Source: a virus (Duplodnaviria > Heunggongvirae > Uroviricota > Caudoviricetes). From it: 7,616 nt of DNA. Shown in pieces: positions 1 to 7,616 of this stretch (within the stretch, counting starts at the first letter, position 1; the number at the start of each line of letters is the position of its first letter). The notes under the pieces were generated by a model, which worked only from the letters and a program-made list of their open reading frames with translations, did not search any database and was not told the origin of the DNA. Both the position numbers and the translations under genes were made by a program. The DNA is taken from IMG/VR virus record IMGVR_UViG_2695420643_000016, positions 1 through 7,616 of that record; one strand, written 5' to 3'.

Positions 1-96
1 GCAGAAGCAGAAAAAGCTTATTATGCTTCCATCGGAAACGATGATCTGGCAGCCTGAGTTCACAGATAAAATACTCTCCAGGAAACCCGGGGCGGT

Positions 97-204
97 TCAC
101 TGGCAGGCCTGAATCACAAACTGGCAGGCCACAATCTTTCCGCGCACAACATCACGGGCATACTGATTGGCAGCATTTACGTTGGGGTAAGATTTCCGGC
201 TCAT
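97..204 (-). pseudogene. N-terminal fragment of a large terminase (TerL-like), 35 codons ending in an in-frame TGA; probable truncated or disrupted terL
   Basis: ATG at 202..204 overlaps the terS stop (ATGA). Translation is [35 protein letters not shown] then TGA at 97..99. The Y-A-x-D-V-x-x-G-K-I-x-A-C ... A-C-Q pattern matches my recollection of the N-terminus of PF03354/COG4626 large terminases, where R-x-L-x-D-L normally follows. No frame in 1..96 continues that motif. A single-base misreading on my side cannot be excluded. Confidence 0.35.
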
Positions 205-695
205 GACTCGATGATTTTCAGAAACGGGTTAGTGGCTTTCTTCTGCCCCGCCAGGCCAATCAGACGCTGGCGGCTGCTGGGGTCGAGTCCGAGCATTGCC
301 CCCGTGCTGCTCATCTCGGACTCCTGTTCTTTTTTGGCGGTCAGCTCCGGATTTTTGACCCTGCCGCCCATTGCACCGGTGATGGTGTTGCCCTGTATGG
401 CAATATTTTTCACGGCACGTCGCCAGAACTCATAGGCCACGCACCACCGCTCAAGCACCGCGAGGTCAGTCACGCACAACAGGCCCTGACCGCAGAGTTC
501 TTTGGTTGTCAGTTGCCACATGATCGTGGCGAGAGGGAGATTTTCTTCTGCGAACCACTCCGGTGGCTCAACACCTTTGATGGGCGTAAAAACAGGTTCA
601 TCTTTATTCAGGGCTCGCTTGCCGGGGTTTCCGGCCAGCGCCTTGCGCGCCGTTGGCTTGGGGCGACGCCCGGAACGCCCCGCCGTTCCAGCCAT
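201..695 (-). CDS. terminase small subunit (P27-like family)
   Basis: Track ORF 201..704. Product [27 protein letters not shown]... resembles P27-family TerS as I recall it. The track start is GTG at 704; the in-frame ATG at 693..695 is preceded by AGGAG and is the likelier start. It sits immediately downstream of the HNH gene and is coupled to the next ORF by an ATGA overlap. Confidence 0.8.
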
Positions 696-745
696 ATGCG
701 GCACTCCTGGTTAAATTTCATTTTTCGCGGGTATAAAAAAACGAT

Positions 746-794
746 GGGGCGGGCAGTCCGGAAGACGTCAGGTCACAGGGATTTGACCCGCCCC
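746..794. other. candidate cos (cohesive end) region between the HNH and terS genes
   Basis: G-rich inverted repeat GGGGCGGG (746..753) and CCCGCCCC (787..794) flank a 33-bp core containing a GACGTC palindrome, preceded by an A7 tract. The GGGGCGGGCAGTCC string loosely resembles the lambda-type cohesive end GGGCGGCGACCT. The gene order HNH-cos-terS is the known HK97-type packaging arrangement. Confidence 0.3.
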
Positions 795-820
795 TCCCCT
801 CTTGCAGTGGGAACTGGTTC

Positions 821-1171
821 TTACTTCAGCCGTTCACGGGCCGTCTTCGCCTTATGACACGGCCAGCACAGGCTCTGCAGATTGCTGTCGGCATCAGTGC
901 CGCCATGCGCTTTAGGGATGATGTGGTCAACGGTTTTCGCCTCGCGCACCACACCGGCACGCAAACACAACTGACACAGGCCTTTGTCACGCTTTAGTAC
1001 ACGCCCCCGGATAACATCCCATTTCGAACCATAACCGCGCTGGTGTCGGGACTGGCCTGGCTTGTATTGCTTCCAGCCCTCGCTTTTGTGGCTTTCGCAA
1101 TAACCTGACGGGTCAGTCGTGGTATGGCGGCAGCCGCGAACTCGGCAGGCTTTTGGGGTTCGTGGTGGCAT
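821..1171 (-). CDS. HNH homing-type endonuclease, phage packaging-associated
   Basis: Track ORF 821..1270 begins with TTG; the in-frame ATG at 1169..1171 (MPPRTPKACRVRGCRH...) is preceded by GGAG at 5-nt spacing. The product has CxxC...C...H and DHIIPKAHGG...N...CWPCH motifs typical of HNH nucleases. It lies directly upstream of terS. Confidence 0.8.
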   Translation of the reverse strand: MPPRTPKACRVRGCRHTTTDPSGYCESHKSEGWKQYKPGQSRHQRGYGSKWDVIRGRVLKRDKGLCQLCLRAGVVREAKTVDHIIPKAHGGTDADSNLQSLCWPCHKAKTARERLK

Positions 1172-1292
1172 ATGTACTCCAATGAAGAAGCTACCGACAT
1201 AGCCTCCTCCATTCGTCGTGAAACTATTTTCATCTACCCAGTAATGAATTCTTTGAAGAGTCGAGATCAATACAACTCACTGATGGGAGAGG

Positions 1293-1314
1293 CTTGCCTC
1301 ACGCGTGAGGCAAG
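1293..1314. repeat. perfect 22-bp palindrome CTTGCCTCACGCGTGAGGCAAG (possible stem-loop or protein-binding site)
   Basis: Read directly from the sequence. It lies in the roughly 290-bp gap between the Rz1 stop and the HNH start. The T-rich flank TTTCCTGTTTGATTT is on the plus-strand side only, so it is not a canonical terminator for the minus-strand late transcript. Confidence 0.5.
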
Positions 1315-1394
1315 TTTCCTGTTTGATTTACTGGACAGTATAGGGGGGCAGAATGCCTTCCTCACTCGAATAACATCAATTAAGGAGGTTCAAC

Positions 1395-1517
1395 ATGTTT
1401 CATTCCACAAGTCATCAGGCTGTAATTATGGTAGCATCAGTTTGTGCCACATACCTTTTCCGCTTCACTTTGAGTCTGATTCATTTCTACCTGACCGGCT
1501 CGCCTCTATCTTTCTAA
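1395..1517 (+). CDS. hypothetical 40-aa hydrophobic peptide (possible small membrane protein)
   Basis: A consensus Shine-Dalgarno TAAGGAGGT sits 6 nt upstream of ATG 1395. Translation is MFHSTSHQAVIMVASVCATYLFRFTLSLIHFYLTGSPLSF with one predicted transmembrane span. It is in the opposite-strand position that the bor moron occupies in lambda. It overlaps the 3' end of Rz1 antisense and no convincing promoter was found. Confidence 0.2.
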   Translation: MFHSTSHQAVIMVASVCATYLFRFTLSLIHFYLTGSPLSF

Positions 1518-1740
1518 TCCCCGCTTTGTCAATATTGCATTGTCCCAACGCTGACAACAGACTCACATTCAACTCCAGACTGGCACCATACGTCAGCGGA
1601 TTGGGTATAAACGGTACAGGAGTATCAGAAGTCAGGCTGGCTGGCAGTGGTGCCACCGGAGCGCTCACGTAAACCGTTCGCGAATTTCCGCAACCGGTCA
1701 GCAGCGACAGCAGGCACAGGACGTGAAGCACAATCATCAT
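1465..1740 (-). CDS. Rz1: o-spanin (Rz1-like outer-membrane lipoprotein), overlapped architecture
   Basis: Tandem ATG-ATG at 1735..1740 in the +1 frame inside Rz. Product MMIVLHVLCLLSLLTGC... has a lipoprotein signal with lipobox LLTG-C followed by a proline-rich mature region. The frame stays open 160 bp past the Rz stop. Confidence 0.55.
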   Translation of the reverse strand: MMIVLHVLCLLSLLTGCGNSRTVYVSAPVAPLPASLTSDTPVPFIPNPLTYGASLELNVSLLSALGQCNIDKAGIRKIEASRSGRNESDSK

Positions 1741-2017
1741 CCGCAACAGCCACTTTGATATCTTCCTGGGTTCTCTGTGACTCCAGTGTGATCTGCTGTT
1801 TTGCATGCTGGTTAGCCTCCAGAACTGTATTGACGATTTGCAGTGATTGCAGGACGTTATTGGTAATGACAGTTGCCGATTTGGCATTTTGTACAGCCTC
1901 ATCAGCACGTTTCTTTTCGTGCTGATATTTGCTGTAGTAGTGGTTGGCAGACCAGATGAAAGAACCGATGACAGTAAAGAAGAATGCAGCGATAACCAAC
2001 TTATAGCTCAACTTCAT
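1625..2017 (-). CDS. Rz: i-spanin (Rz-like), N-terminal TM anchor plus coiled-coil periplasmic domain
   Basis: 130-aa ORF directly after the endolysin, overlapping its 3' end by 17 nt. N-terminal hydrophobic segment LVIAAFFFTVIGSFIW followed by a charged, helix-prone sequence. Rz1 is embedded or overlapped in the +1 frame. Confidence 0.75.
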   Translation of the reverse strand: MKLSYKLVIAAFFFTVIGSFIWSANHYYSKYQHEKKRADEAVQNAKSATVITNNVLQSLQIVNTVLEANQHAKQQITLESQRTQEDIKVAVADDDCASRPVPAVAADRLRKFANGLRERSGGTTASQPDF

Positions 2018-2477
2018 TTACCACCCCACCAGCCTCTTTAAACCGGGCAATCAGATCACCGATTTTATGTTCATACTGACCGTAACCAGCACCCGGCAAT
2101 GAAGCCCAGATATTGCTGCAACGGTCGATTGCCTGACGGATATCACCGCGATCAATCATCGGCAAAGCGCCACGCTCTTTAATCTGTTGCAATGCCACAG
2201 CGTCCTGACTTTTGGGAGAGAAGTCTTTCAGGCCAAGCTGATTACGGTAGGCATCCCACCAACGGGAAAGAAGCTGGTAACGTCCGGCGGCTGTTGATTT
2301 GAGTTTGGGGTTTAGCGTGACAAGTTTGCGAGGGTGATCGGAGTAATCAGTAAACATTTCACCACCGACAATAACATCATAACCGTGGTTACGTGTCGGT
2401 TGTCGCCCGTTATCCGTTCCTTCTGACCATGCAACCATATCCAGGAAAGCTTTACGCTGGGAATTTAGTACCTGCAT
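2001..2477 (-). CDS. R: endolysin, lambda R-type lytic transglycosylase
   Basis: 158-aa product MQVLNSQRKAFLDMVAWSEGTDNGRQPTRNHGYDVIVGGEMFTDYSDHPRKLVTLNPKLKS... is near-identical over most of its length to phage lambda R as I recall it, including the catalytic E in the WSEGTD motif. It sits between the holin and Rz. Confidence 0.92.
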   Translation of the reverse strand: MQVLNSQRKAFLDMVAWSEGTDNGRQPTRNHGYDVIVGGEMFTDYSDHPRKLVTLNPKLKSTAAGRYQLLSRWWDAYRNQLGLKDFSPKSQDAVALQQIKERGALPMIDRGDIRQAIDRCSNIWASLPGAGYGQYEHKIGDLIARFKEAGGVVNEVEL

Positions 2478-2480
2478 AAA

Positions 2481-2807
2481 TTACTCCTTAGAGCCACCAA
2501 ACTTATTACCGATTACTCTCATTGCAGCCCCACGAATAGCATCGACCCCGATCAGCCCAACGCCGCCACCAATGGCAACAGAAAGAGATTTAGGCCATCC
2601 GACATACTCAAGAGCGGATGCAAAAGTCAGCGTCAGAGCACCACAGAGCAAAATCTCGAGCGTTTTTCGTTTCCAGCCACCACCACCGCCAAAATAGGCA
2701 ATGCGCAAGCCAGCCATAACGATCGACATAATCACTGCGCCCAGCGGTGTGTCTCCACGCCACCAGCTCTGGACCAACTCCAGCCAGGTATTTGGGTTAT
2801 GAGGCAT
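2481..2807 (-). CDS. holin (class I-like, three predicted TM segments)
   Basis: 108-aa ORF immediately upstream of the endolysin with a 3-nt gap. Three hydrophobic stretches (LGAVIMSIVMAGLRIAYF, LEILLCGALTLTFASALEYV, LSVAIGGGVGLIGVDAI) and a charged C-terminus. The size matches lambda S. Confidence 0.7.
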   Translation of the reverse strand: MPHNPNTWLELVQSWWRGDTPLGAVIMSIVMAGLRIAYFGGGGGWKRKTLEILLCGALTLTFASALEYVGWPKSLSVAIGGGVGLIGVDAIRGAAMRVIGNKFGGSKE

Positions 2808-2959
2808 TTGTAGTTATCTCTCACCTCGCTGATACAGCAGGTGCAAATTGAGGGAACATCATGTACCGCAAATCAGAAGCGGAAACATCAAAGAAGCCGA
2901 ACCGATGGAGAACTGCGGAATAGGCCAGGACCAACGAATCCCCAGCCACAGAAACGACA

Positions 2960-2981
2960 AAACCCGCTCGACGGCGGGTTT
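2960..2981 (-). terminator. tR'-like intrinsic terminator in the late leader upstream of the holin
   Basis: On the minus strand, AAACCCGC-CGUCGA-GCGGGUUU (8-bp stem, 6-nt loop) is followed by UGUCGUUUCUG, a hairpin plus U-rich tract. It lies about 150 nt upstream of the holin start, where lambdoid phages place tR' between pR' and S. Confidence 0.4.
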
Positions 2982-3103
2982 AAGCTGTGTGGCGAAGTAA
3001 CCACTCTTAACAGATTACAATGTTTTTTGCGGAACGCGCTAATGATTTCCTCTTTTTTTTGTTGTATTTTTCACACGGTTGCTAAAATTATTTCGGATCG
3101 ATA
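2982..3103 (-). promoter_or_regulatory. inferred late promoter (pR') and Q-utilisation region, exact elements unresolved
   Basis: Inferred from position between the tR'-like hairpin and the cassette. The only -10-like hexamer on the minus strand is TGTAAT (plus coordinates 3015..3020) with a weak -35. No element could be assigned with confidence. Confidence 0.25.
3059..3088 (+). promoter_or_regulatory. candidate sigma70 promoter for the plus-strand cassette
   Basis: TTGTTG (3059..3064), 18-bp spacer, TAAAAT (3083..3088), about 15 nt upstream of ATG 3104. It is embedded in a T-rich tract that includes a T8 homopolymer at 3053..3060. The leader would be very short and has a weak SD. Confidence 0.25.
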
Positions 3104-4045
3104 ATGAGTACAGAAAATAAGAATAAAACCAGGCGAGTGAGAGTTGGTTTTTTCACTGGTAATGGAAGCAAAAAAGATGGCACATCTGCTGCAAAACTAG
3201 CCTTTGAGCAAATGACCACAGCAGATACTGTAACTTTTCCAATAACTTACACAACAGACACCCCAAATCGAGGGTTAAAGTTAGTTATTCTTCAAAAAGA
3301 TACCACACTGCAATGTTACTTTGGTTACGTATCGTGGAGAAGGGAATGCCTACTACCGTTCATCGAGGATGCTACAGGTAGTGAGAGAACAATTCCTTTA
3401 AATGATAAAGATTCTGTAGTTGAAAGAACATATTTTATCTATTACTACGAAACGGACTTATTAGCTATGACCCTCAACCATATAGGGCCCAAAGTAAATG
3501 ATCTGGCATTCATTTTGTATAACAAAACTGATTTAAAAAGCGTCACTTTTGAAGCCATTTGGAAACAAGAGAGCATGAAGGAACTGCTTGAGGACGGAAA
3601 TATCCTACGTAGTTTCGATCTTATAGTTGCTGCTCCAAGAAACTTTAACAAAGCTAATTATAAGATTAAAAACCCTTTAGCTAATGAAATTATTGACATG
3701 GTTGTTGGTATGGGCGGGTCGCATCTAAGATTAAATATGCGAGGTCGGATTCGCCCGAAAAAACAAGGATTTAACTATCTAAAAACTTCTGTCACCGATG
3801 CTATTAAGGAACTACTTGAACTTTTTCCAAAAGGTTCTGGAGGTCTAAAAATTAAAAAAATTGATGTAACAGAGCCATCCAATAGAACGCCCAAAAGTCT
3901 ACTTGACCAAGTATTGGTCAGTACAAAGACAATCATTGTCAAAAGCGGTTATCCATCCGATTCTGATATCAGAACGGCGATGATATCTGCTAAAATTGAT
4001 AACGCGAACTATCTTGCACAGTATGAGCTCGCTAGCAGAGACTAA
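3104..4045 (+). CDS. hypothetical 313-aa soluble protein, first gene of the AT-rich cassette; candidate sensor component of a RexA/RexB-like two-gene defence module
   Basis: Long ORF on the strand opposite the phage late operon. Hand-counted GC is about 33-37% versus about 58% in a flanking phage gene. No signal peptide or TM segment, and no Walker, HxH, DEAD or PD-(D/E)xK motif that I could recognise. It is followed after 21 nt by a membrane-protein gene. Confidence 0.8.
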   Translation: MSTENKNKTRRVRVGFFTGNGSKKDGTSAAKLAFEQMTTADTVTFPITYTTDTPNRGLKLVILQKDTTLQCYFGYVSWRRECLLPFIEDATGSERTIPLNDKDSVVERTYFIYYYETDLLAMTLNHIGPKVNDLAFILYNKTDLKSVTFEAIWKQESMKELLEDGNILRSFDLIVAAPRNFNKANYKIKNPLANEIIDMVVGMGGSHLRLNMRGRIRPKKQGFNYLKTSVTDAIKELLELFPKGSGGLKIKKIDVTEPSNRTPKSLLDQVLVSTKTIIVKSGYPSDSDIRTAMISAKIDNANYLAQYELASRD

Positions 4046-4066
4046 TAACCAAGCATGGAGGACACA

Positions 4067-4516
4067 ATGAGAGAATTAGCCACTTTTCTCTGGAAATGCG
4101 TCCTCTGGATTCTGTTGACCTATGCAGCGACAAAACTGTTTAAACCGATGAAGCATGCTGACGTACTCACAACAGCGGGGGTGCTCTCGACTATATCAGG
4201 CATCCTGTTTGGTTTTGTTCTGGCTGCAATATCTATATTTAGTAGTGCAAACAGCGATAAGGAAGGAGCAATTAATGCCCTTAAGCAAAACAACGTGTTA
4301 CCAACTCTGGTAAATAGATTACTTTCAACAGGGTTAACTCTCATCGTCGCGTGTATATTTCCATTGATAGCGATGTTTCTACCTGATGATGTTATTGTTG
4401 CGGGCAAACCTATTGATTTCCTGTTCATACTGTTAGGCTTATCCTCCCTTATAATTTCGCTATATACCTTCGGAAGGTGTTGGTTAGTGTTACGAAAAAT
4501 CTTCCCCCACTTGTGA
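4067..4516 (+). CDS. hypothetical 149-aa inner-membrane protein with four predicted TM helices; candidate effector of the cassette
   Basis: Track ORF 4055..4516. The ATG at 4067 is preceded by GGAGG at 5-nt spacing; the ATG at 4055 has no SD and would add MEDT. Four hydrophobic segments of about 20 aa each (FLWKCVLWILLTYAATKLF, VLSTISGILFGFVLAAISIF, LLSTGLTLIVACIFPLIAMFL, IDFLFILLGLSSLIISLYTF). Same AT-rich composition as the upstream gene. Confidence 0.8.
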   Translation: MRELATFLWKCVLWILLTYAATKLFKPMKHADVLTTAGVLSTISGILFGFVLAAISIFSSANSDKEGAINALKQNNVLPTLVNRLLSTGLTLIVACIFPLIAMFLPDDVIVAGKPIDFLFILLGLSSLIISLYTFGRCWLVLRKIFPHL

Positions 4517-4545
4517 CAGGTTGGCCTCATATGGGGCCAACCTGT
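4516..4545. repeat. stem-loop (11-bp perfect stem, 8-nt loop) at the convergent junction between the cassette and the Q gene
   Basis: ACAGGTTGGCC (4516..4526) pairs with GGCCAACCTGT (4535..4545). It begins at the stop codon of the membrane-protein gene and ends 7 nt before the Q stop. No U-tract on either strand. Confidence 0.45.
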
Positions 4546-4551
4546 GCAACC

Positions 4552-4917
4552 CTAAGCGTCCATTTCAAGGTTAACATCCAACATTGAAAGGCAACCATCA
4601 ATAAATCCTTCGGCTAGTTGTATTTCTATGCGTACCAATTTTTCATCCTTTCCACGCACCTTTGCAATCTTACGCTTGGATATTCTGTATAAATAATGTG
4701 CCACAAGCAGCGAGTGCTCATCTGGCTTTTTTTGCTTTAGACGAGCAAGACAACCTTCAATAATTAATGCATCACTATCTGAACAAGCCTGACGTGTTTT
4801 GCTTGTGTAGGGAAGAAGCCCCTTAAACCCAGCAGCTATAGGCGAATAGTCTACTCCAGAACTATCACTCGCCGCCCATGCTCCCCAACGCTCCAGAACC
4901 ATCTGAATATCACGCAT
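4552..4917 (-). CDS. late-gene antiterminator Q, short QuuD-like family
   Basis: Product MRDIQMVLERWGAWAA...AAGFKGL...LEMDA matches my recollection of the DLP12 Q homologue QuuD in its N-terminus and overall pattern. The track start is TTG at 4920; the ATG at 4915..4917 is preceded by GGAG. It sits between the nin-like genes and the lysis cassette. Confidence 0.7.
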   Translation of the reverse strand: MRDIQMVLERWGAWAASDSSGVDYSPIAAGFKGLLPYTSKTRQACSDSDALIIEGCLARLKQKKPDEHSLLVAHYLYRISKRKIAKVRGKDEKLVRIEIQLAEGFIDGCLSMLDVNLEMDA

Positions 4918-4934
4918 CAACTTTCTCCACCAAA

Positions 4935-5930
4935 TCAGGCCAACACCCCAATCGCCAGCGCGCGATCGATAAAACGAAATATCAGCTCCAGTTGGGAGCC
5001 ATACTTCTCTTCAAATGCCACGGTATCCGCATGCAGCTCGTCGTGATGCTTTCTGCACAAAGGCAACACAAAGAGGTCATGCGCTTTTGTACCCATTCCA
5101 CCCTGACCGTGACCTATCAGGTGGTGGGGATCATCAGCAGGCTTTCCACAACATGCACACGGCTGTGTCTTAACCCAGCGCGTGTACTTTTCATTAACCC
5201 AGCGGCGGCGTTTTGGTCGTAACATAAAAGACTCCAGCGACTCCGGATCCACTTTCAGCGCCAGCACCTTTTTCGCTTTATCCTGGATAATGCTGGTGGC
5301 AGGAACCGAAGGCACAAGGTCACTTTCCCGGGTGACCGCCTGCACAACAGGCTTCGGTAATCTCAGTGCCTTACGGGCTGCACTTTCCGGTAAGGCATCC
5401 GCCAGGTCATTACGAATCAGCCACCAGCACAGTTCCGGTATTGTCACAACGTGACTGTCATCAAAACCGAGATCCCGACGCACAACAGACAACACCCAGC
5501 GGGCACAGTTATCCGTTGCCATTGATTCCAGCCGTTCCGTGAACTGATCGCGCAGCTGGTTATCGCAGTGCCAGCACAAACGGATTGCGCCCGGAGCGTG
5601 TCGCATTGTTGTCATGTTCTCGCTGTGCCAGTCGGAATGAGGCCACTGGCAGCCTTTTTCACGAAGTAACCAGCTTTCAAGACATTCCACGCCACCAGCA
5701 CGACGGATCACTGCCTCATTGCGGAATACGGCCCGAACGGCAGGATCATCCGCCAGCGGTTGTGATGCCGCCGGAACGGCACCACTGGCGAAAGATGAAT
5801 AACGTTCCGGCTCAGGCTCCAGCAGGACACGCCCCTGCATAAACAGGGGCATCAACTCTGAACCTGGCCTGAACAATACGATCCCCATACGCGGGGCAAT
5901 TTCAGGGGTCAGTAGTGCTCTCACGGTCAC
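4935..5930 (-). CDS. DUF968-like prophage protein with C-terminal zinc-ribbon/HNH-like motif
   Basis: 331-aa ORF directly upstream of Q, the position YdfU (DUF968) occupies next to the Q gene in the Qin prophage. C-terminal CACCGK...DPHH...GGMG.K...LPLCRKHHDELH motif. The track start is GTG, 1 nt after the stop of the upstream gene. Confidence 0.55.
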   Translation of the reverse strand: MTVRALLTPEIAPRMGIVLFRPGSELMPLFMQGRVLLEPEPERYSSFASGAVPAASQPLADDPAVRAVFRNEAVIRRAGGVECLESWLLREKGCQWPHSDWHSENMTTMRHAPGAIRLCWHCDNQLRDQFTERLESMATDNCARWVLSVVRRDLGFDDSHVVTIPELCWWLIRNDLADALPESAARKALRLPKPVVQAVTRESDLVPSVPATSIIQDKAKKVLALKVDPESLESFMLRPKRRRWVNEKYTRWVKTQPCACCGKPADDPHHLIGHGQGGMGTKAHDLFVLPLCRKHHDELHADTVAFEEKYGSQLELIFRFIDRALAIGVLA

Positions 5931-5931
5931 C

Positions 5932-6741
5932 TCAATGAACGGTATCGAGCAGCTTTAACAGCTCAGGGAATCGGGATTCGAAGAAATGCGGCTGCGTCTC
6001 GCGCGGATTTGCGGGACTGGTGATGTTCTTGCCGAACATGCAGCCTTTCGCTGTCAGCGACCAGAATTTTTTGATGTTGTTAATCGCGGTACGGCTGTAT
6101 CGTTCGCGCTGCTCGACGATCCCCAGCTTCACCATCTGGTGATATGCCTGATTAGCCGTCAGGCGGATACCATACTGTTTCAGCAGTGCACTCAGTGACA
6201 GCGTAGGGCGACTTGAGCCATCGTGTGCATCAGCAGGAGCATCAATGGCATAGCGCGGTGCCAGATTCGGTAAGCCAACAGCCTCCTGGAGTTTCTGACA
6301 GGCCCCAAGCACTGAAGAGTTAGACAGGTTTAACTCCCTGCGCATAAAGTCCAGCAGAATCACTCCAGCCTGCATCTTGTCAGCAGCCTGCCCGGATAAT
6401 TTTTCCGGTGCGCTGGTTACCATATCGAAAGTACGGATCACCTTCAGATGGAATGACGGGCTGATCCACATTGCATAGGCATACACCAGTTCTTTGCAGA
6501 CATACGTCCCCTGGTTATTTCCGCCATTAATGACGCTAACTGGTTGATTTTGTTCCAGAGGCGGAATTCCACCCTCGGTGAAAAGTTGTTCAATCAATTC
6601 ACAGGTTTGCTTATTGGAGAGCCAGTATTTCGGGCGGTTTTTTTGTTCTCCCCCGGCTGCCCTGTGCAGATCGTTCAGGCTGTAACGCCCATAAGCATCA
6701 CGACGAACTTCAATACCATCAATGACCATCAGATTATTCAT
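5932..6741 (-). CDS. KilA-N domain protein with a C-terminal domain of unknown function
   Basis: N-terminal region MNNLMVIDGIEVRRDAYGRYSLNDLHRAAGG...KYWLSNKQT...VCKELVYAYAMWISPSFHLKVI resembles the KilA-N DNA-binding domain. The track start at 6774 has no SD and overlaps rusA; the ATG at 6739..6741 is preceded by AGGAGA and is preferred. Confidence 0.75.
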   Translation of the reverse strand: MNNLMVIDGIEVRRDAYGRYSLNDLHRAAGGEQKNRPKYWLSNKQTCELIEQLFTEGGIPPLEQNQPVSVINGGNNQGTYVCKELVYAYAMWISPSFHLKVIRTFDMVTSAPEKLSGQAADKMQAGVILLDFMRRELNLSNSSVLGACQKLQEAVGLPNLAPRYAIDAPADAHDGSSRPTLSLSALLKQYGIRLTANQAYHQMVKLGIVEQRERYSRTAINNIKKFWSLTAKGCMFGKNITSPANPRETQPHFFESRFPELLKLLDTVH

Positions 6742-6760
6742 ACTTCGTTTCTCCTCTTGA

Positions 6761-7150
6761 TCAGGCGGCTGCACCCGCCGTTTTCTCGTACTTACTGATA
6801 GTGATCTCGACCTTCCCTTCCGGGATAACCGGTCCCCACTCCACCAGCATTCTTTTCACCTGGCTGTCGTCTTCCCACACACCCGCGTGAGTCAGGGCGT
6901 CAAACAGCGCCTTGTTATAGTTGTCCAGATCGCGGATCCGGTTATCCGGAGGAAACAACACGATCTCCACTGAAGCAGGTGCTGACGTTGGTTTCGGCAG
7001 ACGACGTAACTGCTCAACTATTGCTGTGCACGCCGCACTCTGGAATTTTCGCCCCGCCGCGCTTATCAGGCTCTTACCAGCAAACGCCCCTTTGTTGGGG
7101 TGTCGCCAGTACGTGTTCACGCTGGGCGGAAAAGGCAGGATCAGCTTCAT
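6761..7150 (-). CDS. rusA: Holliday junction resolvase RusA
   Basis: 129-aa product with the RusA signature region DLDNYNKALFDALTHAGVWEDDSQV, which resembles E. coli RusA (DLDN..KA.FDALT.AG.W.DD.QV). Typical nin-region position. Its start overlaps the stop of the upstream gene (ATGA). Confidence 0.85.
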   Translation of the reverse strand: MKLILPFPPSVNTYWRHPNKGAFAGKSLISAAGRKFQSAACTAIVEQLRRLPKPTSAPASVEIVLFPPDNRIRDLDNYNKALFDALTHAGVWEDDSQVKRMLVEWGPVIPEGKVEITISKYEKTAGAAA

Positions 7151-7473
7151 GCTTTCAGGCCTCTCTCATGTAACCAGTGGGTTGCACGCAGCCTTGCGTT
7201 TTCCTCACCGGCAAGCAGTGAGCGGATAATCCCGACCGCCTCGCTGTCGTCGTCCTTCACCGCGGTATGAAGCGTTATCCCCCGGGCCACGCCACGCTTT
7301 ATCGTGATGACGCCTTTTTTCTCCAGTGCGCGAAGATGCTCCACCGCTGCATTCACTGAACGGTATCCCAGCATGGTTGCCACCTCCTGATTGGTTGGCG
7401 GGAAGCCACGTTCTTTCTGGTAAGAAATCAGCATATCCAGCACCTGCTGCTGGCATTGAGTTAATGTCGTCAT
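7147..7473 (-). CDS. LexA-family N-terminal DNA-binding domain protein (winged helix), no peptidase domain
   Basis: Product MTTLTQCQQQVLDMLISYQKERGFPPTNQEVATMLGYRSVNAAVEHLRALEKKGVITI...ARGI parallels the LexA N-terminal domain (LT.RQ.EV...I......G.PPT..EIA..LG..S.NAA.EHL.AL..KG.I). At 108 aa it is too short to carry the S24 peptidase domain. Confidence 0.8.
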   Translation of the reverse strand: MTTLTQCQQQVLDMLISYQKERGFPPTNQEVATMLGYRSVNAAVEHLRALEKKGVITIKRGVARGITLHTAVKDDDSEAVGIIRSLLAGEENARLRATHWLHERGLKA

Positions 7474-7616
7474 GCCGCCATCTCCCTGACCAGTTTTTCT
7501 GCCTGCTGGCGAACCTGCGCCAGAAACGCCTCACCACATGCCTCAAGTTCATCGCGCCCGATGTAGCTGATTGCCGGTCCCTTCCAGGTCTTGTCGAAAA
7601 CAGCAATAGCACCAGC
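7470..7616 (-). CDS. 3' end of a gene of unknown function running off the right edge of the window
   Basis: Open frame from the window edge, translated C-terminus ...AGAIAVFDKTWKGPAISYIGRDELEACGEAFLAQVRQQAEKLVREMAA, ending at TGA 7470..7472, which overlaps the next gene's ATG (ATGA). It is in a different frame from the spurious Arg-rich track ORF 7205..7612. Confidence 0.5.
   Translation of the reverse strand, partial: AGAIAVFDKTWKGPAISYIGRDELEACGEAFLAQVRQQAEKLVREMAA

Follow-up and report, generated by a model that had tools for sequence, protein, structure and literature searches.

The gene for the large terminase subunit (terL) of an E. coli prophage has almost certainly been interrupted by the insertion sequence IS629, which would have transposed into the reading frame exactly after codon 35. 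The DNA that we analyzed, a stretch of 7,616 nt to which we refer as the window, includes one end of the element. In a three-way alignment of the window with an intact terL and with IS629, the switch from the phage gene to the insertion sequence occurs exactly after the CAG triplet of codon 35; on the terL strand, the sequence …GCC TGC CAG is immediately followed by TGAACCGCCCCGGGTTTCCTGGAGAG… of IS629. The original prediction had interpreted the early end of the reading frame as the mark of a defective prophage truncated within terL, as in DLP12 and Qin. We concur that terL is inactivated, but we attribute this to the insertion of IS629, and a deletion of the DLP12/Qin type is unsupported within the contig.

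The prophage and its packaging module

The window corresponds in full to a single contig, CYFQ01000070.1 (7616 bp), of the E. coli draft assembly GCA_001284485.1, with which it is identical after reverse complementation. All phage genes are located on the minus strand, and their order is that of a lambdoid late region. The gene for a LexA-like regulator (7473..7147) is followed by those for RusA (7150..6761), a KilA-N protein (6774..5932), a DUF968 protein (5930..4935) and the antiterminator Q (4920..4552) and, beyond two cargo genes on the plus strand (3104..4045 and 4055..4516), by the genes for the holin (2807..2481), the lysozyme (2477..2001) and Rz (2017..1625). Next to these lie an HNH endonuclease gene (1270..821, minus strand; Pfam PF01844, E = 3.9e-16), which is annotated in relatives as a 116-aa protein corresponding to 821..1171, and terS, the gene for a small terminase of the P27/Terminase_4 family (201..704, minus strand; Pfam PF05119, E = 3.9e-20; PHROG 83). 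The true start of terS is likely the ATG at position 695, which gives a protein of 164 aa, the length annotated in relatives. An HNH endonuclease gene that adjoins the terminase genes is an arrangement typical of HK97-like cos packaging modules. The prophage, a lambdoid one of E. coli, is HK97-like and related to SfV/SfII.

The same order of HNH, terS (P27) and terL is found in SfV, SfII, SfIV, SfI, 118970_sal3 and many E. coli prophages, and the DNA identity of the window to these packaging modules amounts to 92-98% over a region that comprises the HNH gene, terS and the initial 105 nt of terL. These modules possess a complete TerL protein of 577 aa, followed by ymfR and the portal, protease and capsid genes, whereas terL in the window is cut after 35 codons.

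When the deposited starts of related phage genomes are mapped onto the window, they fall into the intergenic stretch between HNH and terS (about 710-810): those of SfV and SfIV at ~762 (query position 539), that of SfI at ~744 (557), that of SfII at ~808 (493) and that of ST64B at ~710 (591). If the cohesive end is where these records start, the cos site of the packaging module lies within about 710-810 of the window.

The 35-codon terL fragment

The reading frame in question extends over 35 codons on the minus strand (204..97), with the terL portion occupying 100..204, cut after the CAG (Gln35) at window 100, and the TGA stop codon located at 99..97. As originally predicted, its ATG (204..202) overlaps the stop codon of terS (203..201) in an ATGA motif (204..201), an overlap that is likewise present in the aligned intact relative. 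The large-terminase-like character of the N-terminus was also recognized correctly: the 35-aa peptide is identical in all 35 positions to residues 1-35 of the intact 577-aa TerL protein WP_000088159.1, and it matches PHROG 4914, terminase large subunit, with E = 7e-9. At the DNA level, a single synonymous difference separates window positions 204..100 from the intact terL of E. coli L1PEag1. The same intact TerL is found in many E. coli prophages, in which the ymfR, portal, protease and capsid genes come next.

The stop codon is real and no reading error, and none of the three frames of positions 1..96 continues terL, as had been noted; these bases belong to IS629, as revealed by the alignment. 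An intact terL that runs on in the same frame, named in the original prediction as the finding that would speak against it, is absent from the alignment of the window with the intact gene. In the intact relative, the ATPase domain (TerL_ATPase, PF03354) comprises residues 86-256 and the nuclease domain (TerL_nuclease, PF20441) residues 268-558. The reading frame of the window ends ahead of both, and the encoded 35-aa product is thus devoid of ATPase and nuclease domains. As judged from its sequence, terL of the window is a gene fragment and does not specify a functional TerL protein.

A megablast search with window positions 1-1300 against 5,426 complete E. coli genomes placed this fragment into a broader frame. 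More than 1000 E. coli prophages match the region 1300..100 with identities of up to 99.5%, their matching sequences are annotated as HNH, terS (P27 family) and terminase large subunit, and each match stops at window position 100.

The IS629 end and its junction with terL

Positions 1..99 of the window are the 3' terminal 99 nt of IS629, a member of the IS3 family, in plus orientation and therefore opposite to terL; the last base of the element (…GGTTCA) is position 99. The contig end at window position 1 falls 99 nt inside IS629, probably as a result of the breakage of a short-read assembly at a multicopy repeat. This terminal segment is identical in 98 of 99 nt to the end of the annotated 1310-bp IS629 copy of the Stx2a phage Stx2_499 (LC567824.1), a length over which close IS629 isoforms are inseparable. 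For the reference copy, the annotation lists OrfA and OrfB as well as CCAG as the duplicated target, and in a comparison with phage records, window positions 104..1 gave a 99% match to IS629 of Stx-converting phages.

Two features of the element can be discerned within the 99 nt. The final 18 codons of the transposase gene orfB (AEAEKAYYASIGNDDLAA) and its TGA stop codon (55..57) occupy positions 1..57 on the plus strand, and their translation is identical, over these 18 codons only, to the C-terminal end of the OrfB protein annotated for IS629, BCI49431.1. OrfB is read towards the right inverted repeat, as it is in IS629. This right terminal inverted repeat, delineated by a comparison of IRL and IRR in the reference IS629 and by the alignment, covers positions 60..99 on the minus strand, where it reads inward. 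It starts with TGAACCGCCCCGGG, that is with 5'-TG…, as required for IS629. The four bases next to the end of the element (100..103, minus strand) read CCAG on the terL strand, and CCAG or CAG at this position would be the expected 3-4-bp target-site duplication, seen here next to a single end of the IS; target duplications of IS629 have a size of 3-4 bp (PMC3271280).

We propose the following origin for this arrangement. IS629, an element of the IS3 family of about 1.3 kb, would have transposed into terL of the prophage just past codon 35, with its transposase genes running opposite to terL. Reading of terL would then enter the right inverted repeat of IS629, whose leading TGA would by chance be in frame and would set the stop after 35 aa. 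The distal part of terL would either be present on another contig, as in a simple insertion, or would have been lost through an IS-associated deletion. The terL reading frame ends at 35 aa because the inverted repeat of IS629 begins with the triplet TGA, which lies in frame with the preceding codons.

Insertions of IS629 into the prophages of E. coli O157 and other STEC strains agree with the window in the IS end (98/99 nt), in its inverted repeat and in the C-terminus of OrfB. Here, too, a gene of a lambdoid prophage is the target, and this is the commonest kind of location for IS629; in O157 genomes, 62% of the IS629 copies reside in prophages or prophage-like elements (PMC3271280). In Stx2_499, IS629 likewise lies within a disrupted phage gene, with CCAG at its flanks. 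What sets the window apart from the STEC insertions is the site, codon 35/36 of terL in an SfV/HK97-like module: a query with window positions 1-420 at a coverage of at least 80% did not recover the terL-IS629 junction from the 5,426 complete E. coli genomes. Insertions of IS629 into prophages are well documented, and the window is an ordinary case of this already known kind.

Insertion or deletion beyond the IS element

The contig ends inside IS629, and the missing portal and capsid genes are consequently no evidence for a deletion; in the original prediction, the end of the contig had been taken for that of the prophage. In our view, it is more likely that the insertion was a simple one and that the remaining part of terL resides on another contig, since the region upstream of the junction is intact and 96-99% identical to that of complete prophages that continue into ymfR and the portal, protease and capsid genes. 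The alternative to be taken most seriously, rather improbable as we consider it to be, is a deletion bounded by IS629 that removed the rest of terL together with the head and tail genes and left a DLP12/Qin-like remnant with the IS at its scar. After such a loss, the junction would look identical to the one that we observe, and IS629 is reported to cause, together with the IS-excision enhancer protein, adjacent deletions with sizes between a few nucleotides and over 40 kb (PMC9943667). However, the window itself carries no sign of a deletion, and any multicopy IS can be expected to end contigs assembled from short reads in just this way.

We also searched for the second junction that a simple insertion predicts, in which the left end of IS629 (…CCCGGGGCGGTTCA) is joined via CAG or CCAG to terL from codon 36 onward (CGCCATCTTGATGAC…). 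Five predicted protein products of this junction were derived with a 3- or 4-bp target duplication, a 30- or 99-nt overlap with the IS and alternative translational starts. In an exact look-up, for which the terL allele and the gene call had to be guessed, only one of the five was present, a fragment of 536 aa starting at Met42. It is encoded on a 327-kb NCBI contig and on at least two metagenome contigs, and in these two no transposase gene was called upstream of terL. At the DNA level, the predicted second junction had zero matches among the JGI metagenome contigs and the contigs of a one-genome-per-species collection, in which the isolate need not be included. That this junction was missed both by the exact look-up and in the two DNA collections speaks weakly for a deletion; however, the exact look-ups hinged on the guessed allele and gene call, and their misses say little.

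DLP12 and Qin are cryptic prophages of E. coli K-12 that retain lysis genes and the start of a packaging module and that possess no working large terminase. Both are deletion remnants. The likeness of the window to them is limited to the missing working terminase, and the only lesion seen in the window is the IS insertion.

Direct repeats in the terL fragment

Three direct repeats had been predicted in the region of the junction. Two of them are real, but the third one is gapped, close to what chance produces, and situated within IS629. Our repeat search returned one family with two copies on the plus strand (99-115 and 120-136; 17 nt, 15/17 identical [88%], spacing 21), and base 99 of the first copy already belongs to IS629. 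Exact occurrences of CTGGCAGGCC are confined to positions 100 and 121. When one mismatch is allowed, the window contains three matches to this sequence as compared with 0.63 expected by chance, and three were reached in 9 of 200 shuffles. Both copies are TerL coding sequence (VACQ/QACQ) and are unchanged in all seven intact relatives that we checked (7/7); they are therefore an ordinary part of the gene and have nothing to do with the truncation. The presumed third copy (46-65; CTGGCA-GCCTGAGTTCACA) spans the stop codon of orfB inside IS629. Its alignment to the repeat comprises 17 matches and two gaps, and an equal score was obtained in 70 of 2000 shuffles; the similarity is probably due to chance and at most marginal. 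With two copies conserved in intact terL genes and the third one in the IS near chance level, we rejected the repeats as the cause of the truncation.

The similarity between 46-65 and 100-119 could also be thought of as a microhomology that assisted IS629 in the choice of its target, as part of a scenario in which the element serves as a reversible lock on packaging that is opened, and terL re-armed, when the IS is excised with the aid of the IS-excision enhancer. Excision of IS629 is indeed promoted by this protein in E. coli strains that carry it (PMC9943667). We regard this combined scenario as highly improbable; the marginal similarity of the two segments argues against its microhomology component, as does published work according to which IS629 has no sequence-specific target (PMC3271280).

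The junction in other assemblies

The junction between terL and IS629 is located at the contig end of a draft assembly and was found in no other assembly; the JGI metagenome contigs and the one-genome-per-species collection contain zero exact-pattern matches to it. One might thus suspect that 99 nt of IS629 were wrongly joined to a terL gene that is intact in the organism. We hold such an artefact to be exceedingly improbable, given that the sequence switches precisely where the inverted repeat of IS629 has its terminal base, an outcome that transposition produces and that would be unexpected for a chimeric join. Contigs from other samples point in the same direction. An exact look-up of the 35-aa product retrieved ten places among the matches listed (24 contigs, 29 index blocks), one of which is the contig of the window itself, CYFQ01000070.1. 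The other nine are partial genes at contig ends that terminate 0-2 nt past codon 35, with neither a stop codon nor IS sequence; they break off at CAG or continue as CAG-C, CAG-CG or CAG-CA, as intact terL does, and the breaks probably stem from sequence differences between terL alleles. A reading of the 35-codon frame as a genuine short gene, or of its TGA as a site of read-through or frameshifting that restores TerL with the repeats as a slippery or regulatory element, is next to impossible: the in-frame spacing of the repeats, noted in the original prediction, is the sole point in its favor, but past the TGA there is no terL in any frame, just IS629 antisense sequence, the repeats are conserved coding sequence of intact genes for which recoding is unnecessary, and the terL/IS629 alignment rules out recoding and sequencing error alike as the cause of the stop.

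Fragments with sizes of 34 to 51 aa occur in the same TerL protein cluster, on up to 67 contigs. Many independent assemblies break at codons 34-51, which suggests a 5' end that is conserved among terL alleles and beyond which these differ; the point of divergence may be a mosaic boundary. We also considered a recurrent insertion of IS elements, or an insertion hotspot, at codon 35; this idea was dismissed because the fragments of 34-51 aa reveal the set of 35-aa products to be an effect of the exact-match look-up.

Unusual terL calls were observed in two relatives. In GCA_014103455.1 (4174-5904), terL is called with 498 aa and is separated from terS by a gap of 234 nt; this product is present on 12 contigs, and its length may be due either to another lesion at the N-terminus or to the choice of a different start. 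In GCA_006238915.1 (SQCK01000305.1, 5566-10105), the late genes are duplicated or fragmented, with DUF2570 called twice, the HNH gene split, and terL broken into pieces of 132 aa and 95 aa that are followed by a second terL start. SQCK01000305.1 looks like a low-quality or rearranged assembly.

Cargo genes between Q and the holin gene

The two cargo genes (3104-4516, plus strand) are positioned between the genes for Q and the holin, in an orientation opposite to that of the phage genes, and encode a 313-aa protein and a predicted membrane protein of 149/153 aa. Their GC content is 36-42%, as compared with about 55% in the flanking regions. Neither protein has a significant match in Pfam or PADLOC, with a sub-threshold match to DUF4064 for the second protein only; they match PHROGs 7651 and 8552, both of unknown function. 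The 313-aa protein is very widespread (4340 index blocks) and is always found at the Q-holin site. Among relatives, the content of the Q-to-holin gap (about 2810-4550 of the window) varies and includes a KAP-family NTPase, a TIR_2-domain protein, an AAA_15 ATPase together with a DNA methylase, an MBL-fold hydrolase, an SDH-family protease and an N6_N4 methyltransferase. The gap has the appearance of a hotspot at which accessory or defence genes are exchanged.

Consequences for the prophage

The domain content of the terL product indicates that the prophage should be unable to cut or package its own DNA, because the ATPase and nuclease domains are missing from the 35-aa peptide. The genes for the antiterminator Q, the holin, the lysozyme and Rz remain intact, and induction could therefore still lyse the cell. 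The likely outcome is hence a prophage for which lysis of the host is possible, and whose own DNA can be packaged only with the help of a phage that provides a compatible terminase or after excision of the IS.

For the annotation of such elements, to which the relevance of our findings mainly pertains, the deposited protein CTZ80502.1, a "terminase" of 35 codons, is a fragment made by the insertion of IS629. The appropriate record for the prophage would be "terL disrupted by IS629, extent unknown", and not an entry as a remnant of the DLP12 type. The case described here adds to the inactivations of prophage genes by IS629, which are well described as a source of diversity in E. coli.

Follow-up and report, generated by a model that had tools for sequence, protein, structure and literature searches.

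Phage HK97 has 10-nt 3′ overhangs, and cleavage of its cos site is stimulated by the HNH protein gp74 (PMC9410871, PMC11331095). For the length and polarity of these overhangs we follow the Figure 1 legend of PMC9410871 together with PMC11331095; the discussion of the former paper swaps the overhang lengths of lambda and HK97. The HK97 small terminase subunit (TerS) binds at +15 to +29 (CTAACCCGATTTTTT), where a C:G cluster is joined to an A-tract (PMC11331095). Zinc-ribbon HNH proteins encoded next to cos in phages gamma, GVE2, phi105, Bth193 and Lrm1 are strand-specific nickases that cut CG^GT, equivalent to AC^CG on the other strand (PMC3592412, Xu and Gupta). In Shigella phage SfI, outward run-off sequencing on virion DNA left a 10-nt gap with respect to the prophage, 5′-TGCCCGCCCC-3′, and cos packaging was concluded (PMC3636060, Sun et al. 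2013); the authors contrast SfI with the pac phages Sf6 and SfX (PMC3636060). In the record of the Stx2e phage phiP27 (AJ298298.1), the homologous sequence CGCCCGCCCC is annotated as 'cos-site' (misc_feature 21806-21815).

Here, we compare with these systems a 7,616-nucleotide stretch of viral DNA (IMG/VR record IMGVR_UViG_2695420643_000016, positions 1 to 7,616), referred to below as the window. An earlier note, made from the letters of the window, had proposed a candidate cos site between an HNH endonuclease gene and terS, and this proposal was borne out. With a probability of about 0.93, the segment from approximately 713 to 801, in minus-strand orientation, constitutes the cos region of a prophage of the SfI/SfV/phiP27 type that packages its DNA in the manner of HK97. 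The packaging set consists of a TerS of the P27 family, a large terminase subunit (TerL) of the HK97 type and an accessory HNH nickase. The feature is already known, its cos having been mapped by experiment in the near-identical phage SfI.

Gene content of the window

The window holds the late region of a lambdoid prophage in reverse orientation, with the late genes on the minus strand. These comprise genes for a Q antiterminator (4552-4920), a holin (2481-2807), a lysozyme (2001-2477) and Rz (1625-2017), followed by a gene for an HNH endonuclease of the zinc-ribbon nickase class (821-1171; Pfam HNH, E 2e-16), a P27-family terS (201-695; Pfam Terminase_4, E 4e-20; TIGR01558, E 3e-20) and the first ~35 codons only of terL (100-204). 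The end of an IS3-family insertion sequence occupies positions 1-99 and interrupts terL. Following the annotation of the homologous SfI gene, we let terS start with the ATG at 695; an AGGAG ribosome-binding site precedes it. With this start, the gap between the HNH gene and terS spans 125 nt (696-820), and the 115 bp given in the earlier note match a start at the upstream GTG at 704.

The HNH protein shares 38% sequence identity with HK97 gp74 over 59 amino acids (E 3e-10), and its best match among solved structures is the HNH protein of phage GVE2 (5h0m), to which it aligns over its full length with an E value of 9.7e-12. By analogy with these proteins, we predict that it acts as an accessory factor in cos cleavage. 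TerS is 98-99% identical to the TerS proteins of SfII and SfV. It shows no sequence similarity to HK97 gp1 in BLASTP, Pfam, hhalign with a 29-sequence profile or a profile search of the PDB. As only ~35 codons of terL lie in the window, the assignment of TerL to the HK97 type was made through its intact SfI orthologue, which shares 26% identity with HK97 gp2 (E 1e-30) and has the same Pfam domains, TerL_ATPase and TerL_nuclease.

Other features of the window lie away from the site. Between the Q and holin genes, the plus strand carries two genes (3104-4516) that encode proteins of 313 and 153 amino acids and form a low-GC island of 36-42%, compared with ~50-57% elsewhere. The PHROG families that they match, phrog_7651 and phrog_8552, have no known function, neither gene was matched in PADLOC or Pfam, and the product of the second gene resembles a membrane protein; the pair may be moron or defence cargo. 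Also on the plus strand are a strong 13-bp hairpin with a T-rich tail (1289-1318) and an open reading frame for a hydrophobic 40-residue peptide (1395-1517) with a near-perfect ribosome-binding site (TAAGGAGG). The latter sits between the Rz and HNH genes, antisense to the late operon, and gave no family match; it may encode a small toxin or a membrane peptide.

The cohesive end

The SfI record terminates in the 10-mer TGCCCGCCCC, and this 10-mer is found unchanged in the window on the minus strand at positions 755 to 746, reading GGGGCGGGCA on the plus strand. The SfI-mapped cohesive end (cosN) therefore coincides with window positions 746-755, which is the outcome of the comparison with mapped ends of related phages that the earlier note had proposed as a check. 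From the G-rich box upstream of this end to the start of terS, the gap is nearly identical in SfI, SfV, SfIV, SfII and the Salmonella phage ST64B. The HNH gene and terS, both on the minus strand, flank the site, and the site agrees in both homology and position with a cos mapped on virion DNA.

The ends of other phage records fall in the same register. In the record of Edwardsiella phage EPP-1, revised by its authors with PhageTerm, the first base corresponds by homology to position 745, and the record of the Proteus phage Pm34 has its boundary at the equivalent of 755|756. Once the G-rich box is aligned, the record ends of HK97, phiE125 and D3 follow suit, with the order G box, 24 nt, GAC, 10-mer and, across the junction, RTC; the last 10 nt of the HK97, phiE125 and EPP-1 records align with 746-755. 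The ends of phiE125 and D3 were reportedly mapped as 3′ overhangs. The earlier note's view of an HK97-like, HNH-assisted system with the HNH gene beside cos and terS thus agrees with the common register of SfI, phiP27 and HK97 and with the homology of the HNH protein to gp74 and to the GVE2 protein.

Two groups of records have other ends. Those of SfV (U82619.2) and SfIV (KC814930.1) start 7 nt upstream of the SfI-mapped end, with TCCGGACTGCCCGCCCC, and these deposited ends probably do not mark the true nick. The Burkholderia phages vB_E438, vB_E253 and vB_RY3 were considered as further evidence on ends and left out; their starts are inconsistent and look arbitrary. In EPP-1, the product of terS (L014, 48-653) contains a tandem duplication of ~37 residues in its N-terminal segment (alignment A1).

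Although the earlier note held that the exact nick sites cannot be read from the sequence, they can be placed by homology, putatively at 746|745 on the minus strand and at 755|756 on the plus strand. The cohesive end would be a 10-nt 3′ overhang of sequence TGCCCGCCCC, because neither of the SfI run-off reads contains the 10-mer, as happens only when the 5′ end of each template strand is recessed. This polarity agrees with that of HK97, to whose TerL and HNH proteins the SfI TerL and the present HNH protein are homologous.

Conserved blocks of the cos region

We used an alignment of four TerS sequences as the query to collect 80 loci from one-genome-per-species collections, with TerS identities of 41-100%. 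The loci come from Enterobacterales, Pseudomonas, Burkholderiales, Moraxellaceae and others, and yield 77 distinct upstream regions, which were anchored on CCGCGAAA and aligned essentially without gaps. In packaging order, the conserved blocks are a G-rich box with TCRAA(TC), a spacer, GAC, the C-rich YGCCSGCCYM, RTC and TTTTT-AYACCCGCGAAA-WWTRAAA. The loci were selected and anchored on the pattern CCGCG[AT]A[AT], so the invariance of CCGCG holds by construction. Conservation that does not depend on the anchor is seen on both sides of it, with T in 75-76 of the 77 regions at +7 to +10, A in 68 at +12, C in 63 at +15 and A in 76 at +23.

In the window, the first of these blocks, the G-rich box with TCAAATC, lies at 780-801 (minus strand GAGGGGAGGGGCGGGTCAAATC) and ends 34 nt before the minus-strand nick. 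It is followed on the same strand by a spacer of ~21 nt (759-779) with low information content in the 77-locus alignment and by GAC (756-758), which stands just upstream of the cohesive end and for which the column counts are G 56, A 73 and C 73 of 77. Beyond the cohesive end, the RTC columns are less uniform (G 42 and A 23, T 63, C 61, again of 77). The strongest block, at 713-739 (minus strand TTTTTATACCCGCGAAAAATGAAATTT), covers +7 to +33 from the cut and is the candidate recognition site for TerS. GAC and RTC form a conserved dyad, GAC-N10-GTC/RTC, with the nicks at its inner edges. Around the plus-strand nick the sequence is GGGGCGGGCA^GTCC (755|756), and the family consensus for the bottom strand at this upstream nick, CR^GTC, matches the CG^GT cut by the nickases of the HNH type.

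The G-rich box, GGGGAGGGGSRGGGTCRAAA, keeps a constant distance to the genome end in HK97, phiE125, D3, Pm34, phiP27, SfI and EPP-1, and it is conserved across the 77 diverse loci. Regardless of the type of TerS, this element 34 nt upstream is common to HK97, D3, phiE125, Pm34, phiP27 and SfI and to prophages of Enterobacterales, Pseudomonas, Burkholderiales and Moraxellaceae. A scan of viral_contigs with TerS gave only relatives of 98-100% identity; even at this level of identity, the 30 nt that follow the HNH stop codon and precede the G box are variable, and the stretch from the G box to terS is fixed.

In Photorhabdus, Providencia, Morganella, Caballeronia and Paraburkholderia (loci L115, L116, L118-L120, L130 and L164-L170 of the comparison), 30-70 extra nucleotides are found between the cos block and terS. 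Because these extra nucleotides intervene, the cos block is tied to the cut site and not to the ribosome-binding site of terS. The comparison also returned a contig from a metagenome-assembled genome labelled 'Bacillota bacterium' (L101, JAEWTL010000102.1) that carries an enterobacterial SfI-type terS and cos of 97% identity; this contig is probably a binning contaminant.

The inverted repeat and alternative readings of the gap

The feature that had drawn attention to the site was a G-rich inverted repeat flanking a 33-bp core. It was found exactly as claimed, with the arms GGGGCGGG (746-753) and CCCGCCCC (787-794) perfect over 8 nt and 33 nt apart. When gaps of 125 nt were simulated with a first-order Markov model, allowing spacers of 3-60 nt, 8.5% of them held at least one perfect 8-mer inverted repeat, and about 10-11 further such repeats occur elsewhere in the window; taken alone, the repeat is weak evidence. 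Its left arm lies inside the cohesive end, being that end minus 2 nt, and its right arm lies inside the conserved G-rich box. The 33-bp core does not fit the part of a cut region that had been envisaged for it, being mostly the poorly conserved spacer; it is the left arm, extended by 2 nt, that makes up the cohesive end.

It is very unlikely that the repeat itself specifies cos, whether as a hairpin, as a cruciform or as a symmetric site for a protein, with cleavage taking place in the 33-bp core. The perfect match over 8 bp and its retention in the closest relatives (SfI, SfV, phiP27 and the loci L107/L108) would fit such a role, but the repeat is absent from HK97, D3 and phiE125, whose sites have the same architecture, the cohesive end as mapped falls on the left arm and not in the core, and a repeat of this kind is expected by chance in the simulated fraction of such gaps. 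Moreover, covariation between the arms is absent in the 77 diverse loci, where the longest complement averages 4.75 nt within and 4.74 nt between loci (permutation p 0.47). Because the arms do not covary in these relatives, the repeat is incidental: the G-rich box and the C-rich cohesive end are each conserved on their own, and their complementarity in this lineage is fortuitous. A hairpin in the spacer, suspected by eye in several relatives, showed no excess over shuffled sequences (mean z 0.17). The same arms could be taken for the stem of an intrinsic terminator, or of an RNA hairpin on the late transcript, since on the minus strand they are followed by AUCG and U7, the run of seven T residues thus starting 4 nt after the stem. 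Such a stem would, however, close a loop of 33 nt, the terminator scan made no call at the site, and the fold energy is unexceptional (z −1.33; 22 of 200 shuffles fold equally well or better). Relatives do not preserve the stem but do conserve the T run, which belongs to the downstream block, and the late genes terS, terL and those for the head must be transcribed through the site, all of which makes a terminator at 746-794 highly improbable.

The two remaining readings concern the packaging strategy, and we assign next to no probability to either. If the phage packaged by the headful (pac) mechanism, the conserved gap would be only a regulatory or ribosome-binding region for terS, and part of the conserved block does reach the terS ribosome-binding site. 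Against this stand the position of the block 60-100 nt upstream of terS in several loci, the HK97 cos type of TerL and the defined ends of SfI, by which it was set apart from the pac phages Sf6 and SfX; the possibility, raised at the outset, that the related phages might be headful packagers is thereby answered for SfI. As to a site of the lambda type, the lambda cohesive-end sequence is GGGCGGCGACCT, and a cos of this type would have a 12-nt 5′ overhang and be cut by a Nu1/gpA terminase. The plus-strand string GGGGCGGGCAGTCC is loosely like it, which is the echo of lambda that had been noticed earlier. This likeness proved superficial: the small terminase subunit belongs to the P27 family and not to Nu1, the relatives of TerL are of the HK97 type, an HNH gene is present here and lacking in lambda, the G-rich strand is the one opposite to terS, the reverse of the arrangement in lambda, and the SfI run-off reads leave a 10-nt gap instead of an overlap, pointing to a 10-nt 3′ overhang. 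The reading that we retain is therefore that of an HK97-like cos with its cohesive end at 746-755.

Proposed mechanism of cleavage

On a concatemer, the terminase would cut this HK97-like cos with a stagger of 10 nt and leave TGCCCGCCCC protruding at the 3′ end. As established for HK97, TerS would mark the site, TerL would provide the nuclease and the motor, and the HNH protein would stimulate cos cleavage (PMC9410871, PMC11331095). In the window, the HNH protein may be responsible for the nick at CA^GT on the plus strand (755|756). The second nick would fall at CC^AT, or YM^RTC in the family, and could be made by TerL or again by the HNH protein. By its position in comparison with the HK97 site, the near-invariant ACCCGCGAAA with its flanking runs of T and A, at +7 to +33, is the sequence that TerS would read; this analogy is weak because TerS shows no detectable similarity to HK97 gp1.

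The dyad and the CR^GTC context suggest which strand the HNH protein cuts. The G box, 34 nt upstream, is in a cosQ-like position and may be a further cos subsite. Tentatively, and with considerable doubt, we propose that it is an uncharacterised subsite that acts as a docking or pause signal for TerL or the HNH protein and that, together with GAC-N10-RTC, it would have the HNH protein cutting at CR^GTC. The HK97 papers cited here do not describe this reading of the G box and the nicked strand.

Truncation of terL in this prophage

The resemblance to SfI terL and to intact prophages, including those of Shigella, ends at window position 100, after which the reading frame runs into a stop codon. 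E. coli prophages likewise match the window from position 100 onwards only. Positions 1-99 are 99% identical to a sequence that thousands of E. coli records label 'IS3 family transposase', with the terminal ...CCCGGGGCGGTTCA. Judging by its sequence, terL is truncated at about position 100 by an IS3-family element and the prophage is packaging-defective. As the element would have no large terminase of its own, cleavage of its cos would have to be provided in trans, by a co-resident related helper phage. Shigella genomes can hold two such prophages, as in S. flexneri SFBU0723 (L098 and L099).

Comparison with known systems

For a common prophage family of E. coli and Shigella, the annotation establishes where packaging starts, in which orientation it runs and where the nicks are likely to fall, and it shows that the present copy belongs to an apparently defective prophage that would be packageable only by a helper phage. 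For packaging of the HK97 type it yields predictions on the strand nicked by the HNH protein, on the block read by a P27-family TerS and on the presence of an upstream G box in cos. They add detail to a mechanism that is already known and point to no new one.

Among the systems compared, the cos of lambda (cosQ-cosN-cosB) resembles the present site in its general layout, with staggered nicks at a partly symmetric cosN, a site for the small terminase subunit downstream and a cosQ-like element upstream. It differs in its 12-nt 5′ overhang, its Nu1/gpA terminase, the lack of an HNH protein and the opposite orientation of the G-rich strand with respect to the terminase genes. The likeness to HK97 extends to the individual elements: the G box with TCAAATC, the 34 nt to the cut, GAC, a C-rich 10-mer and, downstream, ACCCG with an A/T-tract are all shared, and both TerL and the HNH protein are homologous. 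The HK97 cohesive end reads CGCCGCCAAA, compared with TGCCCGCCCC here, the ACCCG element is 4 nt further from the cut in HK97, and the two TerS proteins share no detectable sequence similarity.

In phiP27, the 10-mer CGCCCGCCCC is homologous to TGCCCGCCCC and stands in the same register with the same G box, and the site lies between the HNH-like gene L34 and the P27-type terS L35. TerS of phiP27 is only 49% identical to that of the window, and the spacer and the A/T tract differ. Closest of all are SfI, SfV, SfIV and SfII, from which the window is set apart by the IS3-family element that interrupts its terL. At the site itself, the window shows a few substitutions in the variable spacer and, at +1, an A where SfI has a G; SfV and SfIV have this A as well. 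From the G box to the start of terS, these phages are otherwise near-identical to the window, with the same 10-mer, TGCCCGCCCC, between the same flanking HNH gene and terS.

Follow-up and report, generated by a model that had tools for sequence, protein, structure and literature searches.

Gene content of the window

The window analyzed here, a stretch of 7,616 nucleotides (positions 1 to 7,616 of the IMG/VR record IMGVR_UViG_2695420643_000016), comes from a lambdoid, HK97-like prophage, of which it forms the late region; the genes lie on the minus strand. Those assigned in this region are as follows:

201-704, minus strand: small terminase
821-1171, minus strand: HNH endonuclease
1465-1740, minus strand: LysC/Rz1-like o-spanin (Pfam PF23793, E = 1.5e-16; lipobox LLTGC), overlapping the Rz-like gene
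1625-2017, minus strand: Rz-like i-spanin
2001-2477, minus strand: endolysin
2481-2807, minus strand: lambda-type holin
4552-4920, minus strand: Q antiterminator
4935-5930, minus strand: DUF968/HNHc_6 protein, upstream of Q
5932-6774, minus strand: KilA-N domain protein, upstream of Q
6761-7150: RusA
7147-7473: LexA-type DNA-binding domain protein

The genes for the DUF968/HNHc_6, KilA-N, RusA, and LexA-type proteins are ordinary lambdoid nin-region content, and a CDS equivalent to LysC is annotated in locus L001 and in Shigella phage SfIV. No single-subunit RNA polymerase is encoded within the window. Between the HNH gene and LysC, and reaching into the 3' end of the latter, the plus strand carries a set of elements, here referred to as the module:

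1268-1290, plus strand: box 1, a predicted Berlinvirus/T7-type promoter (-17 to +6), CAATACAACTCACTGATGGGAGA, with the predicted +1 at G1285
1287-1319, plus strand: predicted stem-loop at +3 of the box-1 transcript, then a U-rich tract (UUUCCUGUUUGAUUU), based on folding and covariation
1325-1347, plus strand: box 2, a predicted Vectrevirus-type (K1-5/K1E, SP6-like) promoter, GATTTACTGGACAGTATAGGGGG, with the predicted +1 at G1343
1348-1380, plus strand: conserved 5' untranslated region
1381-1389, plus strand: Shine-Dalgarno (SD) sequence, TAAGGAGGT
1395-1517, plus strand: small hydrophobic ORF of 40 aa (ATG at 1395-1397, TAA at 1515-1517)

The small ORF and its product

A previous inspection of this DNA (the sequence-only reading) had called attention to the ORF because of its consensus ribosome-binding site at good spacing. 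Our analysis bears this out: the GGAGG of the SD sequence is separated from the ATG by a spacer of 6 nt, the SD sequence is unpaired in the predicted fold, and the two elements together form a strong translation signal. Likewise, the 40-aa product, MFHSTSHQAVIMVASVCATYLFRFTLSLIHFYLTGSPLSF, is as described and hydrophobic, with a best 19-residue Kyte-Doolittle window of 1.77. The suggestion that it forms a single hydrophobic helix fits the window allele best, in which residue 20 is Y and the helix is clearest; in contrast, most E. coli alleles have D20. Across the peptide family, the Kyte-Doolittle values range from 0.9 to 2.3, and the majority of the peptides carry a hydrophobic segment at 1.4-2.3, while the SfIV-type allele is weakly hydrophobic (0.90). 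As also proposed previously, the ORF lies on the strand opposite the late operon and antisense to the end of an Rz1-type gene; the overlap with LysC spans 1465-1517, i.e., 53 nt comprising the last 17 codons of the small ORF.

The small ORF is rarely called by gene callers. An HMMER search of 1.84 billion representatives returned only seven matches, all to the same peptide family, and the peptides had no family match in Pfam, PHROGs, or PADLOC. A peptide-pattern scan of GTDB species representatives gave only a spurious match in Thermoguttaceae. At the E. coli loci, the PGAP annotation shows nothing at the position of the module, and one phage record has a 123-nt CDS annotated as a "hypothetical protein."

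Conservation of the reading frame

Window positions 1250-1581 match hundreds of complete E. coli genomes at ~89-91% identity. There are 829 matching E. coli records in total; judged from evenly spaced rows of these, of which 22 out of 30 cover the module part, the module seems to be present in about three quarters of them. Because peptide-based searches favor intact copies, we used a DNA anchor upstream of the SD sequence, and hence a scan blind to the ORF, to collect loci from IMG/VR. The 40-codon frame was intact in all 80 loci obtained; one of these is truncated at the end of its contig, and in six a partial tandem copy is present as well. A second DNA anchor located just after the stop codon, in the antisense of a conserved LysC motif, yielded 84 unique haplotypes. 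Most of these have an ORF of 32-41 aa preceded by GGAGG or AGGAG 5-9 nt before the ATG and ending at exactly the same TAA. They represent approximately ten lineages from E. coli, Shigella, and Klebsiella that are very different from one another; every lineage has a strong SD sequence of its own, and the stop position is common to all. The peptides of these lineages (e.g., MSHIEIIQLIDSYVLLATHIICLIIAYRKLIADLSRRS, MSQNQFFELAKAYADGINAIISLICLLIAKHYGVLQYF, and MLEVLNTLAPFAPAINAIVILICSIIAKYYGVLPLPF, and in Klebsiella MLKISLLSTIVNHKITFAVIYFLLSLIHFYLTGSPLSF and MHKPLIKLFLIKLLFSGFFQRFTLSLAHYYLTGYPLSF) share almost nothing but hydrophobicity and have no common motif pointing to a target. One Klebsiella form, P0019, is present on 298 contigs. 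In phage SfIV, in which the locus is 78% identical to the window and LysC is kept, the ORF is kept with a rewritten N-terminal half and an identical C-terminal half.

All 12 divergent representatives have the frame open, together with an SD sequence and an ATG, while the other two plus-strand frames are open in 1 and 6 of the 12. The probability that the part outside LysC is open by chance is 0.18-0.48 per representative, with a product of 9e-7 over the 12. In line with this, the sequence-only reading's concern that this may be a chance ORF is not supported: the ORF, its SD sequence, and its stop have been retained in hundreds of prophages and in some ten diverged lineages. The substitution signal for coding is only moderate. 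The pN/pS ratio is below 1 in seven of the eight groups, between 0.20 and 0.85 with the E. coli group at the upper value, and reaches 1.65 in a group with two members. Variation at the three codon positions is 1/2/7 in the C-terminal half in the E. coli/Shigella set and shows no bias in the near-neutral N-terminal half (10/10/5) or in the LysC overlap in the wider family (15/15/19). Because the bias is clear only in the C-terminal half in the E. coli/Shigella set, we dropped codon-position bias as a clean coding signal. Nevertheless, the changes in this half are non-synonymous for LysC, because third positions of the plus-strand frame are second positions of LysC. Altogether, we consider translation of the small ORF very probable and the constraint on it weak to moderate; this conclusion derives mainly from the repeated maintenance of SD, ATG, frame, and stop rather than from the substitution pattern.

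Among 47 unique E. coli/Shigella haplotypes, the leader, the SD sequence, and the C-terminal half of the ORF are the most conserved segments: the 5' untranslated region has 18% variable columns compared with 63% downstream of the ORF, and the segment from SD to ATG has 12%. In the rare E. coli peptide alleles P0005, P0006, P0008, P0009, and P0026, which are 52-66 aa long, the C-termini are frameshifted or replaced, and, therefore, some copies are decaying.

Genomic neighborhood of the module

In most of ~800 E. coli genomes, the HNH gene and iss/bor flank the module, which has the same orientation as iss, as the sequence-only reading had anticipated in referring to a bor-equivalent position. 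In the common arrangement (L003 3145-3741, ~600 genomes), it lies ~180 bp upstream of iss. We also considered whether the module travels with iss on ColV plasmids, and rejected this because the ColV iss region is without the module.

The relationship to LysC varies. In the iss-type E. coli loci, LysC is absent save for a 3' remnant of ~65 nt; in these loci, in Klebsiella phage Kp4856-1, and in L215, all three of which rely on another spanin type, the module is kept with the LysC 3' remnant only. Conversely, in SfV-type phages and E. coli S163-2, LysC is present with a different tail, and the ORF and the upstream elements are both missing. Thus, the overlap with LysC is not essential to the module, and LysC is context rather than part of it. 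The LysC remnants attached to the small ORF in prophages with a different spanin pair (L003 3268-3331; L214 1502-1588; L215 3065-3240) suggest recombination inside the highly conserved LysC motif TCCCCGCCTTATCCAGATTGCA.

Predicted phage-type promoters upstream of the ORF

The promoter-like boxes were first noticed on aligning the upstream regions of the diverged lineages. The sequence-only reading had identified no promoter; the two boxes, which are of the type used by phage RNA polymerases, lie 52 and 110 nt upstream of the ATG and lead us to revise this point. Only two sites in the window, 1268-1290 and 1326-1348, both on the plus strand, have ≤7 mismatches in 23 positions to the T7, T3, SP6, or K11 consensus on either strand, compared with a random expectation of 0.42 such sites; box 1 has 5/23 mismatches to the T7 consensus. 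We then scored the window with position weight matrices (PWMs) built from 13 annotated promoters of phage Yepe2 (Berlin type) and from 13 sites of K1-5, using as the random maximum the best score among 300 random 7.6-kb sequences. Box 1 scores 25.8 bits (natural leave-one-out range, 22.1-36.5; random maximum, 20.9; next best site in the window, 7.4), and box 2 scores 26.0 bits (natural leave-one-out range, 20.0-37.2; random maximum, 17.2; next best site, 2.7). Both window copies are at the low end of the natural range, and closer relatives reach 29-37 bits. The deviations are a G at -3 in box 1 and a G at -5 together with a GGGGG start in box 2; one natural K1-5 site shares the GGACAGTATAG variant of the window. 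We conclude that the boxes in the window are plausible promoters for phage RNA polymerases, at the weak end.

Scans of the window and of three further lineages (L003, L214, and L215) detected no sigma-70-like promoter ahead of the ORF, nor was one found on either strand of window positions 1100-1800; a single sigma-70-like match in L215 is inside the ORF. Because the SD sequence is unpaired and no sigma-70 promoter was found, control of the ORF would be transcriptional.

The stem-loop that starts at +3 of the predicted box-1 transcript has a folding energy of -20.8 kcal/mol (z = -3.3). Across nine alleles, its 14 pairs are 91% paired, compared with 33-50% with slid partners, and there are three compensatory double changes. 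The transcript from the Yepe2 promoter phi9 also begins GGGAG...CUCCC, and the arrangement therefore copies a natural one. The stem-loop may stabilize the 5' end of the transcript. It was also flagged by a simple terminator scan, and, because a U-rich tract follows it, some box-1 transcripts could stop early. After the small ORF, folding revealed no terminator-like structure.

The boxes match lytic phages and change with the host genus

When the common E. coli box alleles were compared by BLAST with 50,697 phage records, the box-2 allele TTGATTTACTGGACACTATAGAAGGA matched with 93-97% identity in Vectrevirus phages (K1-5, K1E, AAPEc6, and others), at 6-9 places in each genome. For the Berlin-type allele ATCAATACAACTCACTAATGGGAGAGG, each genome of Berlinvirus and of other T7-like phages had 2-6 matching places, and these matches are annotated as promoters in Yepe2 and FE44. 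The common E. coli box-1 allele (...ACAACTCACTAATGGGAGAG) is identical to the annotated Yepe2 promoter phi9. Klebsiella-type loci have different boxes in the same places:

T7-type box: TAATGCGACTCACTATAGAGAGA, with 2/23 mismatches to T7, matching 5-7 T7 promoters per genome
K11-type box: AATTAGGGCCCACTATAGAGACC, for which 135 of 144 matching records are Klebsiella phages, mostly of ~40 kb
T3-like box: GATTAACCCTCACTATAGGTTGG
SP6-like box: a unit of stem-loop plus TTTAATAGTGGCCAGTATAGAAGG, at 6-8 places per genome in Klebsiella phages, e.g., S16c

Thus, the promoter specificities change with the host genus between the E. coli/Shigella and the Klebsiella loci.

The boxes are also specific with respect to position and strand. 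In 1.85 Mb of related prophage DNA scanned with ≤4 mismatches to six consensus sequences, all 261 matches are inside the module and on the plus strand (16 of them in a tandem-duplicated module copy), with none elsewhere or on the opposite strand. Among 102 unique upstream regions, 69 have both ORF and promoter, 9 the ORF only, none the promoter only, and 24 neither; shared ancestry inflates the counts, although the pattern itself is clear-cut. In most of the nine ORF-only regions, inspection by eye identified other -TATAG- boxes.

In L001, a 287-bp tandem duplication (2923-3209 and 3210-3496) extends from the 5' end of the HNH gene to the SD sequence and doubles both boxes; the same duplication is present in six other loci (L131, L134, L139, L142, L174, and L185). 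In its first copy, SD and start have decayed (TTACGGAGCTTCAACACGG), and the box alleles of the window match this copy. In Klebsiella-type loci, a perfect palindrome, TTTGTCTCCTATAAGAGACAAA, is located upstream of the promoter array (L215 2793-2814), and a conserved box, GTTACACAATAGAA, lies ~40 nt before the SD sequence (L215 2952-2965), both with equivalents in L224, L277, and L227. Neither matches the promoter consensuses tested; the box GTTACACAATAGAA may be a promoter used by a different group of phages.

Comparison with known systems

The closest likeness is to the late transcription units of T7-group phages. The 23-bp boxes of the module score like the phages' own; the predicted start is G-rich, the stem-loop begins at +3, and the SD sequence is of the AAGGAGG type. 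The T7 phi10/gene 10 leader, with its class III promoter, 5' stem-loop, and strong SD sequence, resembles the module. By score and recurrence, the boxes are predicted to be promoters of the T7 and SP6 groups. In contrast to the late units, the module belongs to a lambdoid, temperate prophage with a Q antiterminator but without a single-subunit polymerase, and it has at least two promoter specificities in tandem. A tblastn search with a Klebsiella peptide identified no homologue of the payload in lytic T7-like genomes.

The likeness to type I toxins (Hok, TisB, Ibs, ShoB, Ldr, and ZorO) that the sequence-only reading had pointed out applies to the peptide (32-41 aa with one hydrophobic segment), to its location on a mobile element, and to the antisense gene overlap. 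It does not extend to regulation: the module has no host-type sigma-70 promoter, no signature of an antitoxin sRNA with its own promoter, and an exposed rather than sequestered SD sequence. A search of the whole window against Rfam (E up to 1) returned no match and no known sRNA, and the late-operon mRNA is the only antisense transcript expected over the small ORF. Gating would, therefore, come from the transcribing polymerase and not from an antisense RNA. The prophage sRNA svsR (PMC12803456) was considered as the same element and rejected, as it is located at the 3' end of cI and is unrelated.

The Bor/Iss morons occupy the same place, between lysis cassette and head genes, on the same strand as the small ORF. 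Unlike Bor/Iss, which is a lipoprotein of 97 aa, the small ORF is present with or without iss, and the signal peptide plus lipobox, length of ~97 aa, and Bor family assignment of such lipoproteins are not found in its product, which has no lipobox and no Pfam match. Similarly, holins and pinholins are small membrane proteins that are encoded beside lysis genes and can collapse the membrane potential; the small ORF differs in being on the strand opposite the endolysin gene, in being shorter, in its single weakly hydrophobic segment, and in having no holin-family match in Pfam, PHROGs, or PADLOC.

Resident elements can be trans-activated by transcription factors of an incoming phage, as in P2 Ogr/P4 delta cross-activation and PICI/SaPI induction, and engineered "triggered-suicide" cassettes of Lactococcus combine a phage-inducible promoter with a lethal gene. 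AbiD1 is reported to be induced by a phage protein (PMC2661086). The module resembles these in being a silent resident gene that would be switched on by the expression machinery of an invader. It would differ in that its sensor is single-subunit promoter mimicry alone, aimed at unrelated lytic phages, and in that no mobilization is gained. In the full-text literature searched, with subscription journals mostly outside, neither promoters of T7 or SP6 type carried by prophages nor the small ORF were described, and we found no example of a natural trap that works by polymerase-promoter mimicry. Prophage-encoded, infection-triggered defense is already known, while the principle of sensing by promoter mimicry appears to be undescribed.

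A proposed prophage-borne trap for T7- and SP6-like phages

We suggest, at about even odds, that the module is a prophage trap in which the polymerase of an invader expresses a small membrane peptide, resulting in abortive infection or exclusion. The module would comprise, in this order, a T7/Berlin-type promoter, a stem-loop, a K1-5/SP6-type promoter, a leader, a strong SD sequence, and an ORF of 32-41 aa as the payload. Because the prophage uses the host RNA polymerase and Q and has no single-subunit polymerase, the module should stay silent in the lysogen and during the prophage's own induction. An infecting T7-like or SP6-like phage (Autographiviridae) would shut off host transcription and make its own polymerase, which would recognize the mimic promoters and transcribe the small ORF. 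The exposed SD sequence would then allow immediate translation, and the peptide could damage or depolarize the membrane, or otherwise block the invader, before its progeny are finished. Abortive infection or exclusion would protect sister lysogens. The sequence comparisons establish the ORF and its conservation, the promoter matches with their strand and position specificity, their diversity in step with the host, and their co-occurrence with the ORF. From this architecture, we infer the firing of the promoters in vivo, the synthesis of the peptide, its entry into the membrane, its toxicity, and the lowered phage yield.

Several considerations weigh against a trap. T7-like phages degrade the host DNA within minutes, so that a trap in the chromosome would have little time to act. 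K1-5-type phages need a K1 or K5 capsule, and the module is also found in O157:H7. Moreover, the stem-loop and U-tract could terminate box-1 transcripts. No PADLOC model for abortive infection or exclusion matches the module.

We extend the proposal, with confidence somewhat short of even, to a minimal "promoter-mimic trap" in prophages of E. coli, Shigella, and Klebsiella that would combine promoters copied from local T7-, T3-, K11-, and SP6-like phages with a membrane-toxic peptide. The polymerase of the invader would then kill the infected cell even once transcription by the host has ceased, and the diversity of Autographiviridae promoters would be partly an escape from such traps.

Alternative explanations

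The peptide could be a real small membrane protein without being part of a trap: it could serve in lysogenic conversion, modulate lysis, or act as a type I-like toxin, and be expressed from an unrecognized host promoter, with the phage-type promoters being secondary. The classic moron position at bor/iss, the co-orientation with iss in most E. coli copies, and the small size and hydrophobicity of the product speak for this possibility. We nevertheless consider it unlikely: no sigma-70-like promoter precedes the ORF in the four lineages scanned, no antitoxin RNA or Rfam family was found, the SD sequence is not sequestered, and boxes of several foreign specificities that accompany the ORF, and are never found without it, would be left unexplained. 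It is also conceivable that the transcript rather than the peptide matters and that an invader's polymerase runs antisense through the lysis genes or makes an RNA, the ORF being incidental. The phage-type promoters are well supported, read-through past the ORF, where no terminator-like fold was found, would be antisense to LysC, Rz, endolysin, and holin, and the N-terminal half of the ORF evolves almost neutrally, all of which would fit. However, in every lineage a strong SD sequence and an in-frame ATG are kept at a fixed distance from the stop while the surroundings are unalignable, and the reading frame, in contrast to the other two plus-strand frames, is open in all 12 representatives. The module also persists where the LysC-type lysis genes are replaced by iss or other genes, and, because of these replacements, there is no constant antisense target. 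We regard an RNA-only function as rather improbable.

Another possibility, improbable to a slightly greater degree in our judgment, is that the module is evolutionary debris, a functionless captured fragment of an Autographiviridae genome with promoter, leader, and small gene. A T7-group late transcription unit is indeed what the boxes resemble, together with the strong SD sequence and the stem-loop that follows +1, and the rare frameshifted alleles P0005, P0006, P0008, P0009, and P0026 would fit. This explanation does not sit well with the tblastn matches of the Klebsiella peptide, all of which are to temperate-type phage records and none to lytic T7-like genomes, or with the fact that at least five promoter specificities have been swapped in, matched to the host genus, with the architecture kept. 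Moreover, the module is widespread and intact, and the 5' leader, the SD sequence, and the C-terminal half of the ORF are its most conserved segments. Finally, selection on the overlapping LysC tail could in principle create the appearance of conservation in a chance ORF, given that the last 17 codons overlap LysC and that the best conserved part of the peptide is in or next to the overlap. This reading is disfavored, and we consider it very improbable, because ~22 codons, the SD sequence, and the ATG are outside LysC; because the ORF persists even with LysC reduced to a remnant; because the 1/2/7 variation in the C-terminal half in E. coli/Shigella is non-synonymous for LysC; and because LysC occurs in SfV-type phages that have neither the ORF nor the promoters.

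Implications and reach of the predicted transcripts

If the trap proposal is correct, the module would be a defense with a DNA sensor of ~23 bp and an effector of ~40 codons, far smaller than known systems. Because it would use the invader's own enzyme, it would work after the host RNA polymerase is shut off, as occurs during T7 infection. Such a defense would be invisible to protein-based defense finders, as the ORF is rarely called and has no Pfam, PHROGs, or PADLOC model. It could also help explain why the polymerases and promoters of the T7 group are split into many mutually exclusive specificities, and it would matter for phage therapy, in which T7-, K1E/K1-5-, and KP32-like phages are favored against E. 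coli K1 and Klebsiella. Even without a role in defense, the presence within prophages of promoters for foreign polymerases is new and calls for an explanation.

In the common E. coli arrangement, iss would also be transcribed by read-through from these promoters, because the module is upstream of and co-oriented with it. In the window, two co-oriented genes between the holin and Q genes (3104-4516, plus strand) encode products of 313 aa and 153 aa (several hydrophobic segments). This stretch has a GC content of 36-43%, compared with ~55% around it, and neither gene has a match in Pfam or PADLOC; it looks like a moron or a candidate defense cassette. The two genes are on the same strand as the small ORF and ~1.6 kb downstream of it, where an unterminated processive phage polymerase could reach them.

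Follow-up and report, generated by a model that had tools for sequence, protein, structure and literature searches.

The described systems closest to the locus reported here are the late regions of phages lambda and 21, the Escherichia coli K-12 prophage DLP12, the SfIV moron and the cargo of Stx phages. In phage 21, the DNA site of the antiterminator Q21 consists of two direct TGAGCA repeats, examined through mutation of the C:G pairs at -21 and -13 (PMC6606751). A 21-type late promoter that we rebuilt from IMG/VR carries TTGACA, a 17-nt spacer with the two TGAGCA repeats, and AACACT, followed by TAAGCT at +2 to +7 and a hairpin with a T-run near +50. The DLP12 lysis operon is reported to be controlled by the prophage's own Q-type antiterminator (as cited in PMC7918800). 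In SfIV, the DNA from Q to the lysis genes has been described as a moron of low G+C content with its own start and stop signals (PMC3851460). The cargo of Stx phages is found downstream of the late promoter and terminator, has the same orientation and is transcribed together with the late genes (PMC8065619). A layout in which cargo separates Q from the late switch is already known, from DLP12 and from the SfIV moron.

We analyzed a 7,616-nt stretch of a Caudoviricetes genome (IMG/VR record IMGVR_UViG_2695420643_000016, positions 1 to 7,616), the whole of which we call the window. We propose that its minus-strand positions 3060-2950 in all probability constitute a lambdoid Q-dependent late regulatory block, and that a reverse-oriented two-gene cassette has come to lie between this block and the final codons of Q. 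The genes of the window on either side of the cassette and block are as follows.

7147-7473, minus strand, LexA-like gene of the lambdoid operon
6761-7150, minus strand, RusA gene of the same operon
5932-6774, minus strand, gene for a KilA-N protein, same operon
4935-5930, minus strand, gene for a DUF968 protein, same operon
4552-4920, minus strand, antiterminator Q of the Q21/QuuD family, 122 aa (PF06530 Phage_antitermQ, E=7.7e-52; PHROG 79)
2481-2807, minus strand, lambda-S-type holin S, the first late gene (PF05106, E=5.7e-25)
2001-2477, minus strand, predicted lysozyme (from the glycoside hydrolase family 24 annotation in LD22-1)
1625-2017, minus strand, Rz-like ORF (from its position and a sub-threshold DUF2570 match)
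821-1270, minus strand, HNH endonuclease (Pfam match, within the set PF05106/PF01844/PF05119 shared out among holin, HNH endonuclease and terminase)
201-704, minus strand, small terminase (Pfam match, same set)

The window Q protein matches the Q21 structures 6P18/6JNX distantly (phmmer, E=0.002). Two features of a lambdoid late unit, a PF06530 Q gene and an intrinsic terminator ahead of the late genes, are found here; a third feature of the family, direct adjacency to Q, is absent from the window block, and the DNA that intervenes is made up of these elements.

3104-4516, plus strand, two-gene cargo cassette, opposite to the late operon (from its ORFs)
3104-4045, plus strand, first cassette ORF, 313 aa, between Q and holin
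4055-4516, plus strand, second cassette ORF, 153 aa, between Q and holin
4516-4545, between the convergent cassette and Q genes, 11-bp G+C-rich hairpin (read from the sequence)

The cassette proteins belong to PHROG 7651 and PHROG 8552, phage families without an assigned function. Neither has a Pfam match above the curated threshold or a PADLOC match, the 153-aa protein showing a sub-threshold resemblance to DUF4064 (18.8 bits against a cutoff of 32.1), and a scan of genome contigs confirmed no relatives of the 313-aa protein. BLASTP detected no similarity between the cassette proteins and the SfII cargo (PDC-M53A type) or the NA37-type cargo protein. The cassette has two characteristics of a moron, a composition unlike that of its flanks and presence or absence between related phages: its G+C content is ~37% against ~50% in the flanking DNA, and the homologous insertion site in relatives is either empty or filled with other cargo. 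On the Q side, homology with insert-free Q genes stops after GAAATGGAC, near Q codon 120, and the stop codon of Q comes from each cargo type itself; on the other side, homology restarts with A-rich DNA immediately ahead of the block. The hairpin lies 6 nt from the Q stop codon (4552-4554) and has no T-run on either strand; our terminator scan did not report it. Just past the Q stop, where the window has this hairpin, most of the other cargo types examined have a different one. We presume that the hairpin at 4516-4545 is an insulator or terminator owned by the cargo, which would close off the cassette from the convergent Q gene.

The elements that we assign to the late side of the block, in the direction of late transcription, are listed below.

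3042-3037, minus strand, weak -35-like element TTAGCG, overlapping the 9-bp palindrome
3037-3029, minus strand, 9-bp palindrome and candidate Q-binding element, centered at -28, 16 nt upstream of the -10
3017-3012, minus strand, late -10 hexamer TAATCT (from its conservation pattern)
3008-2992, minus strand, invariant initial region AAGAGT-GGTTACTTCGC, candidate sigma-dependent pause element
3005, minus strand, late transcription start, A (by homology with a K-12 Cappable-seq start)
2981-2950, minus strand, intrinsic terminator of the tR' type (stem at 2981-2960, then a U-rich tail)
2949-2808, minus strand, leader from the terminator to the holin start codon (from similarity to SfII and SfIV)

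The assignment of the start and the -10 draws on two kinds of comparison. Among 39 unique upstream variants, the second base of the hexamer is A and the sixth is T in every case and the first is T in 37, and the inner three bases vary freely, which is the pattern expected of a -10 element. Cappable-seq of MG1655 reports a start at U00096.2 576,452 on the plus strand (PMC4782308, supplement 1). This start is the A of GTTAAG-A-GTGG, 7 nt past TATGCT, which corresponds by homology to window position 3005. The position was transferred through the homologous locus L003 with a +1 coordinate offset, which we checked on 13 start sites, finding a purine at 12 and an A at -11 in 10. The start signal at 576,452 is weak (relative read score 1.7) and belongs to a homologue rather than to this prophage, in which we expect the block to be active as well. 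A different assignment, with TAnnnT as the pause element and CAAAAA as the -10, was rejected because the K-12 start lies 7 nt past TAnnnT. An amplicon described as '-121 to +650' (PMC7918800) gave no start site for DLP12; its primers place it at about -645 to +122 of the essD ATG, and it therefore holds no start-site information.

The initial region AAGAGT-GGTTACTTCGC resembles the pause region of the lambda late promoter, AACGAT-GGGTTAATTCGC, with 10 of 11 positions identical in GGTTAnTTCGC. Its core is largely kept in a set of diverged blocks (L020-L027) that were found without it as a probe. AAGAGT straddles the start (-3 to +3), and there is no canonical -10-like hexamer downstream of +1; the region is named here as a candidate pause element. 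Downstream, the terminator stem at 2981-2960 has 8 pairs, 5 of them G-C, and is followed by TGTCGTTTCT. It is the sole convincing minus-strand terminator in a scan of 2400-5000, the other four matches being stems of 5-6 pairs inside coding sequence, and it lies 1571 nt from the Q stop. A 70-nt leader fold has a predicted energy of -20.3 kcal/mol (z = -2.3). Relatives carry a terminator in the same position, built on other stem sequences with a T-run after each. The segment that contains the leader from the terminator to the holin is 93-96% identical in SfII and SfIV, phages with the same holin. A further leader hairpin proposed by RNAalifold (TTAAG/CTTAA plus GTGG/CCAC) was dropped, since its covariation is not significant (1 compensatory pair, 113 of 500 shuffles) and its 5' arm would begin ahead of the start.

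Transcription from 3005 to this terminator gives an expected RNA of ~50-55 nt. In the mechanism that we favor, RNA polymerase would stop at the terminator when Q is absent, releasing an RNA of ~50 nt. Q would load at the promoter-proximal complex and carry polymerase past the terminator into the late genes, reaching holin, lysozyme, Rz, HNH endonuclease and terminase by read-through. As Q is a diffusible protein, a separation of 1.5 kb between its gene and the block should not prevent loading.

To place the layout in its family, we scanned IMG/VR with the invariant 20-mer TGTTAAGAGTGGTTACTTCG, which occurs in more than 119 viral contigs, and located Q by tblastn, which left 118 loci with a Q gene. 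The end of Q and the block are 40 nt apart in five of these loci and 67 nt apart in one; in the remaining 112 the distance is 625-2952 nt, with more than 20 length classes. Inserts in 112 of 118 loci make the separated layout the usual state of this Q/late-promoter family. Of 27 representative inserts, 26 have their main ORFs directed against the late operon, and the block always stands ahead of the lysis genes. In MLI108K3 (L001), the homologous block begins ~10 nt past the Q stop, the textbook position, and in SfII and cdtI it sits between a reverse-oriented two-gene insert and the late/lysis genes. Window positions 2959-3027 match 2500 of 5426 complete E. coli genomes. Other inserts at the site include the PADLOC candidates PDC-M68A, PDC-S20 and PDC-M53A, and further ones encode an OLD-like ATPase with a C5 methylase, an NYN-domain protein or NA37-domain proteins; each of these adjoins a second large ORF. 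This range of inserts indicates that the site behaves as a hot spot for cargo and defense genes, and cargo such as the cassette described here likely serves an accessory or defense function expressed in the lysogen.

These results bear on an initial annotation of the same DNA, which had noticed how close the Q stop comes to the cassette hairpin, had singled out 2960-2981 on the minus strand as the only tR'-like terminator, far from Q, and had concluded that the cassette splits the late regulatory region from Q. The hairpin distance and the terminator scan bear out the first two points, and the textbook position of the block in MLI108K3 agrees with the third. Its view of the layout as a departure from the norm is not supported, given the inserts in most surveyed loci and the precedents in DLP12 and SfIV (PMC3851460). 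The layout is common in E. coli prophages, and the finding is correct but ordinary.

One indication that Q acts at the block comes from the 9-bp palindrome, the type of which follows the Q subtype completely over many insert-length classes and does not follow the cargo. The form GCGGTCCGC accompanies the Qwin/Qmli types in 43 of 44 loci (at least 11 insert-length classes), the exception being the window itself; GCGTACGC accompanies the Qsf type of SfII in 19 of 19 loci (10 insert-length classes), and TTTACGTACGTAA accompanies QuuD in 46 of 46. More distant Q proteins go with other palindromes. We therefore treat 3037-3029 as a candidate Q-binding site on the strength of this covariation, part of which could reflect shared ancestry. 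The window carries GCGTTCCGC where its relatives have GCGGTCCGC: position 3034 (plus strand) is A in the window alone and C in LD22-1 and in every recovered relative with the same Q type, and over 3020-3140 all 73 complete cassette-bearing genomes differ from the window. Because the A at 3034 breaks the palindrome, Q responsiveness may be reduced here.

The same comparisons weigh on the possibility that the block is mainly a stand-alone small-RNA gene, whose constitutive RNA of ~50 nt acts in trans in lysogens, as with StxS or other prophage small RNAs beside holin genes, and whose link to Q and late control is secondary or absent. Between Q subtypes with protein sequences up to 50% different, the transcribed part, GUGGUUACUUCGCCACACAGCUUAA, hardly varies, the homologous start is detected in uninduced K-12, and prophage small RNAs are known directly upstream of holin/lysozyme operons (bioRxiv 10.64898/2026.05.13.724894). 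Against such a role, insert-free loci have the block directly past the Q stop, the block always precedes lysis genes, and the upstream palindrome changes with the Q subtype. Moreover, a search of the whole window against all Rfam families (E<=1) returned no match, the sequence is absent from the Pas small-RNA paper and its supplement, and a 16-mer from the block was not found in the literature searched. We consider this explanation improbable as the main role of the block, although it is the best of the alternatives, and a small-RNA role and a late-control role are not mutually exclusive. StxS has been reported to arise by termination of transcription from a late promoter. The anti-sRNAs AgvB and AsxR were set aside as counterparts, as they occupy a different site, downstream of the late promoter.

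Late regulation by Q at a promoter within the block is also to be set against the idea that late or lysis transcription starts further upstream, at an RpoE-dependent or in-cargo promoter, leaving the block as a terminator and antitermination site only. The block does match the sigma-70 consensus poorly. A consensus scan found nothing in 2808-3103, and with a home-made sigma-70 matrix (background of 160 window segments, mean 6.7, sd 2.0) the late promoter scores 4.0 and the neighboring TGTAAT 5.7, against the background mean of 6.7 and 14.6 for lambda pR'. K-12 has a further, much stronger start at 576,081 (score 90), ~370 nt upstream of the block and directed toward essD. Rueggeberg et al. (2015) are said to have attributed the DLP12 lysis promoter to RpoE. 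A later paper, citing that study, names RpoE as one of the factors that control the DLP12 lysis operon (PMC7918800); inspection of the block by eye found no convincing RpoE-type -35/-10 motifs. In favor of a start within the block, the DNA upstream of it is wholly different in each cargo type and is Q coding sequence in insert-free loci, so that a shared upstream promoter is not possible. SfII and cdtI, which carry different cargo, are complete phage genomes as deposited. The K-12 start lies 7 nt past the conserved -10, and the best late-strand matrix score upstream of the block in the window is 6.2. A start further upstream is, in our assessment, unlikely, and somewhat more so than a small-RNA gene.

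On the cassette side, two further elements lie in the DNA shared with the late promoter.

3059-3088, plus strand, best cassette promoter candidate: TTGTTG (3059-3064), an 18-nt spacer and an extended -10, TGcTAAAAT (3080-3088)
3053-3060, T8 tract (A8 on the late strand), at -48 to -55 of the late promoter (read from the sequence)

The cassette most likely has its own promoter at 3059-3088, a prediction in which the candidate scores 12.2, a value that equals the highest among the 160 background segments and makes it the best promoter-like site of the window on the cassette strand. Its predicted start is near 3095, 9 nt ahead of the ATG at 3104. A weaker plus-strand candidate, ATGATT (3042-3047)-17-TATTTT (3065-3070), has a score of 8.1 and counterparts in several diverged cassette homologues. 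The stronger candidate and the late promoter would stand back to back, with predicted starts ~90 bp apart; the core hexamers of the two are separate, and A/T-rich upstream DNA is shared between them. The predicted late and cassette transcripts do not overlap, and being divergent they cannot collide, which weakens the suggestion of the initial annotation that late transcription and cassette expression could interfere. Any coupling between late and cassette transcription would thus act through competition for the shared upstream DNA or through supercoiling. Of the proposal in the initial annotation that one region holds both promoters, the placement of the late promoter in 2982-3103 is supported by the K-12 start that maps to 3005, and that of the cassette promoter by prediction.

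The T8 tract, the coordinates of which we could confirm, sits where an A-rich, UP-like upstream element is expected, and its last two bases are also the first two of the cassette -35. Almost every cargo context has an A-tract ahead of the late promoter, and in insert-free loci such tracts belong to the C-terminal codons of Q; this recurrence across cargo types and in Q codons fits an upstream element of the late promoter better than a phase switch. The initial annotation had suggested slipped-strand variation at the tract, a suggestion that the comparison of tract lengths does not support. Among the matches listed for the 73 complete cassette-bearing E. coli genomes, 60 of 60 align over 121 of 121 nt without an indel. 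In 25 other sequences, some of which share contigs, the tract is T8 in 23, T7 in L026 and T9 in L155, both exceptions being draft or metagenome contigs. Homopolymer errors are common in draft and metagenome assemblies, and an 8-base homopolymer is short for frequent slippage. That T8 is a phase-variation switch, turning the cassette on and off by altering the spacer of ATGATT-17-TATTTT (3042-3070), is very unlikely: the tract does fall within the 17-nt spacer of this weaker candidate, which has its counterparts in diverged homologues, and the two length variants exist, but the tract itself is missing from diverged homologues, its length is otherwise constant, and it lies at or upstream of the -35 of the stronger candidate, the spacing of which is unchanged by tract length. 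Taken as a whole, the earlier interpretation is partly supported.

Our analysis supplies exact coordinates of the late switch (start, -10, candidate Q site and terminator) for a common E. coli prophage family, in which cargo between Q and the late switch is the rule and not an oddity. For prophage annotation, this means looking for the late promoter next to the holin, not next to Q. Knowledge of Q antitermination itself is unchanged; the Q-subtype-specific palindrome and the private change at 3034 are the points worth noting. Taken together, these observations raise a more speculative possibility, which we put forward tentatively and hold to be rather doubtful: that the junction of QuuD-type Q and the late promoter is a dedicated, orientation-biased cargo site, that short Q proteins may use a -35 palindrome with a compressed pause element, and that the C-to-A change at 3034 would weaken lysis control. 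If so, numerous inserts that are unrelated to one another, and of which several are known or candidate anti-phage systems, would stand back to back with the late promoter, each bringing its own promoter and a Q-facing hairpin, and the start-straddling pause element would represent a loading geometry unlike those of lambda Q and Q21.

Compared with the late region of lambda, the block has the same order of elements, with a -35, a Q site (here a candidate) in or near the spacer, a -10, AAnnnT followed by G's, GGTTAnTTCGC, a terminator and the holin, and a short terminated RNA is expected in both when Q is absent. Unlike in lambda, Q here belongs to PF06530 and not to the lambda Q family, 1.5 kb separates the block from Q where lambda has the two side by side, and the leader is ~50 nt against 194 nt. 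AAnnnT lies 3 nt past the -10, where it straddles the start, as opposed to 6 nt in lambda, and the promoter consensus is much weaker. Phage 21 shares with the window a Q of the same Pfam family, PF06530, a DNA site (here a candidate) in the region of the -35/-10 spacer and a ~50-nt leader that ends in a hairpin and T-run. It differs in having direct repeats closer to the -10, where the window has a candidate 9-bp palindrome centered at -28, and in its consensus TTGACA -35 and clear pause element TAAGCT, neither of which is present here.

Stx phages resemble this prophage in carrying cargo between Q and holin in a lambdoid phage. Their cargo differs in position and direction, as the cassette here precedes the late promoter, runs the opposite way and for that reason has to use a promoter of its own. 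An Stx-like downstream site does occur at the same block in L001, where it holds a methylase and tRNAs. SfII and cdtI are alike in having low-G+C cargo opposite to the late operon with the same junctions as here. The cdtI cargo is homologous to the cassette, whereas SfII has a different two-gene cargo with a PADLOC PDC-M53A match and SfIV has an IS1 element with its cargo. In K-12, DLP12 (quuD-(IS5) nmpC-essD) differs from the window in its porin and IS5 cargo, in a Q of another subtype with the palindrome TTTACGTACGTAAA, in the class of its holin and in being a defective prophage. It nevertheless carries the block with 93% identity over 2959-3027, between nmpC, a porin gene in reverse orientation, and the holin gene essD, 2.9 kb from quuD.

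The junction between the antiterminator gene Q (4552-4920, minus strand) and the late promoter, where the window's two-gene cassette lies, looks like a hot spot for defence genes and other cargo. Comparison of window positions 3104-4516 with the same site in eight related loci (L004, L005, L035, L066, L111, L132, L038 and L144) contributed to a count, among relatives, of more than 20 different inserts at this junction, including the following.

Inserts at the Q/late-promoter junction in relatives
PDC-M68A (HNH), by PADLOC
PDC-S20 (KAP NTPase-like), by PADLOC
PDC-M53A, in the Shigella phage SfII, by PADLOC
An OLD-like ATPase with a C5 DNA methylase
An NYN-domain protein
NA37-domain proteins, each adjoining a second large ORF
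The porin gene nmpC

The window's own cassette (3104-4516, plus strand) gave no PADLOC match and no Pfam match above threshold. It converges with Q on an 11-bp, G+C-rich hairpin (4516-4545) that has no T-run on either strand and that begins on the final base of the cassette's stop codon; of the other cargo types examined, most have a hairpin of their own at the same position. The cargo junction falls within the last codons of Q, and each cargo therefore gives Q a different C-terminal tail: the window protein ends in LEMDA (4552-4566), and that of the insert-free locus L001 in LEMDDWLLKK.

On the other side of the cassette lies the conserved late regulatory region (3060-2950, minus strand). A useful reference layout for promoters of the Q21 family is provided by the phage-21-type late promoter, which is readable in full in L159 and in some 120 further IMG/VR loci: TTGACA, 17 nt of spacer containing the two TGAGCA repeats, AACACT and a start A, followed by TAAGCT at +2 to +7 and a hairpin with T7 near +50. 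The window has A at position 3034 (plus strand), where strain LD22-1 and all recovered relatives with this Q type have C; of the 73 complete E. coli genomes in which the cassette is present, not one has exactly the window's sequence across 3020-3140. The A disrupts one arm of a Q-subtype-specific palindrome, GCGGTCCGC, and lysis in the window's prophage might be under weaker Q control as a result. Upstream of the late promoter, the T8 tract (3053-3060) appears as T7 in L026 and as T9 in L155, in promoter regions that otherwise match. One variant comes from a draft-genome viral contig and the other from a metagenome contig; rare slippage or errors in sequencing could account for them.

In K-12 DLP12 (L003), a strong Cappable-seq start (score 90) adjoins the start of nmpC at about 4418, U00096.2 position 576,081 on the plus strand. 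Preceded by a TATTAT -10 element and directed toward essD, it has the conserved block some 370 nt downstream of it, and might be the DLP12 lysis promoter of others' studies.

The insert-free locus L001, where the block adjoins Q, carries other cargo at its positions 1176-2875, downstream of the terminator: a small ORF, a gene for a DNA methyltransferase and three tRNA genes, oriented as the late genes. That is the moron site of the Stx type, which gives the Q/late-promoter family two alternative places for cargo.

Follow-up and report, generated by a model that had tools for sequence, protein, structure and literature searches.

What is the function of two AT-rich genes that lie side by side between the late antiterminator gene Q and the holin gene of an Escherichia coli prophage? 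We addressed this question for a stretch of 7,616 nucleotides (positions 1–7,616 of the Caudoviricetes record IMGVR_UViG_2695420643_000016), which is referred to as the window in the following. A preliminary description of the window had proposed that the two genes are horizontally acquired cargo with the architecture of RexA/RexB and a candidate anti-phage module. Here, we analyzed both proteins, their genetic linkage and their insertion site, and weighed the possible functions of the pair.

Structure and composition of the locus

The open reading frames and the PF06530 and holin matches bear out that the cassette consists of two co-oriented genes, A and B, between Q on one side and the holin on the other, and that both are encoded on the strand opposite to the early and late operons (Table 1). 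The open reading frame of B offers start codons at 4055 and 4067. Because the homologues are consistently 149 aa long and a GGAGGA Shine-Dalgarno motif (4057–4062) is located 4 nt ahead of the ATG at 4067, the latter is the true start, and the in-frame ATG at 4055 is probably unused. Hence, as had been described, a 313-aa soluble protein is followed by a four-TM protein, whose gene starts 21 nt past the stop of A.

Table 1 Features of the window around the two-gene cassette.
Feature	Position	Strand	Description
Lambda-family holin S	2481..2807	-	PF05106 (E 5.7e-25), TIGR01594 (E 1.8e-35); first gene of the lysis cassette
Conserved lambdoid block	2959..3043	-	Strong intrinsic terminator and probable Q-dependent late promoter
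Cassette-specific upstream region	3020..3103	+	Contains the candidate promoter
Gene A	3104..4045	+	313-aa basic cytoplasmic protein (pI 9.3); divergent DUF6731 member and remote RexA homologue by profile comparison
Gene B	4067..4516	+	149-aa predicted four-helix inner-membrane protein with conserved central loop; remote RexB homologue by profile comparison
Near-perfect inverted repeat (15+15 nt)	4516..4545		ACAGGTTGGCCTCAT/ATGGGGCCAACCTGT; lies between the stop codons of the convergent genes B and Q
Late antiterminator Q	4552..4920	-	PF06530 (E 7.7e-52); convergent with gene B

The measured GC content of the whole cassette was 39.0% (gene A, 37.6%; gene B, 41.6%), compared to 52.0% in the left and 52.8% in the right flank. 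Single flanking windows reached 55–60%, and the Q gene itself has only 43%. The compositional contrast reported earlier is thus real (39% vs 52–53%), but the hand-counted figures of 33–37% against 58% had overstated it. A scan of the window for Rfam families, tRNAs and repeats returned nothing apart from the hairpin between B and Q; flanking direct repeats were absent from the window, which therefore gives no sign of transposition. In the full prophage, the repressor/Cro pair is located ~6–7 kb from the cassette. The carrier is an e14/SfII-like lambdoid prophage, in which the cassette would be lysogeny-expressed cargo with a promoter of its own.

A and B are distant relatives of RexA and RexB

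Protein A had no matches in Pfam, NCBIfam or PADLOC, and no model of these collections exceeded its threshold for B. The preliminary description had recognised neither protein as a named family; for A, however, a family can now be given. Among the relatives of A, 23 of 39 close and 118 of 134 distant ones matched the DUF6731 model (PF20505). While A itself did not match this model at E ≤ 1, it aligned over its full length with the matching homologues, and a second E. coli allele of A is named ‘DUF6731 family protein’ in RefSeq. Judged from these alignments, A is a divergent DUF6731 member beyond the reach of the model. DUF6731 carries no described function, and our literature search found no paper naming DUF6731, PF20505 or the protein accessions.

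A broad profile of DUF6731, headed by protein A of the window and widened through a search of 1.84 billion representatives, was aligned with the RexA family by hhalign at 92.8% probability (E 3.9e-7, 253 columns), pairing residues 13–308 of A with residues 2–270 of RexA. In this alignment, the invariant motifs G128-P129 of A and G109-P110 of RexA coincide, and FEAIW (149–153) of A falls on the IEPLM hinge segment of RexA before G140. One DUF6731 member also touched the RexA model PF15969 (2e-4). The predicted order of secondary structure elements in A (about seven strands with flanking helices, an insertion of four strands and three helices, and C-terminal helices) fits the split globular domain and inserted dimerisation domain of RexA. 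Foldseek comparison of A with the PDB gave only marginal matches to RdgC and CENP-N, with RexA absent, and phmmer and profile hmmsearch runs against PDB sequences were empty. Its modelled fold places A with RexA and RdgC; by homology, it would probably form dimers and bind DNA, for which its pI of 9.3 and its many conserved K/R residues offer indirect support.

The AlphaFold2 model of B contains four long helices and a short loop helix (pLDDT 79). TM2 and the central loop, with the conserved residues G67, A71, L72 and K73, are its most conserved part. A widened B-family profile, built from the partners of distant DUF6731 genes, was aligned with the RexB family at an hhalign probability of 93.9% (E 1.6e-7). 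The alignment spans TM1, TM2, the central loop and TM3, and the invariant K73 of B stands opposite K74 of RexB. In a Foldseek search of viral models (BFVD), the second-ranked match of B was a 165-aa Sbash protein (probability 0.99) identical in length to the RexB-like gp31; the E-values of this search were weak (0.01–0.04), and lambda RexB was not among the top 50 matches. In size, topology and position, B resembles the small partners of Rex-like systems (~145–165 aa, four TM helices, encoded immediately downstream). The family scans gave two weak matches for B, DUF4064 (18.8 bits against a cutoff of 32.1) and MusI (17.5 against 160), which were rejected as sub-threshold noise.

The Rex signal emerged only once both families had been widened. 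Single-sequence comparisons with lambda RexA/RexB and with Sbash gp30/31 were null, and a narrow A profile reached only 1.6% against the RexA family in hhalign, showing that the sequence link needs a diverse family profile. Likewise, A and B did not match the curated RexA/RexB models (Pfam PF15969/PF15968; PADLOC PDLC02339/02340). These models matched the lambda proteins strongly and missed the validated Sbash gp30/31; therefore, they delimit the lambda subfamily only. An unrelated pairing of a sensor with a membrane protein, for example of a Kiwa-like type, could resemble Rex by convergence; in that case, a common alpha/beta fold and four-TM composition would have produced the remote signals as false positives. 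We consider this explanation quite improbable; in control alignments with reversed, column-shuffled and cross-paired profiles, hhalign gave 1.5% or less. On the strength of the profile comparisons, A and B are very distant homologues of lambda RexA and RexB. The proposed RexA/RexB-like architecture thereby gains a basis in remote homology, beyond analogy, while protection against phages would follow from it by inference.

The cassette occupies a variable cargo site next to Q

Sister prophages whose cargo differs are homologous to the window up to 3019–3043 and again from 4559 onwards. In sister prophages, this site is taken up by a second allele of the pair or by a DUF6650 nuclease-type defence candidate, which matches PADLOC PDC-M68A and CBASS/Shedu effector domains. 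The block at 2959–3043 is 87–93% conserved in lambdoid phages, which have it immediately next to Q, and it is also present in prophages with other cargo. It contains an intrinsic terminator on the minus strand, located by scanning (2981→2960), and probably also a Q-dependent late promoter. The cargo site is anchored by this block on the left and by Q on the right, and the cassette appears to have the Q gene on one side and the late promoter/terminator block on the other. These results indicate that the Q/late-promoter junction of e14/SfII-like prophages marks a hotspot of defence cargo. They also agree with the view, expressed in the preliminary description, that the Q-S junction is a variable site for horizontally acquired cargo, as far as this view could be checked.

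A placement like that of stxAB, one of the precedents named in that description, was not confirmed. Late-operon morons of the stxAB type are encoded past the late promoter/terminator, on the same strand as the late genes, and depend on Q antitermination for their expression. The cassette does not share this arrangement, because it is encoded on the opposite strand and on the Q side of the terminator-bearing block, given the predicted position of the promoter, and it thus appears to lie outside the Q-dependent late transcript.

A standard consensus scan found no sigma-70 promoter for the cassette. In a relaxed hexamer search, the sole match was an extended −10 site, TGcTAAAAT (3080–3088), which is preceded by a −35 element TTGTTG (3059–3064) at a spacing of 18 nt and may represent the promoter upstream of A. 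The putative leader ahead of the ATG of gene A would comprise only ~8–15 nt, and the Shine-Dalgarno motif of this gene is weak. As AT-rich cargo, the cassette may be silenced by H-NS. The hairpin between B and Q has a folding energy of −27.3 kcal/mol on the plus and −24.4 kcal/mol on the minus strand, is without a U-tract on both strands and lies inside the swappable segment. It likely forms the transcript end and would insulate the cassette against read-through from Q.

Linkage, selection and spread of the gene pair

Of 84 loci, with identities as low as 41–43%, 83 had gene B behind gene A, as did all six sampled DUF6731 members of ~20% identity, where the next gene is a co-oriented open reading frame of 132–171 aa. 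The co-occurrence of the two genes, for which a survey had been called for, is thus well established. Dozens of full-length homologues were retrieved for each of the two proteins, the dN/dS ratio was 0.047 for A and 0.03–0.11 for B where dS was unsaturated, and seven diverged alleles included no disrupted copy. Hence, A and B are real genes and not chance open reading frames, and both are under strong purifying selection.

The cassette is conserved at 99% or more in E. coli from many different hosts (73 genomes). Among 5,426 complete E. coli genomes, at least 98 (73 + 25) contain its lineage under the annotation ‘hypothetical’; overall, the lineage comprises ~170 cluster representatives at 50% identity. 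The sampled cluster names include Shewanella, Pseudoalteromonas and Vibrio, with Pseudomonas absent. A scan of genome contigs recovered three loci only. The lack of a canonical promoter, the AT-rich DNA and the weak Shine-Dalgarno motif of gene A would be expected of a silent or decaying passenger without current function. This explanation is nevertheless highly improbable in view of the strong purifying selection on both genes, the intact state of the diverged alleles, the near-identity of the cassette across the 73 genomes and many hosts, and a pairing that has been kept across very deep divergence.

The genomic positions of the pair are diverse. In lambdoid prophages, as in phage cdtI, it occupies the Q site, whereas in other prophages it is located by tail-fibre/invertase genes or together with an Arc-like repressor and an antirepressor, and in a tailless PM2-like Vibrio virus it adjoins the integrase gene. 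We conclude that the pair moves as one unit between unrelated temperate viruses and their cargo sites. These positions also bear on the possibility that the pair serves the development of the prophage itself, by modulating the lysogeny-lysis decision or the timing of lysis, with exclusion as a by-product. Lambda RexA modulates the lysogeny-lysis transition independently of RexB. It has been argued that this protein fine-tunes the bistable switch and that the exclusion of T4rII may be incidental (PMC11077077). The cassette adjoins Q and the lysis genes. However, the pair is not placed beside the repressor/Cro switch here, is found at unrelated positions elsewhere (integrase, tail-fibre genes, tailless Vibrio virus), is encoded opposite to the early and late operons, and is exchanged at its site with a nuclease-type defence candidate. 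A role in the prophage's own development is therefore unlikely.

Proposed function and its implications

The explanation that we favor, and consider probable by analogy, is that the cassette encodes a highly diverged RexAB-type two-component phage-exclusion module, which would act by abortive infection or growth arrest. A mechanism can be modelled on homology to lambda RexAB, Sbash gp30/31, CarolAnn gp44/43 and Pseudomonas putida RexABpp. In this model, the basic, RexA/RdgC-fold protein A would sense a cue from a superinfecting phage and then engage the conserved central cytoplasmic loop of B. The small four-TM inner-membrane protein B would open or perturb the membrane, upon which membrane potential and ATP would drop, macromolecular synthesis would halt and the infection would be aborted. 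The contact between A and B, the depolarization of the membrane and the protection phenotype are expectations transferred from the described systems.

The same evidence for Rex homology fits an inverted logic of the Butters gp30/gp31 type, where A itself would inhibit growth or the phage, for instance by coating DNA or acting as a clamp on it, and B would sequester and silence A until infection sets it free. In Butters, defence relies on the RexA-like protein as the effector and can dispense with the RexB-like protein (PMC12894663), and the basic charge of A is compatible with an activity directed at DNA. In contrast, the membrane protein is the effector in four of the five Rex-like systems described (PMC12894663). 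Moreover, B is conserved as strongly as A, and its conservation peak at TM2 and the central loop suggests an active membrane function rather than that of a simple anchor. We regard the inverted logic as rather unlikely and retain a RexAB-type module with B as the membrane effector as our working model.

On a broader scale, DUF6731 and its four-TM partner may form a large, unrecognized Rex clade that was freed from the immunity switch and became a self-contained mobile defence cassette, a reading to which we give an even chance. Equally balanced is our assessment that the hosts of this clade would include lambdoid and P2/Mu-like tailed phages as well as tailless PM2-like Vinavirales. The same holds, with neither outcome preferred, for the view that the E. 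coli Q/late-promoter hotspot alternates this cassette with nuclease-type defence genes. If the clade is real, ‘Rex’ would be a broad defence superfamily and no peculiarity of lambda, and the defence role of RexA would be separable from its switch-modulating role.

The data provide a function hypothesis for DUF6731 and its unnamed membrane partner. The cassette most likely represents a prophage-borne anti-phage module that is overlooked by present defence-finding tools, including the PADLOC Rex models. As it lies outside a cI operon and in a tractable E. coli host, it offers a clean system to distinguish exclusion from effects on the lysogeny switch and to study triggers. In addition, the Q/late-promoter hotspot of e14/SfII-like prophages could be mined for further systems.

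Comparison with known systems

Kiwa had been the first guess from the protein sizes and was rejected, as the locus does not show a DUF4868 KwaB-type protein preceded by a four-TM KwaA. E. coli RdgC (PDB 2OWL) scored below RexA, its model PF04381 was not matched by any family member of A, and RdgC is encoded on the chromosome on its own, with no membrane partner. A Genome Research paper of 2025 on lambdoid phages lists RdgC/RexA-like genes near cI only, and the cassette is absent from it.

Among abortive-infection systems, Rex is the one known for longest, and its trigger and mechanism are unresolved (PMC12894663). The cassette shares with lambda RexA/RexB (PF15969/PF15968; PDB 8TWQ) the order of a soluble gene followed by a membrane gene, a membrane protein of ~145–150 aa with four TM helices, family-level profile homology of ~93% for both components, and a temperate lambdoid phage of E. 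coli as carrier. The gene junction measures 21 nt here and 15 nt in lambda rexAB. Differences are the structure-based identity of only ~14%, the length of protein A (313 aa compared to 279 aa for lambda RexA) and the location. Lambda rex follows cI in the PRM transcript, and canonical RexA homologues always occur in the order cI-rexA-rexB, whereas the cassette, encoded on the opposite strand, is flanked by Q and the late promoter/holin and thus lies outside a cI-adjacent immunity region. Repressor-coupled expression and the proposed switch-modulating role are not obviously applicable to it. The Rex genes of Sbash, Butters and Rubeelu also depart from the position downstream of cI, which is hence typical but not strictly defining.

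Similar to the cassette, Sbash gp30/gp31, CarolAnn gp44/gp43 and Butters gp30/gp31 are prophage-expressed pairs of a soluble protein and a subsequent four-TM protein. The central cytoplasmic loop is essential for function in the actinophage Rex-like systems (R70 and D73 in Sbash gp31), which also escape the PADLOC Rex models, as the cassette does; their soluble partner is much larger (337–372 aa), and their host phylum differs. RexABpp of the P. putida prophage P1 (PP_5643/PP_5644; PMC12894663) is located near a CI-like repressor. For the cassette described here, a profile link to RexB was obtained for the membrane partner as well.

Gene organization, composition and selection

The window covers the part of an e14/SfII-like lambdoid E. 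coli prophage that is responsible for late regulation and lysis. Its phage genes are all encoded on the minus strand, and the two cassette genes, referred to as A and B, lie on the plus strand between the genes for antiterminator Q and the holin. The start of B was placed 21 nt past A because its homologues are uniformly 149 aa long and a Shine-Dalgarno sequence precedes the ATG at 4067. This spacing agrees with the preliminary description, whose observation of the two genes is confirmed. The GC content was 37.6% in A and 41.6% in B (39% over the whole cassette), compared to 52–53% in each flank. The compositional contrast noted previously does exist, although the hand count had overstated it.

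Coordinates of the window genes and of an alternative cargo gene in a sister prophage (L088)
Feature	Position	Strand	Remarks
P27-family small terminase	201-704	-	
HNH endonuclease	821-1270	-	
Spanin-like lysis protein	1625-2017	-	
Lysozyme	2001-2477	-	
Lambda-family holin	2481-2807	-	
Gene A	3104-4045	+	313 aa
Gene B	4067-4516	+	149-aa homologues; Shine-Dalgarno GGAGGA
Antiterminator Q	4552-4920	-	
DUF968/HNH	4935-5930	-	
KilA-N	5932-6774	-	intact in window, 280 aa
RusA	6761-7150	-	
LexA family protein	7147-7473	-	108 aa; counterpart in EC1722-1 prophage (L001) 24230-24562
DUF6650 family protein	L088 2874-3620	+	same site as window 3020-4558

The dN/dS ratio was 0.047 for A and 0.03–0.11 for B where dS was measurable, and stop codons were absent from both genes in seven diverged alleles. 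These sequence data indicate strong purifying selection on A and B. A standard promoter scan found no promoter for the cassette, and the sole candidate, TTGTTG and TGcTAAAAT separated by 18 nt, is an extended -10 site whose last position is 3088. It is highly improbable that the pair is a silent passenger.

Several neighboring genes deserve comment. In strain EC1722-1, whose prophage is otherwise near-identical, the annotation lists the KilA-N gene (L001 23033–23830) as a pseudogene interrupted by an internal stop. The LexA family protein comprises the N-terminal DNA-binding part only and is encoded in a nin-like region upstream of RusA. The HNH endonuclease gene is located directly upstream of the small terminase gene, which is an ordinary arrangement associated with HNH-assisted cos packaging. 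In EC1722-1, outside the window (L001 32376–40802), the prophage integrase adjoins a P4-like satellite (sid, psu, ogr/delta) bearing an Avs-like nSTAND1 NTPase, and a pair consisting of an AAA ATPase and RloB lies between the two integrases. The satellite and inter-integrase genes form a stacked defence island adjoining the prophage.

Homology of A and B to RexA and RexB

Protein A had no match in Pfam, NCBIfam or PADLOC, B produced only sub-threshold noise in the same databases, and PDB sequence searches were empty. Both are labelled as hypothetical proteins in RefSeq, and their PHROG families (phrog_7651 and phrog_8552) are of unknown function. Homologues of A at 45–60% identity carry DUF6731 (PF20505). 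This model matched 23 of 39 close and 118 of 134 distant relatives of A and left window protein A itself unmatched; no mention of DUF6731 or PF20505 was found in the literature searched.

The AF2 model of A (pLDDT 80, pTM 0.81) retrieved only marginal Foldseek matches in the PDB, to RdgC and CENP-N. The model consists of an N-terminal sheet (approximately seven strands, flanked by helices), followed by an inserted unit of four strands and three helices, and C-terminal helices rejoining the first domain. This predicted order of secondary structure matches the split globular domain and inserted dimerisation domain of RexA. When 1.84 billion cluster representatives were searched with a profile, 173 relatives emerged, and 134 of them were placed in an alignment headed by the window protein. 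In hhalign, this alignment matched the RexA family (29 sequences) with 92.8% probability (E 3.9e-7) across 253 columns, pairing A 13–308 with RexA 2–270. Motifs invariant in the respective families coincided: G128-P129 of A aligned with G109-P110 of RexA, and the FEAIW motif of A (149–153) aligned with the RexA IEPLM segment directly ahead of the G140 hinge. A homologue of A (45% identity) is labelled ‘portal (connector) protein’ in ON470608 and ON470622 (vB_EcoS-733R5 and -716R3), almost certainly a mis-annotation because of its RexA-like fold and the B homologue alongside.

For B, the family was widened by partner ORFs of distant DUF6731 genes and compared with a RexB alignment built from genes downstream of diverse RexA homologues. 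The hhalign match (93.9%, E 1.6e-7) spanned 94 columns, from TM1 through TM2 and the central loop into the start of TM3, and paired P27/H30/D32 of B with P31/H38/D40 of RexB, and invariant K73 with invariant K74. Since membrane proteins can match through composition, control comparisons were run. Reversed, column-shuffled and cross-paired controls (A family against RexB, B family against RexA) all remained at or below 1.5%, and shuffling of 20-column blocks, which keeps local similarity, reached at most 24%. At the level of sequence profiles, these comparisons confirm that A is homologous to RexA and B to RexB. The interpretation given in the preliminary description is supported, more strongly than its author could have known. 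A convergent, non-homologous system is very unlikely.

In an independent Foldseek search of viral predicted structures, the second-ranked match of the B model was a 165-aa protein of mycobacteriophage Sbash (probability 0.99, E 0.04), equated with gp31 by length only, as the gene 31 product has exactly 165 aa. In the validated gp30/gp31 system of Sbash, gp31 is the effector and the RexB-like component. The central cytoplasmic loop of gp31 is essential, as determined by R70A and D73A (PMC6426596), and the conserved G67/A71/L72/K73 cluster of B lies in the same loop.

Linkage and mobility of the pair

The preliminary description had treated A and B as one module, and the pairing holds in 83 of the 84 loci retrieved, down to 41–43% identity, with B downstream of A in the same orientation and at most a few tens of bases away. 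The sole locus lacking this pairing has a truncated A. In addition, an ORF of 132–171 aa was located directly behind the A homologue in all six sampled DUF6731 genes at ~20% identity.

The pair adjoins the Q gene, and is convergent with it, in phage cdtI and the majority of lambdoid loci. Other positions were beside an Arc-like repressor and antirepressor, beside tail-fibre and invertase genes, and beside P2-like tail genes. The pair also occurs in a temperate, PM2-like Vibrio virus of 14.6 kb (Vinavirales), directly after the integrase and with all structural genes on the opposite strand. This tailless virus is Vibrio phage 10N.286.54.F4_PE001 (PQ189356, L089 1389–2896), where A and B share 34% and 31% identity, respectively. 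The pair looks like defence-type cargo common to tailed and non-tailed temperate viruses, and it behaves as portable lysogeny cargo and not as would be expected of a gene bound to the lysis or late-regulatory programme. Weighing the frequent adjacency to Q against these other positions, we consider a role in the prophage’s own development unlikely.

The cargo site

Homology to sister prophages breaks off at window 3019–3043 towards the holin and is regained at 4559 towards Q. Therefore, the swappable unit consists of its own 60–85 bp upstream region, both genes and an inverted repeat. This near-perfect repeat (4516–4545, 15+15 nt, folding energy -27 kcal/mol) lies exactly between the stop codons of the convergent B and Q genes, has no U-tract on either strand, and may serve either as a hairpin at the transcript end or as a boundary for recombination. 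No direct repeats flanking the cassette were found.

In a set of 5,426 complete E. coli genomes, the cassette is present at ≥99% identity in 73, a ~45%-identical allele of the pair (RefSeq name DUF6731) occupies the space between the same flanks in 25, and a single co-oriented 248-aa DUF6650 gene, bordered by near-identical Q and holin sequences, is found in 18. The DUF6650 protein has a match in PADLOC, the candidate PDC-M68A (E 7.5e-27), and also matches the nuclease domain found in CBASS effectors and in Shedu SduA; judged by these matches, it is likely a stand-alone nuclease defence gene. No strictly empty site was seen. Since the cargo between the same flanks varies, the Q/holin site is a hotspot for defence-type cargo, in line with the earlier view of it as a cargo site.

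The block at 2959–3043 is 87–93% conserved in many lambdoid phages and directly abuts Q in phages without cargo. It contains a strong minus-strand intrinsic terminator (2981->2960) and a candidate late promoter (TTAGCG, 17 nt, TGTAAT; about 3042–3014, minus strand). We infer that the block holds the Q-dependent late promoter and terminator. Accordingly, the cassette seems to occupy the interval from the Q gene to the late promoter rather than a position downstream of that promoter, and would thus lie outside the late transcript, in contrast to stx cargo.

Proposed mechanism and relation to known Rex systems

Only five Rex-like systems have been described so far; in four, the membrane protein is the effector and is activated by the RexA-like protein, whereas Butters is inverted (PMC12894663). 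The most likely mechanism, which we hold with reasonable confidence, is that A, if expressed in the lysogen, would sense an infection cue, probably as a DNA-binding dimer, and would activate B by contacting its central cytoplasmic loop. B would then dissipate the membrane potential and arrest the cell, so that the infection would be aborted. Homology, linkage, purifying selection and cargo-like mobility are established by the present data, and expression, DNA binding, A–B contact, depolarisation and protection are inferred. An inverted logic as in Butters, the exception among the five, has a small chance of applying here.

Canonical RexAB is always arranged as cI-rexA-rexB in the immunity region, unlike the cassette. 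Only lambda-type proteins are recognised by the Rex models of PADLOC and Pfam, which miss both the window proteins and the validated Sbash pair; hence, the failure of these models is no argument against wider Rex-like membership. We class the cassette with RexAB as a variant, because the components are homologous and the architecture is the same, whereas the Pfam family, the genomic site and presumably the regulation differ. Rex is a classic, still poorly understood defence system, and the cassette is an unrecognised, fairly widespread branch of it in a tractable host rather than a categorically new system.

Follow-up and report, generated by a model that had tools for sequence, protein, structure and literature searches.

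The RexAB pair of phage lambda is, to our knowledge, the oldest phage-exclusion system on record. It consists of the 279-aa RexA (pI 8.6) and the 144-aa RexB. The structure of RexA comprises a seven-stranded globular domain, which is split by a dimerisation domain, and a kinked helix that closes it at the C-terminal end (PMC11077077). Another system of the RexAB type, RexABpp (PP_5643/PP_5644) of Pseudomonas putida prophage P1, has been validated experimentally; according to that study, the soluble protein of Rex-type systems activates, and does not neutralise, the membrane protein, and only five Rex-like systems are counted as described (PMC12894663, Sci Rep 2026). Sbash gp30/gp31 and CarolAnn gp44/gp43 (DUF4747), found in Actinobacteria, likewise combine a soluble RexA-like protein with a protein with four transmembrane helices (4-TM), are expressed from the prophage, and act against heterotypic phages, their triggers being Crossroads gp132/gp141, to which nothing is known to correspond in the cassette described below. 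The conserved cytoplasmic loop between TM2 and TM3 of Sbash gp31 is essential for function, and defence is lost upon the substitutions R70A and D73A (PMC6426596).

A cassette carried by a prophage of E. coli comprises a RexA-like gene (gene A) and an adjoining RexB-like gene (gene B), and therefore in all likelihood represents a Rex-type anti-phage system that has escaped annotation. We assign a probability of about 0.65 to the reading that the two proteins function as a prophage-carried phage-exclusion (abortive infection) module. The window analysed here, i.e. the whole stretch of 7,616 nucleotides, belongs to an SfII/e14-like lambdoid prophage of E. coli, of which it covers the late-gene side, read on the minus strand. 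The genes listed in Table 1 were named from the open reading frames of the window and from the RefSeq annotation of a chromosome that is 99.8% identical to it. In the window, KilA-N is encoded by an uninterrupted ORF of 280 aa; its counterpart in this chromosome (L002:23133-23930) contains an internal stop and bears a pseudogene annotation.

Table 1. Features of the window, with positions, strands and assignments
Feature	Position	Strand	Description
Small terminase	201-704	minus	
HNH endonuclease	821-1270	minus	
Spanin	1625-2017	minus	
Lysozyme	2001-2477	minus	
Lambda-family holin	2481-2807	minus	
Whole inserted cassette	3059-4551	+	low GC; between the Q stop and the conserved late-promoter region
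Upstream non-coding stretch	3059-3103	+	candidate extended -10 promoter, inferred by eye
Gene A	3104-4045	+	313 aa; cytoplasmic, basic; divergent DUF6731 (PF20505) subfamily; remote RexA homolog
Motif 1 of A	3440-3517	+	YYYETDLLAMTLNHIGPKVNDLAFIL, residues 113-138; pairs with RexA about 94-122 (LFVEGDTIGFARTVFGPTTSDLTDFLIGK)
Motif 2 of A	3608-3646	+	RSFDLIVAAPRNF, residues 169-181; first strand and following loop of the predicted central domain; invariant AAPR block
Gene B	4067-4516	+	149 aa; hydrophobic, four long helices; RexB-like putative effector
Hairpin	4511-4549	either	dG -27.3 kcal/mol, z -4.0
Antiterminator Q	4552-4920	minus	
DUF968 protein	4935-5930	minus	
KilA-N protein	5932-6774	minus	
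RusA	6761-7150	minus	
LexA-like protein	7147-7473	minus	

The cassette genes run between the holin and Q on the strand opposite to the late genes, and the GC content of the cassette is 39.2%, compared with 52.2% in the remaining window. The insertion site is located between the Q stop codon and the conserved late-promoter region. Positions 2959-3058 of the window are homologous to DNA that directly abuts Q in many lambdoid and Stx phages, and the cassette is therefore regarded as an insertion between Q and the late promoter/terminator region. The displaced segment looks like a late promoter, leader and terminator of the pR'-tR' type, and includes a GC-rich, terminator-like hairpin (2981-2960, minus strand) that has a T-run behind it when read along the late-gene strand. 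Since the cassette lies on the opposite strand and upstream of the conserved late-promoter region, it is outside the late lysis transcript; unlike lambda RexAB, it is also outside the immunity region.

A consensus promoter scan made no call within the non-coding stretch upstream of gene A, and gave no clear promoter for the cassette. The candidate recognised by eye comprises TTGTTG (3059-3064), an 18-nt spacer and TGcTAAAAT (3080-3088), and would leave a leader of only about 8 nt. The scan returned a single promoter-like site (4736-4764), which is internal to Q and has no bearing on the cassette. The hairpin at the opposite end has 17 base pairs, interrupted by one single-base bulge, and separates the stop of gene B (4516) from the convergent stop of Q (4552); it is not followed by a T-run on the plus strand, and may act as a bidirectional transcription stop or as an RNA-stabilising element.

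Of 5,426 complete E. coli genomes, at least 73 carry the cassette at 99% identity or more, divergent alleles being additional to this number, and the genes of all 73 copies are annotated as two hypothetical proteins. One of these full-length copies, with holin and Q flanks, is found on NZ_CP104632.1 (100,861 bp), which is labelled as a plasmid; a phage-plasmid and an artefact of assembly are both possible explanations.

Gene A had been delineated in a preceding sequence-only reading of this DNA as a 313-aa ORF, which was recovered exactly (ATG at 3104, stop ending at 4045) and is present in RefSeq as hypothetical protein WP_001446998.1. The description of its product as hydrophilic and free of a signal peptide also holds: GRAVY is -0.36, pI is 9.3, and the best 19-residue hydropathy is 0.86, which indicates that there is no signal or transmembrane segment. 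In agreement with the reported lack of a P-loop or other catalytic motif, protein A contains no Walker A motif, and searches of Pfam, NCBIfam and PADLOC revealed no domain, including enzyme domains. In PHROGs, the protein is placed in phrog_7651, a family with no assigned function. The 46 full-length homologs, at 43-100% identity, indicate that A is a real, conserved gene.

More distant homologs of A carry the Pfam domain PF20505 (DUF6731). The PF20505 HMM does not match protein A itself; it matches 21 of its 33 close homologs and, in the wider set of 126 relatives, 112. The profile of the A subfamily aligns with that of core DUF6731 over 284 columns (hhalign 99.8%, E 1e-28), and protein A is assigned to DUF6731 by homology at the sequence level. 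When 1.84 billion representative proteins were searched with a profile, 168 relatives were retrieved at E <=1e-3, almost all of them 280-320 aa long; these representatives, obtained at 50% clustering, originate from prophages of Enterobacterales and from diverse metagenomic and viral contigs. Searches of PDB sequences by phmmer and hmmsearch, using the single protein and the 33- and 126-sequence profiles, returned only spurious eIF2-alpha matches (E about 0.07), and did not retrieve the RexA structure 8TWQ. In the literature searched, no paper mentions DUF6731, and searches for Rex-like systems at the Q-side site gave nothing on this cassette.

The principal suggestion of the sequence-only reading was that protein A might be a RexA-like sensor. 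Pairwise comparison of A with lambda RexA by BLASTP was not significant (E 0.49), the best segment being A 114-141 against RexA 95-122. When the 126-sequence DUF6731 alignment was compared with a 25-sequence RexA alignment by hhalign, a single, collinear and near full-length match was obtained over 255 columns (89%, E 2.3e-6, score 48.6), in which A 13-310 corresponds to RexA 1-271. The scores of the controls were 16.5 and 18.3 for reversed alignments and 13.0-19.7 for 20 column-shuffled RexA alignments, so that the profile-profile comparison supports the suggestion. The match to RexA strengthens with alignment depth, from a probability of 1.4% for the 33-sequence profile of the A subfamily, through 29% for the core DUF6731 profile with the window subfamily left out (E 6e-4, 220 columns), to the 89% given above, with the register unchanged; the signal therefore does not hang on one alignment.

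The RexA models of Pfam (PF15969) and PADLOC (PDLC02339), which do match lambda RexA (1e-96 and 1e-108), gave no match to protein A at E up to 10 and none to the 126 DUF6731 members within the E 0.1 reporting limit. Protein A is thus not a RexA-family member in the Pfam/PADLOC sense, as the thresholds of the RexA HMMs are not reached. DUF4747 likewise had no match among the 126 DUF6731 members within the E 0.1 reporting limit.

Two short stretches of protein A had been said to resemble RexA, with a different spacing between them. Motif 1 is the most conserved block of the DUF6731 family (...E(K/R)(N/T)xFxYY...L...N..G(P/S)), and it pairs with the same RexA segment (91-122) in every profile alignment; it also coincides with the best BLASTP segment, which alone is not significant. 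The blocks NHxGPK and AAPR of protein A are invariant, AAPR being part of motif 2. The resemblance of motif 2 stands in part. In the full-length profile alignment this motif pairs with RexA 150-161 (FIGRTTVKVEAK), and not with the look-alike segment RexA 183-194 (FDSLDIVIKPKF), whose counterpart is A 206-218. The distance between motifs 1 and 2 is 56 residues, which agrees with the 55-57 residues in RexA when the former segment is used, while a mismatch would arise with the latter. Our guess is that RexA 183-194 was the segment meant, and the reported discrepancy in spacing was probably caused by taking this look-alike for the counterpart of motif 2.

The AlphaFold2 model of A, built from the 33-sequence alignment (pLDDT 73, pTM 0.62), begins with a region rich in strands that also has two helices (8-141), continues with an alpha/beta region in the centre (149-280), and ends in a kinked helix (286-307), which is broken at residue 300. 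In the predicted layout, an N-terminal beta-sheet domain and the C-terminal kinked helix are split by the central alpha/beta domain. This arrangement, obtained by the kind of structure prediction that the sequence-only reading had proposed, fits the published description of RexA and agrees with a fold of the RexA/RdgC type; it is very likely that protein A has the RexA fold. A difference from RexA is that the modelled central domain, equivalent to the dimerisation domain, is about 40 residues longer and includes extra strands (249-280). On the evidence of profiles and predicted structure, A is a remote homolog of RexA; neither of the outcomes named in advance as contradicting this idea, namely a lack of similarity to RexA or a confident match to an unrelated enzyme family, was observed. 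RdgC (PDB 2OWL) scores below RexA, contains an extra tip domain, and is the product of a chromosomal housekeeping gene with no membrane partner. The identification of A as RdgC was rejected, as RdgC was not its best match and the gene does not occupy a chromosomal single-gene context.

The longest ORF of gene B opens at 4055 (153 aa), and the start at 4067 is favoured by the Shine-Dalgarno sequence GGAGGA at 4058-4063, by RefSeq and by most homologs; it places the beginning of gene B 21 nt after gene A. The AlphaFold2 model of B is a four-helix bundle (pLDDT 80; helices 2-24, 30-60, 77-104 and 116-145), in which the loop between TM2 and TM3 includes a short extra helix, and B is predicted to have four membrane-spanning helices. 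TM2 and the TM2-TM3 loop, the latter equivalent to the loop that is essential in Sbash gp31, are among the most conserved regions of the B family. With 313 aa (pI 9.3) and 149 aa, the window pair is similar in size and charge to RexA and RexB, with the same gene order, and B has the length (about 140-190 aa), the topology (four TM helices) and the position (directly downstream) of a RexB-like effector. The best structural matches in BFVD for A and B are proteins of 314 aa and 172 aa, respectively, both from uncultured phage ctylc9; next in rank for B comes a protein of 165 aa from phage Sbash.

BLASTP of B against lambda RexB gave E 0.83; searches of Pfam, NCBIfam and PADLOC with protein B found nothing, and in PHROGs only a family with unassigned function was matched. 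The RexB models PF15968 and PDLC02340, which do match lambda RexB (8e-92 and 9e-61), matched neither B nor its 35 homologs, which excludes B from the RexB family in the Pfam/PADLOC sense. An 84-sequence alignment of partner proteins, compared by hhalign with 14 RexB sequences taken from loci adjoining RexA homologs, produced a weak match (28%, E 6e-4, score 27.5), which is in register (24-89 against 25-91) and extends across TM2 and the loop; reversed and shuffled alignments and unrelated membrane proteins, used as controls, scored 8.5-16. Membrane helices are prone to spurious similarity, and the profile match is at most suggestive of homology between the B family and RexB.

The association of the two genes extends far beyond the window. 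Among the DUF6731 loci drawn from genomes, metagenomes and IMG/VR, 71 had enough downstream DNA, and in 68 of them a hydrophobic ORF of 112-159 aa on the same strand adjoins or overlaps the 3' end of the DUF6731 gene. Common to the partners is a motif, S..G.L.GF..AA.SI....D..L..N...TGH, that covers TM2 and the loop after it. Many core DUF6731 loci (L053, L099-L105, L107, L109, L112, L119, L046 and others) have partners that overlap by exactly 37 nt; in other loci the overlap is 3 nt, or the partner starts 4 nt past the stop, as compared with the 21 nt separating the window pair. These overlaps suggest conserved translational coupling. The pairing of A and B is thus conserved across DUF6731, and the four-helix, RexB-like partner lends the RexA hypothesis a support that was not part of the original sequence-only evidence.

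RexA can bias the lysis-lysogeny switch without RexB, and protein A could in a similar manner be a DNA-binding protein of the RdgC/RexA fold that serves the prophage's own biology, through lysis-lysogeny bias or recombination, with B acting as its anchor or being an unrelated co-transcribed gene. Such a role is considered unlikely. A different explanation is invited by the position of the cassette, which adjoins the holin-endolysin-spanin genes, and by a few B homologs with very weak matches to holins (Phage_holin_5_2, E 0.006; Hol_Tox, 0.07): the pair could be a membrane-acting superinfection-exclusion or lysis-control module, in which B blocks DNA entry or modulates the holin and A is a regulator. 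However, these matches are far below threshold and concern only 2 of 35 members of the B family, the cassette and the lysis genes are on opposite strands, with the cassette located upstream of the conserved late-promoter region, and elsewhere the same pair is found beside repressors and integrases. This explanation is therefore judged quite improbable, and on the same grounds of strand, sub-threshold Pfam matches and genomic context, B was rejected as a holin or antiholin.

Membership of the window cassette in the P. putida family was rejected, as hhalign with 5-sequence profiles gave E values of 0.24 and 0.18, which are at background level. Unlike A, PP_5643 is not a DUF6731 protein (hhalign E 0.24, no Pfam match); its native start codon is GTG. 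RexBpp is longer than B of the window (188-194 aa) and has no significant profile similarity to it. In the same shallow set-up, the RexA profile did not recover PP_5643, for which an HHpred probability of 98% with RexA is reported (PMC12894663); the hhalign set-up used here is therefore conservative. The window pair is a separate, new sequence family that has the gene order and partner type of Rex systems and, according to the models, the same fold; it differs from lambda RexAB (PF15969/PF15968, PDB 8TWQ) in the lack of significant pairwise similarity.

In the P. putida work, a two-gene construct was unobtainable in E. coli, a failure that the authors ascribe to leaky expression being toxic, and mutations suppressing the toxicity induced by RexApp are located in the membrane gene (PMC12894663). 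These observations, and the fact that the module is a small unit of two genes, would suit a toxin-antitoxin-like addiction module, where a membrane toxin B restrained by A stabilises the prophage. We regard this as very unlikely, as the soluble partner activates the membrane protein in Rex-type systems, and A is modelled with the RexA fold and with no known antitoxin fold. Toxin-antitoxin behaviour and defence are nevertheless compatible, and both could hold.

Under the preferred reading, that of a Rex-type phage-exclusion module, we infer that the pair is expressed in the lysogen and that the outcome is anti-phage defence. Protein A, which is cytoplasmic, RexA-like and predicted to adopt a two-domain fold resembling that of RdgC, would be the infection sensor or activator; the sensor role suggested in the sequence-only reading is retained here by analogy with the described systems. 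Dimerisation and non-specific binding to DNA are probable, as would be expected from these systems, the basic pI of 9.3 lending them indirect support, and A may detect an infection-specific cue from the infecting phage. Once triggered, A would activate B, the four-helix inner-membrane protein in the role of RexB, which in turn may compromise the membrane by depolarisation or leakage. The infected cell would then stop growing, and the infection would be aborted.

Alleles at the insertion site further connect the cassette with Rex-type systems. In Shigella phage SfII (KC736978; L126:3294-4908), the same Q-to-holin site is occupied by a different pair, SfII_50/SfII_49, in the same orientation and with a GC content of 32%. 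SfII_49 is 37% identical (E 1e-32) to PP_5644 (RexBpp), and SfII_50 weakly aligns with RexApp; a sibling phage thus carries another Rex-type cassette at the same site. An E. coli allele (P0035) that is only 47% identical to A and is accompanied by a partner of its own occupies the same site, between Q and the lysis side, in the same phage backbone. A further allele, 45% identical (P0039), is holin-proximal beside a different lysis module, on a contig that ends before Q. The Q/holin site looks like a hotspot at which Rex-type cassettes are exchanged.

A short motif of TM2 preceding the cytoplasmic loop is alike in the three RexB-like families: B of the window (4067-4516) has SGILFGFVLAAISIF, RexBpp and SfII_49 have LPGFYIAALAAIATF, and lambda RexB has AGTMIAILIAALTF; the sites compared outside the window were L121:1568-2134 and L001:326-760. 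The weak pairwise profile matches between these families all centre on this motif, and the likeness could reflect either common ancestry or convergence.

In four types of loci (L082, L096, L106 and L114), the pair is located directly downstream of, and co-oriented with, a repressor with HTH and Peptidase_S24 domains. Repressors of this architecture are of the cI/LexA type, and this placement mirrors the cI-rexA-rexB order of lambda; other DUF6731 pairs are found near integrases. The A-B pair is mobile, low-GC prophage cargo. The broader proposal, that DUF6731 and its partner make up a distinct and widespread branch of Rex-type abortive-infection systems, and that SfII-like phages of E. coli and Shigella possess a Q/late-promoter hotspot trading unrelated Rex cassettes as well as divergent alleles, is held with somewhat better than even confidence. 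If it is true, it implies diversifying selection for different phage triggers.

The link to RexAB offers a probable function for DUF6731 and for the two hypothetical-protein genes carried by at least 73 of the 5,426 E. coli genomes. The many diverse sequences now available can be used to work out what is conserved among RexA-like sensors and among RexB-like effectors, TM2 and the TM2-TM3 loop in particular, and a prophage site with replaceable Rex-type cassettes is useful for finding triggers and specificity determinants. The DUF6731 branch is missed by the current PADLOC models (PADLOC-DB 2.0).

Other genes related to the conflict between phages and their hosts were found in the neighbourhood of these cassettes. 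A lambdoid phage with a 45%-identical cassette allele has a late gene containing the Pfam Acb2/Tad1 hairpin domain (L125:2792-3085); Acb2/Tad1 is a family of anti-CBASS and anti-Thoeris sponges. In E. coli EC1722-1, an AAA ATPase and RloB-family pair is encoded just outside the prophage, near its integrase (L002:32476-41000), and is adjoined by a P4-like satellite (sid, psu, ogr/delta) with an nSTAND1 NTPase. The RloB pair and the nSTAND1 NTPase are probable further defence cargo of the same neighbourhood.

Follow-up and report, generated by a model that had tools for sequence, protein, structure and literature searches.

The two-gene cassette and its surroundings

We analyzed a stretch of 7,616 nucleotides (referred to below as the window) from an E. 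coli lambdoid prophage. The window carries a cassette of two genes (3104-4516, + strand), flanked by the Q antiterminator on one side and the lysis genes on the other, all of them encoded on the opposite strand. The following features were assigned:

3040-3103, + strand: AT-rich region in which the cassette promoter may lie; it contains an extended -10-like element, TGCTAAAAT, at 3080-3088, read from the sequence only
3104-4045, + strand: partner gene, 313 aa (RefSeq WP_001446998.1), cytoplasmic protein with a predicted RexA/RdgC-type fold, presumed sensor
4055-4066, + strand: MEDT leader (upstream in-frame ATG and three codons), most likely untranslated, containing the Shine-Dalgarno (SD) sequence
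4067-4516, + strand: membrane-protein gene, 149 aa, putative RexB-like component, starting at the second ATG, stop codon included
4516-4545, no strand assigned: GC-rich hairpin of 13 bp; the membrane-protein gene and Q converge on the 35-bp gap in which it lies

The GC content of the cassette was 36-42%, while that of its flanks was 49-59%, a composition that marks the cassette as foreign. A consensus scan of positions 2700-4700 gave no canonical sigma-70 site, and no internal pLIT-like promoter was detected in the cassette; the -10-like element hints at a promoter of the cassette's own within 3040-3103. A probable Q-dependent late promoter falls within 2985-3060. At the other end, the hairpin was predicted to be stable (RNAfold of 4510-4565, -27.3 kcal/mol). 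It has no U-tract, and for want of a T-run the terminator scan did not call it. Its probable role is that of a bidirectional transcript end or a stabiliser.

Both proteins are described as hypothetical in RefSeq (September 2026) and PADLOC v2 missed the cassette. Literature searches with DUF6731, PF20505 and the WP accessions of both proteins returned nothing. The pair occurs in approximately 1.7% of complete E. coli genomes (as two alleles) and also in prophages of Klebsiella, Salmonella, Enterobacter, Serratia, Yersinia and Proteus. In a phage collection megablast gave no match, and tblastn identified phage cdtI and two E. coli phages.

The partner is divergently related to DUF6731. At the level of the predicted model it has the two-domain RexA/RdgC fold, with lambda RexA as the closest structure, and the membrane-protein gene lies directly 3' of its gene. 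We did not observe any significant sequence match between the partner and RexA by family models, BLASTP or profile comparison, beyond a recurring short motif, ExD...GPxxxDL. The comparison of DUF6731 with RexA in hhalign was insignificant (Prob 0.5-4.5%), and the partner profile found no match among PDB sequences. By analogy with RexA-type proteins, the partner probably binds DNA, and we presume that it is a cytoplasmic sensor.

We observed an ORF of 283-351 aa directly upstream of the membrane-protein gene in all 14 distinct loci for which flanking DNA was examined. Where tested, these upstream partners match PF20505 or are homologous to proteins that do; the Vibrio, Proteus and window partners gave no match themselves. 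The two genes stay together, overlapping or separated by short gaps, in hosts that range from Enterobacterales to Desulfoluna and Nitrosomonas and at identities as low as 28%. Among the loci examined we saw no DUF6731 gene that lacked the membrane-protein gene.

The position of the pair varies. In E. coli, Klebsiella, Citrobacter, Hafnia, Serratia, Salmonella, Yersinia and phage cdtI, Q lies on one side of it and the lysis genes on the other. In Proteus it is found among tail genes and also directly after a cI-like S24 repressor, and in Vibrio it adjoins the integrase of a Vinavirales (tectivirus-like) prophage. On the Endozoicomonas chromosome the pair lies between Septu (PtuA 3.7e-166, PtuB 2e-76), PDC-S52 and an Mrr-like nuclease. 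The pair fills accessory-gene slots at at least four different positions of tailed prophages, and its settings are those of mobile elements and of defence genes. A conserved block beside the cassette is missing where the cassette is located elsewhere.

The start codon of the membrane-protein gene

The ORF at 4055-4516 (+ strand) has 153 codons for amino acids counted from its first ATG, ends with TGA (4514-4516) and is preceded by an in-frame stop at 4046. Its in-frame ATGs, at 4055 and 4067, are 12 nt apart. The original prediction had read the ORF, its four hydrophobic segments, both ATGs and the motif GGAGG from the sequence, and all of these are present. It had assigned a strong SD to the second ATG only, and the calculated energies agree. 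GGAGG occupies 4057-4061, where it shares the G of ATG 4055 and leaves a spacing of 5 nt to ATG 4067. Pairing with the 3' end of 16S rRNA was predicted at -9.3 kcal/mol ahead of 4067, a value in the top 1.2% when every 20-mer of the window is ranked, compared with -2.9 kcal/mol ahead of 4055, which is background (38th percentile). The RefSeq entry, WP_001208502.1 (149 aa), begins at ATG 4067. We found 84 homologues in Enterobacterales, nearly all of 145-149 aa and aligning from this methionine. At E<=1e-3 the family comprised 110 cluster representatives among 1.84 billion proteins, and the membrane protein matched phrog_8552 (E 1.7e-44). Judged by these similarities the predicted product is a genuine protein with many homologues. 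Its true start is almost certainly ATG 4067, which gives 149 aa.

The tandem ATGs had also been suggested to regulate the protein in the manner of the lambda holin/antiholin pair, through the short charged extension MEDT. This part of the original prediction did not hold. The likeness is that lambda S105/S107 is also a small phage membrane protein with two near in-frame ATGs. The additional residue of lambda S107 is basic and its N-terminus has to cross the membrane. Here, in contrast, the starts are four codons apart, the extension is acidic and placed on an N-terminus predicted to be cytoplasmic, and the first start is SD-less and unconserved, so the protein does not belong to the S105/S107 class. 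A role as holin is ruled out by strand, by context and by the bona fide holin elsewhere in the prophage: the lambda-family holin is a separate gene at 2481-2807 (PF05106, E 5.7e-25). The membrane-protein gene is not a member of the lysis cassette either, as its strand is opposite to that of the holin, the GH24 lysozyme (2001-2477) and the Rz-like gene. The membrane protein gave no holin family match above noise.

A more general version, in which initiation at both ATG 4055 and ATG 4067 yields two isoforms and the acidic MEDT modulates activity as in a holin/antiholin pair, we consider very improbable. The two ATGs do share the frame with no stop codon between them, the upstream one is kept in three genera of the closest clade, and a separate clade (L021) carries ATGATGATTATG. 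SD-less termination-reinitiation at 4055 is conceivable because the partner stop codon is only 10 nt before it. Against this, ATG 4055 has no SD and its G belongs to the SD of 4067. In a DNA-level comparison of 12 distinct lineages, the ATG at -12 was restricted to the E. coli/Citrobacter/Hafnia clade (at least 85% identity) and was missing in eight (Enterobacter, Serratia, Salmonella, Yersinia, Xenorhabdus, Klebsiella, Proteus and Endozoicomonas). Of all segments of the protein the N-terminus shows the lowest conservation (0.24), and an acidic extension on a predicted cytoplasmic terminus is unlike lambda S107. The tandem ATG does not exceed chance: the probability that the six codons ahead of a start include one or more in-frame ATGs is approximately 0.11, and tandem ATGs are common in the window, where 4 of 17 long ATG-started ORFs carry another ATG no more than 5 codons away. 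The tandem start codons are probably a coincidence, and ATG 4055 is a by-product of the sequence surrounding the SD and no second functional start.

It is a long shot that, in the E. coli/Citrobacter/Hafnia clade, reinitiation at 4055 after the partner stop (4043-4045) would give a minor MEDT-extended isoform that reports the translation level of the sensor, its acidic tail setting the threshold of a Rex-type pore. If true, this would be a stoichiometry-sensing dual start, a mechanism undescribed for any Rex-like effector.

Architecture of the membrane protein and its possible relationship to RexB

The original prediction of four hydrophobic segments of about 20 residues in a protein of about 150 aa was borne out: the 149-aa protein has four hydropathy peaks and four predicted helices. 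Kyte-Doolittle 19-residue peaks were 1.54 (residues 8-26), 2.27 (43-61), 2.28 (89-107) and 2.08 (122-140); the first is slightly under the usual cut-off of 1.6. The AlphaFold2 model (pLDDT 81, pTM 0.73) has four long helices (2-28, 34-64, 81-108 and 120-149) and a short helix (71-78). N-in/C-in topology is favoured by the distribution of basic residues: K+R is 5.9 over the two termini and the central loop, compared with 2.6 over loops 1 and 3. The segments are as follows:

4076-4132, + strand: TM1, residues 8-26 (153-aa numbering), the weakest and least conserved helix (mean column conservation 0.42)
4169-4243, + strand: TM2, residues 39-63, with the family signature AGVLSTxSGILFGFVLAAISIFSS, which contains the motif G49xxxG53
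4244-4315, + strand: central loop with the short amphipathic helix ALKxNN(I/V)LP, predicted cytoplasmic, K+R 3.6 (highest of any loop)
4316-4381, + strand: TM3, residues 88-109, with T92, L96 and C100 invariant
4418-4477, + strand: TM4, residues 122-141; the C-terminal tail after it is basic (net +1.6) and ends IFPHL

TM2 is the most conserved segment (0.89), with T46 and G49-V55 invariant; together with TM3 (0.79) it forms the most conserved part of the protein, with invariant small and polar residues. By prediction, the protein has the RexB-type layout, that is an inner-membrane protein of approximately 140-150 aa with four TM helices, cytoplasmic termini and a cytoplasmic central loop. Like RexB, it is encoded immediately downstream of a RexA-type gene.

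Direct searches did not connect the membrane protein with RexB. There was no match at E<=1 to Pfam PF15968 and none to PADLOC PDLC02340, while lambda RexB, used as the positive control, scored 8.5e-92 and 8.6e-61 on the Pfam and PADLOC RexB models, respectively. BLASTP of the cassette proteins against lambda RexA and RexB gave nothing significant. Scans of Pfam, NCBIfam, PADLOC and PHROGs returned only PHROGs of unknown function and sub-threshold noise (e.g. DUF4064, MusI). The profile of the membrane protein against PDB sequences gave a single, spurious match to PgpB/YodM (E 0.005).

A link was obtained through an intermediate and through broader profiles. In the search of 1.84 billion proteins, the family HMM found a bridge protein, P0178 (E 3.9e-12), which scores 29.9 bits on the Pfam RexB model, over the 27-bit cut-off, and 3.4e-7 on the PADLOC RexB model. 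The P0178 gene lies directly after a DUF6731 gene on its contig, as does that of P0204. The hhalign comparison of a broad family profile (96 representatives) with the RexB alignment gave Prob 85% and E 6e-6 with a constant register. The probability depended on the breadth of the profile: 2% (insignificant) for the narrow one, 47% for the set at E<=1e-10 and 85% for the 96 representatives. It was still 60% once 43 RexB-leaning members were removed, and controls (reversed profiles, holin) gave 0.5% or less. TM2 of the family aligned with RexB TM2 in all hhalign runs, and the central loop aligned with the RexB loop KIREYGYM. The bridge protein and these alignments favour a distant relationship of the family to RexB, without proving it for the membrane protein of the window.

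Structural comparison pointed to mycobacteriophage Sbash. The second-best BFVD match of the model was a Sbash protein of 165 aa (prob 0.99, TMq 0.51), and the only 165-aa CDS of Sbash (KP027201, PMC4939774) is gene 31, which encodes the validated RexB-like effector. Lambda RexB was not in the top 50 BFVD fold matches, and small helical bundles such as this give fold matches of low specificity. We did not detect any sequence similarity of the membrane protein to Sbash gp31 (hhalign Prob 0.7% for the family, insignificant). Substitutions in the equivalent central loop of Sbash gp31 abolish defence (PMC6426596). The central loop is a candidate for the surface that contacts the partner.

Proposed function and related systems

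Since a four-helix membrane protein adjoins a RexA-shaped protein, we most likely deal with a so far unannotated relative of RexAB, the classic anti-phage suicide switch. The original proposal of a RexB-type membrane effector stood as regards the RexA-fold neighbour, size, four-helix layout, inferred N-in/C-in topology and sequence bridge, and failed as regards dual-start regulation. We think it probable that the membrane protein is the inner-membrane component of a two-gene, prophage-borne abortive-infection/exclusion module of the RexAB type, with the upstream RexA/RdgC-fold protein as its sensor, probably a DNA-binding one. This reading draws on the gene pairing, the predicted partner fold, the four-helix architecture, the remote RexB link and the mobile-slot and defence-island contexts. 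DNA binding, activation, pore formation and an anti-phage phenotype would be expected by analogy with lambda RexAB, Sbash gp30/31, P. putida RexABpp and Sucellos. A promoter of their own would drive both genes in the lysogen, and transcription would run counter to that of the phage late genes. A superinfecting phage would produce the trigger, either DNA or a protein-DNA intermediate or a phage protein, and the triggered sensor would then contact the membrane protein at its cytoplasmic central loop or its C-tail. The membrane protein may oligomerise via its highly conserved, glycine-rich TM2 and open a pore or channel, and loss of membrane potential and ATP would arrest the cell and abort the infection.

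Architecture alone leaves the identity of the effector unfixed, because the roles are reversed in mycobacteriophage Butters gp30/gp31 (PMC12894663). If the same applied here, the RexA-fold protein would be the effector, toxic or antiviral, and the membrane protein would only anchor or sequester it until infection sets it free. One described Rex-like system with the same two-gene architecture works in this way, RexA-fold proteins bind DNA alone, lambda RexA has a RexB-independent activity (PMC11077077) and orphan RexA homologues exist. We regard such reversed roles as rather unlikely here: the conservation of TM2 and TM3 and their invariant small and polar residues exceed what a passive anchor needs, the membrane protein is the effector in four of five described Rex-like systems and in Sucellos, and the loci examined held no DUF6731 gene alone. 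It is unlikely, too, that the pair serves mainly the prophage's own life cycle, through the lysis-lysogeny switch, the timing of lysis, or the shielding of phage or antitoxin proteins from proteolysis. Such activities have been reported for lambda RexA and RexB; without any need of RexB, RexA shifts the bistable switch to lysis (PMC11077077), and in most enterobacterial loci the cassette adjoins Q, a probable late promoter and the lysis genes. But the pair is also found away from any switch or lysis genes (among tail genes, at the integrase of the tectivirus-like prophage and in the Septu island), the cassette is on the strand opposite to the late operon, and the conserved neighbouring block is missing where the cassette has another position.

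Small multi-pass inner-membrane proteins from prophage accessory genes often block genome injection. With this precedent, and with no direct family assignment for the window protein, the membrane protein could be a superinfection-exclusion protein that blocks DNA entry (Sie, Imm or Cor-like), or an unrelated protein whose adjacency has no meaning. The strict pairing with a RexA-fold gene across such distant hosts, down to 28% identity, and the sequence bridge to RexB make either case very unlikely.

The RexAB-type reading can be compared with known systems. Lambda RexAB is the oldest known abortive-infection system. Neither window protein directly matches the models of lambda RexB (PF15968) and RexA (PF15969; PDB 8TWQ); the partner has 313 aa and belongs to the DUF6731 neighbourhood, compared with 279 aa for lambda RexA, and the lambda rex genes lie in the immunity operon, whereas the cassette has Q and the lysis genes as its neighbours and differs from them in strand. 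The size, four-helix layout and inferred N-in/C-in topology of the membrane protein match those of RexB and Sbash gp31. Five Rex-like pairs have been described according to a 2026 paper (PMC12894663), and Sucellos is one more. The validated Rex-like defence pairs Sbash gp30/gp31 and Gordonia phage CarolAnn gp44/gp43 consist, as here, of a soluble protein and a four-TM partner. Like the pair described here, that of Sbash lies away from the repressor. It gives no Pfam or PADLOC Rex model matches either, and the essential conserved central cytoplasmic loop of gp31 parallels the conserved ALKxNN loop. On the other hand, Sbash and CarolAnn have actinobacterial hosts, gp30 and gp31 have 372 and 165 aa, and the triggers are specific phage proteins.

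Two further systems were compared by description only. P. putida RexABpp (PP_5643/PP_5644) differs in that RexBpp exceeds 181 aa (a Y181H mutant is reported), compared with 149 aa here. Sucellos (SclA/SclB, from cassette 68 of the V. cholerae N16961 superintegron) is a validated two-gene system with RexAB-like predicted structure, a predicted transmembrane pore (SclB) and no Pfam RexA/RexB match. Its homologues are reported mostly from prophages, often of Salmonella, and from a temperate phage of Nitrosospira; members of the present family were likewise seen in Salmonella prophages and in a Nitrosomonas genome. Sucellos is present in approximately 98% of S. Enteritidis isolates, whereas no cluster of the present family shows such very high abundance. 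The cassette is most likely a new, unannotated member of the RexAB kind, which can be set beside Sucellos and RexABpp by description only.

In summary, linking DUF6731 to the RexA fold and the membrane partner to RexB via intermediates would extend the Rex superfamily well past lambda-like phages. We know of no solved structure of the lambda RexAB membrane effector, and the conserved TM2, its G49xxxG53 motif and the ALKxNN loop offer pointers for channel studies. The RexAB-like reading would account for part of the unexplained phage resistance conferred by prophages of clinical strains, and bears on phage therapy.

Gene layout and translation start

The window comes from an E. coli lambdoid prophage and covers its late-regulatory and lysis region, in which the majority of genes lie on the minus strand. 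The cassette, composed of the genes for a soluble partner and a 149-aa membrane protein, runs opposite to the surrounding genes.

201-704, minus strand: small terminase
821-1270, minus strand: HNH endonuclease
1625-2017, minus strand: Rz-like protein
2001-2477, minus strand: GH24 lysozyme
2481-2807, minus strand: lambda-family holin
3104-4045, plus strand: partner, 313-aa ORF
4055-4516, plus strand: membrane protein, ORF as reported
4552-4920, minus strand: antiterminator Q
4935-5930, minus strand: DUF968 protein
5932-6774, minus strand: KilA-N protein
6761-7150, minus strand: RusA
7147-7473, minus strand: LexA-like protein

The GC content of this 1.4-kb cassette is 36-42%, compared with 49-59% in the flanks. 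Its genes are separated by 21 nt in the window and overlap in locus L029 and in Sbash, which fits coupled expression and controlled stoichiometry. A hairpin of -27 kcal/mol, without a U-tract, spans the 35-bp gap between the membrane-protein gene and the convergent Q gene.

The window has an intact KilA-N gene (280 aa) beside DUF968; in strain EC1722-1 (L001, 10933-11730) this gene is annotated as a pseudogene, interrupted by an internal stop. An antisense ORF of 149 aa was called exactly over the membrane-protein gene in an Enterobacter locus (L025, 3985-4434, minus strand), and the window holds a shadow ORF of the same kind (4120-4530, minus strand, 136 aa). Both ORFs are artefacts, produced by the codon bias that a hydrophobic gene has.

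The original prediction proposed that two in-frame ATGs, at 4055 and 4067, might be a regulatory feature. Both codons were confirmed in the sequence, as was GGAGG at 4057-4061, 5 nt ahead of the second ATG; this Shine-Dalgarno (SD) sequence is overlapped by the ATG at 4055. For 4067, the upstream sequence is predicted to pair with the 16S 3' end at -9.3 kcal/mol, within the top 1.2% of window positions; for 4055 the value was -2.9 kcal/mol, equal to background. RefSeq WP_001208502.1 is the 149-aa form, and nearly all homologues (n = 84) are 145-149 aa long and aligned from its methionine. When the DNA of 12 lineages was compared, an in-frame ATG 12 nt before the start (-12) was restricted to E. 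coli, Citrobacter and Hafnia, which are at least 85% identical. Enterobacter, Serratia, Salmonella, Yersinia, Xenorhabdus and Proteus keep an SD-like element a few bases 5' of the annotated start without this ATG, which is also missing at the Klebsiella and Endozoicomonas loci. A different E. coli allele carries a ATGATGATTATG run of its own. The chance of an in-frame ATG within the six available codons is approximately 11%, and 4 of the 17 long ORFs of the window have a second ATG within five codons. The N-terminus is the least conserved part of the membrane protein. Because of the chance rate, the clade-limited ATG, this poor conservation and the weak pairing at 4055, the dual start, real as sequence, is best read as incidental, and the regulatory proposal was not upheld. 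Ribosomes that terminate at the stop codon of the partner gene, 10 nt ahead of ATG 4055, could conceivably reinitiate there at a low level.

Comparison of the pair with RexA and RexB

The four predicted hydrophobic stretches were all present, with a Kyte-Doolittle peak above 2.0 in three of them and of 1.54 in the first. The four-TM layout was reproduced by AlphaFold2 (34 homologues, pLDDT 81) as four long helices and a short central-loop helix. Family K+R values (5.9 for the N-terminus, central loop and C-tail vs 2.6) place these three parts in the cytoplasm by the positive-inside count, and the same topology has been proposed for lambda RexB and Sbash gp31. Conservation was highest in TM2 (0.89), followed by TM3 (0.79). 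The TM2 signature, AGVLSTxSGILFGFVLAAISIFSS, includes a GxxxG motif, and T46 and G49-V55 are invariant. Such conservation would suit helix packing or pore lining better than mere anchoring. The central loop holds a conserved amphipathic helix, ALKxNN(I/V)LP; substitutions in the equivalent loop of Sbash gp31 abolish defence.

No RexB match of the membrane protein was found in Pfam or PADLOC, and BLASTP against RexB found nothing. An exhaustive HMM search of 1.84 billion representatives with the family profile returned only 110 proteins, all of 55-177 aa and mostly of 135-165 aa. One retrieved protein, P0178 (E 3.9e-12 against the family profile), scored 29.9 bits on Pfam RexB (gathering cut-off 27) and 3.4e-7 on PADLOC RexB; its gene is preceded and overlapped by a DUF6731 gene on its own contig. 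On the RexB HMM it gave 20.0 bits forward vs 0.4 bits reversed. P0204, a second, weak RexB-like match, also follows a DUF6731 gene. Profiles were further compared by hhalign with a 13-member RexB alignment.

Table. Profile-profile comparisons of the membrane-protein family
Narrow family profile (34 sequences) vs RexB: Prob 2%, E 0.025
36-sequence set (enterobacterial homologues and matches with E<=1e-10) vs RexB: Prob 47%, E 2e-4
36-sequence set without P0178 vs RexB: Prob 28%, E 6e-4
96 representatives vs RexB: Prob 85%, E 6e-6
96 representatives minus 43 RexB-leaning members vs RexB: Prob 60%, E 8.7e-5
Reversed profiles (four runs): Prob 0.2-0.5%, E 0.11-0.31
96 representatives vs the holin of this prophage (unrelated control): Prob 0.1%, E 0.62

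All forward runs shared one register, comprising the TM1 end, loop 1, TM2 and the central-loop helix. Among the BFVD structures matched by the membrane-protein model, a Sbash protein of 165 aa ranked second (prob 0.99, TMq 0.51). Gene 31, the sole 165-aa CDS of Sbash, encodes a validated RexB-like effector. Neither Sbash gp30 nor gp31 matches any Pfam or PADLOC Rex model, therefore missing these models does not exclude Rex-like function.

As modelled, the partner has the RexA fold. Next-ranked after lambda RexA in the structure comparison were CHL4 (7.2), RdgC (6.8), CENP-N and IML3; Foldseek independently placed RdgC first (E 3.5e-4), then CENP-L and CENP-N. RdgC, IML3 and CHL4 are the structural relatives named in the RexA structure paper (PMC11077077). 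By sequence, BLASTP and hhalign detected no significant similarity between the partner and RexA. Every method aligned the same short motif, E115-x-D...G128-P-K-x-x-D133-L in the window and E97-G-D...GPTTSDL in RexA. More fully, Y-Y-E-x-D-(x)9-G-P-K-x-x-D-L (window 3446-3508) was set against F-V-E-G-D...G-P-T-T-S-D-L (lambda RexA residues 95-123) by BLASTP and two hhalign runs, none significant. Residues D118, N125, H126, G128, P129, K130 and D133 of this region are invariant in the DUF6731-like family, and the motif may mark a shared functional site of the RexA fold.

The proposal of a RexB-type membrane effector was supported by the RexA-fold partner, the P0178 bridge, and the profile and structural matches. 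By analogy, the membrane protein most likely works like RexB; it is probably a very distant RexB homologue and lies outside PF15968 as currently defined.

RexAB-type two-gene abortive infection modules are a well-known kind, and we found no described name for the present family. A literature search on DUF6731, PF20505 and the accessions of the pair found no publication, RefSeq labels both window proteins hypothetical, and PADLOC v2 detected neither, though it includes RexA and RexB models. Sucellos (SclA/SclB), a validated RexAB-like pair of the V. cholerae superintegron, likewise has no Pfam RexA/B matches and was reported mainly in prophages, often of Salmonella, and in a Nitrosospira temperate phage. 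The present family could be Sucellos or its sister. Sucellos is now included in DefenseFinder, and there is a substantial chance that the current version would already name our family.

Distribution and genomic slots of the pair

The cassette was found at no less than 99% identity in 73 of 5,426 complete E. coli genomes, and a second allele (approximately 50% protein identity) in 18 further genomes of this set. One of the 73 copies sits on a 100.9-kb plasmid record (NZ_CP104632.1), possibly a phage-plasmid. A gene of 283-351 aa lies directly 5' of the membrane-protein gene in 14/14 distinct loci with flanking DNA examined. The upstream genes tested match Pfam DUF6731 or are homologous to matching proteins. 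This model was matched by 21 of the 34 partner homologues, and not by the partners from the window, Proteus and Vibrio themselves. The two genes remain paired in Endozoicomonas, Nitrosomonas and Desulfoluna, where identity falls to as little as 28%.

The slot between Q and the lysis genes, with the pair on the strand opposite to them, is the one used in E. coli, Klebsiella, Citrobacter, Hafnia, Serratia, Enterobacter, Salmonella, Yersinia and phage cdtI. In some Proteus prophages the pair separates the tail chaperone gene from the tape-measure gene; in another it directly follows, on the same strand, a cI-like S24 repressor, the place that rexAB takes in lambda. A pair of 351 and 150 aa (L030, 1389-2896) adjoins the integrase of Vibrio phage 10N.286.54.F4_PE001 (PQ189356), a 14.6-kb temperate Vinavirales (PM2-like, Tectiliviricetes) prophage element. 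As it occurs there as well as in tailed prophages, the module crosses viral realms. In Endozoicomonas elysicola (L006, 4845-11157) the pair belongs to a compact defence island, where it is flanked by PtuA and PtuB (Septu matches, 3.7e-166 and 2e-76) on one side and, on the other, by the candidate defence system PDC-S52 (DUF6988) followed by an Mrr-like type IV restriction nuclease. Both genes of the pair change accessory-gene slots together, as a defence cassette does and a lysis or structural gene does not.

The Q-to-lysis interval of related prophages also holds HicAB, a Gp49/HTH (HigBA-like) pair, Bro-N and N6/N4 DNA methyltransferases (Salmonella loci L019/L020, 3049-3683 and 6576-7203; L017, 2359-3420). 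This interval is a hotspot for accessory genes.

Proposed mechanism and control regions

Taking lambda RexAB, Sbash gp30/31, RexABpp and Sucellos as analogues, we propose that the lysogen would express both proteins and that a cue generated by an infecting phage, be it a DNA-protein intermediate or one of the phage's proteins, would change the state of a RexA-fold dimer. The dimer would engage the cytoplasmic face of the membrane protein, which would oligomerise into a pore or channel; depolarisation and ATP loss would then halt phage development. The main rival reverses this logic and makes the soluble partner the effector, as is known from Butters gp30/31; we regard it as improbable here. 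That the pair serves purely the prophage's own switch or lysis is unlikely, and its non-prophage and tail-region contexts speak against such a role.

Just upstream of the cassette we observed a strongly conserved non-coding block (TAAGCTGTGTGGCGAAGTGACCACTCTTAACAGATTACA...TTTTGCGGACCGCGTTA; window 2960-3045, both strands); ahead of it stands a terminator-like hairpin on the minus strand (2981-2960, AAACCCGCCGTCGAGCGGGTTT and a T-run). The block recurs in L001, L003, L004, L009-L012 and L017-L026. Every locus with the cassette in the Q-lysis region has it, even at approximately 50% protein identity, and the loci of Proteus, Vibrio and Endozoicomonas lack it. The SD of the partner gene is weak (-3.3 kcal/mol, window 3080-3103). 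Only one -10-like element, TGCTAAAAT (extended -10), is present, and its end is 15 nt from the partner ATG; this suggests a very short leader of the partner transcript, recalling the leaderless cI transcript from pRM of lambda. A sigma-70 consensus scan of window 2700-4700 found 0 promoters vs 4.1 expected. The conserved block is probably a Q-dependent late promoter and qut site with a short terminated leader. If so, the cassette would be wedged between gene Q and the target promoter of Q itself, and its own promoter would be divergent from the late promoter.

Follow-up and report, generated by a model that had tools for sequence, protein, structure and literature searches.

The palindromic hairpin at positions 4516–4545 of the window, the whole 7,616-nucleotide stretch of DNA analyzed here, is probably the 3′ transcript-end stem-loop of a two-gene cargo cassette (moron) of low GC content, which is located in a lambdoid prophage, oriented counter to the phage genes, in the slot that separates the antiterminator gene Q from PR′, the late promoter. 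The role we favor for this hairpin is that of a 3′-end-defining, protective, and pausing stem-loop, with a weak direct terminator as the main rival. The window comprises the late-regulatory and lysis region of the prophage, in which the phage genes are located on the minus strand in the order RusA, a KilA-N protein, a DUF968 protein, Q (PF06530, QuuD type), a lambda-family holin, lysozyme, and Rz. Two plus-strand genes, encoding proteins of 313 and 153 amino acids, are found between Q and the holin gene, and the GC content of this cassette is 0.39, compared with 0.52 for the rest of the window. The features on which the analysis is based are as follows:

2955–3046, minus strand: conserved module presumed to be of the late-promoter (PR′)/qut/tR′ type, from an alignment of eight phages, with a canonical terminator hairpin at 2981–2960 (terminator scan).
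3047–3103, plus strand: cargo-specific leader and presumed cassette promoter, with a −10-like TAAAAT (3083–3088) and TTGTTG (3059–3064) separated by an 18-nt spacer.
3104–4045, plus strand: cassette gene 1, encoding a 313-aa divergent DUF6731-like protein (phrog_7651, E 5e-146).
4055–4516, plus strand: cassette gene 2, encoding a 153-aa small membrane protein with three to four hydrophobic segments (Kyte–Doolittle peaks); the last base of its stop codon is also the first of the hairpin.
4516–4545, no strand assigned: palindromic GC-rich hairpin, the probable 3′ stem-loop of the cassette transcript; in minus-strand RNA it forms 6 nt after the Q stop codon.
4552–4920, minus strand: antiterminator Q gene (QuuD type, 122 aa; PF06530, E 7.7e-52), convergent with the cassette.

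The module at 2955–3046 (TGCGGAnCGCG...TGTTAAGAGTGGTTACTTCGCCACACAGCTTAAACCCGCCGTCGAGCGGGTTTTG on the minus strand) is highly conserved and is common to phages that differ in their cargos and in their downstream genes. We take it, from its location and from what is generally known of lambdoid phages, to be a PR′/qut/tR′ unit, presumably composed of the PR′/qut site, a short leader, and the tR′ terminator for this type of Q. The left edge of the cargo segment is marked by this module because, in phages with an empty site, the module directly follows the Q stop codon. Homology among Q alleles resumes at ...TCCATTTCAAG, 3–8 nt inside the ORF, and the last one or two Q codons vary with the cargo; the right edge of the segment is therefore formed by the Q stop codon and these last codons. 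The cargo segment extends from approximately 3047 to 4551, between the Q stop codon and PR′, and the hairpin is located at its right end.

Proteins of the gene 1 type are found in prophages of Escherichia, Citrobacter, Serratia, Yersinia, Salmonella, Xenorhabdus, and others. The gene 1 protein of the window has no match in Pfam, NCBIfam, or PADLOC; it is 45% identical to orf54 of phage cdtI, which matches PF20505 (E 1.7e-10), and PF20505 (DUF6731) is present in many gene 1 homologs. Its AF2 model has a pLDDT of 80 and a pTM of 0.81, and a Foldseek search of the PDB with this model returned no match at E ≤ 1e-3; the best PDB match, RdgC (E 0.009, TM 0.25–0.33), was rejected as noise. A literature search for DUF6731 returned zero papers. 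Gene 2 is a member of phrog_8552 (E 1.7e-44; annotated as of unknown function), is 50% identical to orf53 of phage cdtI, and is always paired with a DUF6731-like gene, including in phage cdtI. Comparison of the gene 2 protein with PADLOC, Pfam, and NCBIfam gave nothing meaningful, with DUF4064 and the MusI family appearing below threshold only. The −10/−35-like pair in the cassette leader is weak and was not called by the promoter scan, which detected no consensus promoter for the cassette.

The hairpin reads ACAGGTTGGCC-TCATATGG-GGCCAACCTGT, with arms at 4516–4526 and 4535–4545 that form a perfect 11-bp stem enclosing an 8-nt loop. In plus-strand RNA, additional U·G and C–G pairs extend the stem to 13 bp, eight of which are G–C pairs, and leave a loop of AUAU. 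The predicted folding energy of the plus strand in a 50-nt context of the hairpin is −27.3 kcal/mol (z = −5.4), a value equaled by none of 200 dinucleotide shuffles, and that of the minus-strand RNA is −21.5 kcal/mol (z = −2.4). The first base of the stem is the A of the TGA stop codon of gene 2 (4514–4516), and the stem ends at 4545, within a 35-nt spacer between gene 2 and the convergent Q gene. These data confirm a previous description of this DNA, made from the sequence alone, as containing a perfect 11-bp stem with an 8-nt loop that starts at the stop codon of the membrane-protein gene; the position ahead of the Q stop codon (minus-strand TAG, 4552–4554) is likewise correct, and the distance given as 7 nt is 6 nt, a matter of counting.

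Within the window, the hairpin is the best short-range inverted repeat and the only perfect inverted repeat of at least 11 bp with a loop of 3–10 nt, and a repeat of this kind occurred in only 1 of 200 shuffled windows. This rarity, the z score of −5.4, and the recurrence of a hairpin at 18 of 23 diverged junctions (see below) leave a practically negligible probability that the inverted repeat is a functionless chance occurrence. The hairpin is real and non-random. Rfam covariance models gave zero matches across the whole window at E ≤ 1.

The hairpin belongs to the cargo and is not linked to Q. The sequence-only reading had named a hairpin conserved downstream of Q in phages without cargo, with no 3′ ends mapping to it, as the case that would speak against it; in the cargo-free comparison phages, Escherichia phage 1720a-02 and an E. 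coli prophage (L001 and L002), the Q stop codon runs straight into the PR′–tR′ module and there is no hairpin. A 40-mer of the hairpin is present in 73 of 5426 complete E. coli genomes, as one copy in each and always at the end of the cassette; the E. coli strains APEC O78 (NC_020163) and ECONIH6 (CP026199) are examples of lysogens with this prophage. All 17 true copies of the hairpin in IMG/VR are likewise located where the cassette ends, and a further 14 sequences that match the core pattern are unrelated. In the L079 cassette, a hairpin is retained although the convergent neighbor is a DUF6246 gene and not Q.

Given one locus per genome in these 73 genomes, we rejected a dispersed repeat (REP or MITE). 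The hairpin resembles REP elements in being a GC-rich extragenic palindrome that could stabilize upstream mRNA; in contrast to REP elements, it is present in a single copy per genome and is found only with the cassette. Its sequence is not known to resemble the REP consensus.

We compared 82 loci with gene 1 homologs (40–100% amino acid identity) from Enterobacterales prophages, with phage cdtI (orf54 and orf53) among them, which reduce to 23 distinct junctions with a convergent gene 20–51 nt past the gene 2 stop codon; this gene is Q (PF06530) at eight of ten junctions tested and a DUF6246 gene at the other two. Folding of the 48 nt that follow the gene 2 stop codon, with 276 windows from the same loci as controls, reveals a hairpin with z ≤ −3 directly after the stop codon at 18 of the 23 junctions (median z −4.3), whereas such values are found in 2.9% of the control windows (median z 0.03; Mann–Whitney p = 5e-14 for junctions versus controls). 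The intergenic identity among the ten closest variants is 0.55, compared with 0.52 for random 35-mers and with 0.72 (gene 2) and 0.65 (Q) for the adjacent 90 nt.

A MAFFT alignment of the hairpins has a register too poor for formal pair counting, and the comparison is based instead on per-sequence folding with controls and on comparison by hand with three relatives (L027, L028, and L021). The first two have the GGCC core and the AUAU loop in common with the window, whereas the lower stem is CAGGTT/AACCTG in the window and ACATA/TATGT in L027 and L028; both arms have changed and pairing is intact. In L021, the closest diverged relative, the upper eight pairs are kept, the U·G pair is replaced by C–G, and the lower stem has two mismatches (z = −1.9), and the full stem of 11–13 bp is thus not strictly required. 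Distant homologs of the cassette (~43% amino acid identity) are found beside a convergent DUF6246 gene in three IMG/VR loci (L076, L078, and L079), and the cassette is therefore not restricted to the Q–PR′ slot.

The slot between the Q stop codon and the PR′ motif is a cargo hotspot in QuuD-type lambdoid prophages (3047–4551 in the window; L003, L004, and L118–L123), and its cargos are mostly counter-oriented; a DUF6602 protein is encoded in the same slot on the same strand as Q. Unrelated cargos in the slot, which encode an NYN-domain protein, an SDH Clp-fold serine protease, and hypothetical proteins of 339 and 248 aa, each have their own GC-rich stem-loop beside the Q stop codon, and these stem-loops are mostly U-poor. 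The porin gene nmpC, in the DLP12 prophage of E. coli K-12, is likewise counter-oriented, between quuD and essD, and the 189-nt spacer between nmpC and quuD contains several hairpins, one of which is a canonical bidirectional terminator.

The conservation of position while sequence turns over, the retention of a hairpin in L079, and the separate hairpins of unrelated cargos indicate that the hairpin is a structure under selection and not a leftover of insertion. The same observations speak against the suggestion of the sequence-only reading that the hairpin is a scar marking the right boundary of the cassette; the boundary is supported, in that only 6 nt separate the hairpin from the right edge of the variable segment, and the scar is not. 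A DNA-level recombination site or scar, such as a cruciform, an attC-like site, or an end of the IS200/IS605 type, that marks or mediates cassette insertion would fit this location, in a slot that accommodates many alternative cargos; however, a true site would be conserved, and the hairpin sequence is conserved neither across cargos nor among homologous cassettes. In addition, the left edge has no matching hairpin, the cassette encodes no integrase or transposase, many of the variants at this position are plain intrinsic terminators, and the conserved flanks (the 3′ end of Q and the PR′ motif) suffice for swapping of cargos by homologous recombination, all of which make a recombination site very unlikely. 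An integron attC site and an IS200/IS605 end were specifically considered and rejected, as there is no recombinase, left-end partner, or conserved core. The perfect 11-bp dyad symmetry could also be that of an operator for a dimeric DNA-binding protein, an explanation that we regard as extremely improbable given that pairing ability and not sequence is conserved among homologous cassettes, that the palindrome is located at the 3′ ends of both genes and away from any promoter, and that the cassette encodes no regulator.

The hairpin has the GC-rich stem-loop past a gene end that is characteristic of intrinsic terminators and the convergent position of bidirectional intrinsic terminators, but it lacks the U-rich tract (approximately five or more U in 8 nt) of the former and the 5′ A-tract and 3′ U-tract of the latter. 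Each strand has only one U in the 8 nt that follow the stem (GCAACCCU, plus strand; CACAAGUG, minus strand), the flanks CACTTGTG and GCAACCCT include neither an A-tract nor a U-tract, and the terminator scan made no call here for either strand, in agreement with the earlier remark that both strands are devoid of a U-tract. A run of five U on the minus strand, 16–20 nt downstream of the hairpin, is too distant to be a terminator tail. Several homologous cassettes (roughly half) have a canonical A-tract/hairpin/U-tract at the position of the hairpin (e.g., L045, L049, and L069), and phage cdtI has a textbook bidirectional terminator, AAAAAGGGCAgaaaTGCCCTTTTTT, at this position; the window, L021, L023, L024, L038, L039, L075, and L079 are U-poor at the same position. 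The window hairpin is similar to bidirectional intrinsic terminators, as represented by that of cdtI orf53 and by the collision model (10.1101/2022.10.23.513370), in being a single palindromic hairpin in a short convergent spacer, and it occupies the homologous position in a cassette homologous to that of cdtI; it differs from the cdtI terminator in having no A-tract and no U-tract.

We consider it unlikely that the hairpin, which has no U-tract, is nevertheless a non-canonical intrinsic terminator that directly releases RNA polymerase on one strand or on both. Some termination is possible at a long GC-rich stem even where the U-tract is poor, and the stem in the window is very stable (−27.3 kcal/mol) and is located directly past a stop codon; termination is also expected at this position given the canonical intrinsic bidirectional terminators of homologous cassettes. 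Direct release is, however, difficult to reconcile with one U in the 8 nt past the stem on each strand, the absence of an upstream A-tract, the failure of the terminator scan to call the site, and the observation that stem-loops without U-tracts in E. coli mark Rho-dependent and not intrinsic 3′ ends (PMC6061677).

In the favored role of a stem-loop that defines and protects the 3′ end, the hairpin would fold in the nascent cassette mRNA directly past the gene 2 stop codon and, by itself, would probably not release RNA polymerase efficiently, since the U-tract is missing. Rho-dependent termination would occur downstream, in untranslated, C-rich RNA antisense to Q, and the hairpin would most likely fix the mRNA 3′ end and shield it from 3′–5′ exonucleases after the Rho step. 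Collision between polymerases would be an alternative means of release. The hairpin may also be a pause or collision point that keeps transcription of the cassette and of the early operon (Q) out of each other's genes, a role that may apply after induction, once Q is transcribed; as a palindrome, it could cap the Q mRNA likewise. We infer that the Rho and exonuclease route, together with the pausing and collision role, is the most likely mechanism.

This route is modeled on Rho-dependent transcripts of E. coli, which end precisely just past stable stem-loops that have no U-tracts or upstream A-tracts (Dar and Sorek 2018, PMC6061677); these stem-loops are followed by a mild excess of C over G and shield the transcript against PNPase and RNase II. 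The window hairpin resembles these protective stem-loops in being stable, in being located just past a coding region, and in having neither a preceding A-tract nor a following U-rich sequence, and the downstream plus strand has an excess of C over G. The C/G ratio of the plus strand downstream of the hairpin is 1.7–2.1 over 160 nt (at or above the 90th–95th percentile of the window), which is weak evidence for a rut site because it follows from the composition of RNA antisense to Q coding sequence; the downstream minus strand has a ratio of 0.7–1.0 and no C>G bias. The downstream plus-strand RNA would also be untranslated antisense RNA, a natural substrate for Rho. In contrast to the E. coli examples, the window hairpin is located in a 35-nt spacer that also borders a convergent gene. 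With respect to pausing, stem-loops between convergent genes have been proposed, in single-molecule work, to make RNA polymerase pause and to set the position of head-on collisions (Wang et al. 2022, preprint 10.1101/2022.10.23.513370). The suggestion of the sequence-only reading that the hairpin is a bidirectional transcription or RNA-stability element between convergent genes is the best-supported of its proposals.

We also give a slim chance to a more specific hypothesis, in which the U-poor hairpins between cargo and Q are programmed, non-terminating pause and stability elements, and antisense transcription from the induced Q operon silences the cassette as a self-immunity switch. If so, the cargo mRNA would be stabilized in the lysogen, and after induction transcription of the early operon would cross the hairpin and run antisense through the cargo, such that a possibly defensive or toxic cassette would be off during lytic growth of its own prophage. 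Variants with a canonical terminator would need antitermination for the same effect.

A moron is extra DNA of differing GC content with its own promoter and terminator (the Juhala/Hendrix concept; Cumby et al. 2012, PMC3594210), and it is expressed from the repressed prophage. The cassette is extra DNA that is missing from related phages (L001 and L002) and differs in GC content and, like phage morons such as nmpC of DLP12, is low in GC and probably a separate transcription unit on the opposite strand, closed by a stem-loop in the same Q-to-lysis slot. It differs from the moron concept in that its promoter is a candidate only (the weak −10/−35-like pair) and its stem-loop is U-poor; for its part, nmpC differs in its 189-nt spacer with several hairpins, a canonical terminator among them.

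The hairpin is an ordinary element, a U-poor version of the 3′ stem-loop that closes a prophage cargo cassette. In itself it is of minor significance, adding another moron closed by a 3′ stem-loop and another U-less stem-loop of the type found at many mRNA ends in E. coli. In practice, it is useful as a boundary marker that, together with the conserved late-promoter motif, delimits the Q–PR′ cargo slot in QuuD-type lambdoid prophages. The more interesting leads are the cassette, with its DUF6731-like protein and small membrane protein, and the slot, in which this gene pair, the NYN-domain protein, the SDH Clp-fold protease, and nmpC represent diverse counter-oriented genes; both the slot and the two-gene cassette are candidates for a role in lysogenic conversion or in defense against phages.

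Elsewhere in the window, a perfect 22-bp palindrome with no loop, CTTGCCTCACG/CGTGAGGCAAG (1293–1314; site 1289–1318), was called terminator-like on the plus strand and is located between the lysis genes and the genes encoding an HNH endonuclease and the small terminase. This palindrome may terminate transcription past the lysis cassette or may be related to the cos/packaging region.
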